Shown piece by piece: positions 1 through 64,000 of a stretch of 64,000 nucleotides of DNA. Made by a program: the position numbers and the translations under genes. Origin of the DNA: Eledone cirrhosa (lineage: Eukaryota); assembly GCA_964016885.1 (NCBI GenBank), contig OZ024750.1, positions 34,844,001 to 34,908,000 of the forward strand. Reading direction: 5' to 3'. Below the pieces are notes generated by a model. It did no database searches and was not told the origin of the DNA. It was given only the letters and a program-made list of their open reading frames with translations. The first letter of the stretch is position 1. Each line of letters begins with the position of its first letter.

Positions 1-213
1 TACTTACCCCCTCCCTCCTGTAGTACCAGACATGTGGTGGAATCAATTGAACTAACAATACTTACCCCCTCCCCCCTGTAGTACCAGACATGTGGTGGAA
101 TCAATTGAACTAACAATACTTACCCCCTCCCTCCTGTAGTACCAGACATGTGGTGGGATCAATTGAACTAACAATACTTACCCCCTCCCTCCTGTAGTAC
201 CAGACATGTGGTG
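1..213. repeat. 58-bp tandem repeat, at least 3.7 copies, probably truncated by the window start
   Basis: Unit tacttaccccctccctcctgtagtaccagacatgtggtggaatcaattgaactaacaa recurs at 1, 59, 117 and 175 with single substitutions. Confidence 0.95.
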
Positions 214-258
214 AGAAGAAGAAGAAGAAGAAGAAGAAGAAGAAGAAGAAGAAGAAGA
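214..258. repeat. (AAG)n microsatellite
   Basis: About 14-15 perfect AAG/GAA units, seen directly. Confidence 0.95.
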
Positions 259-475
259 TATGATACAAAAATATGAAATAAAAACTGACCAGGAGTTGGA
301 TTAGACTAACAACACTTCTTGTTTGATATTTTAACCCTTTAACATTTAAACCGGCTGTATCTGGTCAGAATTCCCTCACCTCTTTCTGTTCAAATCAGCT
401 GTAACTGACCACTCATACTTATATTAAGGCATTGTTCTCAAAATAAATAATATTAAAATCTTATAGATTCTATAT

Positions 476-898
476 TATGTGAGATATTTTTGTGAGGTAA
501 AGCCTTTACTGTGAAAATACAATAGTATATATAGAGTAATGTAAATGTTATGTGAGATAATTTTGTGAGGTAAAGCCTTTACTGTGAAAATACAATAGTA
601 TATATAGAGTAATGTAAATGTTATGTGAGATATTATGTGAGGTAAAGCCTTTACTGTGAAAATACAATAGTATATATAGAGTAATGTAAATGTTATGTGA
701 GATATTATGTGAGGTAAAGCCTTTACTGTGAAAATACAATAGTATATATAGAGTAATGTAAATGTTATGTGAGATATTATGTGAGGTAAAGCCTTTACCA
801 TGAAAATACAATAGTATATATAGAGTAATGTAAATGTTATGTGAGATATTATGTGAGGTAAAGCCTTTACCATGAAAATACAATAGTATATATAGAGT
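476..898. repeat. 72-bp minisatellite, left arm (~5.9 units)
   Basis: Unit gttatgtgagatattatgtgaggtaaagcctttac(tg/ca)tgaaaatacaatagtatatatagagtaatgtaaat. The 24-aa periodicity in the ORF track confirms a 72-bp period. Confidence 0.97.
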
Positions 899-904
899 GG
901 TTTC

Positions 905-910
905 TTTATT
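905..910 (-). promoter_or_regulatory. Polyadenylation signal of the retrotransposon
   Basis: AATAAA on the minus strand, 6 nt before the 3' junction with the minisatellite. Confidence 0.6.
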
Positions 911-1135
911 TGCCATTAGGGCACAAAAGGTAGGGACAGATACAAGGGGGGAAGTTTACATATAATTAACGAGTACAAAGATATAACAATGAAATAACAA
1001 CAACAAACGAAGTCCTCAATAGGGAGGGGGCATTAACATGGGTCGCACACACCCCGGAAAAAATGTGCAACCCTTCTCCTCAGGAGCACAAAGAGTAGGT
1101 GCTTCCCTCGTCTCCTCTTTTTCCTCTTCTTTCAC

Positions 1136-4100
1136 CTACAGGCTGATATAGAGAGAAGACCCATTCACTCTGGCCATTCTCCCTACTTTCACCCACCTTT
1201 CATAAAATTTGCTGGGGTAGAGCACCTCTCTCTCCATTCTGATCCTTCTTTTAAAATGGTATTTGAAAAAGGGGACCAGTTGTTGGCCGGAGAGAAAGGT
1301 GTCTGACCTCAGCCCTTTCAGCCTCGTCCACCATACAACTTCTTTAGCCATGGCTATCACACAGAGAAAAACCGCTTCTCCTTCGTTTTTGAAAGGGGGA
1401 GGCGGTTTGATCGTGACAATGGACTCGGTGGTCAACCGGATTGGTCCCACCCTCGACAGTAGTCGTTCCACATAGCCCCACAGGTCAGCAATGCCTGGGC
1501 AGTGTACGAATGCGTGCGCAACGGTTTCGTCATCATGCACGCATCTCGGACAGATCTTATTCAAAGGATCTCTACCCAGGCTCCCATGCCTGTGGAGCTT
1601 GTCTCGAACGGGTAGAGCCCCTCGGTAGCACTGCCAAGCCAGGGACTTTTGGAAGTTGTCCATCGGTCCAGGGCCAAACGTCCTACCGAACAGACTGGCC
1701 AGTTCATCTTCCTCCATGCCTAGAGCTTCTCCGAGAGCATCGTCGCACCTGCTGCGTACCAACCCTCTATAGAATGTCGACGTGGAGTCTCCACTGATTG
1801 CCGGGTCCGCTTTCCAGAGGACCGTGAGCGCCTGGGCACATTCAATGTGCCAGTCGCCCACTTTTCTCGGTCTTTGCTTGACCCAGGATTGCAGCTCGGT
1901 GAGCGAGACGAGTCTGGGAAAGGCTCGCCTCACAAACGGGGCCCACACCGGTTGACCGGTGAGGAATACCTGGAGGTGCCGTAGCCTTAATGCGTGTTTA
2001 CGCATCTGTAGCCACGGCATCCCCAGCCCTCCTTTCGAAGGGTGTTGACAGCAGATGGATCTCCTCACCAAAGGGGTCCGCTTGTTCCAAAGAAATTGGA
2101 ACAGCGCGCACTCCATTTTGGCGAGTCTTTTCACTGGGCAAGGCACGACGGTCAAGCGGTAGTAGATGACGGATGCTATATAAGTATTCGCCACCTCCGC
2201 TCGACCTTTCAGGGATAGTTTGCACTGGGCCCACTTCTGGGTGAGTGCAAACACCCTGGCCGTTACCTCATTCCAGTTTTTCTCCACCTGGAGGTCTGGT
2301 CCGAACCAGACCCCAAGCAGCTTCACCGGGCCCTCCGTCCAGCGTCCGACGACGTCGTTGGAGGGCATCGGTTTGCCTCTCCATATTCCGAGTTGCAAAC
2401 CGACGGACTTGTCCCGGTTCAGCTTGGCTCCTGTAAACCTTTCATATTCCTCCAGTAAGGTGCCGATCTCACCGATTTGCGAGGTTTTCGACACCATTAC
2501 TGTCACGTCATCGGCGTAGGCCGACGCCGCTTTCTGCAATCCCGGTTCCAAAGAGATGCCCTGCAACCGCTCCAACTTCCGCAGTAGTGGCTCAAGAGCC
2601 AGCACATACAGTAGGGAGGAGAGAGGGCATCCCTGTCGGATGGATCGCATGATTTGGAACGGCTCCGAGAGGTGGCCGTTCACCTTGACCCTTGAGCAGA
2701 CGTTGCTGCTGTGCATCGCAGCAATCCAACCCCTGAAAACGGGTCCGAAGCCTGCCGCCGCGAGCACCGCATCCAGGTAACGATGGTCAACTCTATCGAA
2801 AGCTTTAGATTGATCCAAGTTGATCAGGGCCCCACCAAAGCCGGGTTCATTCCCTACCCTCTCTATGATGTATCGCATAAGGTGGAGATTGTCGTGAATG
2901 GACCTGGACGGGATTGCGCATGTCTGCGCTTCTCCCACCAGGTTTCCAACGACAAGCGCCAACCTCTTCGCTAACACCTTGGCCAAAATCTTTAACTCTG
3001 TATTTAGCAGAGTTATGGGCCTGAAGTTACTTATGTCATCCCCCTTGTTCTCATCCTTCCTCACCAGCGTAACTACGCCCTTGGTCACAGAACTGGGAAT
3101 TCTCCCGTTCTGCTGCCAGTTGCAGTAGACCGCTTCGAGGATATCGGAGAACAAGTCCGGCATCGCTACATATAGCTCGTATGGTAGACCATCGAGACCC
3201 GGGGATTTGCGTTTGCCGCATTGGCTCAGCGCCGCCTCTATCTCAGCAGCTGAAATCGTCCTTTCGCAGGACTTCGCCTCCGCGTCCGAGAGGCGCGGCA
3301 GACCGTCGAGGTATGGATTGAAATCCATAGTCTCACCCGGCGCGCCGCCCCTCTCGAACAGTCGTGCAAAGTGCCGCTGAAAGGCCGCACACATCTGCCC
3401 AGGTTCAAGGATCACACGCCCATCCTGGTCCTTCAAAGACCGAATCGTGGACTTGTTCCCACTTTTTGCCTCTGTCACTCGGGCCCAGCTCACAGCTTTG
3501 GCTCCCTCATTACCCAGAGCACGTATTTTACTCCTGACAACGCAGCCTTCATGCTTCACCTCAAAGAACTGGTCTAAGGCCATTCTTGATGCCAGCACGC
3601 CGGCTACATTGCCACTCCTAATCGCCTCTTCTACTCTATCTACTAATTCCCTTTCCGTCTTGTTCCTATCCCTTGCTAATTCCTGACTAAAACCTATCGA
3701 TTCTATTCTAATTGCTCTCTTAAGAGAGCTCCACCACCTGTTGTTGACAATTGCCCCTGTCAAACTCTGCTTAACTAACGTGCTAATCCGTTTACTGTAA
3801 GCTTTGCTTCTCGGTAAGGACAAGTTCAGCTTCCAGTAACCGGGTCCCTGTCTATGGGTTCTATCAAGGTTGGCTATGCAGGTCACTAACTTGTGATCCG
3901 AATAGTCAACCATGAACATTTTTGGACAGCTAAATGTGTCCCTATCGTTCTCTCTAACTAGGACCCTATCTAGGTACGACCTAGATGTTCCACTGCGATT
4001 GGTCCACGTCCATAGTGGTACAGTCGGAAAATCTAGTCGATATCTATCGGCCAGGTCAAATCGGCCGATTAACCTTTTGAGGCTTTTACACCCCCCTCTA

Positions 4101-4573
4101 TTGGCACATGCCCCTACATAGTCCCAACGTGCATCCAGGATACCATTCCAGTCCCCCACTAAAAGCAAGGAGCGGGACGTTCCCAGAAAAGTTTCCAGAC
4201 GTTGGAAGTATTCCGGCCGCGCTGCCCAAAAAGGGGCGTACACAGCTATTAGTCTAAGGGCTCCACTTTCACTACTGCCGACGTCTAAAACCACCAGTCG
4301 ACCCTCCGGGTCCAGGTGCACCTTCTGTATGGCGAGGCCCAGGTGTTTTCGCAGCAGAACGACAACTCCACCCCCACCCCCCGGTTGACAGAGAGATGCG
4401 AAGATCTCAAAGTCGTCGAAGAGGGGCGCCAGTTGGTGCTCGCTGCTGATCCTGGACTCGCAAATAGCCATTACATCCATTCTATGCGACCTGAGATCGT
4501 TTAAAAGTTTGCCTTGTTTCCAAGACAGTCCCAGGCCACGTACATTCAGACACCCAACTCTTATATCAGCCAT
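1136..4573 (-). CDS. ORF2 polyprotein: AP-like endonuclease, reverse transcriptase and C-terminal CCHC zinc finger (1145 aa)
   Basis: APE motifs GCLNVRGL, VYAP, GDWN, SYLDR, SDH. RT motifs KSPGLDG, FRPITLLN, DQSKAFDRV, RQGCPLS, YADD. C-terminal CPRC-x8-H-x4-C. The frame is uninterrupted and starts with ATG. Confidence 0.97.
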   Translation of the reverse strand: MADIRVGCLNVRGLGLSWKQGKLLNDLRSHRMDVMAICESRISSEHQLAPLFDDFEIFASLCQPGGGGGVVVLLRKHLGLAIQKVHLDPEGRLVVLDVGSSESGALRLIAVYAPFWAARPEYFQRLETFLGTSRSLLLVGDWNGILDARWDYVGACANRGGCKSLKRLIGRFDLADRYRLDFPTVPLWTWTNRSGTSRSYLDRVLVRENDRDTFSCPKMFMVDYSDHKLVTCIANLDRTHRQGPGYWKLNLSLPRSKAYSKRISTLVKQSLTGAIVNNRWWSSLKRAIRIESIGFSQELARDRNKTERELVDRVEEAIRSGNVAGVLASRMALDQFFEVKHEGCVVRSKIRALGNEGAKAVSWARVTEAKSGNKSTIRSLKDQDGRVILEPGQMCAAFQRHFARLFERGGAPGETMDFNPYLDGLPRLSDAEAKSCERTISAAEIEAALSQCGKRKSPGLDGLPYELYVAMPDLFSDILEAVYCNWQQNGRIPSSVTKGVVTLVRKDENKGDDISNFRPITLLNTELKILAKVLAKRLALVVGNLVGEAQTCAIPSRSIHDNLHLMRYIIERVGNEPGFGGALINLDQSKAFDRVDHRYLDAVLAAAGFGPVFRGWIAAMHSSNVCSRVKVNGHLSEPFQIMRSIRQGCPLSSLLYVLALEPLLRKLERLQGISLEPGLQKAASAYADDVTVMVSKTSQIGEIGTLLEEYERFTGAKLNRDKSVGLQLGIWRGKPMPSNDVVGRWTEGPVKLLGVWFGPDLQVEKNWNEVTARVFALTQKWAQCKLSLKGRAEVANTYIASVIYYRLTVVPCPVKRLAKMECALFQFLWNKRTPLVRRSICCQHPSKGGLGMPWLQMRKHALRLRHLQVFLTGQPVWAPFVRRAFPRLVSLTELQSWVKQRPRKVGDWHIECAQALTVLWKADPAISGDSTSTFYRGLVRSRCDDALGEALGMEEDELASLFGRTFGPGPMDNFQKSLAWQCYRGALPVRDKLHRHGSLGRDPLNKICPRCVHDDETVAHAFVHCPGIADLWGYVERLLSRVGPIRLTTESIVTIKPPPPFKNEGEAVFLCVIAMAKEVVWWTRLKGLRSDTFLSGQQLVPFFKYHFKRRIRMEREVLYPSKFYERWVKVGRMARVNGSSLYISL

Positions 4574-4594
4574 GTTGGTTAAAAGAGGAAGGAC

Positions 4595-6318
4595 CTACCT
4601 GTTCGGCTCCTGAGGAGCAGGTTGCACAATATCCATGGGCGTATTGGAGGGGTTGTTTGGTGGGGTGTTGTTCTGTGGTGGAGTGGGGGTGTTTGGTGAG
4701 GTGTGGGTGGGGAAACGTTTCAAGAGGACGCGGTTATAGGGTCGAGTACATGTTTTCCCCACGTCCTCAGGAAAGTTCTCTCTTAGTTTTGCATAGGTGT
4801 CCATTGGGAGTCTTATCATTTTTAAATGCGGTTTGTTGGCCGCGCTTGCAAAGAATTGCCCTTCAGTTTCCACCGAAGGGTCTTTGTGTATTGTTTTTAC
4901 TAGTTCTTTGTTATTTGTGTTAATGTATGTATACTGTTTTATTTGTGTTGTGTTTGTTTGTTGTTCTTGTGTGTGCTTACGTTTTGTTGTATGTGTTATG
5001 TTTTGGGGTGGGGCGGATTTTGTTTGTTCTGTTTGTTTTGTTTTTGTTGGTGGTTGTGTGTTTGTTTCGTTTATGTTCGAGTGGTGCTTTCTTTTTTTCC
5101 TTTTTACAGGTTGGAAGGGTTCCCCCTCTTCGTCACTAGGTGCCGTTTCCGCTGGGTCCTCGTCCGTGCTGTCGGGTAGTGGTGTATTTTGGGGTTTTGT
5201 TGTATTTGTGTGTGTTTTGGGAGTTGTTTTGGGTGGGGCCGTGTCTTGTGTTATTTTTCCCTGTTGTTTTTGTTGTTGTTGTGGTGGTGGTGGTGGAGGT
5301 GGTGGTGGTGGTGTGTGGGGTGTAGGCAAAAGAGCCTTTTTTTTGTCAATTGAGGACAAGCAGCCCTTAGATGACCCCTGCTTGAACAGTAGTAACATAT
5401 GGGCCTCCTACCCTCGGCTGAAATATATATAAATGTTTCTCCATCGAGGGACACCCTCTGTGGTATTCTAGCTATTCGTTCTGGTCTCATTTGGACCAGA
5501 ACCTCCACGCTCAAACCGCCGAAAACGTCTGTGGTGACTTCTCCTACTGAGAGGATTCCGTCCTCGTCTTCTAAAAATCCTGTTAGTACCCAGGAAATGC
5601 ATGCATTTGGCCGGATTCCGGAGACCCTTATCTTCTGCGTTCTTTTCCCTAAATATGTGGGGAAAAATGTATGTAGCTTGGAAACAATTGGTGCCACAGA
5701 GTATTTCCTGGCCGTCAATTGATCCTTCATTAGGACCGTTATATTCCCATAGAGTGGCCCTTTTTGTATGAACGATATATCACTCCACACATTTTTTAGG
5801 ACCAGCTCAATCTCTTTTTGGGATAATTGAGTTGGTTTCCTTGTTATGTTGGAAATTATTCTGAAAGATATCGTTCTTAGCGTCGTGTCTCTTTTGATTT
5901 CTTGTGGGGAGGTGATTGTGAAGTCTCCTCCTTCTTTGAAAGTTACATAATGTTTCGCTTCCTTCATCTTTTCTCTCAGAGTTGTAATGTCCAGTTGCTT
6001 GCAGGTTTGTGTTTTCCGGACCGCCTGTGCAAAGGAGGTACCAGTAGTGGGTTCGCTTTGTTTGGTGTTATCGTTATTTTTTCCTTGGTTGGTGTTGTGA
6101 CTATTGCTGTTATTGTCGTTGTTGTTTTTGTCTGCGTTTATGTGACTTTCTGGGTTTTCACCCATTTTTACAAATTTTTCTTTTAATTCCGTGTTCCATG
6201 TTTCTTTTGCAGAAGTCAGGAGGGAAGACTTAGAGCCTTGTGCTTCTAGCTTCTCTGTATCACCTTTCTTAGGGGGCGTGGCTTTCACGTTAGGATGAGA
6301 TGTGAAAATTCCGTCCAT
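4595..6318 (-). CDS. ORF1 nucleic-acid-binding (gag-like) protein, ~574 aa when joined across a -1 frameshift in the A8 run at 5337-5344
   Basis: First ATG at 6318 (MDGIFTSH; the track start at 6411 is TTG). SFAQAV motif and CX2CX4HX4C knuckle CYYCSSRGHLRAAC. Continuation in the 4595..5398 frame is Pro/Thr/Gln-rich with FQPVKRKKRK and ends 21 nt before the ORF2 ATG. One extra A joins the two frames. Confidence 0.85.
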
Positions 6319-6528
6319 TTCTATTAGTTTGCTGTAATAAGTTTTTAACTGGAAAATTCGCCCCCAAAAGGGGCGAAAATAAATAAACTCAAAGTTTGAC
6401 GACCAAGGCAAGGGGTTAACGTATATTACAGTATAAAAAAATTAATCAAAACTCACTTTTGAGTAAGTAAATCCGACTCGGTAGCCGAGCTTGTTCACAC
6501 ACGTCAACACACGTCTCTCGTATACGAG

Positions 6529-7323
6529 ATGTTATGTGAGATATTATGTGAGGTAAAGCCTTTACTGTGAAAATACAATAGTATATATAGAGTAATGTAA
6601 ATGTTATGTGAGATATTATGTGAGGTAAAGCCTTTACCATGAAAATACAATAGTATATATAGAGTAATGTAAATGTTATGTGAGATATTATGTGAGGTAA
6701 AGCCTTTACCATGAAAATACAATAGTATATATAGAGTAATGTAAATGTTATGTGAGATATTATGTGAGGTAAAGCCTTTACCATGAAAATACAATAGTAT
6801 ATATAGAGTAATATAAATGTTATGTGAGATATTATGTGAGGTAAAGCCTTTACCATGAAAATACAATAGTATATATAGAGTAATGTAAATGTTATGTGAG
6901 ATATTATGTGAGGTAAAGCCTTTACCATGAAAATACAATAGTATATATAGAGTAATGTAAATGTTATGTGAGATATTATGTGAGGTAAAGCCTTTACCAT
7001 GAAAATACAATAGTATATATAGAGTAATGTAAATGTTATGTGAGATATTATGTGAGGTAAAGTCTTTACTGTGAAAATACAATAGTATATATAGAGTAAT
7101 GTAAATGTTATGTGAGATATTATGTGAGGTAAAGCCTTTACTGTGAAAATACAATAGTATATATAGAGTAATGTAAATGTTATGTGGGATATTATGTGAG
7201 GTAAAGCCTTTACTGTGAAAATACAATAGTATATATAGAGTAATGTAAATGTTATGTGAGATATTATGTGAGGTAAAGCCTTTACTGAGAAAATACAATA
7301 GTATATATAGAGTAATGTAAATG
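6529..7323. repeat. 72-bp minisatellite, right arm (~11 units)
   Basis: Same unit as 476-898, with near-identical copies. Confidence 0.97.
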
Positions 7324-7424
7324 CTAAATGCTTAAGCTGACTTTCATGACATCATTTGTTATAGAAAACTAAGATATGACTAGAATAGACAAGAAAACGG
7401 GGAATAGTATAAATATATCATATA

Positions 7425-7592
7425 CCATATTTCCTGGCGCTGAAGACACTTCATCCTCGAGGACGCACTCTAATTTTGACAATCAAAAATTTGAAAAAAA
7501 ATAATAAACAACCTTCGGCCTCTAGGGCACATGATAGATTTTTGAGACTTATTTTAGGAAAACAGTAGCGTCTTCAGCGCCGGGAAATACGG
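7425..7592. mobile_element. MITE with ~25-bp terminal inverted repeats, Tc1/mariner-like
   Basis: TA|CCATATTTCCTGGCGCTGAAGACAC ... GCGTCTTCAGCGCCGGGAAATACGG|TC. The TIRs match with 3 mismatches; TA on the left, degenerate TC on the right. Confidence 0.75.
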
Positions 7593-7821
7593 TCACTTAA
7601 TGAAAACAACAACAAAAAACTTTAAAATAGATTAATAAATGAAATAACCAGTTTTCTCTGATTTCCTTATATTCTGATGAAGGGAATTTTAAGTCGTGAA
7701 ATATTAAGACAAAAGAAACAACAAAAACAAAGAAAGATTACCAGGTAACTAAATTTTTAGTTACTGTAATCTTATTGTTCATTTTGCATTATTTAGACAT
7801 ATACCTTTCCACATTATATAA

Positions 7822-8553
7822 TCGATATATATAAAACAGAGAATGTCTGTCTGTTTATCTGCCTGTCTGACTCCCTAAAACTCAAGAACCACCCAACCCA
7901 TTGTTTTCAAATTTACACATGTAATACTTATGGTCGTGTGAGTGTTTTAAGCAAAAACAATTTCAAATTTTCAATGCCCTAGGGACCGCATTAGGCGCCG
8001 GTAACATCGCGCCCTTATAATATCTGTCTGCATTATGACATTATCTGTGTGTGTGTGTATATATGTATATATAGTGTATATATATATATATATATATAGT
8101 GTGTATATATATATATATATAGTGTGTAACGTTTTTCGAAATATTTACTTCTGAGTTCACAGATTAATTTTTTTTAGTTTCAGAAAATCCCGGTAAGGAT
8201 GAAAGCAGCGATTCTTCACTTAATCTTTAATCTGTTATTTTAATATATATATATATAATTATATATTCGTGTACAGATATTTTTGCATACACAATAACAA
8301 AATATAAACAAACGTATTTATTTCACGAGGCTCGACAGCAGCAAAAACAACAACAAAAAAGAGACGGAACGCAATTACATGCTTTTAAAAAATCTTAATT
8401 GAAAATTATTTGCCTATTCACCCAAAGCGACTTCATTTTTTATTAGGACTTCTGCATCAATTGCTGAACATACAACACAACTGTTTCAGAAAGGAGGAAT
8501 AACCATGCCAATCTATGTTTAGAATCCCGAGCAATGCCAGGCCATTCTGCTAG
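7822..8553 (+). mobile_element. Non-autonomous Helitron-like element
   Basis: 5' A|TCGATATATATAAAA followed by (GTCT)-like repeats. 3' degenerate GC hairpin CCCGAGCAATGCCAGG about 8 nt before CTAG|T. It sits between A and T with no TSD, the canonical Helitron end structure. Confidence 0.7.
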
Positions 8554-8605
8554 TATATTATACAATGCTTCAAGCAGACGACAACATTTTATTAAATGAA
8601 ATAAT

Positions 8606-8787
8606 TGTTTCTACTATGGGCACAAGGCCAGATATTACACAGTACATTACTGGTACTTTATTTTATCGACCCCGTAAGGATGAAAGGCAAAGTTAACCTC
8701 GGCGGAATTTGAACTCAGAATGGCAAGGGCCGTAACTCTATGCGTCAAAGCATGGCGTCCGACCCTCTACCGATACTGCCAATCCAC
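8606..8787 (-). mobile_element. tRNA-derived SINE, copy 1
   Basis: Minus strand reads ggattggcagtatcggtag (A-box-like), then GAGTTCAAATTCC (B-box), then ctttcatccttacggggtcgataaaataaagtaccag. Homologous to three other copies in the window. Confidence 0.8.
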
Positions 8788-8794
8788 GGTTTAT

Positions 8795-9004
8795 GATTTA
8801 GACACAAGGCCAACAATTTTGGGGGAGGGAAAAAGTTGTTTAAATCGACTTCAGTGCATTACTGGTACTTTATTTTATGGACCCGCTTAAGGATGAAAGG
8901 TAAAGTTAACCTCAGTGGGATTTCAACTCAGAACGTAAAGAGCCATAGCTCTATGCTACAAAGCATGGTGTCTGGCACTCTACCAATACTGCCAATCTAC
9001 CGCC
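8795..9004 (-). mobile_element. tRNA-derived SINE, copy 2
   Basis: Same family as copy 1 and more diverged; it retains the ttcccctccccc..aaatt internal segment. Confidence 0.78.
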
Positions 9005-9021
9005 AATTAGATAATATTATT

Positions 9022-9207
9022 GGATTGGCAGTATCGGTAGAGGGTCTGACGCCATGGTTTGAAGCACAGAGTTACGGCCCTTTATTGTCTGAGTTCAAAT
9101 CCCGCCGAGGTTAACTTTGCCTTTCATCCTTACGGAGTCGATAAAATAAAGTACCAGTAATACACTGGGATAATTGCTGGCCTTGTGTCAAAAGTAGAAA
9201 TAATTAT
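9022..9207 (+). mobile_element. tRNA-derived SINE, copy 3, head-to-head with copy 2
   Basis: ggattggcagtatcggtagagggtc...GAGTTCAAATCCC...gtcgataaaataaagtaccagtaa...ggccttgtgtc. Confidence 0.8.
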
Positions 9208-9222
9208 TGACAGGGATATCAA

Positions 9223-9248
9223 AGTAGTAGTAGTGGTGGTGGTGGTGG

Positions 9249-9282
<34 letters not shown>
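9223..9282. repeat. Compound microsatellite (GTA)n(GTG)n(ATA)n
   Basis: Seen directly. Confidence 0.9.
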
Positions 9283-9283
<1 letters not shown>

Positions 9284-9706
9284 TGTGAGTGGTAATTGGA
9301 GTAGAATGTCCGTTTGATAGCAGAGTAATGAAAAATAGAGAAAGAAAAAAAGTAGAGCTTGAAATATGAAATCTTCAAGTGCTGGAAAAAAAAAAAAAAA
9401 AAATTAACAAGATCATGATCTTGTCAATTATTATTAGAGTGTTGAGAAACTGTGACAAAGAATTTCAAAGTTAACCTTGAAAAACTAGACCTTAATCTGG
9501 AATAGGTGGGTGGTGGATGTGGTGCAAAAAAATGTTTAATTGGATCAACAAGAAAGCTTCTCCTTCCAGACCAGAGGTTGTGCGTTGTCTGATGAAGGAA
9601 GCTTATTTATACTGCCCTTCCTGACATCAGCTCCCTTTAGTTGTCTCATACTGACACACAGGGATATGGTGTGCCTATTCTAAAAATTGGAATAAACACC
9701 CACGCA

Positions 9707-9736
<30 letters not shown>

Positions 9737-9740
<4 letters not shown>

Positions 9741-10255
9741 AAAAAGTTTAACCCCGACGGCAGAGCTCAAGCCGTTTCGACGGCTATCTCTGGACAGAAA
9801 TAGCCATCGAAACGGCTTGAACTCTGCCGTCGAGGTTAAACTTTTTCCTATTACCCACTCTACTACCTTAAGTATCGAGTACTCTGGTGCGTTATGGTCC
9901 ATCTGGTTCCTTACCACACTTCCTTCGTTTATATATATATAGGAAAAGAGTCAGAACCCTGACGGCTGAGCTCTGGCTGTTTCAACAGCTAGATCTACCT
10001 GCCGAAACGGCCAGAGCTCAGCCGTTGGGGTCCTGACTCTTTTCCTATATATATATATATATAGGAACAAGTAAGACCCTGACGGCTGAGCTCAAGCCGT
10101 TTCGACGGCTAATTCATGTCCAGAATTAGCCGTTGAAACGGCTTGAGCTCAGCCGTCGGGGTCTTACTCGTTCCTATTACCTACTCTACTACCCTAAGTA
10201 TTGAGTACTTTGGTGCGTTATGGTCCACCTGGTTCCTTACCACATTTCCTTCGTT
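9737..10255. mobile_element. Three related palindromic elements separated by (TA)n: A 9737-9930, B 9940-10047, C 10062-10255
   Basis: Each has a ~110-bp hairpin TAGGAA...TTCCTA with a conserved gacggc.gagctc...gtttc core. A and C share an ~80-bp tail ending ggttccttaccaca.ttccttcgtt before (TA)n. Confidence 0.75.
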
Positions 10256-10273
10256 ATATATATATATATATAT

Positions 10274-11278
10274 TGTTATACTTGGGGAGGGTCATATTGT
10301 TGTAATAATATTGCCAGAATTAATAACAGAACACACTCACTGTTTGGTTGGTTTTCGCTTCTGTGTCTTTTATATCGGTTAATTTAATTTATTCGGTCCT
10401 CAATGTTACCATTGACTGACCAACGGTCAAAAATACAAATACAATATAGACACAAACACATATATATAGTCTAACAAAGTTCTTTCGTTGCACATCGGCA
10501 ACATCGTCAGTGGTTACCGTTCTGTTGTTGTCTGGCATGTTCGTATAGTACTGAAAAAAACAAAAAAAAAAACAAAAATAAAAACGGTTCAGTACTATAC
10601 GAACATGCCAGACAACAACCCGATGGTAACATAGAGAACATAGAAATTAGAATAATATCTAAACATAGAAATGACCCAGCAGATAGGCAAATCAGAGAGG
10701 CCAGCGAAATAGAACTTAGAAGGCCAAGGCTAAACAGAAAAAAATGAATGGAATAATAACAACACCCAAACAAACAACACTGACCTAAGACAAGTATAAA
10801 TAAATAAATAAATACATACACAAGCACAATAACAACAAACACATATAAACACACACTAGTAAACTAAGATAGAATACAATAACCAATACACAGTCCCCAC
10901 ACACGAACACACATCAAACAAAACACTATACACACACGCAAACGCATGCGCAGAGAAGACAAAAAAAAAAAATAAAATAAAATAAACAGACTAAGTAAAG
11001 ATGACGTAGGTATACAATACAACGGGAGGAAACATAATAACACCATTGACAATGTTGCAGATGTGCAATGAAAGAACTTTGTTAGACTATATATGTGTTT
11101 GTGTCTATATTGTATCTGTATTTTTTACCGTTGGTCAGTCAATGGTAACATTGAGGACCGAATAAATTAAATTAACCGATATAAAAGACAGAAACGAAAA
11201 CCAACCAAACAGTGAATCTGTTCTGTTATTAATTCTGGCAATATTATTACACAAATATGACCCTCCCCAAGTATAACA
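10274..11278. mobile_element. Non-autonomous DNA transposon with ~240-bp TIRs, TGT...ACA termini and a 4-bp ATAT flank (Ginger-like)
   Basis: 10274-10513 is the reverse complement of 11042-11278 with scattered mismatches. Termini are TGTTATACTTGGGG and CCCCAAGTATAACA, with ATAT on both sides. No coding capacity. Confidence 0.75.
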
Positions 11279-11512
11279 ATATTTGTTTCGACACACGATT
11301 TCATATCAAAAACCTTGCAAAACTATATATATATATATATATATTTCGTTTCTGAATTTTTGACAATATATGAACAATCGTCTGGTTGTGGAACCAACCA
11401 ACCAACCGGAAATTTATAAATTCCTAAATTTATAAATTTTATTTATAATAAATTGAAGTGAAAGCAACTGGTGCATGTGTTTCTTATTGGCAACATGACC
11501 CTCCCAAAGCAT

Positions 11513-11547
<35 letters not shown>

Positions 11548-11582
11548 CATCATCATCATCATCATCGTCAACATCATTATTA

Positions 11583-11797
11583 GGGTGGTGGATTGGCAGA
11601 ATCGGTAGCGTGTCGGACAAAATGTTTAACGGCATAGAGTTACGGCCCTTTACATTCTGAGTTCAAATCCCACCGAGGTTAGCATTGCTTTCATCCTTAT
11701 GGAGTTGATAAAATAACACACCAGTAATGCACTGGGGTCGATTTAATCGACTTTCCCCTCCCCACCAAATTGCTGACCTTATGCCTATATAGAAAAT
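11583..11797 (+). mobile_element. tRNA-derived SINE, copy 4
   Basis: ggtggtggattggcagaatcggtag...GAGTTCAAATCCC...ctttcatcc...gataaaataa..ccagtaatgcactggggtcgat. Confidence 0.8.
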
Positions 11798-11856
11798 ATT
11801 TGGTTATATCTGTCTAATTATAGACATTTTTAATTCTATTTTAAAAGGTACTCATT

Positions 11857-12131
11857 TGTCATGTCACCAACACAACCACTTTACAGGGTGGACTGGGTGC
11901 TTTTTGACGTGTCACCAACACAACTACTTTACAGGGTGGACTGGGTGCTTGTTGTCATGTCAACGAAACAAACACTTTACAGGGTGGACTGGGTGTTTTT
12001 TGTTGTGTCACTAGCACAACTACTTTACAGGGCGGACTGGGTGTTTTTTGTCATGTCACCAACACGACCACCTTGCAAGGTGGACTGGGCACATTTTTCA
12101 TGTCACCTGCACGACCACCTTTATAGGGTGG
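11857..12131. repeat. 48-bp minisatellite, ~5.7 diverged copies
   Basis: Unit tgtcatgtcaccaacacaaccactttacagggtggactgggtgctttt; 16-aa periodicity in ORF 11861..12148. Confidence 0.9.
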
Positions 12132-12338
12132 TAAATTACTTACACTAAATATTTGAGGAGATACAAAGACTTCTATATCAGTTTTATATGTAACTGATGC
12201 ATCATTAACAATATGGATTTGTTTGAAATAATTAACTGGCTTTTCTCTAAAATACCAATAGGATTAACAGCTATATCATAATAGATTAAATCAAGTGGAT
12301 AATTGTTAAATATATCCAATCAATGTCATTGACATCTT

Positions 12339-12376
12339 TGTTGCTGTTGTTGTTGTTGCTGTTGTTGTTGTTGTTT
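12339..12376. repeat. (GTT)n imperfect microsatellite
   Basis: Seen directly. Confidence 0.8.
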
Positions 12377-12685
12377 GTATATGTTGATGTATAACTGTTG
12401 TAATGTGCTGACATGAAATAATTTAGACCTATGTCCAGTTTTTTCTACTCAAACTATGAAATAATTTAGACATCTCTTGCCACCCCATCCCTTTCCAGTT
12501 CTTTTCCTTCTTTCTTTCTCTCTTTCTTTTTTTTTTTATATATTTATTCTTTCTTTCCTTGTGTCCCCTCCCCCTTTTTTTTTTTACTAAAATAGGTTTG
12601 TTTCTTTTGTATTCATTTAATTAAAATATGCTAAACTGAAAAAAACCCATCAAAATGACACATTTAATCATTCCCCACTCATAAA

Positions 12686-15600
12686 AACCACCACATCTTG
12701 ACTTGACAACTACCACATCTTGACTTGAACAACTACCACATCTTGACTTGAACAACCACCACATCTTGACTTGAACAACTACCACATATTGACTTGAACA
12801 ACTACCACATCTTGACTTGAACAACCACCACATCTTGACTTGACAACCACCACATCTTGACTTGAACAACTACCACATCTTGACTTGACAACTACCACAT
12901 CTTGACTTGAACAACTACAACATCTTGACTTGAACAACCACCACATCTTGACTTGAACAACTACCACATCTTGACTTGAACAACCACCACATCTTGACTT
13001 GAACAACCACCACATCTTGACTTGACCACCACCACATCTTGACTTGAACAACTACCACATCTTGACTTGAACAACTACCACATCTTGACTTGAACAACTA
13101 CCACATCTTGACTTGAACAACCACCACATCTTGACTTGAACAACTACCACATCTTGACTTTAACAACTACCACATCTTGACGTGACAACTACCACATCTT
13201 GACTTGAACAACCACCACATCTTGACTTGAACAACTACCACATCTTGACTTGACATCTACCACATCTTGACTTGAACAACTATCACATCTTGACTTGACA
13301 ACTACCACATCTTGACTTGAACAACTACCACATCTTGACTTGAACAACCACCACATCTTGACTTGACAACTACCATATCTTGACTTGACAACTACCACAT
13401 CTTGAATTGAACAACCACCATATCTTGACTTGAACAACTACCACATCTTGACTTGACAACCACCACATCTTGACTTGAACAACTACCACATCTTGACTTG
13501 ACAACTACCATATCTTGACTTGAACAACTACAACATCTTGACTTGAACAACGACCACAACTTGACTTGAACAACTACCACATCTTGACTTGAACAACCAC
13601 CACATCTTGACTTGAACAACCACCACATCTTGACTTGACAACCACCACATCTTGACTTGAACAACTACCACATCTTGACTTGACAACTACAACATCTTGA
13701 CTTGAACAACTACCACATCTTGACTTGACAACTACCACATCTTGACTTGAACAACTACCACATCTTGACTTGAACAACCACCACATCTTGACTTGACAAC
13801 TACCATATCTTGAGTTGACAACTACCACATCTTGACTTGAACAACCACCACATCTTGACTTGAACAACTACCACATCTTGACTTGACAACTACCACATCT
13901 TGACTTGAACAACTACCACAGCTTAACTTGACAACTACCACATCTTGACTTGAACAACTACCACATCTTGACTTGACAACTACCACATCTTGACTTGACA
14001 ACTACCACATCTTGACTTGACAACTACAACATCTTGACTTGAAAAACAACCACACATCTTGACTTGAACAACTACCACATCTTGACTTGAACAAGTACCA
14101 CATCTTGACTTGAACAACCACAACACATCTTGACTTGAACAACTACGACATCTTGACTTTAACAACTACAACTTCTTGACTTGAACAACCACCACATCTT
14201 GACTTGACAACTACAACATCTTGACTTGAACAACTACCACATCTTGACTTGACAACTACCACATCTTTACTTGAAGAATTACCACATTTTGACTTGACAA
14301 CTACCACATCTTGACTTGACAACTACCACATCTTGACTTGACAACTACCATATCTTGACTTGACAACTACCACATCTTGACTTGACAACTACCACATCTT
14401 GACTTGAACAACTACCATATCTTGACTTGACAACTACCACATCTTGACTTGAACAACCACCACATCTTGACTTGAACAACTACCACATCTTGACTTGACA
14501 ACTACCACATCTTGACTTGAACAATTACAACATCTTGACTTGAACAACCACCACATCTTGACTTGAACAACTGCCACATCTTGACTTGAACAGCCACCAC
14601 ATCTTGACTTAAACAACTACCACATCTTGACTTGACAACTACCACATCTTGACTTGACAACTACCACATCTTGACTTGACAAATACAACATCTTGACTTG
14701 AACAACTACCACACATCTTGACTTAAACAACTACCACATCTTGACTTGAACAACTACCACATCTTCACTTGAACAACCACAACACATCTTGACTTGAACA
14801 ACTACGACATCTTGACTTGAACAACTACACCTTCTTGACTTGAACAACCACCACATCTTGACTTGACAACTACAACATCTTGACTTGAACAACTACCACA
14901 TCTTGACTTAACAACTACCACATCTTGACTTGAACAACTACCACATCTTGACTTGACAACTACCACATCTTGACTTGACAACTACCACATCTTGACTTGA
15001 CAACTACCATATCTTGACTTGACAACTACCACATCTTGACTTGACAACTACCACATCTTGACTTGAACAACTACCACATCTTGACTTGACAACTACCACA
15101 TCTTGACTTGAACAACCACCACATGTTGACTTGAACAACTACCACATCTTGACTTGACAACTACCACATCTTGACTTGAACAACCAGCACATCTTGACTT
15201 GAACAACTACCACATCTTGACTTGACAACTACCACATCTTGACTTGAACAACTACCACATCTTGACTTGACAACTACCACATCTTGACTTGAACAACTAC
15301 CACATCTTGACTTGAACAACCACCACATCTTGACTTGACAACTACCACATCTTGACTTGAACAACCACCACATCTTGACTTGAACAACTACAACATCTTG
15401 ACTTGAACAACCACCACATCTTGACTTGAACATCTACCACATCTTGACTTGAACAACCACCACATCTTGACTTGAACAACCACCACATCTTGACTTGACA
15501 ACCACCTCATCTTGACTTGAACAACCACCACATCTTAACTTGAACAACTACCACATCTTGACCAGACAACTACCACATCTTGACTTGAACAACTACCACA

Positions 15601-18600
15601 TCTTGACTTGACAACTACCACATCTTGACTTGAACAACTACCACATCTTGACTTGAAAAACCACCACATCTTGACTTGACAACTACCATATCTTGACTTG
15701 ACAACTACCACATCTTGACTTGAACAACTACCACATCTTGACTTGACAACTACCACATCTTGACTTGAACAACTACCACATCTTGACTTGACAACTACCA
15801 CATCTTGACTTGAACAACTACCACATCTTGACTTGAAAACTACCACATGTTGACTTGACAACTACCACATCTTGACTTGACAACTACAACATCTTGACTT
15901 GAACAACTACCACACATCTTGACTTGAACAACTACCACATCTTGACTTGAACAACGACCACATCTTGACTTGAACAACTACCACATCTTGACTTGACAAC
16001 TACCACATCTTGACTTGAACAACTGCCACATCTTGACTTGAACAACGACCACAACTTGACTTGAACAACTACCACATCTTGACTTGAACAACCACCACAT
16101 CTTGACTTGAACAACCACCACATCTTGACATGACAACCACCACATCTTGACTTGAACAACTACCACATCTTGACTTGACAACTACAACATCTTGACTTGA
16201 ACAACTACCACATCTTGACTTGACAACTACCACATCTTGACTTGAACAACTACCACATCTTGACTTGAACAACCACCACATCTTGACTTGACAACTACCA
16301 TATCTTGACTTGACAACTACCACATCTTGACTTGAACAACCACCACATCTTGACTTGAACAACTACCACATCTTGACTTGACAACTACCACATCTTGACT
16401 TGAACAACTACCACAGCTTAACTTGACAACTACCACATCTTGACTTGAACAACTACCACATCTTGACTTGACAACTACCACATCTTGACTTGACAACTAC
16501 CACATCTTGACTTGACAACTACAACATCTTGACTTGAAAAACAACCACACATCTTGACTTGAACAACTACAACATCTTGACTTGAACAAGTACCACATCT
16601 TGACTTGAACAACCACAACACATCTTGACTTGAACAACTACGACATCTTGACTTTAACAACTACAACTTCTTGACTTGAACAACCACCACATCTTGACTT
16701 GACAACTACAACATCTTGACTTGAACAACTACCACATCTTGACTTGACAACTACCACATCTTTACTTGAAGAATTACCACATTTTGACTTGACAACTACC
16801 ACATCTTGACTTGACAACTACCACATCTTGACTTGACAACTACCATATCTTGACTTGACAACTACCACATCTTGACTTGACAACTACCACATCTTGACTT
16901 GAACAACTACCATATCTTGACTTGACAACTACCACATCTTGACTTGAACAACCACCACATCTTGACTTGAACAACTACCACATCTTGACTTGACAACTAC
17001 CACATCTTGACTTGAACAATTACAACATCTTGACTTGAACAACCACCACATCTTGACTTGAACAACTGCCACATCTTGACTTGAACAGCCACCACATCTT
17101 GACTTAAACAACTACCACATCTTGACTTGACAACTACCACATCTTGACTTGACAACTACCACATCTTGACTTGACAAATACAACATCTTGACTTGAACAA
17201 CTACCACACATCTTGACTTAAACAACTACCACATCTTGACTTGAACAACTACCACATCTTCACTTGAACAACCACAACACATCTTGACTTGAACAACTAC
17301 GACATCTTGACTTGAACAACTACACCTTCTTGACTTGAACAACCACCACATCTTGACTTGACAACTACAACATCTTGACTTGAACAACTACCACATCTTG
17401 ACTTAACAACTACCACATCTTGACTTGAACAACTACCACATCTTGACTTGACAACTACCACATCTTGACTTGACAACTACCACATCTTGACTTGACAACT
17501 ACCATATCTTGACTTGACAACTACCACATCTTGACTTGACAACTACCACATCTTGACTTGAACAACTACCACATCTTGACTTGACAACTACCACATCTTG
17601 ACTTGAACAACCACCACATGTTGACTTGAACAACTACCACATCTTGACTTGACAACTAAGACATCTTGACTTGAACAACCAGCACATCTTGACTTGAACA
17701 ACTACCACATCTTGACTTGACAACTACCACATCTTGACTTGAACAACTACCACATCTTGACTTGACAACTACCACATCTTGACTTGAACAACTACCACAT
17801 CTTGACTTGAACAACCACCACATCTTGACTTGACAACTACCACATCTTGACTTGAACAACCACCACATCTTGACTTGAACAACTACAACATCTTGACTTG
17901 AACAACCACCACATCTTGACTTGAACATCTACCACATCTTGACTTGACAACTACCACATCTTGACTTGACAACTACCATATCTTGACTTGACAACTACCA
18001 CATCTTGACTTGACAACTACCATATCTTGACTTGACAACTACCACATCTTGACTTGACAACTACCACATCTTGACTTGAACAACTACCACATCTTGACTT
18101 GAAAAACCACCACATCTTGACTTGACAACTACCACATCTTGACTTGAACAACTACCACATCTTGACTTGACAACTACCACATCTTGACTTGAACAACTAC
18201 CACATCTTGACTTGACAACTACCACATCTTGACTTGAACAACTACCACATCTTGACTTGAAAACTACCACATCTTGACTTGACAACTACCACATCTTGAC
18301 TTGACAACTACAACATCTTGACTTGAACAACTACCACACATCTTGACTTGAACAACTACCACATCTTGACTTGAACAACGACCACATCTTGACTTGAACA
18401 ACTACCACATCTTGACTTGACAACTACCACATCTTGACTTGAACAACTGCCACATCTTGACTTGACAACTACCACATCTTGACTTGAACAACTACCACAT
18501 CTTGACTTGAAAAACCACCACATCTTAACTTGAACAACCACCACATCTTGATTTGAACAACTACCACATCTTGACTTGACAACTACCACATCTTGACTTG

Positions 18601-21600
18601 AACAACTGCCACATCTTGACTTGACAACTACCACATCTTGACTTGAACAACTACCACATGTTGACTTGAACAACTGCCACATCTTGACTTGACAACTACC
18701 ACATCTTGACTTGAACAACTACCACATCTTGACTTGAAAAACAACGACATCTTGACTTGAACAACCACCACATCTTGACTTGAACAACCACCACATCTTG
18801 ACTTGATAACTATCACATCTTGACTTGAACAACTACCACATCTTGACTTGAACAACTTCCACATCTTGACTTGACAACTACCACATCTTGACTAGAACAA
18901 CTACCACATCTTGACTTGAACAACTGCCATATCTTGACTTGACAACTACCACATCTTGACTTGAACAACCACCACATCTTGACTTGAAAAACTACCACAC
19001 ATCTTGACTTGAACAACTACCACATCTTGACTTGAACAACCACAACACATCTTGACTTGAACAATTACCACATCTTGACTTGAACAACTACAACTTCTTG
19101 ACTTGAACAACCACCACATCTTGACTTGACAACTACCACATCTTGACTTGAACAACCACCACATCTTGATTTGAACAACTACCACATCTTGACTTGACAA
19201 CTACCACATCTTGACTTGAACAACTGCCACATCTTGACTTGACAACTACCACATCTTGACTTGAACAACTACCACATGTTGACTTGAACAACTGCCACAT
19301 CTTGACTTGACAACTACCACATCTTGACTTGAACAACTACCACATCTTGACTTTACAACTACCACATCTTGACTTGAACAACTACCACATCTTGACTTGA
19401 CAACTACCACATCTTGACTTGACAACTACCACATCTTGACTTGACAACTACCATATCTTGACTTGACAACTACCACATCTTGACTTGACAACTACCACAT
19501 CTTGACTTGAACAACTACCACATCTTGACTTGACAACTACCACATCTTGACTTGAACAACCACCACATCTTGACTTGAACAACTACCACATCTTGACTTG
19601 ACAACTACCACATCTTGACTTGAACAACCACCACATCTTGACTTGAACAACTACCACATCTTGACTTGACAACTACCACATCTTGACTTGAACAACTACC
19701 ACATCTTGACTTGAACAACCACCACATCTTGACTTGACAACTACCACATCTTGACTTGAACAACCACCACATCTTGACTTGAACAACTACAACATCTTGA
19801 CTTGAACAACCACCACATCTTGACTTGAACATCTACCACATCTTGACTTGAACAACCACCACATCTTGACTTGAACAAGCACCACATCTTGACTTGACAA
19901 CCACAACATCTTGACTTGAACAACCACCACATCTTAACTTGAACAACTACCACATCTTGACCTGACAACTACCACATCTTGACTTGAACAACTACCACAT
20001 CTTGACTTGACAACTACCACATCTTGACTTGAACAACTACCACATCTTGACTTGAAAAACCACCACATCTTGACTTGACTACTACCATATCTTGACTTGA
20101 CAACTACCACATCTTGACTTGAACAACTACCACATCTTGACTTGACAACTACCACATCTTGACTTGAACAACTACCACATCTTGACTTGACAACTACCGC
20201 ATCTTGACTTGAACAACTACCACATCTGGACTTGACAACTACCACATCTTGACTTGACAACTACCACATCTTGACTTGACAACTACAACATCTTGACTTG
20301 AACAACTACCACACATCTTGACTTGAACAACTACCACATCTTGACTTGAACAACGACCACATCTTGACTTGAACAACTACCACATCTTGACTTGACAACT
20401 ACCACATCTTGACTTGAACAACTGCCACATCTTGACTTGACAACTACCACATCTTGACTTGAAAAACTACCACATCTTGACTTGAAAAACCACCACATCT
20501 TGACTTGAACAACCACTATATCTTGATTTGAACAACTACCACATCTTGACTTGACAACTACCACATCTTGACTTGAACAACTGCCACATCTTGACTTGAC
20601 AACTACCACATTTTGACTTGAACAACTACCACATGTTGACTTGAACAACTGCCACATCTTGACTTGACAACTACCACATCTTGACTTGAACAACTACCAC
20701 ATCTTGACTTGAAAAACAACGACATCTTGACTTGAACAACCACCACATCTTGACTTGACAACTATCACATCTTGACTTGAACAACTACCACATCTTGACT
20801 TGAACAACTTCCACATCTTGACTTGACAACTACCAAATCTTGACTAGAACAACTACCACATCTTGACTTGAACAACTGCCATATCTTGACTTGACAACTA
20901 CAACTTCTTGACTTGAACAACCACCACATCTTGACTTGACAACTACCACATCTTGACTTGAACAACCACCACATCTTGATTTGAACAACTACCACATCTT
21001 GACTTGACAACTACCACATCTTGACTTGAACAACTGCCACATCTTGACTTGACAACTACCACATCTTGACTTGAACAACTACCAGATGTTGACTTGAACA
21101 ACTGCCACATCTTGACTTGACAACTACCACATCTTGACTTGAACAACTACCACATCTTGACTTGACAACTACCACATCTTGACTTGCACAACTACAACTT
21201 CTTGACTTGAACAACCACCACATCTTGACTTGACAACCACCACATCTTGACTTGAACAACTACCACATCTTGACTTGACAACTACCACATCTTGACTTGA
21301 ACAACTGCCACATCTTGACTTGACAACTACCACATCTTGACTTGAACAACTACCACATGTTGACTTGAACAACTGCCACATCTTGACTTGACAACTACCA
21401 CATCTTGACTTGAACAACTGCCACATCTTGACTTGACAACTACCACATCTTGACTTGAACAACTACCACATCTTGACTTGACAACTACCACATCTTGACT
21501 TGAACAACTACCACATCTTGACTTGACAACTACCACATCTTGACTTGACAACTACCACATCTTGACTTGACAACTATCACATATTGACTTGAACAACTAC

Positions 21601-24600
21601 CACACATCTTGACTTGAACAACTACCACATCTTGACTTGAACAACGACCACATCTTGACTTGAACAACTGCCACATCTTGACTTGACAACTACCACATCT
21701 TAACCTGAACAACCACCACATCTTGACTTGAACAACTACCACATATTGACTTGACAACTATCACATCTTGACTTGAACAACTACCACATCTTGACTTGAC
21801 AACTATCACATCTTGACTTGAACAACTACCACATCTTGACTTGAACAACTGCCTTATCTTGACTTGAAAACTACCACATCTTGACTTGACAACCACCACA
21901 CATCTTGACTTGAACAACTACCACATCTTGACATGACAACTACCACATCTTGACTTGACAACCACCACACATCTTGACTTGAACAACTACCACATCTTGA
22001 CTTGACAACTACCACATCTTGACTTGAACAACTACCACATCTTGACTTGACAACCATCACACATCTTGACTTGAACAACTACCACATCTTGACTTGACAA
22101 CTACCACATCTTGACTTGAACAACCACCACATCTTGACTTGAACAACTACCACATCTTGACTTGACAACTACCACATCTTGACTTGAACAACTACCACAT
22201 CTTGACTTGACATCTACCACATCTTGACTTGAACAACCACCACATCTTGACTTGAACAACCACAACACATCTTGACTTGAACAATTACCACATCTTGACT
22301 TGAACAACTACAACTTCTTGATTGAACAACCACCACATCTTGACTTGACAACTACCACATCTTGACTTGAACAACCACCACATCTTGACTTGAACAACTA
22401 CCACATCTTGACTTGACAACTACCACATCTTGACTTGAACAACTGCCACATCTTGACTTGACAACTACCACATCTTGACTTGACAACTACCACATCTTGA
22501 CTTGACAACCACCACACATCTTGACTTGAACAACTACCACATCTTGACTTGACAACTACCACATCTTGACTTGAAGAACCACCACATCTTGACTTGAAAA
22601 CTACCACATCTTGACTTGAACAACTACCACATCTTGACTTGACAACCACCACACATCTTGACTTGAACAACTACCACATCTTGACATGACAACTACCACA
22701 TCTTGACTTGACAACCACCACACATCTTGACTTGAACAACTACCACATCTTGACTTGACAACTACCACATCTTGACTTGAACAACTACCACATCTTGACT
22801 TGACAACCATCACACATCTTGACTTGAACAACTACCACATCTTGACTTGACAACTACCACATCTTGACTTGAACAACCACCACATCTTGACTTGAACAAC
22901 TACCACATCTTGACTTGACAACTACCACATCTTGACTTGAACAACTACCACATCTTGACTTGACAACTACCACATCTTGACTTGAACACCCACCACATCT
23001 TGACTTGAACAACTGCCACACATCTTGACTTGAACAATTACCACATCTTGACTTGAACAACTACAACTTCTTGACTTGAACAACCAACACATCTTGACTT
23101 GACAACTACCACATCTTGACTTGAACAACCACCACATCTTGAGTTGACAACCACCACACATCTTGACTTGAACAAGTACCACATCTTGACATGACAACTA
23201 CCACATCTTGACTTGACAACCACCACACATCTTGACTTGAACAACTACCACATCTTGACTTGACAACTACCACATCTTGACTTGAACAACTACCACATCT
23301 TGACATGACAACTACCACATCTTGACTTGACAACCACCACACATCTTGACTTGAACAACTACCACATCTTGACTTGACAACTACCACATCTTGACTTGAA
23401 CAACTACCACATCTTGACTTGACAACCATCACACATCTTGACTTGAACAACTACCACATCTTGACTTGACAACTACCACATCTTGACTTGAACAACCACC
23501 ACATCTTGACTTGAACAACTACCACATCTTGACTTGACAACTACCACATCTTGACTTGAACAACTACCACATCTTGACTTGACAACTACCACATCTTGAC
23601 TTGAACAACCACCACATCTTGACTTGAACAACCACAACACATCTTGACTTGAACAATTACCACATCTTGACTTGAACAACTACAACATCTTGATTGAACA
23701 ACCACCACATCTTGACTTGACAACTACCACATCTTGACTTGACAACTACCACATCTTGACTTGAACAACTGCCACATCTTGACTTGACAACTACCACATC
23801 TTGACTTGACAACTACCACATCTTGACTTGACAACCACCACACATCTTGACTTGAACAACTACCACATCTTGACTTGACAACTACCACATCTTGACTTGA
23901 AGAACCACCACATCTTGACTTGAAAACTACCACATCTTGACTTGAACAACTACCACATCTTGACTTGACAACCACCACACATCTTGACTTGAACAACTAC
24001 CACATCTTGACATGACAACTACCACATCTTGACTTGACAACCACCACACATCTTGACTTGAACAACTACCACATCTTGACTTGACAACTACCACATCTTG
24101 ACTTGAACAACTACCACATCTTGACTTGACAACCATCACACATCTTGACTTGAACAACTACCACATCTTGACTTGACAACTACCACATCTTGACTTGAAC
24201 AACCACCACATCTTGACTTGAACAACTACCACATCTTGACTTGACAACTACCACATCTTGACTTGAACAACTACCACATCTTGACTTGACAACTACCACA
24301 TCTTGACTTGAACAACCACCACATCTTGACTTGAACAACTGCCACACATCTTGACTTGAACAATTACCACATCTTGACTTGAACAACTACAACTTCTTGA
24401 CTTGAACAACCAACACATCTTGACTTGACAACTACCACATCTTGACTTGAACAACCACCACATCTTGAGTTGACAACCACCACACATCTTGACTTGAACA
24501 ACTACCACATCTTGACATGACAACTACCACATCTTGACTTGACAACCACCACACATCTTGACTTGAACAACTACCACATCTTGACTTGACAACTACCACA

Positions 24601-27600
24601 TCTTGACTTGAACAACTACCACATCTTGAATTGACAACCACCACACATCTTGACTTGAACAACTACCACATCTTGACTTGAACAACTACCACATCTTGAC
24701 TTGACAACTACCACATCTTGACTTGAACAACCACCACATCTTGACTTGAACAACTACCACATCTTGACTTGACAACTACCACATCTTGACTTGAACAACT
24801 GCCACATCTTGACTTGACAACTACCACATCTTGACTTGAACAACTGCCACATCTTGACTTGACAACTACCACATCTTGACTTGACAACTACCACATCTTG
24901 ACTTGACAACCACCACACATCTTGACTTGAACAACTACCACATCTTGACTTGACAACTACCACATCTTGACTTGAACAACTACCACATCTTGACTTGACA
25001 ACCACCACACATCTTGACTTGAACAACTACCACATCTTGACTTGACAACTAGCACATCTTGACTTGAACAACCACCACATCTTGACTTGAAAACTACCAC
25101 ATCTTGACTTGACAACCACTACACATCTTGACTTGAACAACTGCCACATCTTGACTTGGCAACTACCACATCTTGACTTGAACAACTACCACATCTTGAC
25201 TTGAACAACTGCCACATCTTGACTTGACAACTACCACATCTTGACTTGAACAACTGCCACATCTTGACTTGACAACTACCACATCTTGACTTGACAACTA
25301 CCACATCTTGACTTGACAACCACCACACATCTTGACTTGAACAACTACCACATCTTGACCTGACAACTACCACATCTTGACTTGAACAACTACCACATCT
25401 TGACTTGACAACCACCACACATCTTGACTTGAACAACTACCACATCTTGACTTGACAACTAGCACATCTTGACTTGAACAACCACCACATCTTGACTTGA
25501 AAACTACCACATCTTGACTTGACAACCACTACACATCTTGACTTGAACAACTGCCACATCTTGACTTGGCAACTACCACATCTTGACTTGAACAACTACC
25601 ACATCTTGACTTGACAACTACCACATCTTGACTTGAACAACCACCACATCTTGACTTGAACAACCACAACACATCTTGACTTGAACAATTACCACATCTT
25701 GACTTGAACAACTACAACTTCTTGACTTGAACAACCACCACATATTGACTTGACAACTACCACATCTTGACTTGAACAACCACCACATCTTGACTTGAAC
25801 AACTACCACATCTTGACTTGACAACTACCACATCTTGACTTGAACAACTGCCACATCTTGACTTGACAACTACCACATCTTAACTTGAACAACCACCACA
25901 TCTCGACTTGAACAACTACCACATATTGACTTGACAACTATCACATCTTGACTTGAACAACTACCACATCTTGACTTGACAACTATCACATCTTGACTTG
26001 AACAACTACCACATCTTGACTTGAACAACTGCCTTATCTTGACTTGAAAACTACCACATCTTGACTTGACAACCACCACACATCTTGACTTGAACAACTA
26101 CCACATCTTGACATGACAACTACCACATCTTGACTTGACAACCACCACACATCTTGACTTGAACAACTACCACATCTTGACTTGACAACTACCACATCTT
26201 GACTTGAACAACTACCACATCTTGACTGGACAACCACCACACATCTTGACTTGAACAACTACCACATCTTGACTTGACAACTACCACATCTTGACTTGAA
26301 CAACCACCACATCTTGACTTGAACAACTACCACATCTTGACTTGACAACTACCACATCTTGACTTGAACAACTACCACATCTTGACTTGACAACTACCAC
26401 ATCTTGACTTGAACAACCACCACATCTTGACTTGAACAACCACAACACATCTTGACTTGAACAATTACCACATCTTGACTTGAACTACTACAACTTCTTG
26501 ACTTGAACAACCACCACATCTTGACTTGACAACTACCACATCTTGACTTGAACAACCACCACATCTTGACTTGAACAACTACCACATCTTGACTTGAACA
26601 ACTGCCACATCTTGACTTGACAACTACCACATCTTGACTTGACAACTACCACATCTTGACTTGACAACCACCACACATCTTGACTTGAACAACTACCACA
26701 TCTTGACTTGAAAACTACCACATCTTGACTTGAACAACTACCACATCTTGACTTGACAACCACCACACATCTTGACTTGAACAACTACCACATCTTGACT
26801 TGACAACTACCACATCTTGACTTGAACAACCACCACATCTTGACTTGAAAACTACCACATCTTGACTTGAACAACTACCACATCTTGACTTGACAACCAC
26901 CACACATCTTGACTTGAACAACTACCACATCTTGACATGACAACTACCACATCTTGACTTGACAACCACCACACATCTTGACTTGAACAACTACCACATC
27001 TTGACTTGACAACTACCACATCTTGACTTGAACAACTACCACATCTTGACTTGACAACCACCACACATCTTGACTTGAACAACTACCACATCTTGACTTG
27101 AACAACTATCACATCTTGACTTGACAGCTACCACATCTTGACTTGAACAACTACAACATCTTGACTTGAACAACCACCACATCTTGACTTGACAACTACC
27201 ACATCTTGACTTGAACAACCACCACATCTTGACTTGAACAACTACCACATCTTGACTTGACAACTACCACATCTTGACTTGAACAACTACCACATCTTGA
27301 CTTGACAACTACCACATCTTGACTTGAACAACCACCACATCTTGACTTGAACAACTACCACATCTTGACTTGACAACCACCACGCATCTTGACTTGAACA
27401 ACTACCACATCTTGACTTGACAACTACCACATCTTGACTTGAACAACTACCACATCTTGACTTGACAACCACCACACATCTTGACTTGAACAACTAACAC
27501 ATCTTGACATGACAACTACCACATCTTGACTTGACAACCACCACACATCTTGACTTGAACAACTACCACATCTTGACTTGACAACTACCACATCTTTACT

Positions 27601-30600
27601 TGAACAACTACCACATCTTGACTTGACAACCACCACACATCATGACTTGAACAACTACAACATCTTGACTTGAACAACCACCACATCTTGACTTGACAAC
27701 TACCACATCTTGACTTGAACAACCACCACATCTTGACTTGAACAACTACCACATCTTGACTTGACAACTACCACATCTTGACTTGACAACTACCACATCT
27801 TGACTTGAACAACCACCACATCTTGACTTGAACAACTGCCACACATCTTGACTTGAACAACTACCACATCTTGACTTGAACAACCACAACACATCTTGAC
27901 TTGAACAATTACCACATCTTGACTTGAACAACTACAACTTCTTGACTTGAACAACCAACACATCTTGACTTGACAACTACCACATCTTGACTTGAACAAC
28001 CACCACATCTTGACTTGAACAACTACCACATCTTGACTTGACAACTACCACATCTTGACTTGAACAACTGCCACATCTTGACTTGACAACTACCACATCT
28101 TGACTTGAACAACTACCACATGTTGACTTGAACAACTGCCACATCTTGACTTGACAACTACCACATCTTGACTTGAACAACTACCACATGTTGACTTGAC
28201 AACTACCACATCTTGACTTGAACAACCACCACATCTTGACTTGACCAACCACAACACATCTTGACTTGAACAATTACCACATCTTGACTTGAACAACTAC
28301 AACTTCTTGACTTGAACAACCACCACATATTGACTTGACAACTACCACATCTTGACTTGAACAACCACCACATCTTGACTTGAACAACTACCACATCTTG
28401 ACTTGACAACTACCACATCTTGACTTGAACAACTGCCACATCTTGACTTGACAACTACCACATCTTAACCTGAACAACCACCACATCTTGACTTGAACAA
28501 CTACCACATATTGACTTGACAACTATCACATCTTGACTTGAACAACTACCACATCTTGACTTGACAACTATCACATCTTGACTTGAACAACTACCACATC
28601 TTGACTTGAACAACTGCCTTATCTTGACTTGAAAACTACCACATCTTGACTTGACAACCACCACACATCTTGACTTGAACAACTACCACATCTTGACATG
28701 ACAACTACCACATCTTGACTTGACAACCACCACACATCTTGACTTGAACAACTACCACATCTTGACTTGAACAACTACCACATCTTGACTTGACAACTAC
28801 CACATCTTGACTTGAACAACCACCACATCTTGACTTGAACAACTACCACATCTTGACTTGACAACTACCACATCTTGACTTGAACAACTACCACATCTTG
28901 ACTTGACAACTACCACATCTTGACTTGAACAACCACCACATCTTGACTTGAACAACCACAACACATCTTGACTTGAACAATTACCACATCTTGACTTGAA
29001 CAACTACAACTTCTTGATTGAACAACCACCACATCTTGACTTGACAACTACCACATCTTGACTTGAACAACCACCACATCTTGACTTGAACAACTACCAC
29101 ATCTTGACTTGACAACTACCACATCTTGACTTGAACAACTGCCACATCTTGACTTGACAACTACCACATCTTGACTTGACAACTACCACATCTTGACTTG
29201 ACAACCACCACACATCTTGACTTGAACAACTACCACATCTTGACTTGACAACTACCACATCTTGACTTGAAGAACCACCACATCTTGACTTGAAAACTAC
29301 CACATCTTGACTTGAACAACTACCACATCTTGACTTGACAACCACCACACATCTTGACTTGAACAACTACCACATCTTGACATGACAACTACCACATCTT
29401 GACTTGACAACCACCACACATCTTGACTTGAACAACTACCACATCTTGACTTGAACAACTACCACATCTTGACTTGACAACCATCACACATCTTGACTTG
29501 AACAACAACCACATCTTGACTTGACAACTACCACATCTTGACTTGAACAACCACCACATCTTGACTTGAACAACCACAACACATCTTGACTTGAACAATT
29601 ACCACATCTTGACTTGAACAACTACAACTTCTTGACTTGAACAACCACCACATCTTGACTTGACAACTACCACATCTTGACTTGAACAACCACCACATCT
29701 TGACTTGAACAACTACCACATCTTGACTTGACAACTACCACATCTTGACTTGAACAACTGCCACATCTTGACTTGACAACTACCACATCTTGACTTGACA
29801 ACTACCACATCTTGACTTGACAACCACCACACATCTTGACTTGAACAACTACCACATCTTGACTTGACAACTACCACATCTTGACTTGAACAACCACCAC
29901 ATCTTGACTTGAAAACTACCACATCTTGACTTGAACAACTACCACATCTTGACTTGACAACTACCACATCTTGACTTGAACAACTACAACATCTTGACTT
30001 GAACAACCACCACATCTTGACTTGACAACTACCACATCTTGACTTGACAACTACCACATCTTGACTTGAACAACTACAACATCTTGACTTGAACAACCAC
30101 CACATCTTGACTTGACAACTACCACATCTTGACTTGAACAACCACCACATCTTGACTTGAACAACTACCACATCTTGACTTGAACAACTACCACATCTTG
30201 ACTTGACAACTACAACATCTTGACTTGAACAACCACCACATCTTGACTTGAACAACTGCCACACATCTTGACTTGAACAACTACCACATCTTGACTTGAA
30301 CAACCACAACACATCTTGACTTGAACAATTACCACATTTTGACTTGAACAACTACAACTTCTTGACTTGAACAACCACCACATCTTGACTTGACAACTAC
30401 CACATCTTGACTTGAACAACCACCACATTTTGACTTGAACAACTACCACATCTTGACTTGACAACTACCACATCTTGACTTGAACAACTGCCACATCTTG
30501 ACTTGACAACTACCACATCTTGACTTGAACAACTACCACATGTTGACTTGAACATCTGCCACATCTTGACTTGACTACTACCACATCTTGACTTGAACAA

Positions 30601-33600
30601 CTACCACATCTTGACTTGAAAAACAACGACATCTTGACTTGAACAACCACCACATCTTGATTTGAACAACTACCACATCTTGACTTGACAACTATCACAT
30701 CTTGACTTGAACAACTACCACATCTTGACTTGACAACTACCACATCTTGACTTGAACAACTACCACATCTTGACTTGACAACTACCACATCTTGACTTGA
30801 ACAACCACCACATCTTGACTTGAACAACCACAACACATCTTGACTTGAACAATTACCACATCTTGACTTGAACAACTACAACTTCTTGACTTGAACAACC
30901 ACCACATCTTGACTTGACAACTACCACATCTTGACTTGAACAACCACCACATCTTGACTTCAACAACTACCACATCTTGACTTGACAACTACCACATCTT
31001 GACTTGAACAACTGCCACATCTTGACCTGACAACTACCACATCTTGACTTGACAACTACCACATCTTGACTTGACAACCACCACACATCTTGACTTGAAC
31101 AACTACCACATCTTGACTTGACAACTACCACATCTTGACTTGAACAACTACCACATCTTGACTTGACAACCACCACGCATCTTGACTTGAACAACTACCA
31201 CATCTTGACTTGACAACTACCACATCTTGACTTGACAACTACCACATCTTGACTTGACAACCACCACACATCTTGACTTGAACAACTACCACATCTTGAC
31301 TTGACAACTACCACATCTTGACTTGAACAACTACCACATCTTGACTTGACAACCATCACACATCTTGACTTGAACAACTACCACATCTTGACTTGACAAC
31401 TACCACATCTTGACTTGAACAACCACCACATCTTGACTTGAACAACTACCACATCTTGACTTGACAACTACCACATCTTGACTTGAACAACTACCACATC
31501 TTGACTTGACAACTACCACATCTTGACTTGAACAACCACCACATCTTGACTTGAACAACTGCCACACATCTTGACTTGAACAATTACCACATCTTGACTT
31601 GAACAACTACAACTTCTTGACTTGAACAACCAACACATCTTGACTTGACAACTACCACATCTTGACTTGAACAACCACCACATCTTGACTTGAACAACTA
31701 CCACATCTTGACTTGACAACTACCACATCTTGACTTGAACAACTGCCACATCTTGACTTGACAACTACCACATCTTGACTTGAACAACTGCCACATCTTG
31801 ACTTGACAACTATCACATCTTGACTTGACAACTACCACATCTTGACTTGACAACAACAACACATCTTGACTTGAACAACTACCACATCTTGACTTGACAA
31901 CTACCACATCTTGACTTGAACAACTACCACATCTTGACTTGACAACCACCACACATCTTGACTTGAACAACTACCACATCTTGACTTGACAACTAGCACA
32001 TCTTGACTTGAACAACCACCACATCTTGACTTGAAAACTACCACATCTTGACTTGACAACCACTACACATCTTGACTTGAACAACTGCCACATCTTGACT
32101 TGAACAACCACAACACATCTTGACTTGAACAATTACCACATCTTGACTTGAACAACTACAATTTCTTGACTTGAACAACCACCACATATTGACTTGACAA
32201 CTACCACATCTTGACTTGAACAACCACCACATCTTGACTTGAACAACTACCACATCTTGACTTGACAACTACCACATCTTGACTTGAACAACTGCCACAT
32301 CTTGACTTGACAACTACCACATCTTAACTTGAACAACCACCACATCTCGACTTGAACAACTACCACATATTGACTTGACAACTATCACATCTTGACTTGA
32401 ACAACTACCACATCTTGACTTGACAACTATCACATCTTGACTTGAACAACTACCACATCTTGACTTGAACAACTGCCTTATCTTGACTTGAAAGCTACCA
32501 CATCTTGACTTGACAACCACCACACATCTTGACTTGAACAACTACCACATCTTGACATGACAACTACCATATCTTGACTTGACAACCACCACACATCTTG
32601 ACTTGAACAACTACCACATCTTGACTTGACAACTACCACATCTTGACTTGAACAACTACCACATCTTGACTGGACAACCACCACACATCCTGACTTGAAC
32701 AACTACCACATCTTGACTTGACAACTACCACATCTTGACTTGAACAACCACCACATCTTGACTTGAACAACTACCACATCTTGACTTGACAACTACCACA
32801 TCTTGACTTGAACAACTACCACATCTTGACTTGACAACTACCACATCTTGACTTGAACAACCACCACATCTTGACTTGAACAACCACAACACATCTTGAC
32901 TTGAACAATTACCACATCTTGACTTGAACAACTACAACTTCTTGACTTGAACAACCACCACATCTTGACTTGACAACTACCACATCTTGACTTGAACAAC
33001 CACCACATCTTGACTTGAACAACTACCACATCTTGACTTGAACAACTGCCACATCTTGACTTGACAACTACCACATCTTGACTTGACAACTACCACATCT
33101 TAACCTGAACAACCACCACATCTTGACTTGAACAACTACCACATATTGACTTGACAACTATCACATCTTGACTTGAACAACTACCACATCTTGACTTGAC
33201 AACTATCACATCTTGACTTGAACAACTACCACATCTTGACTTGAACAACTGCCTTATCTTGACTTGAAAACTACCACATCTTGACTTGACAACCACCACA
33301 CATCTTGACTTGAACAACTACCACATCTTGACATGACAACTACCACATCTTGACTTGACAACCACCACACATCTTGACTTGAACAACTACCACATCTTGA
33401 CTTGACAACTACCACATCTTGACTTGAACAACTACCACATCTTGACTTGACAACCATCACACATCTTGACTTGAACAACTACCACATCTTGACTTGACAA
33501 CTACCACATCTTGACTTGAACAACCACCACATCTTGACTTGAACAACTACCACATCTTGACTTGACAACTACCACATCTTGACTTGAACAACTACCACAT

Positions 33601-36600
33601 CTTGACTTGACAACTACCACATCTTGACTTGAACAACCACCACATCTTGACTTGAACAACCACAACACATCTTGACTTGAACAATTACCACATCTTGACT
33701 TGAACAACTACAACTTCTTGATTGAACAACCACCACATCTTGACTTGACAACTACCACATCTTGACTTGAACAACCACCACATCTTGACTTGAACAACTA
33801 CCACATCTTGACTTGACAACTACCACATCTTGACTTGAAGAACCACCACATCTTGACTTGAAAACTACCACATCTTGACTTGAACAACTACCACATCTTG
33901 ACTTGACAACCACCACACATCTTGACTTGAACAACTACCACATCTTGACATGACAACTACCACATCTTGACTTGACAACCACCACACATCTTGACTTGAA
34001 CAACTACCACATCTTGACTTGAACAACTACCACATCTTGACTTGACAACCATCACACATCTTGACTTGAACAACAACCACATCTTGACTTGACAACTACC
34101 ACATCTTGACTTGAACAACCACCACATCTTGACTTGAACAACCACAACACATCTTGACTTGACAACTACCACATCTTGACTTGAACAACTGCCACATCTT
34201 GACTTGACAACTACCACATCTTGACTTGACAACTACCACATCTTGACTTGACAACCACCACACATCTTGACTTGAACAACTACCACATCTTGACTTGACA
34301 ACTACCACATCTTGACTTGAACAACTGCCACATCTTGACTTGACAACTACCACATCTTGACTTGACAACTACCACATCTTGACTTGACAACCACCACACA
34401 TCTTGACTTGAACAACTACCACATCTTGACTTGACAACTACCACATCTTGACTTGAACAACCACCACATCTTGACTTGAAAACTACCACATCTTGACTTG
34501 AACAACTACCACATCTTGACTTGACAACTACCACATCTTGACTTGAACAACTACAACATCTTGACTTGAACAACCACCACATCTTGACTTGACAACTACC
34601 ACATCTTGACTTGACAACTACCACATCTTGACTTGAACAACTACAACATCTTGACTTGAACAACCACCACATCTTGACTTGACAACTACCACATCTTGAC
34701 TTGAACAACCACCACATCTTGACTTGAACAACTACCACATCTTGACTTGAACAACTACCACATCTTGACTTGACAACTACAACATCTTGACTTGAACAAC
34801 CACCACATCTTGACTTGAACAACTGCCACACATCTTGACTTGAACAACTACCACATCTTGACTTGAACAACCACAACACATCTTGACTTGAACAATTACC
34901 ACATTTTGACTTGAACAACTACAACTTCTTGACTTGAACAACCACCACATCTTGACTTGACAACTACCACATCTTGACTTGAACAACCACCACATTTTGA
35001 CTTGAACAACTACCACATCTTGACTTGACAACTACCACATCTTGACTTGAACAACTGCCACATCTTGACTTGACAACTACCACATCTTGACTTGAACAAC
35101 TACCACATGTTGACTTGAACATCTGCCACATCTTGACTTGACAACTATCACATCTTGACTTGAACAACTACCACATCTTGACTTGACAACTACCACATCT
35201 TGACTTGAACAACTACCACATCTTGACTTGACAACTACCACATCTTGACTTGAACAACCACCACATCTTGACTTGAACAACCACAACACATCTTGACTTG
35301 AACAATTACCACATCTTGACTTGAACAACTACAACTTCTTGACTTGAACAACCACCACATCTTGACTTGACAACTACCACATCTTGACTTGAACAACCAC
35401 CACATCTTGACTTCAACAACTACCACATCTTGACTTGACAACTACCACATCTTGACTTGAACAACTGCCACATCTTGACTTGACAACTACCACATCTTGA
35501 CTTGACAACTACCACATCTTGACATGACAACCACCACACATCTTGACTTGAACAACTACCACATCTTGACTTGACAACTACCACATCTTGACTTGAACAA
35601 CTACCACATCTTGACTTGACAACCACCACGCATCTTGACTTGAACAACTACCACATCTTGACTTGACAACTACCACATCTTGACTTGACAACTACCACAT
35701 CTTGACTTGACAACCACCACACATCTTGACTTGAACAACTACCACATCTTGACTTGACAACTACCACATCTTGACTTGAACAACTACCACATCTTGACTT
35801 GACAACCATCACACATCTTGACTTGAACAACTACCACATCTTGACTTGACAACTACCACATCTTGACTTGAACAACCACCACATCTTGACTTGAACAACT
35901 ACCACATCTTGACTTGACAACTACCACATCTTGACTTGAACAACTACCACATCTTGACTTGACAACTACCACATCTTGACTTGAACAACCACCACATCTT
36001 GACTTGAACAACTGCCACACATCTTGACTTGAACAATTACCACATCTTGACTTGAACAACTACAACTTCTTGACTTGAACAACCAACACATCTTGACTTG
36101 ACAACTACCACATCTTGACTTGAACAACCACCACATCTTGACTTGAACAACTACCACATCTTGACTTGACAACTACCACATCTTGACTTGAACAACTGCC
36201 ACATCTTGACTTGACAACTACCACATCTTGACTTGAACAACTGCCACATCTTGACTTGACAACTATCACATCTTGACTTGACAACTACCATATCTTGACT
36301 TGACAACAACAACACATCTTGACTTGAACAACTACCACATCTTGACTTGACAACTACCACATCTTGACTTGAACAACTACCACATATTGACTTGACAACC
36401 ACCACACATCTTGACTTGAACAACTACCACATCTTGACTTGACAACTAGCACATCTTGACTTGAACAACCACCACATCTTGACTTGAAAACTACCACATC
36501 TTGACTTGACAACCACTACACATCTTGACTTGAACAACTGCCACATCTTGACTTGAACAACCACAACACATCTTGACTTGAACAATTACCACATCTTGAC

Positions 36601-39600
36601 TTGAACAACTACAATTTCTTGACTTGATCAACCACCACATATTGACTTGACAACTACCACATCTTGACTTGAACAACCACCACATCTTGACTTGAACAAC
36701 TGCCACATCTTGACTTGACAACTACCACATCTTAACTTGAACAACCACCACATCTCGACTTGAACAACTACCACATATTGACTTGACAACTATCACATCT
36801 TGACTTGAACAACTACCACATCTTGACTTGACAACTATCACATCTTGACTTGAACAACTACCACATCTTGACTTGAACAACTGCCTTATCTTGACTTGAA
36901 AACTACCACATCTTGACTTGACAACCACCACACATCTTGACTTGAACAACTACCACATCTTGACATGACAACTACCATATCTTGACTTGACAACCACCAC
37001 ACATCTTGACTTGAACAACTACCACATCTTGACTTGACAACTACCACATCTTGACTTGAACAACTACCACATCTTGACTGGACAACCACCACACATCTTG
37101 ACTTGAACAACTACCACATCTTGACTTGACAACTACCACATCTTGACTTGAACAACCACCACATCTTGACTTGAACAACTACCACATCTTGACTTGACAA
37201 CTACCACATCTTGACTTGAACAACTACCACATCTTGACTTGACAACTACCACATCTTGACTTGAACAACCACCACATCTTGACTTGAACAACCACAACAC
37301 ATCTTGACTTGAACAATTACCACATCTTGACTTGAACAACTACAACTTCTTGACTTGAACAACCACCACATCTTGACTTGACAACTACCACATCTTGACT
37401 TGAACAACCACCACATCTTGACTTGAACAACTACCACATCTTGACTTGAACAACTGCCACATCTTGACTTGACAACTACCACATCTTGACTTGACAACTA
37501 CCACATCTTGACTTGACAACCACCACACATCTTGACTTGAACAACTACCACATCTTGACTTGACAACTACCACATCTTGACTTGAACAACTACCACATCT
37601 TGACTTGACAACCACCACACATCTTGACTTGAACAACTACCACATCTTGACTTGACAACTACCACATCTTGACTTGAACAACCACCACATCTTGACTTGA
37701 AAACTACCACATCTTGACTTGAACAACTACCACATCTTGACTTGACAACCACCACACATCTTGACTTGAACAACTACCACATCTTGACATGACAACTACC
37801 ACATCTTGACTTGACAACCACCACACATCTTGACTTGAACAACTACCACATCTTGACTTGACAACTACCACATCTTGACTTGAACAACTACCACATCTTG
37901 ACTTGACAACCACCACACATCTTGACTTGAACAACTACCACATCTTGACTTGAACAACTATCACATCTTGACTTGACAACTACCACATCTTGACTTGAAC
38001 AACTACAACATCTTGACTTGAACAACCACCACATCTTGACTTGACAACTACCACATCTTGACTTGAACAACCACCACATCTTGACTTCAACAACTACCAC
38101 ATCTTGACTTGACAACTACCACATCTTGACTTGAACAACTGCCACATCTTGACTTGACAACTACCACATCTTGACTTGACAACTACCACATCTTGACTTG
38201 ACAACCACCACACATCTTGACTTGAACAACTACCACATCTTGACTTGACAACTACCACATCTTGACTTGAACAACTACCACATCTTGACTTGACAACCAC
38301 CACGCATCTTGACTTGAACAACTACCACATCTTGACTTGACAACTACCACATCTTGACTTGACAACTACCACATCTTGACTTGACAACCACCACACATCT
38401 TGACTTGAACAACTACCACATCTTGACTTGACAACTACCACATCTTGACTTGAACAACTACCACATCTTGACTTGACAACCATCACACATCTTGACTTGA
38501 ACAACTACCACATCTTGACTTGACAACTACCACATCTTGACTTGAACAACCACCACATCTTGACTTGAACAACTTCCACATCTTGACTTGACAACTACCA
38601 CATCTTGACTTGAACAACTACCACATCTTGACTTGACAACTACCACATCTTGACTTGAACAACCACCACATCTTGACTTGAACAACTGCCACACATCTTG
38701 ACTTGAACAATTACCACATCTTGACTTGAACAACTACAACTTCTTGACTTGAACAACCAACACATCTTGACTTGACAACTACCACATCTTGACTTGAACA
38801 ACCACCACATCTTGACTTGAACAACTACCACATCTTGACTTGACAACTACCACATCTTGACTTGAACAACTGCCACATCTTGACTTGACAACTACCACAT
38901 CTTGACTTGAACAACTGCCACATCTTGACTTGACAACTATCACATCTTGACTTGACAACTACCACATCTTGACTTGACAACCACCACACATCTTGACTTG
39001 AACAACTACCACATCTTGACTTGACAACTACCACATCTTGACTTGAACAACTACCACATCTTGACTTGACAACCACCACACATCTTGACTTGAACAACTA
39101 CCACATCTTGACTTGACAACTAGCACATCTTGACTTGAACAACCACCACATCTTGACTTGAAAACTACCACATCTTGACTTGACAACCACTACACATCTT
39201 GACTTGAACAACTGCCACATCTTGACTTGAACAACCACAACACATCTTGACTTGAACAATTACCACATCTTGACTTGAACAACTACAATTTCTTGACTTG
39301 AACAACCACCACATATTGACTTGACAACTACCACATCTTGACTTGAACAACCACCACATCTTGACTTGAACAACTACCACATCTTGACTTGACAACTACC
39401 ACATCTTGACTTGAACAACTGCCACATCTTGACTTGACAACTACCACATCTTAACTTGAACAACCACCACATCTCGACTTGAACAACTACCACATATTGA
39501 CTTGACAACTATCACATCTTGACTTGAACAACTACCACATCTTGACTTGACAACTATCACATCTTGACTTGAACAACTACCACATCTTGACTTGAACAAC

Positions 39601-42600
39601 TGCCTTATCTTGACTTGAAAACTACCACATCTTGACTTGACAACCACCACACATCTTGACTTGAACAACTACCACATCTTGACATGACAACTACCATATC
39701 TTGACTTGACAACCACCACACATCTTGACTTGAACAACTACCACATCTTGACTTGACAACTACCACATCTTGACTTGAACAACTACCACATCTTGACTGG
39801 ACAACCACCACACATCTTGACTTGAACAACTACCACATCTTGACTTGACAACTACCACATCTTGACTTGAACAACCACCACATCTTGACTTGAACAACTA
39901 CCACATCTTGACTTGACAACTACCACATCTTGACTTGAACAACTACCACATCTTGACTTGACAACTACCACATCTTGACTTGAACAACCACCACATCTTG
40001 ACTTGAACAACCACAACACATCTTGACTTGAACAATTACCACATCTTGACTTGAACAACTACAACTTCTTGACTTGAACAACCACCACATCTTGACTTGA
40101 CAACTACCACATCTTGACTTGAACAACCACCACATCTTGACTTGAACAACTACCACATCTTGACTTGAACAACTGCCACATCTTGACTTGACAACTACCA
40201 CATCTTGACTTGACAACTACCACATCTTGACTTGACAACCACCACACATCTTGACTTGAACAACTACCACATCTTGACTTGACAACTACCACATCTTGAC
40301 TTGAACAACTACCACATCTTGACTTGACAACCACCACATATCTTGACTTGAACAACTACCACATCTTGACTTGACAACTACCACATCTTGACTTGAACAA
40401 CCACCACATCTTGACTTGAAAACTACCACATCTTGACTTGAACAACTACCACATCTTGACTTGACAACCACCACACATCTTGACTTGAACAACTACCACA
40501 TCTTGACATGACAACTACCACATCTTGACTTGACAACCACCACACATCTTGACTTGAACAACTACCACATCTTGACTTGACAACTACCACATCTTGACTT
40601 GAACAACTACCACATCTTGACTTGACAACCACCACACATCTTGACTTGAACAACTACCACATCTTGACTTGAACAACTATCACATCTTGACTTGACAACT
40701 ACCACATCTTGACTTGAACAACTACAACATCTTGACTTGAACAACCACCACATCTTGACTTGACAACTACCACATCTTGACTTGAACAACCACCACATCT
40801 TGACTTGAACAACTACCACATCTTGACTTGCCAACTACCACATCTTGACTTGAACAACTACCACATCTTGACTTGACAACTACCACATCTTGACTTGAAC
40901 AACCACCACATCTTGACTTGAACAACTACCACATCTTGACTTGACAACCACCACGCATCTTGACTTGAACAACTACCACATCTTGACTTGACAACTACCA
41001 CATCTTGACTTGAACAACTACCACATCTTGACTTGACAACCACCACACATCTTGACTTGAACAACTACCACATCTTGACATGACAACTACCACATCTTGA
41101 CTTGACAACCACCACACATCTTGACTTGAACAACTACCACATCTTGACTTGACAACTACCACATCTTGACTTGAACAACTACCACATCTTGACTTGACAA
41201 CCACCACACATCTTGACTTGAACAACTACCACATCTTGACTTGAACAACTACCACATCTTGACTTGAACAACTACCACATCTTGACTTGACAACTACAAC
41301 ATCTTGACTTGAACAACCACCACATCTTGACTTGAACAACTGCCACACATCTTGACTTGAACAACTACCACATCTTGACTTGAACAACCACAACACATCT
41401 TGACTTGAACAATTACCACATTTTGACTTGAACAACTACAACTTCTTGACTTGAACAACCACCACATCTTGACTTGACAACTACCACATCTTGACTTGAA
41501 CAACCACCACATTTTGACTTGAACAACTACCACATCTTGACTTGACAACTACCACATCTTGACTTGAACAACTGCCACATCTTGACTTGACAACTACCAC
41601 ATCTTGACTTGAACAACTACCACATGTTGACTTGAACATCTGCCACATCTTGACTTGACTACTACCACATCTTGACTTGAACAACTACCACATCTTGACT
41701 TGAAAAACAACGACATCTTGACTTGAACAACCACCACATCTTGATTTGAACAACTACCACATCTTGACTTGACAACTATCACATCTTGACTTGAACAACT
41801 ACCACATCTTGACTTGACAACTACCACATCTTGACTTGAACAACTACCACATCTTGACTTGACAACTACCACATCTTGACTTGAACAACCACCACATCTT
41901 GACTTGAACAACCACAACACATCTTGACTTGAACAATTACCACATCTTGACTTGAACAACTACAACTTCTTGACTTGAACAACCACCACATCTTGACTTG
42001 ACAACTACCACATCTTGACTTGAACAACCACCACATCTTGACTTCAACAACTACCACATCTTGACTTGACAACTACCACATCTTGACTTGAACAACTGCC
42101 ACATCTTGACTTGACAACTACCACATCTTGACTTGACAACTACCACATCTTGACATGACAACCACCACACATCTTGACTTGAACAACTACCACATCTTGA
42201 CTTGACAACTACCACATCTTGACTTGAACAACTACCACATCTTGACTTGACAACCACCACGCATCTTGACTTGAACAACTACCACATCTTGACTTGACAA
42301 CTACCACATCTTGACTTGACAACTACCACATCTTGACTTGACAACCACCACACATCTTGACTTGAACAACTACCACATCTTGACTTGACAACTACCACAT
42401 CTTGACTTGAACAACTACCACATCTTGACTTGACAACCATCACACATCTTGACTTGAACAACTACCACATCTTGACTTGACAACTACCACATCTTGACTT
42501 GAACAACCACCACATCTTGACTTGAACAACTACCACATCTTGACTTGACAACTACCACATCTTGACTTGAACAACTACCACATCTTGACTTGACAACTAC

Positions 42601-45600
42601 CACATCTTGACTTGAACAACCACCACATCTTGACTTGAACAACTGCCACACATCTTGACTTGAACAATTACCACATCTTGACTTGAACAACTACAACTTC
42701 TTGACTTGAACAACCAACACATCTTGACTTGACAACTACCACATCTTGACTTGAACAACCACCACATCTTGACTTGAACAACTACCACATCTTGACTTGA
42801 CAACTACCACATCTTGACTTGAACAACTGCCACATCTTGACTTGACAACTACCACATCTTGACTTGAACAACTGCCACATCTTGACTTGACAACTATCAC
42901 ATCTTGACTTGACAACTACCATATCTTGACTTGACAACAACAACACATCTTGACTTGAACAACTACCACATCTTGACTTGACAACTACCACATCTTGACT
43001 TGAACAACTACCACATCTTGACTTGACAACCACCACACATCTTGACTTGAACAACTACCACATCTTGACTTGACAACTAGCACATCTTGACTTGAACAAC
43101 CACCACATCTTGACTTGAAAACTACCACATCTTGACTTGACAACCACTACACATCTTGACTTGAACAACTGCCACATCTTGACTTGAACAACCACAACAC
43201 ATCTTGACTTGAACAATTACCACATCTTGACTTGAACAACTACAATTTCTTGACTTGAACAACCACCACATATTGACTTGACAACTACCACATCTTGACT
43301 TGAACAACCACCACATCTTGACTTGAACAACTACCACATCTTGACTTGACAACTACCACATCTTGACTTGAACAACTGCCACATCTTGACTTGACAACTA
43401 CCACATCTTAACTTGAACAACCACCACATCTCGACTTGAACAACTACCACATATTGACTTGACAACTATCACATCTTGACTTGAACAACTACCACATCTT
43501 GACTTGACAACTATCACATCTTGACTTGAACAACTACCACATCTTGACTTGAACAACTGCCTTATCTTGACTTGAAAACTACCACATCTTGACTTGACAA
43601 CCACCACACATCTTGACTTGAACAACTACCACATCTTGACATGACAACTACCATATCTTGACTTGACAACCACCACACATCTTGACTTGAACAACTACCA
43701 CATCTTGACTTGACAACTACCACATCTTGACTTGAACAACTACCACATCTTGACTTGACAACTACCACATCTTGACTTGAACAACCACCACATCTTGACT
43801 TGAACAACTACCACATCTTGACTTGACAACTACCACATCTTGACTTGAACAACTACCACATCTTGACTTGAACAACCACCACATCTTGACTTGAACAACT
43901 ACCACATCTTGACTTGACAACTACCACATCTTGACTTGAACAACTACCACATCTTGACTTGACAACTACCACATCTTGACTTGAACAACCACCACATCTT
44001 GACTTGAACAACCACAACACATCTTGACTTGAACAATTACCACATCTTGACTTGAACAACTACAACTTCTTGACTTGAACAACCACCACATCTTGACTTG
44101 AACAACTACCACATCTTGACTTGACAACTACCACATCTTGACTTGAACAACTACCACATCTTGACTTGAACAACCACCACATCTTGACTTGAACAACTAC
44201 CACATCTTGACTTGAACAACTGCCACATCTTGACTTGACAACTACCACATCTTGACTTGACAACTACCACATCTTGACTTGACAACCACCACACATCTTG
44301 ACTTGAACAACTACCACATCTTGACTTGACAACTACCACATCTTGACTTGAACAACTACCACATCTTGACTTGACAACCACCACACATCTTGACTTGAAC
44401 AACTACCACATCTTGACTTGACAACTACCACATCTTGACTTGAACAACCACCACATCTTGACTTGAAAACTACCACATCTTGACTTGAACAACTACCACA
44501 TCTTGACTTGACAACCACCACACATCTTGACTTGAACAACTACCACATCTTGACATGACAACTACCACATCTTGACATGACAACCACCACACATCTTGAC
44601 TTGAACAACTACCACATCTTGACTTGACAACTACCACATCTTGACTTGAACAACTACCACATCTTGACTTGACAACCACCACACATCTTGACTTGAACAA
44701 CTACCACATCTTGACTTGAACAACTATCACATCTTGACTTGACAACTACCACATCTTGACTTGAACAACTACAACATCTTGACTTGAACAACCACCACAT
44801 CTTGACTTGACAACTACCACATCTTGACTTGAACAACCACCACATCTTGACTTCAACAACTACCACATCTTGACTTGACAACTACCACATCTTGACTTGA
44901 ACAACTGCCACATCTTGACTTGACAACTACCACATCTTGACTTGACAACCACCACACATCTTGACTTGAACAACTACCACATCTTGACTTGACAACTACC
45001 ACATCTTGACTTGAACAACTACCACATCTTGACTTGACAACCACCACGCATCTTGACTTGAACAACTACCACATCTTGACTTGACAACTACCACATCTTG
45101 ACTTGACAACTACCACATCTTGACTTGACAACCACCACACATCTTGACTTGAACAACTACCACATCTTGACTTGACAACCACCACGCATCTTGACTTGAA
45201 CAACTACCACATCTTGACTTGACAACTACCACATCTTGACTTGACAACTACCACATCTTGACTTGACAACCACCACACATCTTGACTTGAACAACTACCA
45301 CATCTTGACTTGACAACTACCACATCTTGACTTGACAACCACCACACATCTTGACTTGAACAACTACCACATCTTGACTTGACAACTACCACATCTTGAC
45401 TTGAACAACTACCACATCTTGACTTGACAACCATCACACATCTTGACTTGAACAACTACCACATCTTGACTTGACAACTACCACATCTTGACTTGAACAA
45501 CCACCACATCTTGACTTGAACAACTACCACATCTTGACTTGACAACTACCAGATCTTGACTTGAACAACTACCACATCTTGACTTGACAACTACCACATC

Positions 45601-48600
45601 TTGACTTGAACAACCACCACATCTTGACTTGAACAACTGCCACACATCTTGACTTGAACAATTACCACATCTTGACTTGAACAACTACAACTTCTTGACT
45701 TGAACAACCAACACATCTTGACTTGACAACTACCACATCTTGACTTGAACAACCACCACATCTTGACTTGAACAACTACCACATCTTGACTTGACAACTA
45801 CCACATCTTGACTTGAACAACTGCCACATCTTGACTTGACAACTACCACATCTTGACTTGAACAACTGCCACATCTTGACTTGACAACTATCACATCTTG
45901 ACTTGACAACTACCATATCTTGACTTGACAACAACAACACATCTTGACTTGAACAACTACCACATCTTGACTTGACAACTACCACATCTTGACTTGAACA
46001 ACTACCACATCTTGACTTGACAACCACCACACATCTTGACTTGAACAACTACCACATCTTGACTTGACAACTAGCACATCTTGACTTGAACAACCACCAC
46101 ATCTTGACTTGAAAACTACCACATCTTGACTTGACAACCACTACACATCTTGACTTGAACAACTGCCACATCTTGACTTGAACAACCACAACACATCTTG
46201 ACTTGAACAATTACCACATCTTGACTTGAACAACTACAATTTCTTGACTTGAACAACCACCACATATTGACTTGACAACTACCACATCTTGACTTGAACA
46301 ACCACCACATCTTGACTTGAACAACTACCACATCTTGACTTGACAACTACCACATCTTGACTTGAACAACTGCCACATCTTGACTTGACAACTACCACAT
46401 CTTAACTTGAACAACCACCACATCTCGACTTGAACAACTACCACATATTGACTTGACAACTATCACATCTTGACTTGAACAACTACCACATCTTGACTTG
46501 ACAACTATCACATCTTGACTTGAACAACTACCACATCTTGACTTGAACAACTGCCTTATCTTGACTTGAAAACTACCACATCTTGACTTGACAACCACCA
46601 CACATCTTGACTTGAACAACTACCACATCTTGACATGACAACTACCATATCTTGACTTGACAACCACCACACATCTTGACTTGAACAACTACCACATCTT
46701 GACTTGACAACTACCACATCTTGACTTGAACAACTACCACATCTTGACTGGACAACCACCACACATCTTGACTTGAACAACTACCACATCTTGACTTGAC
46801 AACCATCACACATCTTGACTTGAACAACTACCACATCTTGACTTGACAACTACCACATCTTGACTTGAACAACCACCACATCTTGACTTGAACAACTACC
46901 ACATCTTGACTTGACAACTACCACATCTTGACTTGAACAACTACCACATCTTGACTTGACAACTACCACATCTTGACTTGAACAACCACCACATCTTGAC
47001 TTGAACAACCACAACACATCTTGACTTGAACAATTACCACATCTTGACTTGAACAACTACAACTTCTTGACTTGAACAACCACCACATCTTGACTTGACA
47101 ACTACCACATCTTGACTTGAACAACCACCACATCTTGATTTGAACAACTACCACATCTTGACTTGAACAACTGCCACATCTTGACTTGACAACTACCACA
47201 TCTTGACTTGACAACTACCACATCTTGACTTGACAACCACCACACATCTTGACTTGAACAACTACCACATCTTGACTTGACAACTACCACATCTTGACTT
47301 GAACAACTACCACATCTTGACTTGACAACCACCACACATCTTGACTTGAACAACTACCACATCTTGACTTGACAACTACCACATCTTGACTTGAACAACC
47401 ACCACATCTTGACTTGAAAACTACCACATCTTGACTTGAACAACTACCACATCTTGACTTGACAACCACCACACATCTTGACTTGAACAACTACCACATC
47501 TTGACATGACAACTACCACATCTTGACTTGACAACCACCACACATCTTGACTTGAACAACTACCACATCTTGACTTGACAACTACCACATCTTGACTTGA
47601 ACAACTACCACATCTTGACTTGACAACCACCACACATCTTGACTTGAACAACTACCACATCTTGACTTGACAACTACCACATCTTGACTTGAACAACCAC
47701 CACATCTTGACTTGAAAACTACCACATCTTGACTTGAACAACTACCACATCTTGACTTGACAACCACCACACATCTTGACTTGAACAACTACCACATCTT
47801 GACTTGACAACTACCACATCTTGACTTGAACAACTACCACATCTTGACTTGACAACCACCACACATCTTGACTTGAACAACTACCACATCTTGACTTGAC
47901 AACTACCACATCTTGACTTGAACAACCACCACATCTTGACTTGAAAACTACCACATCTTGACTTGAACAACTACCACATCTTGACTTGACAACCACCACA
48001 CATCTTGACTTGAACAACTACCACATCTTGACATGACAACTACCACATCTTGACTTGACAACCACCACACATCTTGACTTGAACAACTACCACATCTTGA
48101 CTTGACAACTACCACATCTTGACTTGAACAACTACCACATCTTGACTTGACAACCACCACACATCTTGACTTGAACAACTACCACATCTTGACTTGAACA
48201 ACTATCACATCTTGACTTGACAACTACCACATCTTGACTTGAACAACTACAACATCTTGACTTGAACAACCACCACATCTTGACTTGACAACTACCACAT
48301 CTTGACTTGAACAACCACCACATCTTGACTTCAACAACTACCACATCTTGACTTGACAACTACCACATCTTGACTTGAACAACTGCCACATCTTGACTTG
48401 ACAACTACCACATCTTGACTTGACAACTACCACATCTTGACTTGACAACCACCACACATCTTGACTTGAACAACTACCACATCTTGACTTGACAACTACC
48501 ACATCTTGACTTGAACAACTACCACATCTTGACTTGACAACCACCACGCATCTTGACTTGAACAACTACCACATCTTGACTTGACAACTACCACATCTTG

Positions 48601-51600
48601 ACTTGACAACTACCACATCATGACTTGACAACCACCACACATCTTGACTTGAACAACTACCACATCTTGACTTGACAACCACCACGCATCTTGACTTGAA
48701 CAACTACCACATCTTGACTTGACAACTACCACATCTTGACTTGACAACTACCACATCTTGACTTGACAACCACCACACATCTTGACTTGAACAACTACCA
48801 CATCTTGACTTGACAACTACCACATCTTGACTTGACAACCACCACACATCTTGACTTGAACAACTACCACATCTTGACTTGACAACTACCACATCTTGAC
48901 TTGAACAACTACCACATCTTGACTTGACAACCATCACACATCTTGACTTGAACAACTACCACATCTTGACTTGACAACTACCACATCTTGACTTGAACAA
49001 CCACCACATCTTGACTTGAACAACTACCACATCTTGACTTGACAACTACCAGATCTTGACTTGAACAACTACCACATCTTGACTTGACAACTACCACATC
49101 TTGACTTGAACAACCACCACATCTTGACTTGAACAACTGCCACACATCTTGACTTGAACAATTACCACATCTTGACTTGAACAACTACAACTTCTTGACT
49201 TGAACAACCAACACATCTTGACTTGACAACTACCACATCTTGACTTGAACAACCACCACATCTTGACTTGAACAACTACCACATCTTGACTTGACAACTA
49301 CCACATCTTGACTTGAACAACTGCCACATCTTGACTTGACAACTACCACATCTTGACTTGAACAACTGCCACATCTTGACTTGACAACTATCACATCTTG
49401 ACTTGACAACTACCATATCTTGACTTGACAACAACAACACATCTTGACTTGAACAACTACCACATCTTGACTTGACAACTACCACATCTTGACTTGAACA
49501 ACTACCACATCTTGACTTGACAACCACCACACATCTTGACTTGAACAACTACCACATCTTGACTTGACAACTAGCACATCTTGACTTGAACAACCACCAC
49601 ATCTTGACTTGAAAACTACCACATCTTGACTTGACAACCACTACACATCTTGACTTGAACAACTGCCACATCTTGACTTGAACAACCACAACACATCTTG
49701 ACTTGAACAATTACCACATCTTGACTTGAACAACTACAATTTCTTGACTTGAACAACCACCACATATTGACTTGACAACTACCACATCTTGACTTGAACA
49801 ACCACCACATCTTGACTTGAACAACTACCACATCTTGACTTGACAACTACCACATCTTGACTTGAACAACTGCCACATCTTGACTTGACAACTACCACAT
49901 CTTAACTTGAACAACCACCACATCTCGACTTGAACAACTACCACATATTGACTTGACAACTATCACATCTTGACTTGAACAACTACCACATCTTGACTTG
50001 ACAACTATCACATCTTGACTTGAACAACTACCACATCTTGACTTGAACAACTGCCTTATCTTGACTTGAAAACTACCACATCTTGACTTGACAACCACCA
50101 CACATCTTGACTTGAACAACTACCACATCTTGACATGACAACTACCATATCTTGACTTGACAACCACCACACATCTTGACTTGAACAACTACCACATCTT
50201 GACTTGACAACTACCACATCTTGACTTGAACAACTACCACATCTTGACTGGACAACCACCACACATCTTGACTTGAACAACTACCACATCTTGACTTGAC
50301 AACCATCACACATCTTGACTTGAACAACTACCACATCTTGACTTGACAACTACCACATCTTGACTTGAACAACCACCACATCTTGACTTGAACAACTACC
50401 ACATCTTGACTTGACAACTACCACATCTTGACTTGAACAACTACCACATCTTGACTTGACAACTACCACATCTTGACTTGAACAACTACCACATCTTGAC
50501 TTGAACAACCACAACACATCTTGACTTGAACAATTACCACATCTTGACTTGAACAACTACAACTTCTTGACTTGAACAACCACCACATCTTGACTTGACA
50601 ACTACCACATCTTGACTTGAACAACCACCACATCTTGACTTGAACAACTACCACATCTTGACTTGAACAACTGCCACATCTTGACTTGACAACTACCACA
50701 TCTTGACTTGACAACTACCACATCTTGACTTGACAACCACCACACATCTTGACTTGAACAACTACCACATCTTGACTTGACAACTACCACATCTTGACTT
50801 GAACAACTACCACATCTTGACTTGACAACCACCACACATCTTGACTTGAACAACTACCACATCTTGACTTGACAACTACCACATCTTGACTTGAACAACC
50901 ACCACATCTTGACTTGAAAACTACCACATCTTGACTTGAACAACTACCACATCTTGACTTGACAACCACCACACATCTTGACTTGAACAACTACCACATC
51001 TTGACATGACAACTACCACATCTTGACTTGACAACCACCACACATCTTGACTTGAACAACTACCACATCTTGACTTGACAACTACCACATCTTGACTTGA
51101 ACAACTACCACATCTTGACTTGACAACCACCACACATCTTGACTTGAACAACTACCACATCTTGACTTGAACAACTATCACATCTTGACTTGACAACTAC
51201 CACATCTTGACTTGAACAACTACAACATCTTGACTTGAACAACCACCACATCTTGACTTGACAACTACCACATCTTGACTTGAACAACCACCACATCTTG
51301 ACTTCAACAACTACCACATCTTGACTTGACAACTACCACATCTTGACTTGAACAACTGCCACATCTTGACTTGACAACTACCACATCTTGACTTGACAAC
51401 TACCACATCTTGACTTGACAACCACCACACATCTTGACTTGAACAACTACCACATCTTGACTTGACAACTACCACATCTTGACTTGAACAACTACCACAT
51501 CTTGACTTGACAACCACCACGCATCTTGACTTGAACAACTACCACATCTTGACTTGACAACTACCACATCTTGACTTGACAACTACCACATCTTGACTTG

Positions 51601-54600
51601 ACAACCACCACACATCTTGACTTGAACAACTACCACATCTTGACTTGACAACTACCACATCTTGACTTGAACAACTACCACATCTTGACTTGACAACCAT
51701 CACACATCTTGACTTGAACAACTACCACATCTTGACTTGACAACTACCACATCTTGACTTGAACAACCACCACATCTTGACTTGAACAACTACCACATCT
51801 TGACTTGACAACTACCACATCTTGACTTGAACAACTACCACATCTTGACTTGACAACTACCACATCTTGACTTGAACAACCACCACATCTTGACTTGAAC
51901 AACTGCCACACATCTTGACTTGAACAATTACCACATCTTGACTTGAACAACTACAACTTCTTGACTTGAACAACCAACACATCTTGACTTGACAACTACC
52001 ACATCTTGACTTGAACAACCACCACATCTTGACTTGAACAACTACCACATCTTGACTTGACAACTACCACATCTTGACTTGAACAACTGCCACATCTTGA
52101 CTTGACAACTACCACATCTTGACTTGAACAACTGCCACATCTTGACTTGACAACTATCACATCTTGACTTGACAACTACCACATCTTGACTTGACAACCA
52201 CCACACATCTTGACTTGAACAACTACCACATCTTGACTTGACAACTACCACATCTTGACTTGAACAACTACCACATCTTGACTTGACAACCACCACACAT
52301 CTTGACTTGAACAACTACCACATCTTGACTTGACAACTAGCACATCTTGACTTGAACAACCACCACATCTTGACTTGAAAACTACCACATCTTGACATGA
52401 CAACCACTACACATCTTGACTTGAACAACTGCCACATCTTGACTTGAACAACCACAACACATCTTGACTTGAACAATTACCACATCTTGACTTGAACAAC
52501 TACAATTTCTTGACTTGAACAACCACCACATATTGACTTGACAACTACCACATCTTGACTTGAACAACCACCACATCTTGACTTGAACAACTACCACATC
52601 TTGACTTGACAACTACCACATCTTGACTTGAACAACTGCCACATCTTGACTTGACAACTACCACATCTTAACTTGAACAACCACCACATCTCGACTTGAA
52701 CAACTACCACATATTGACTTGACAACTATCACATCTTGACTTGAACAACTGCCACACATCTTGACTTGAACAATTACCACATCTTGACTTGAACAACTAC
52801 AACTTCTTGACTTGAACAACCAACACATCTTGACTTGACAACTACCACATCTTGACTTGAACAACCACCACATCTTGACTTGAACAACTACCACATCTTG
52901 ACTTGACAACTACCACATCTTGACTTGAACAACTGCCACATCTTGACTTGACAACTACCACATCTTGACTTGAACAACTGCCACATCTTGACTTGACAAC
53001 TATCACATCTTGACTTGACAACTACCATATCTTGACTTGACAACAACAACACATCTTGACTTGAACAACTACCACATCTTGACTTGACAACTACCACATC
53101 TTGACTTGAACAACTACCACATCTTGACTTGACAACCACCACACATCTTGACTTGAACAACTACCACATCTTGACTTGACAACTAGCACATCTTGACTTG
53201 AACAACCACCACATCTTGACTTGAAAACTACCACATCTTGACTTGACAACCACTACACATCTTGACTTGAACAACTGCCACATCTTGACTTGAACAACCA
53301 CAACACATCTTGACTTGAACAATTACCACATCTTGACTTGAACAACTACAATTTCTTGACTTGAACAACCACCACATATTGACTTGACAACTACCACATC
53401 TTGACTTGAACAACCACCACATCTTGACTTGAACAACTGCCACATCTTGACTTGACAACTACCACATCTTAACTTGAACAACCACCACATCTCGACTTGA
53501 ACAACTACCACATATTGACTTGACAACTATCACATCTTGACTTGAACAACTACCACATCTTGACTTGACAACTATCACATCTTGACTTGAACAACTACCA
53601 CATCTTGACTTGAACAACTGCCTTATCTTGACTTGAAAACTACCACATCTTGACTTGACAACCACCACACATCTTGACTTGAACAACTACCACATCTTGA
53701 CATGACAACTACCATATCTTGACTTGACAACCACCACACATCTTGACTTGAACAACTACCACATCTTGACTTGACAACTACCACATCTTGACTTGAACAA
53801 CTACCACATCTTGACTGGACAACCACCACACATCTTGACTTGAACAACTACCACATCTTGACTTGACAACTACCACATCTTGACTTGAACAACCACCACA
53901 TCTTGACTTGAACAACTACCACATCTTGACTTGACAACTACCACATCTTGACTTGAACAACTACCACATCTTGACTTGACAACTACCACATCTTGACTTG
54001 AACAACCACCACATCTTGACTTGAACAACCACAACACATCTTGACTTGAACAATTACCACATCTTGACTTGAACAACTACAACTTCTTGACTTGAACAAC
54101 CACCACATCTTGACTTGACAACTACCACATCTTGACTTGAACAACCACCACATCTTGACTTGAACAACTACCACATCTTGACTTGAACAACTGCCACATC
54201 TTGACTTGACAACTACCACATCTTGACTTGACAACTACCACATCTTGACTTGACAACCACCACACATCTTGACTTGAACAACTACCACATCTTGACTTGA
54301 CAACTACCACATCTTGACTTGAACAACTACCACATCTTGACTTGACAACCACCACACATCTTGACTTGAACAACTACCACATCTTGACTTGACAACTACC
54401 ACATCTTGACTTGAACAACCACCACATCTTGACTTGAAAACTACCACATCTTGACTTGAACAACTACCACATCTTGACTTGACAACCACCACACATCTTG
54501 ACTTGAACAACTACCACATCTTGACATGACATCTACCACATCTTGACTTGACAACCACCACACATCTTGACTTGAACAACTACCACATCTTGACTTGACA

Positions 54601-57600
54601 ACTACCACATCTTGACTTGAACAACTACCACATCTTGACTTGACAACCACCACACATCTTGACTTGAACAACTACCACATCTTGACTTGAACAACTATCA
54701 CATCTTGACTTGACAACTACCACATCTTGACTTGAACAACTACAACATCTTGACTTGAACAACCACCACATCTTGACTTGACAACTACCACATCTTGACT
54801 TGAACAACCACCACATCTTGACTTCAACAACTACCACATCTTGACTTGACAACTACCACATCTTGACTTGAACAACTGCCACATCTTGACTTGACAACTA
54901 CCACATCTTGACTTGACAACTACCACATCTTGACTTGACAACCACCACACATCTTGACTTGAACAACTACCACATCTTGACTTGACAACTACCACATCTT
55001 GACTTGAACAACTACCACATCTTGACTTGACAACCACCACGCATCTTGACTTGAACAACTACCACATCTTGACTTGACAACTACCACATCTTGACTTGAC
55101 AACTACCACATCTTGACTTGACAACCACCACACATCTTGACTTGAACAACTACCACATCTTGACTTGACAACTACCACATCTTGACTTGAACAACTACCA
55201 CATCTTGACTTGACAACCATCACACATCTTGACTTGAACAACTACCACATCTTGACTTGACAACTACCACATCTTGACTTGAACAACCACCACATCTTGA
55301 CTTGAACAACTACCACATCTTGACTTGACAACTACCACATCTTGACTTGAACAACTACCACATCTTGACTTGACAACTACCACATCTTGACTTGAACAAC
55401 CACCACATCTTGACTTGAACAACTGCCACACATCTTGACTTGAACAATTACCACATCTTGACTTGAACAACTACAACTTCTTGACTTGAACAACCAACAC
55501 ATCTTGACTTGACAACTACCACATCTTGACTTGAACAACCACCACATCTTGACTTGAACAACTACCACATCTTGACTTGACAACTACCACATCTTGACTT
55601 GAACAACTGCCACATCTTGACTTGACAACTACCACATCTTGACTTGAACAACTGCCACATCTTGACTTGACAACTACCACATCTTGACTTGACAACCACC
55701 ACACATCTTGACTTGAACAACTACCACATCTTGACTTGACAACTACCACATCTTGACTTGAACAACTACCACATCTTGACTTGACAACCACCACACATCT
55801 TGACTTGAACAACTACCACATCTTGACTTGACAACTAGCACATCTTGACTTGAACAACCACCACATCTTGACTTGAAAACTACCACATCTTGACTTGACA
55901 ACCACTACACATCTTGACTTGAACAACTGCCACATCTTGACTTGAACAACCACAACACATCTTGACTTGAACAATTACCACATCTTGACTTGAACAACTA
56001 CAATTTCTTGACTTGAACAACCACCACATATTGACTTGACAACTACCACATCTTGACTTGAACAACCACCACATCTTGACTTGAACAACTACCACATCTT
56101 GACTTGACAACTACCACATCTTGACTTGAACAACTGCCACATCTTGACTTGACAACTACCACATCTTAACTTGAACAACCACCACATCTCGACTTGAACA
56201 ACTACCACATATTGACTTGACAACTATCACATCTTGACTTGAACAACTACCACATCTTGACTTGACAACTATCACATCTTGACTTGAACAACTACCACAT
56301 CTTGACTTGAACAACTGCCTTATCTTGACTTGAAAACTACCACATCTTGACTTGACAACCACCACACATCTTGACTTGAACAACTACCACATCTTGACAT
56401 GACAACTACCATATCTTGACTTGACAACCACCACACATCTTGACTTGAACAACTACCACATCTTGACTTGACAACTACCACATCTTGACTTGAACAACTA
56501 CCACATCTTGACTGGACAACCACCACACATCTTGACTTGAACAACTACCACATCTTGACTTGACAACTACCACATCTTGACTTGAACAACCACCACATCT
56601 TGACTTGAACAACTACCACATCTTGACTTGACAACTACCACATCTTGACTTGAACAACTACCACATCTTGACTTGACAACTACCACATCTTGACTTGAAC
56701 AACCACCACATCTTGACTTGAACAACCATAACACATCTTGACTTGAACAATTACCACATCTTGACTTGAACAACTACAACTTCTTGACTTGAACAACCAC
56801 CACATCTTGACTTGACAACTACCACATCTTGACTTGAACAACCACCACATCTTGACTTGAACAACTACCACATCTTGACTTGAACAACTGCCACATCTTG
56901 ACTTGACAACTACCACATCTTGACTTGACAACTACCACATCTTGACTTGACAACCACCACACATCTTGACTTGAACAACTACCACATCTTGACTTGACAA
57001 CTACCACATCTTGACTTGAACAACTACCACATCTTGACTTGACAACCACCACACATCTTGACTTGAACAACTACCACATCTTGACTTGACAACTACCACA
57101 TCTTGACTTGAACAACCACCACATCTTGACTTGAAAACTACCACATCTTGACTTGAACAACTACCACATCTTGACTTGACAACCACCACACATCTTGACT
57201 TGAACAACTACCACATCTTGACATGACAACTACCACATCTTGACTTGACAACCACCACACATCTTGACTTGAACAACTACCACATCTTGACTTGACAACT
57301 ACCACATCTTGACTTGAACAACTACCACATCTTGACTTGACAACCACCACACATCTTGACTTGAACAACTACCACATCTTGACTTGAACAACTATCACAT
57401 CTTGACTTGACAACTACCACATCTTGACTTGAACAACTACAACATCTTGACTTGAACAACCACCACATCTTGACTTGACAACTACCACATCTTGACTTGA
57501 ACAACCACCACATCTTGACTTGAACAACTACCACATCTTGACTTGACAACTACCACATCTTGACTTGAACAACTACCACATCTTGACTTGACAACTACCA

Positions 57601-60600
57601 CATCTTGACTTGAACAACCACCACATCTTGACTTGAACAACTACCACATCTTGACTTGACAACCACCACGCATCTTGACTTGAACAACTACCACATCTTG
57701 ACTTGACAACTACCACATCTTGACTTGAACAACTACCACATCTTGACTTGACAACCACCACACATCTTGACTTGAACAACTACCACATCTTGACATGACA
57801 ACTACCACATCTTGACTTGACAACCACCACACATCTTGACTTGAACAACTACCACATCTTGACTTGACAACTACCACATCTTGACTTGAACAACTACCAC
57901 ATCTTGACTTGACAACCACCACACATCTTGACTTGAACAACTACCACATCTTGACTTGAACAACTACCACATCTTGACTTGAACAACTACCACATCTTGA
58001 CTTGACAACTACAACATCTTGACTTGAACAACCACCACATCTTGACTTGAACAACTGCCACACATCTTGACTTGAACAACTACCACATCTTGACTTGAAC
58101 AACCACAACACATCTTGACTTGAACAATTACCACATTTTGACTTGAACAACTACAACTTCTTGACTTGAACAACCACCACATCTTGACTTGACAACTACC
58201 ACATCTTGACTTGAACAACCACCACATTTTGACTTGAACAACTACCACATCTTGACTTGACAACTACCACATCTTGACTTGAACAACTGCCACATCTTGA
58301 CTTGACAACTACCACATCTTGACTTGAACAACTACCACATGTTGACTTGAACATCTGCCACATCTTGACTTGACTACTACCACATCTTGACTTGAACAAC
58401 TACCACATCTTGACTTGAAAAACAACGACATCTTGACTTGAACAACCATCACATCTTGATTTGAACAACTACCACATCTTGACTTGACAACTATCACATC
58501 TTGACTTGAACAACTACCACATCTTGACTTGACAACTACCACATCTTGACTTGAACAACTACCACATCTTGACTTGACAACTACCACATCTTGACTTGAA
58601 CAACCACCACATCTTGACTTGAACAACCACAACACATCTTGACTTGAACAATTACCACATCTTGACTTGAACAACTACAACTTCTTGACTTGAACAACCA
58701 CCACATCTTGACTTGACAACTACCACATCTTGACTTGAACAACCACCACATCTTGACTTCAACAACTACCACATCTTGACTTGACAACTACCACATCTTG
58801 ACTTGAACAACTGCCACATCTTGACTTGACAACTACCACATCTTGACTTGACAACTACCACATCTTGACATGACAACCACCACACATCTTGACTTGAACA
58901 ACTACCACATCTTGACTTGACAACTACCACATCTTGACTTGAACAACTACCACATCTTGACTTGACAACCACCACGCATCTTGACTTGAACAACTACCAC
59001 ATCTTGACTTGACAACTACCACATCTTGACTTGACAACTACCACATCTTGACTTGACAACCACCACACATCTTGACTTGAACAACTACCACATCTTGACT
59101 TGACAACTACCACATCTTGACTTGAACAACTACCACATCTTGACTTGACAACCATCACACATCTTGACTTGAACAACTACCACATCTTGACTTGACAACT
59201 ACCACATCTTGACTTGAACAACCACCACATCTTGACTTGAACAACTACCACATCTTGACTTGACAACTACCACATCTTGACTTGAACAACTACCACATCT
59301 TGACTTGACAACTACCACATCTTGACTTGAACAACCACCACATCTTGACTTGAACAACTGCCACACATCTTGACTTGAACAATTACCACATCTTGACTTG
59401 AACAACTACAACTTCTTGACTTGAACAACCAACACATCTTGACTTGACAACTACCACATCTTGACTTGAACAACCACCACATCTTGACTTGAACAACTAC
59501 CACATCTTGACTTGACAACTACCACATCTTGACTTGAACAACTGCCACATCTTGACTTGACAACTACCACATCTTGACTTGAACAACTGCCACATCTTGA
59601 CTTGACAACTATCACATCTTGACTTGACAACTACCATATCTTGACTTGACAACAACAACACATCTTGACTTGAACAACTACCACATCTTGACTTGACAAC
59701 TACCACATCTTGACTTGAACAACTACCACATCTTGACTTGACAACCACCACACATCTTGACTTGAACAACTACCACATCTTGACTTGACAACTAGCACAT
59801 CTTGACTTGAACAACCACCACATCTTGACTTGAAAACTACCACATCTTGACTTGACAACCACTACACATCTTGACTTGAACAACTGCCACATCTTGACTT
59901 GAACAACCACAACACATCTTGACTTGAACAATTACCACATCTTGACTTGAACAACTACAATTTCTTGACTTGAACAACCACCACATATTGACTTGACAAC
60001 TACCACATCTTGACTTGAACAACCACCACATCTTGACTTGAACAACTACCACATCTTGACTTGACAACTACCACATCTTGACTTGAACAACTGCCACATC
60101 TTGACTTGACAACTACCACATCTTAACTTGAACAACCACCACATCTCGACTTGAACAACTACCACATATTGACTTGACAACTATCACATCTTGACTTGAA
60201 CAACTACCACATCTTGACTTGACAACTATCACATCTTGACTTGAACAACTACCACATCTTGACTTGAACAACTGCCTTATCTTGACTTGAAAACTACCAC
60301 ATCTTGACTTGACAACCACCACACATCTTGACTTGAACAACTACCACATCTTGACATGACAACTACCATATCTTGACTTGACAACCACCACACATCTTGA
60401 CTTGAACAACTACCACATCTTGACTTGACAACTACCACATCTTGACTTGAACAACTACCACATCTTGACTGGACAACCACCACACATCTTGACTTGAACA
60501 ACTACCACATCTTGACTTGACAACTACCACATCTTGACTTGAACAACCACCACATCTTGACTTGAACAACTACCACATCTTGACTTGACAACTACCACAT

Positions 60601-63600
60601 CTTGACTTGAACAACTACCACATCTTGACTTGACAACTACCACATCTTGACTTGAACAACCACCACATCTTGACTTGAACAACCACAACACATCTTGACT
60701 TGAACAATTACCACATCTTGACTTGAACAACTACAACTTCTTGACTTGAACAACCACCACATCTTGACTTGACAACTACCACATCTTGACTTGAACGACC
60801 ACCACATCTTGACTTGAACAACTACCACATCTTGACTTGAACAACTGCCACATCTTGACTTGACAACTACCACATCTTGACTTGATAACTACCACATCTT
60901 GACTTGACAACCACCACACATCTTGACTTGAACAACTACCACATCTTGACTTGACAACTACCACATCTTGACTTGAACAACTACCACATCTTGACTTGAC
61001 AACCACCACACATCTTGACTTGAACAACTACCACATCTTGACTTGACAACTACCACATCTTGACTTGAACAACCACCACATCTTGACTTGAAAACTACCA
61101 CATCTTGACTTGAACAACTACCACATCTTGACTTGACAACCACCACACATCTTGACTTGAACAACTACCACATCTTGACATGACAACTACCACATCTTGA
61201 CTTGACAACCACCACACATCTTGACTTGAACAACTACCACATCTTGACTTGACAACTACCACATCTTGACTTGAACAACTACCACATCTTGACTTGACAA
61301 CCACCACACATCTTGACTTGAACAACTACCACATCTTGACTTGAACAACTATCACATCTTGACTTGACAACTACCACATCTTGACTTGAACAACTACAAC
61401 ATCTTGACTTGAACAACCACCACATCTTGACTTGACAACTACCACATCTTGACTTGAACAACCACCACATCTTGACTTCAACAACTACCACATCTTGACT
61501 TGACAACTACCACATCTTGACTTGAACAACTGCCACATCTTGACTTGACAACTACCACATCTTGACTTGACAACTACCACATCTTGACTTGACAACCACC
61601 ACACATCTTGACTTGAACAACTACCACATCTTGACTTGACAACTACCACATCTTGACTTGAACAACTACCACATCTTGACTTGACAACCACCACGCATCT
61701 TGACTTGAACAACTACCACATCTTGACTTGACAACTACCACATCTTGACTTGACAACTACCACATCTTGACTTGACAACCACCACACATCTTGACTTGAA
61801 CAACTACCACATCTTGACTTGACAACTACCACATCTTGACTTGAACAACTACCACATCTTGACTTGACAACCATCACACATCTTGACTTGAACAACTACC
61901 ACATCTTGACTTGACAACTACCACATCTTGACTTGAACAACCACCACATCTTGACTTGAACAACTACCACATCTTGACTTGACAACTACCACATCTTGAC
62001 TTGAACAACTACCACATCTTGACTTGACAACTACCACATCTTGACTTGAACAACCACCACATCTTGACTTGAACAACTGCCACACATCTTGACTTGAACA
62101 ATTACCACATCTTGACTTGAACAACTACAACTTCTTGACTTGAACAACCAACACATCTTGACTTGACAACTACCACATCTTGACTTGAACAACCACCACA
62201 TCTTGACTTGAACAACTACCACATCTTGACTTGACAACTACCACATCTTGACTTGAACAACTGCCACATCTTGACTTGACAACTACCACATCTTGACTTG
62301 AACAACTGCCACATCTTGACTTGACAACTATCACATCTTGACTTGACAACTACCACATCTTGACTTGACAACCACCACACATCTTGACTTGAACAACTAC
62401 CACATCTTGACTTGACAACTACCACATCTTGACTTGAACAACTACCACATCTTGACTTGACAACCACCACACATCTTGACTTGAACAACTACCACATCTT
62501 GACTTGACAACTAGCACATCTTGACTTGAACAACCACCACATCTTGACTTGAAAACTACCACATCTTGACTTGACAACCACTACACATCTTGACTTGAAC
62601 AACTGCCACATCTTGACTTGAACAACCACAACACATCTTGACTTGAACAATTACCACATCTTGACTTGAACAACTACAATTTCTTGACTTGAACAACCAC
62701 CACATATTGACTTGACAACTACCACATCTTGACTTGAACAACCACCACATCTTGACTTGAACAACTACCACATCTTGACTTGACAACTACCACATCTTGA
62801 CTTGAACAACTGCCACATCTTGACTTGACAACTACCACATCTTAACTTGAACAACCACCACATCTCGACTTGAACAACTACCACATATTGACTTGACAAC
62901 TATCACATCTTGACTTGAACAACTACCACATCTTGACTTGACAACTATCACATCTTGACTTGAACAACTACCACATCTTGACTTGAACAACTGCCTTATC
63001 TTGACTTGAAAACTACCACATCTTGACTTGACAACCACCACACATCTTGACTTGAACAACTACCACATCTTGACAATGACAACTACCATATCTTGACTTG
63101 ACAACCACCACACATCTTGACTTGAACAACTACCACATCTTGACTTGACAACTACCACATCTTGACTTGAACAACTACCACATCTTGACTGGACAACCAC
63201 CACACATCTTGACTTGAACAACTACCACATCTTGACTTGACAACTACCACATCTTGACTTGAACAACCACCACATCTTGACTTGAACAACTACCACATAT
63301 TGACTTGACAACTACCACATCTTGACTTGAACAACTACCACATCTTGACTTGACAACTACCACATCTTGACTTGAACAACCACCACATCTTGACTTGAAC
63401 AACCACAACACATCTTGACTTGAACAATTACCACATCTTGACTTGAACAACTACAACTTCTTGACTTGAACAACCACCACATCTTGACTTGACAACTACC
63501 ACATCTTGACTTGAACAACCACCACATCTTGACTTGAACAACTACCACATCTTGACTTGAACAACTGCCACATCTTGACTTGACAACTACCACATCTTGA

Positions 63601-64000
63601 CTTGACAACTACCACATCTTGACTTGACAACCACCACACATCTTGACTTGAACAACTACCACATCTTGACTTGACAACTACCACATCTTGACTTGAACAA
63701 CTACCACATCTTGACTTGACAACCACCACACATCTTGACTTGAACAACTACCACATCTTGACTTGACAACTACCACATCTTGACTTGAACAACCACCACA
63801 TCTTGACTTGAAAACTACCACATCTTGACTTGAACAACTACCACATCTTGACTTGACAACCACCACACATCTTGACTTGAACAACTACCACATCTTGACA
63901 TGACAACTACCACATCTTGACTTGACAACCACCACACATCTTGACTTGAACAACTACCACATCTTGACTTGACAACTACCACATCTTGACTTGAACAACT
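12686..64000. repeat. Large satellite array with a 22/23/24-bp monomer (A)CAAC(T/C)ACCACATCTTGACTTGA, >51 kb and running to the window end
   Basis: Uninterrupted head-to-tail monomers, roughly 2,200-2,300 by length. Forms include 22 bp (ttgacaac), 23 bp (ttgaacaac) and +CA variants (ccacacatc). Single orientation throughout, and I saw no insertions. Confidence 0.99.

What the first reader, a model, noticed from the sequence alone, without database searches (positions are those of the whole stretch)
1064..4628. ORF2 of the retrotransposon is bracketed by a long imperfect inverted repeat pairing the ORF1/ORF2 junction with the ORF2 stop and 3'UTR
Seen: plus 1064-1155 (tgtgcaacccttctcctcaggagcacaaagagtaggtgcttccc...ttcctcttctttcacctacaggctgatatagagag) aligns co-linearly with the reverse complement of 4558-4628 (tgtgcaacctgctcctcaggagccgaacaggtaggtccttcctcttttaaccaacatggctgatataagag). 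Shared blocks are tgtgcaacc, ctcctcaggagc, gtaggt, ttcctctt, acc, aca, ggctgatata and agag, with one ~20-nt bulge. Inference: in the element RNA about 70 nt covering the last ORF1 codons, ORF1 stop, 21-nt spacer and ORF2 AUG can pair with the last ORF2 codons, ORF2 stop and 3'UTR, looping out 3.4 kb. The match overlaps coding sequence at both ends and is interrupted by bulges, which looks more like a selected RNA structure than a recent inverted duplication. It could gate ORF2 re-initiation, control splicing, or promote cis-preference by holding the 3'UTR near the ORF2 start. I do not know of this architecture being described for L1/Tx1 elements, but I cannot search the literature.
Basis: partly seen in the sequence, partly recalled or inferred. 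Interest (0 to 1): 0.9.

Follow-up and report, generated by a model that had tools for sequence, protein, structure and literature searches.

The report
RNA clamp around a LINE's ORF2
In a young family of jumping genes from an octopus-like animal, the sequences just before and just after the reverse-transcriptase gene are complementary and have changed together across sister families, and the predicted RNA helix covers a conserved splice-donor signal, so it likely decides whether that whole gene is kept in or cut out of the message.

Summary
Confirmed. The minus-strand element (899-6528) is a young L1/Tx1-type LINE in a 72-bp satellite. Its ORF1-end/spacer/ORF2-start pairs with its ORF2-end/3'UTR: -112.7 kcal/mol against -56.4±5.6 for 1000 shuffles, and the helix survives folding of 3,862 nt. 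Six other families in the genome, whose arms share only 44-76% identity, each keep their own helix in the same register; own-family pairing ranks 1 of 5040 permutations. Fifty of 51 distant relatives show no helix. Best reading: a keep-or-splice switch for ORF2, like copia gag splicing (0.5); rivals are translational gating and decay escape. No spliced product was seen and no RNA run was on record. The scan noted this architecture earlier in sister families on other DNA of this genome.

The parts
899..6528 (-). Full-length two-ORF non-LTR retrotransposon (L1/Tx1 type), young family
   Evidence: Bounded by satellite arrays 475-898 and 6529-7323; 40 best genomic matches to the 3' end are 99-100% identical, 4131 candidates
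4595..6318 (-). ORF1 (zinc-knuckle-like motif), split into two frames in this copy at the A run at 5337-5344
   Evidence: zf-CCHC below cut-off, E 0.004; run length 8 in 10, 9 in 23, 10 in 2 of 35 loci
4558..4628 (-). 5' arm of the helix: last ORF1 codons, ORF1 stop, spacer, ORF2 start (predicted pairing extends about 4550-4648)
4593..4601 (-). Splice-donor-like site CAG|GTAGGT overlapping the ORF1 stop (boundary 4599|4598)
   Evidence: 8 of 9 consensus positions, tied best of 286 GT sites; kept as GTAAGT, GTGAGT or GTAGGT in 9 of 9 representatives
4574..4594 (-). 21-nt pyrimidine-rich spacer, in frame and stop-free between ORF1 stop and ORF2 AUG
1136..4573 (-). ORF2, 1145 aa: AP-type endonuclease, reverse transcriptase, zf-RVT
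   Evidence: Pfam PF03372, PF00078, PF13966 above cut-off; best solved match human L1 ORF2p, E 3.5e-53
1064..1155 (-). 3' arm of the helix: last ORF2 codons, ORF2 stop, first 70 nt of the 3'UTR (predicted pairing extends about 1043-1170)
1135..1160 (-). Acceptor-like site: pyrimidine tract ending in the ORF2 stop TAG, followed by G (boundary 1136|1135); candidate intron 3463 nt
   Evidence: AG at the ORF2 stop in 7 of 9 representatives, absent in family 2
1132..1134 (-). TGA that would end ORF1 directly after a donor-acceptor junction
   Evidence: Phase test
1095..1100 (-). ACCTAC, the perfect complement of the donor hexamer in the predicted helix
905..910 (-). AATAAA poly(A) signal, about 225 nt after the ORF2 stop
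6332..6498 (-). Candidate short intron in the 5'UTR ending at a TTACAG acceptor 14 nt before the ORF1 AUG
   Evidence: Joint 6331 to 6498 in one contig of run X1 (kind unknown), not in X2-X4; the cut is 1 nt off a GT-AG pair
475..898 (.). 72-bp satellite, the insertion target (continues at 6529-7323)
   Evidence: 23 of 26 located 3' ends (30 loci examined) run into it

Best explanation
The element is an L1/Tx1-type retrotransposon whose ORF2 is flanked by two complementary arms that have changed together across families; they are predicted to form a long RNA helix that likely acts as a keep-or-splice switch for the whole of ORF2. Shown: the complementarity, its family-specific conservation, a donor motif at the ORF1 end in every family examined, and an AG at the ORF2 stop in most. 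Inferred: during transcription the donor is exposed for 3.4 kb; when the 3' arm emerges, either the spliceosome joins the donor to the AG at the ORF2 stop, giving a short message for ORF1p alone with its stop restored at the junction, or the arms zip up, bury donor, pyrimidine tract and acceptor, and keep ORF2 in the full-length RNA that makes ORF2p and is copied. This would give the excess of ORF1p over ORF2p, and spliced RNA, lacking ORF2, would rarely be copied into the genome.
For: Helix z -9.0 (window), -5.0 to -7.5 (family 2), -5.3 (family 3); -3.7 to -6.4 in 6 decayed family-4 copies; about -8 to -9 in family 5, -5.2 family 6, -6.9 family 7. Own-family pairing ranks 1 of 5040 permutations of 7 families although arms share 44-76% identity. 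Two-sided changes in 11 of 76 and 10 of 60 predicted inter-arm pairs in the two clades. Donor best or tied-best among 276-323 GT sites in 9 of 9 representatives, kept whether the ORF1 stop lies inside it (phase 2) or after it (phase 1) and whether it is TAA, TAG or TGA, so it is not a by-product of the stop. A stop follows the would-be junction within 0-1 codons in the family's own phase in 6 of 8 representatives tested; background 68 of 1284 positions. Family 2b took a different ORF1 but kept the family-2a sequence from -85, the outer edge of the arm. Precedent: Drosophila copia splices an intron covering the whole pol region and plant copia elements conserve a U1-type donor (PMC5580714, passages).
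Against: No spliced product seen. No precisely ORF2-less copy in 30+30 sampled loci, none genome-wide for this family (0 matches; the pattern core is exact in 30 of 30 loci) or family 2b (2 matches, both small local changes); this is weak, since such RNA would need ORF2p in trans. Family 2, apparently the most abundant, keeps helix and donor but has TAA at the ORF2 stop, and family 2 and copy L191 fail the phase match. Much of the acceptor signal can follow from a stop codon plus pairing with the AUG region, and in purine-rich sequence most T's start a stop, so the phase match reflects perhaps 2-3 independent events. Own-family pairing is the lowest or tied energy in only 6 of 9 rows. One family-2b/3 recombinant with an open ORF2 and unmatched arms exists (L011). 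Two-sided counts have no phylogenetic significance test.
Confidence: 0.5

Rival explanations
1. The helix works in the cytoplasm as a translation gate: it hides the ORF2 AUG until a ribosome finishing ORF1 melts it, which couples re-initiation to ORF1 termination. The donor only binds U1 without splicing, or is masked to prevent accidental splicing.
For: The AUG and its context lie inside the predicted helix in all families. Family 2 keeps the helix without the AG. SART1 uses a local structure downstream of its stop-start to tune ORF2 initiation (PMC3894237, passages); L1 ORF2 is thought to be made by rare re-initiation (PMC4091050, passages).
Against: A local hairpin would do; it does not explain why the partner strand is centred on the ORF2 stop, nor the frame-independent donor. 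In human L1 the spacer and ORF1 3' end are dispensable for ORF2 translation.
Confidence: 0.22
2. The helix is a natural fold-back that brings the poly(A) tail near the ORF1 stop, so that the bicistronic RNA, with 3.7 kb behind its first stop, escapes nonsense-mediated decay.
For: The 3' arm ends about 140 nt before the poly(A) signal and pairs across the ORF1 stop. Engineered 26-nt fold-backs suppress decay in a distance-dependent way (PMC2689704, passages).
Against: Does not explain the donor. 50 of 51 distant two-ORF relatives manage without the helix. Not exclusive with the best explanation.
Confidence: 0.15
3. The helix is an editing substrate (like the hepatitis delta amber/W site, recalled): A-to-I editing or readthrough of the ORF1 stop would make an ORF1-ORF2 fusion.
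For: ORF2 is in frame with ORF1 through a stop-free spacer in families 1, 6 and 7 (21, 24, 33 nt). Cephalopods edit RNA heavily (recalled).
Against: Out of frame or blocked by a stop in 6 of 9 representatives; stop is TAA or TGA in 7 of 9.
Confidence: 0.05
4. A relic of an old inverted duplication or template switch, or chance purine/pyrimidine skew, with no present function.
For: Pyrimidine-rich spacer and purine-rich 3'UTR start favour pairing; related families share ancestry; a mismatched recombinant exists (L011).
Against: Dinucleotide shuffles keep the skew and give z -5 to -10; arms diverged to about 50% identity yet stay matched within families.
Confidence: 0.08

Closest known systems
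Tx1-clade (L1-like) target-specific non-LTR retrotransposons: Tx1, Keno, Kibi, Koshi (PMC4494074, passages); L1-Tx1 families are listed as recently active in Octopus vulgaris (PMC13282606, passages)
   Same: Two ORFs, AP-type endonuclease + RT + zf-RVT, insertion into a specific repeat (72-bp satellite here; (ATT)n in sister families)
   Different: No ORF2-bracketing helix or ORF2-as-intron layout turned up in paper searches; 50 of 51 distant relatives lack the helix and 0 of 51 have the donor
Ty1/copia subgenomic gag RNA (Drosophila copia, Arabidopsis EVD; PMC5580714, passages)
   Same: A conserved U1-type donor at the end of the structural gene; splicing removes the enzyme gene to raise the structural-to-enzyme ratio; U1 also guards the full-length RNA
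   Different: LTR elements with one ORF; the term 'secondary structure' does not occur in that paper; here splicing is only predicted and the sites lie inside a long-range helix
SART1 and human L1 ORF2 translation (PMC3894237; PMC4091050; passages)
   Same: Control of ORF2 at the ORF1/ORF2 junction, with RNA structure in SART1
   Different: Local structure or none; no pairing with the 3'UTR 3.4 kb away
Engineered 3'UTR fold-back constructs that suppress nonsense-mediated decay (PMC2689704, passages)
   Same: Pairing of sequence near a stop codon with sequence near the poly(A) signal
   Different: Artificial; this would be a natural, evolving case
Long-range RNA-RNA bridges of plant RNA viruses that control frameshifting or readthrough (recalled, no call)
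   Same: Pairing over kilobases between a recoding site and the 3' region
   Different: Short kissing contacts in cytoplasmic viruses, no splice sites

Membership tests
L1/Tx1-type non-LTR retrotransposon | ORF2 with N-terminal AP endonuclease, RT and C-terminal zinc-binding region | tested here: met
   Pfam; best solved match L1 ORF2p
L1/Tx1-type non-LTR retrotransposon | Separate upstream ORF1 with zinc knuckle | tested here: inconclusive
   ORF1 present, 643-715 aa in intact sister copies; zf-CCHC match below cut-off
L1/Tx1-type non-LTR retrotransposon | No LTRs; shared 3' ends with poly(A) signal; 5'-truncated copies | tested here: met
Tx1 clade | Target-sequence preference | tested here: met
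   23 of 26 located 3' ends run into the 72-bp satellite at one position
Tx1 clade | RT phylogeny groups with named Tx1 families | not tested
Copia-type subgenomic splicing system | Conserved U1-type donor at the end of the structural gene | tested here: met
   9 of 9 representatives; consensus recalled
Copia-type subgenomic splicing system | Conserved acceptor giving a structural-protein-only message | tested here: inconclusive
   AG at ORF2 stop in 7 of 9; phase-matched stop in 6 of 8
Copia-type subgenomic splicing system | Spliced RNA observed | not testable with these tools
   No run on record as RNA; only contigs could be laid
Copia-type subgenomic splicing system | LTR retrotransposon with gag-pol | tested here: not met
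   Non-LTR element; it may work like this system but is not a member
Known Rfam RNA family | Match to a covariance model | tested here: not met
   0 matches at E<=1 in 800-6600; a model would not span a 3.4-kb loop

The most novel reading that the evidence does not exclude
This LINE lineage builds its whole reverse-transcriptase gene as a regulated intron whose two ends are clamped by a co-evolving 70-100-bp RNA helix: open means spliced, ORF1-only message; zipped means full-length genome. It would be a retrovirus-like balanced-splicing strategy evolved independently in a non-LTR element, and the matching arms would also restrict which families can recombine.
Probability: 0.45. Interest if true: 0.88.

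Novelty: new variant of a known kind. Interest (0 to 1): 0.74.

Why it matters
How two-ORF LINEs make much ORF1p and little ORF2p from one RNA is an open question (PMC3894237, PMC4091050, passages). This lineage offers a concrete, mutable device with natural compensatory variants in seven families, and one RT-PCR across the predicted junction would decide the main point. If true it adds splicing control by a kilobase-range helix to LINE biology; if the helix instead shields the RNA from decay, it is a natural case of a mechanism known from engineered constructs.

Tried and rejected
No RNA holder listed: no evidence either way. Contigs of runs X1-X4 (kind unknown) on the window element: no ORF2-skipping joint among the 15 joints shown of 137; X1 contigs bridge the donor (4438-4730) and acceptor (887-1214), which shows the unspliced form is present and nothing about rare forms. 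X1 on family 2b: none of 10 joints skips ORF2; a contig bridges the donor. Search for ORF2-less genomic copies: none. Metagenome scan gave only distant relatives (24-40% best-segment identity); 51 of 80 loci had a long ORF and enough flank, 3 were too near an end, 26 had no such ORF; the one low z (-3.9, L109) has a weak energy (-34.4) and was set aside. The roughly 40%-identical proteins P0003-P0026 came without DNA, so the depth of the architecture outside this genome is untested. Twenty old copies of an eighth group (L211-L230) gave no matched pair of junctions (part of that output was cut). A conserved long exon-2 frame was considered and rejected: most families stop at once. Cis-preference rejected by reasoning. 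Rfam: nothing. No supplements were read.
Full report
What is there. The window's first 6.5 kb hold a full-length two-ORF non-LTR retrotransposon on the minus strand (899-6528) between arrays of a 72-bp satellite. ORF2 (1136-4573, 1145 aa) has endonuclease, reverse-transcriptase and zf-RVT domains and is closest to human L1 ORF2p among solved structures. The family is young: the 40 best matches to its 3' end are 99-100% identical, of 4131 candidates, in a 3.0-Gb genome. The nearest named protein is from Argonauta hians, 64%, so the host is probably an octopod (inference). 23 of 26 located 3' ends run into the satellite.

The arms align as stated and contain the longest inverted repeat of 1-8000. 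Duplex energy is -112.7 kcal/mol against -56.4±5.6 for 1000 shuffles; the best inverted alignment of the whole element scores 47 against 25-42 in 30 block shuffles. In uncentred 100-nt windows the arms rank 3rd and 5th of 5886 pairs, so raw energy alone does not single them out. The long-range helix is present in the minimum-energy fold of 3,862 nt.

It is under selection. Searches of the genome and fetched stretches gave seven families with both junctions, 64-89% identical over the last 900 nt of ORF2. Each has a helix in the same register: z -9.0, -5.0 to -7.5 and -5.3, -3.7 to -6.4 in six decayed copies, about -8 to -9, -5.2 and -6.9. In 5 of 5 elements scanned, the 5' arm's best partner among 157-158 windows is the ORF2-stop window. 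Arms share only 47-64% (5') and 44-76% (3') identity between families, yet own-family pairing ranks 1 of 5040 permutations of seven families, two near-duplicates dropped; row by row the own partner is lowest or tied in 6 of 9, the misses being among close relatives and family 6. Consensus folding gives two-sided changes in 11 of 76 and 10 of 60 inter-arm pairs, without a phylogenetic test. Family 2b carries a family-4-like ORF1 but matches family 2a from -85, the outer edge of the arm. One recombinant with unmatched arms and an open ORF2 was seen (L011). Among 51 of 80 distant metagenome relatives that could be tested, mean z was 0.0 and one was below -2, so the helix is lineage-specific.

A splice-donor motif sits 25-44 nt before the ORF2 AUG in 9 of 9 representatives and is the best or tied-best match to the recalled consensus among 276-323 GT sites in each; 0 of 51 distant relatives have one there. 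It persists when the ORF1 stop lies inside it and when it lies after it, and with all three stop codons. In the window its six bases pair perfectly with 1095-1100. The ORF2 stop is TAG in 7 of 9 representatives, after a pyrimidine tract in the window's clade. Joining donor and AG would remove 3463 nt and leave ORF1p unchanged here; a stop follows within 0-1 codons in the own phase in 6 of 8 representatives, background 68 of 1284. The misses are family 2, which has TAA, and copy L191.

No spliced product was found. No ORF2-less copy in 30+30 sampled loci, each set including the window's own copy, nor by genome-wide patterns. No run is on record as RNA and only contigs could be laid; these cannot show absence. 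One X1 contig joins 6331 to 6498 at a canonical acceptor just before the ORF1 AUG, a hint that the element's RNA meets the spliceosome, but the run's kind is unknown and the cut is 1 nt off GT-AG.

Mechanism. Best (0.5): a keep-or-splice switch, working like copia gag splicing (PMC5580714, passages) but in a non-LTR element and with a long-range helix. Rivals: translation gate (0.22; PMC3894237, PMC4091050, passages), escape from nonsense-mediated decay by fold-back (0.15; PMC2689704, passages), editing or readthrough fusion (0.05; frame kept in 3 of 9), relic or chance (0.08). That the helix is selected I put near 0.9.

Novelty. Paper searches (listings; passages of six papers read) showed no description of this layout in LINEs; the library lacks most subscription journals. 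The scan itself noted the same helix or donor before in sister families on other DNA of this genome; I saw these notes after my own tests, and they are not independent support. Verdict: real, selected, a new variant of a known kind; interest 0.74.

Noticed in passing
window 475-898 and 6529-7323; loci L061-L090: The family inserts at one position and orientation in a 72-bp satellite; seven satellite bases are missing between the two junctions instead of a target-site duplication. Sister families end in and sit in (ATT)n runs.
   Followed up: partly
window 5337-5344: ORF1 is split into two frames at an A run whose length varies among copies (8 in 10, 9 in 23, 10 in 2 of 35 loci); short-read contigs show the longer run. 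Probably homopolymer slippage or assembly error, not programmed frameshifting.
   Followed up: partly
window 6332-6498: Candidate 5'UTR intron: joint in run X1 at a canonical acceptor; a second, stronger donor-like site lies at about 6452-6457; sister families also show donor-like motifs near their 5' ends.
   Followed up: partly
L011 (ORF2, about 1.2 kb before the stop): Recombinant: family-2b 5' part and family-3 3' part with an open ORF2 and unmatched arms, inside a tandem array of family-2b copies.
   Followed up: partly
L014, L231, L232, 85-145 nt before the ORF2 AUG: Family 2b has a family-4-like ORF1 end followed by a second, family-2a-like ORF1 end: an ORF1 swap that left a short duplication and kept the matching arm.
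   Followed up: partly
L172, L173, L179, L180, L192, L199, L203: Copies of different families are nested or stacked at each other's 3' ends, and a family-4/family-5 block is repeated several times on contig C8 near 39.1-40.1 Mb.
   Followed up: no
window 12686-64000: A 23-bp satellite of about 2250 copies fills the rest of the window, with strong strand skew.
   Followed up: no
window 7424-7593: Inverted repeat of 27 nt, 89% complementary, 116 nt apart, just beyond the satellite; possibly a small MITE or hairpin.
   Followed up: no
window 1-258: 58-bp tandem repeat (3.7 copies) followed by (AGA)15.
   Followed up: no

Follow-up and report, generated by a model that had tools for sequence, protein, structure and literature searches.

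LINEs make more ORF1 protein than ORF2 protein, and one published explanation for this excess is inefficient ORF2 reinitiation on one bicistronic RNA. Programmed removal of the catalytic gene by splicing has been published for LTR elements of the copia type, as described in the available text of PMC5580714. A LINE with a conserved ORF2-spanning intron and a long-range duplex would reach such an excess by another route, and no report of ORF2-removing splicing in a LINE was found in literature searches. The element described here lies in the window, the whole stretch of 64,000 nucleotides of Eledone cirrhosa DNA that was analyzed. On the basis of its sequence, we put a probability of about 60% on the reading that its transcript gives rise to a copia-like, ORF1-only spliced mRNA and that a duplex masks both splice sites and the ORF2 AUG in the full-length RNA.

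The element, its family and its reading frames

A full-length non-LTR retrotransposon of the L1/Tx1 type occupies positions 899 to 6528 on the minus strand. It has no poly(A) tail and sits inside a 72-bp tandem repeat, the target, whose flanking stretches (strand not assigned) run from 475 to 898 on the 3' side and from 6529 to 7323 on the 5' side. An AATAAA at 905 to 910 (minus strand) lies about 6 nt from the 3' end of the element, within the predicted second exon. Membership in the L1/Tx1 group is indicated by a separate upstream ORF1 in the absence of LTRs and by an ORF2 that carries an APE endonuclease, a reverse transcriptase (RT), and a C-terminal zinc-binding motif (Pfam PF03372, PF00078, and PF13966). 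The best PDB match of ORF2 was human L1 ORF2p (E 3.5e-53), and a protein search returned ORF2 relatives at about 40% identity. Insertion at specific target sequences is typical of Tx1, and the 25 best copies all lie at one position within this 72-bp repeat (25/25), which points to this clade; by such clade features, the element is probably a Tx1 element. The family is young, and the L1/Tx1-type LINE is active; the genome contains 308 exact ORF1-end motifs of family A. Thirteen recently active L1-Tx1 families have been described in Octopus vulgaris in the part of PMC13282606 available, and the TE library of that study may contain the families described here. A metagenome scan returned mostly distant LINEs, an Atlas search returned only unnamed RT/endonuclease clusters, and a viral scan gave no match.

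For comparison among families, 11 representatives were used (A, G, F, H, H2, D1-3, E, B, and C), with ORF2 DNA 69 to 97% identical. Silent sites were near saturation, with a fourfold-site identity of 0.52 to 0.58 between deep lineages and three-way identity at 131/334 sites. Copies within one family are not independent, and the sample amounts to only about four to five lineages.

On the minus strand, ORF1 (4595 to 6318) carries a CCHC knuckle motif, CX2CX4HX4C, which was read from the sequence, as Pfam gave no match; its family form ends in QEPNR. ORF2 (1136 to 4573, 1145 aa, ATG at 4573) contains the APE endonuclease, RT, and zf-RVT domains in Pfam. Between them lies a spacer (4574 to 4594, minus strand) with a pyrimidine run and CCAAC ahead of the ORF2 AUG; in family A, the ORFs do not overlap and are separated by 21 nt. 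Stop readthrough from ORF1 into ORF2 was considered and set aside: family A is in frame without an intervening stop, but spacer lengths shift G and D out of frame, so readthrough is not conserved.

Splice-like motifs at the two stop codons

The original prediction placed a 5' splice site on the ORF1 stop codon and a 3' splice site on the ORF2 stop codon, and both motifs were found. The donor motif CAG/GTAGGT (the slash marks the predicted junction) lies at 4593 to 4601 on the minus strand and overlaps the ORF1 stop in GAG CCG AAC AG/G TAG GT, with the GT at 4598-4597, the stop at 4597-4595, and the predicted intron starting at 4598. It agrees with the U2-type 5' site AG/GTRAGT, and the ORF1 stop is the only place where G/GTA[AG]GT occurs in about 5 kb of the family-A representative. 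The expected conservation across sister families was also confirmed: positions -1, +1, +2, +3, and +5 are identical in 11/11 representatives, -2 and +6 are shared by 10/11, and +4 is A or G, whereas only 4 to 7 of the 11 agree in the 4 nt on either side. Coding does not explain this conservation, because the motif is read in two ORF1 phases, as R-stop in A/G/F/H/B/C and as G-K-stop in D and E. Nor does pairing account for it, since the pairing partner varies and half of the intron bases (3/6) are unpaired in F, H, and D. Among 18 distant LINEs (best-segment identity about 23 to 30%), one had a donor-like motif.

The predicted acceptor TAG/G (1133 to 1160, minus strand) reads CTG TAG/GTGA, with the AG at 1137-1136 and a TGA following in the post-splice ORF1 frame. 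The predicted intron, 4598-1136, would consist of the spacer and ORF2 (3463 nt), and the product joined in silico reads EPNR-stop, keeping the ORF1 C-terminus as proposed. The further claim that ORF1 would be unchanged holds for the family, in which ORF1 is intact (573 to 578 aa) in 19/25 best copies, but is limited to it, because this copy carries an ORF1 frameshift near 5340. At 1143 there is the alternative CAG, whose use would give S-L-stop, although only families A and G have one. The proposed pyrimidine tract exists at about -24 to -12, where it pairs with ORF2 codons 2-6, but it is weak, and only 6 of the last 10 nt before the AG are pyrimidines. The suggested GAA-rich enhancer pairs with the inter-ORF pyrimidine spacer. 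Conservation of the acceptor was partial: ORF2 ends in TAG in 9/11 representatives and thus in most families, but B/C have lost the stop AG, their ORF2 ending in TAA and a strong CAG being present in the 3'UTR. The best-scoring AG of the B/C element lies in the 3'UTR, 73 nt ahead of AATAAA, in 60/62 TAA-ending loci (partly redundant). A U-rich UTR followed by an AG, as in B/C, can arise by chance. By a crude, heuristic tract score, which is not a trained host splice model, the ORF2-stop AG ranked 2nd to 7th of about 260 AGs in 7/8 representatives, and that of family E ranked 48th of 279. No conserved branch point was seen across the representatives.

In the donor-defined frame, a stop was found no more than one codon past the ORF2-stop AG in 51/56 copies (A 31/31, G 6/6, D 10/13, E 4/4, F 0/1, and H 0/1; after removal of a spurious L153 row produced by the regex), compared with 0/56 in the ORF2 frame and 4/56 in the third frame. 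In silico, these 51/56 copies would therefore retain an intact structural ORF with a stop at the junction. The predicted spliced ORF1 would gain 7 residues in H, 41 in the F copy L142, and 19 in B/C.

A predicted duplex across ORF2 and the switch it could form

As originally proposed, both sites fall within a predicted long-range duplex. Its 5' arm (4556 to 4648, minus strand) contains the ORF1 end, donor, spacer, and ORF2 start, and its 3' arm (1043 to 1155, minus strand) contains the ORF2 end, acceptor, purine run, and an anti-donor ACCTAC at about 1099-1094. In the minimum-energy structure of the 3.9-kb RNA 4800-900, 4648-4565 pairs with 1043-1147 through 72 predicted pairs, forming a duplex of about 90 nt. 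The duplex energy was -110.5 kcal/mol, compared with -52 ± 6 in 100 shuffles (z = -10), and z ranged from -3.6 to -10.1 across 11/11 representatives. The duplex was retained with differing sequences among families, and arm pairs taken across lineages were mostly weaker (A with its own arm, -110; A with D/E/B/C arms, -59 to -75); in H/H2, the own arm pair was not the best of its row. None of the 18 distant LINEs (best-segment identity about 23 to 30%) had the duplex. In nearly all 11 representatives, AUG positions +1, -1, and -2 pair just before the AG of the ORF2 stop, the pair at (-5,+1) changes from C-G to T-A in B/C, and the predicted partner of the spacer is the ORF2 stop together with the purine run beyond it. 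Even if splicing fails, this predicted clamp between the start and the stop of ORF2 is conserved as a structure, and no description of it was found in targeted literature searches. A search of Rfam with window positions 1-12500 gave no match. For possible ADAR editing of an unpaired A in the ORF2 UAG, there was no genomic trace: TGG occurred in 0/119 ORF2-end matches, and 29 family-A copies had no A>G excess in the duplex arms.

Taken together, donor conservation, TAG in most families, the early stop, and the duplex fit a structurally controlled, ORF1-only spliced mRNA. U1 would bind the donor, which the spliceosome would link with the ORF2-stop AG or, in families B/C, with a CAG 158 to 178 nt further into the 3'UTR. 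Splicing out the spacer and the whole of ORF2 would give an ORF1-only mRNA of about 2.2 kb with the normal terminal AATAAA. The outer half of the duplex would form only once the 3'UTR has been transcribed, so that folding would compete with splicing and set the ratio of spliced to full-length RNA, and hence of ORF1p to ORF2p. In unspliced RNA, the duplex would bury the ORF2 AUG against the last codon of ORF2 and keep ORF2 translation low. The switch would then lie between an ORF1-only mRNA and a full-length, translationally damped template. More tentatively, at somewhat less than even odds, this cephalopod LINE lineage may have an ORF2-spanning intron built into two stop codons that acts with the approximately 90-nt duplex as one RNA switch.

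The search for ORF2-less copies, competing explanations and known systems

Genomic copies precisely lacking ORF2, which the original prediction led one to expect, were not found: there were 0 against 308 family-A ORF1 ends, 0 against 722 family-D ORF1-end junctions, and 0 each for the A/G/F pattern and the B/C stop-proximal pattern (denominators uncounted), with the 308 and 722 ends serving as positive controls. All copies diverging just past the donor (11/11) were unspliced mutants or one microhomology-type deletion. In one copy, L185, the donor position is fused with ORF2 codon 6, but a splice would leave one base fewer. Internal deletions of at least 40 nt were likewise rejected as splice products, as none of those listed from 40 sampled copies begins at the donor, and microhomology is seen in many. 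The predicted joint was absent from the contigs of four runs (kind unrecorded), in which a strict search gave two joints, neither at these sites. The spliced ORF1 C-termini, queried with family-D ORF1, had no match in protein databases. We propose that ORF2-less copies are absent because the spliced RNA, which would yield no ORF2p, would not be copied back, owing to cis preference.

No acceptor is as well conserved as the donor, which persists in B/C even though the stop AG is absent there. Together with the absence of spliced copies from the genome searches, this would also suit a U1-binding site unused for splicing, which would block premature polyadenylation in the A-rich ORF1 or control export, with the duplex gating U1. 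AATAAA or ATTAAA occurs 60 to 350 nt upstream of the donor in 8/11 representatives, and the EVD copia element offers a case in which U1 holds back premature termination, according to the available part of PMC5580714; however, these hexamers show no conservation of position and would be expected in A-rich sequence. Such a role does not predict the exact placement of the site on the final ORF1 codons, or donor-frame stops past the ORF2-stop AG that switch with donor phase, and we consider it unlikely. The duplex might instead serve translation, holding the ORF2 AUG against the ORF2 stop so that reinitiation is coupled or ribosomes are recycled, with the splice-like motifs as by-products of stop-codon context and pairing. 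The AUG-to-stop register, kept in nearly all 11 representatives, speaks for this role, which would also account for the TAG/G (the stop pairing with CCAAC-AUG), the pyrimidine tract, and the purine run, and downstream of the SART1 stop-start site lies a structure that this element needs (PMC5972666, as far as available). It leaves unexplained, however, the phase-matched stops and a U1-complementary 8-mer kept in two phases with variable partners, for which chance retention in three lineages is roughly 0.39^4 to 0.39^6, or 0.02 to 0.004. A role in translation is compatible with the spliced-mRNA reading; as a replacement for it, it appears rather unlikely.

The spliced RNA would retain the 5' end, ORF1, and the 3' tail, and HAL1 elements, which encode ORF1p only, have several origins (PMC5753468, available text); retrotransposition of this RNA as an ORF1-only, HAL1-like non-autonomous family had been suggested. 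No copy with ORF1 and the 3' tail but without ORF2 was found, and such an offshoot is not supported because there were no ORF2-less retrocopies against 308 (A) and 722 (D), which disfavors it at about the 1% level in these families. The larger deletions listed among the 40 sampled copies are neither donor-started nor intron-like, and spliced human L1 copies, though they keep ORF2, make up about 1.8% of full-length insertions in the data available from PMC5860796. We regard a HAL1-like family as very improbable. That the splice-like motifs and the complementarity both arose by chance is more improbable still: independent lineages are few and the evidence is computational, but the donor is invariant, and the duplex, with z down to -10, is sequence-divergent yet kept in every family and found in 0/18 distant LINEs.

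If the spliced-mRNA reading is true, ORF1-rich RNA in cephalopods need not mean mobilization-competent RNA, which matters for how TE expression is read. The known systems, compared here as far as the cited sources were available, each share part of this arrangement. HAL1 resembles the predicted RNA in its ORF1-only content but is a genomic non-autonomous family (PMC5753468), of which none was found here in the A/D/G/F and B/C stop-proximal searches. Human L1 SpIREs likewise show functional splice sites in LINE RNA, but they arise within the 5'UTR or between 5'UTR and ORF1, leave ORF2 in place, and are known from copies in the genome (PMC5860796), whereas here ORF2 would go, the donor is conserved, and copies were not found. 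SART1 and mammalian L1, with termination-reinitiation, also have a bicistronic RNA with structure near where ORF1 stops and ORF2 starts; the SART1 structure lies downstream of an overlapping stop-start (PMC5972666), whereas here the ORFs are separate and the partner strand is 3.4 kb distant. In zebrafish AC/GT bridged introns, pairing across a long intron joins its ends and can offset a weak 3' site, but there the repeats lie at the intron boundaries and promote splicing (PMC4691745), whereas the pairing predicted here covers the donor, the AG, and exon sequence and fits masking better. Plant Ty1/copia shGAG RNAs (EVD, BARE1) share a conserved U1 site after the structural gene and a stop soon past the junction, but their short intron is coupled to premature polyadenylation (PMC5580714), whereas the product predicted here uses the terminal AATAAA. 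In Drosophila copia, removal of an intron of about 3 kb covering the whole catalytic ORF gives a structural-protein RNA, the gag RNA, and raises the structural-to-catalytic ratio; copia, an LTR element, has a single ORF, and its splicing is proven (PMC5580714), whereas here the splicing is predicted, the element is a bicistronic LINE, the sites overlap both stops, and a long duplex covers them. The ORF1-only mRNA would then correspond, in a LINE, to the gag RNA of copia and would offer a way of controlling ORF1p:ORF2p other than by reinitiation only.

Structure and genomic copies of the element

The element is a full-length non-LTR retrotransposon on the minus strand (6528–899), inserted in a 72-bp tandem repeat. 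Its ORF2 (4573–1136, minus strand, 1145 aa) was found by domain search to contain endonuclease, RT, and zf-RVT domains; the closest PDB match was human L1 ORF2p, and the closest named relative was an Argonauta hians protein (64%), which makes an octopod host probable. The label Tx1 is our assumption, taken from features typical of that clade and not from a tree. In the window copy, ORF1 starts at 6318 and has a frameshift near 5340. The best 25 genomic copies were all 99% identical and all within the same 72-bp repeat, with an intact ORF1 (573–578 aa) in 19 and an intact ORF2 in 22. The 16-mer at the ORF1 end had 308 exact copies across the 3.0-Gb genome.

At the insertion point (6529/898), a target-site duplication was absent and ~7 nt of the repeat unit were gone, and almost every one of the 25 best copies had these same junctions. 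The 3′ end lies ~6 nt past AATAAA without a poly(A) tail, and the 5′ end opens with a short palindrome, TCTCGTATACGAGA (6531–6516), partly overlapping the flank. Copies of family A, to which the window copy belongs, also lay head to tail, ~5.7–7 kb apart, on two genome contigs (G000:C1, 4.22–4.26 Mb; C10, 41.38–41.43 Mb), presumably as successive insertions into one repeat array. In family-specific contigs of sequencing runs X2–X4 on 900–6560, depth was ~2000–2300 at ORF1 and ~2500–2700 at the 3′UTR, which hints weakly at a majority of full-length copies, given that contig depth is not copy number. Mostly full-length copies are unusual for LINEs. The two ORFs of family A share a reading frame, with a single TAG between them (4597–4573), so that readthrough would fuse them; this layout is not kept in families G or D.

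The remainder of the window contained a 23-bp satellite array (12686–64000; repeat scan to 20000, flat composition onward), the translation of which gave two spurious 212-aa frames, and tandem repeats of 58 bp (1–213) and 48 bp (11855–12131). Long inverted repeats at 8600–9208 (147-nt arms, 91%) and 9736–9851 (57-nt arms, 93%) are possibly MITE-like elements.

Splice-site motifs in sister families

Relatives were gathered within the same genome by two protein queries (60 loci, with some redundancy) and one degenerate pattern (2508 matches; 40 of the 100 listed were retrieved, picked to span motif variants). Eleven family representatives were used (A, G, F, H, H2, D1–3, E, B, and C), with ORF2 DNA identities of 69–97% and fourfold-site identities between deep lineages of 0.52–0.58; two old single copies with no recognisable donor, L155 and L152, the latter with its spacer lost, were excluded. 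In family B (L056), an E-type ORF1 apparently continues into an ORF1 end and an ORF2 that are both C-type, and some copies (including L153, L159, and L167), D-type in their 5′ part but E- or C-type at the 3′ end, may be recombinants or nested insertions.

The original prediction placed a donor, CAG/GTAGGT, at the ORF1 stop (4598), an acceptor, TAG/G, at the ORF2 stop (1136), and an alternative CAG at 1143, and all three were confirmed base by base. The donor was also conserved across the sister families: positions −1, +1, +2, +3, and +5 were invariant in the 11 representatives, −2 and +6 were kept in 10, and +4 was A or G, with the flanks (4 nt per side) conserved in just 4–7. With the ORF1 frame set by upstream-protein homology, the motif reads as R-stop in families A, G, F, H, B, and C, and families D and E read it as G-K-stop (H2 has lost 1 nt), indicating that it outlived frame changes. 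Its duplex partner varies by family, and in F, H, and D three of six intron bases have no partner at all; thus neither coding nor pairing accounts for the donor. This pattern points to selection on a putative U1-complementary site, with a probability of roughly 0.004–0.02 for chance in three lineages.

Conservation of the acceptor held in part, the ORF2 stop being TAG in nine representatives but TAA in B and C. By a crude tract score, the stop AG ranked 2nd–7th of 242–270 downstream AGs in seven of eight scored representatives and only 48th of 279 in E. In B and C, the top-ranked AG was a 3′UTR CAG after a T-rich tract, 158–178 nt beyond the stop, with AATAAA following 73 nt later; this CAG was found in 60 of 62 TAA-ending loci and would append 19 residues if spliced. 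The frame joined in silico closes EPNR-stop, as predicted. In 51 of 56 copies (one spurious row removed; the regex missed some degenerate ends), a stop lay at most one codon past the ORF2-stop AG in the donor-phase frame. The third frame had such a stop in four copies, and ORF2's own frame, the one in which back-up stops should occur, in none. The early stop was seen in A, G, D1–3, and E, only after seven codons in H, and variably in F; only four to five independent lineages stand behind these acceptor and stop counts. In D1 (L172, L175, and L143), a second donor-like motif, TAG/GTAGGT, directly follows the predicted acceptor, resembling a recursive splice site.

A predicted long-range duplex and the competing explanations

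Both sites were predicted to lie inside a long-range duplex, and in the minimum-energy fold of 4800–900 both were covered by 72 pairs between ~4648–4556 and 1043–1155, just 35 nt of which were shown by the repeat finder. Its energy was −110.5 kcal/mol; dinucleotide shuffles (n = 100) gave −52 ± 6, and windows of ORF2 (n = 54) gave −51 ± 6. In the predicted pairing, the last codon and stop of ORF2 lie opposite its AUG and the CCAAC context of that AUG; ACCTAC is the partner of the donor, the distal UTR that of the ORF1 end, and a purine run that of the pyrimidine spacer. The duplex was found in 11/11 representatives (z = −3.6 to −10.1). Among distant LINEs with two ORFs, taken from metagenomes, 18 of 20 could be scored; all 18 lacked the duplex (z −1.1 to +1.7, 30 shuffles), and one carried a donor-like motif where its ORF1 stops. 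In arm swaps, the own arm pair topped its row in 6/11 and a close relative's arm did so for G, D3, and C; the old H copies scored better with an arm from family A or G than with their own. The duplex is very probably real and selected. In all TAG families, the ORF2-stop A (1137) faces the −3 base of the ORF2 start context (4576) without pairing to it, a possible ADAR site at which editing would abolish stop and acceptor; no genomic trace of such editing was seen.

We favor, with a probability of about 0.6, the reading that the donor is used and that an ORF2-spanning intron would yield an mRNA that contains only ORF1 and terminates at the element's own AATAAA (910–905). The duplex would then mask part of the RNA from splicing and damp ORF2 initiation; the mask reading follows in part from its outer half, which can form only once the 3′UTR is made. 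A purely translational clamp would equally demand TAG/G and its tract, since both are needed to pair with CCAAC-AUG and with the opening codons of ORF2, which counts against the acceptor evidence; the donor is not accounted for by pairing, and we consider the clamp unlikely. A U1 site acting without splicing would fit the conserved donor; given the donor-phase stops, we hold it to be rather improbable. Coincidence is scarcely credible.

The suggestion that the spliced RNA founded HAL1-like ORF1-only offshoots fared poorly and is now very doubtful: junction patterns gave no match in the genome for A, D (gapped positive control, 722), A/G/F, or the stop-proximal site of B/C, and contigs of four runs contained no joint at the predicted sites. 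Broader post-donor patterns, which catch about three quarters of arbitrary junctions, returned one match for A and 10 for D; ten of these were mutants that remain unspliced, and the other was a short deletion of microhomology type. Larger internal deletions, considered as splicing products in 40 copies, were not intron-like. Splicing itself is not refuted by the lack of spliced copies, since ORF2-less RNA is disfavored by cis preference, which PMC5860796 describes for L1.

Comparison with known systems

Searches of the open-access literature turned up no LINE described as having an intron that spans ORF2 or a duplex of this kind; PMC13282606 gives a count of active L1-Tx1 families for Octopus vulgaris and contains no "splic" term. 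The predicted splicing differs from that of L1 SpIREs, and the element differs from HAL1 (PMC5753468) and from SART1 coupling (PMC5972666). Unlike the zebrafish bridge (PMC4691745), the duplex covers the donor, AG, and AUG rather than flanking them, and is therefore read as a mask. The ORF1-only mRNA would work like Drosophila copia gag RNA and plant copia shGAG (PMC5580714), although the element is a LINE and not a copia member.
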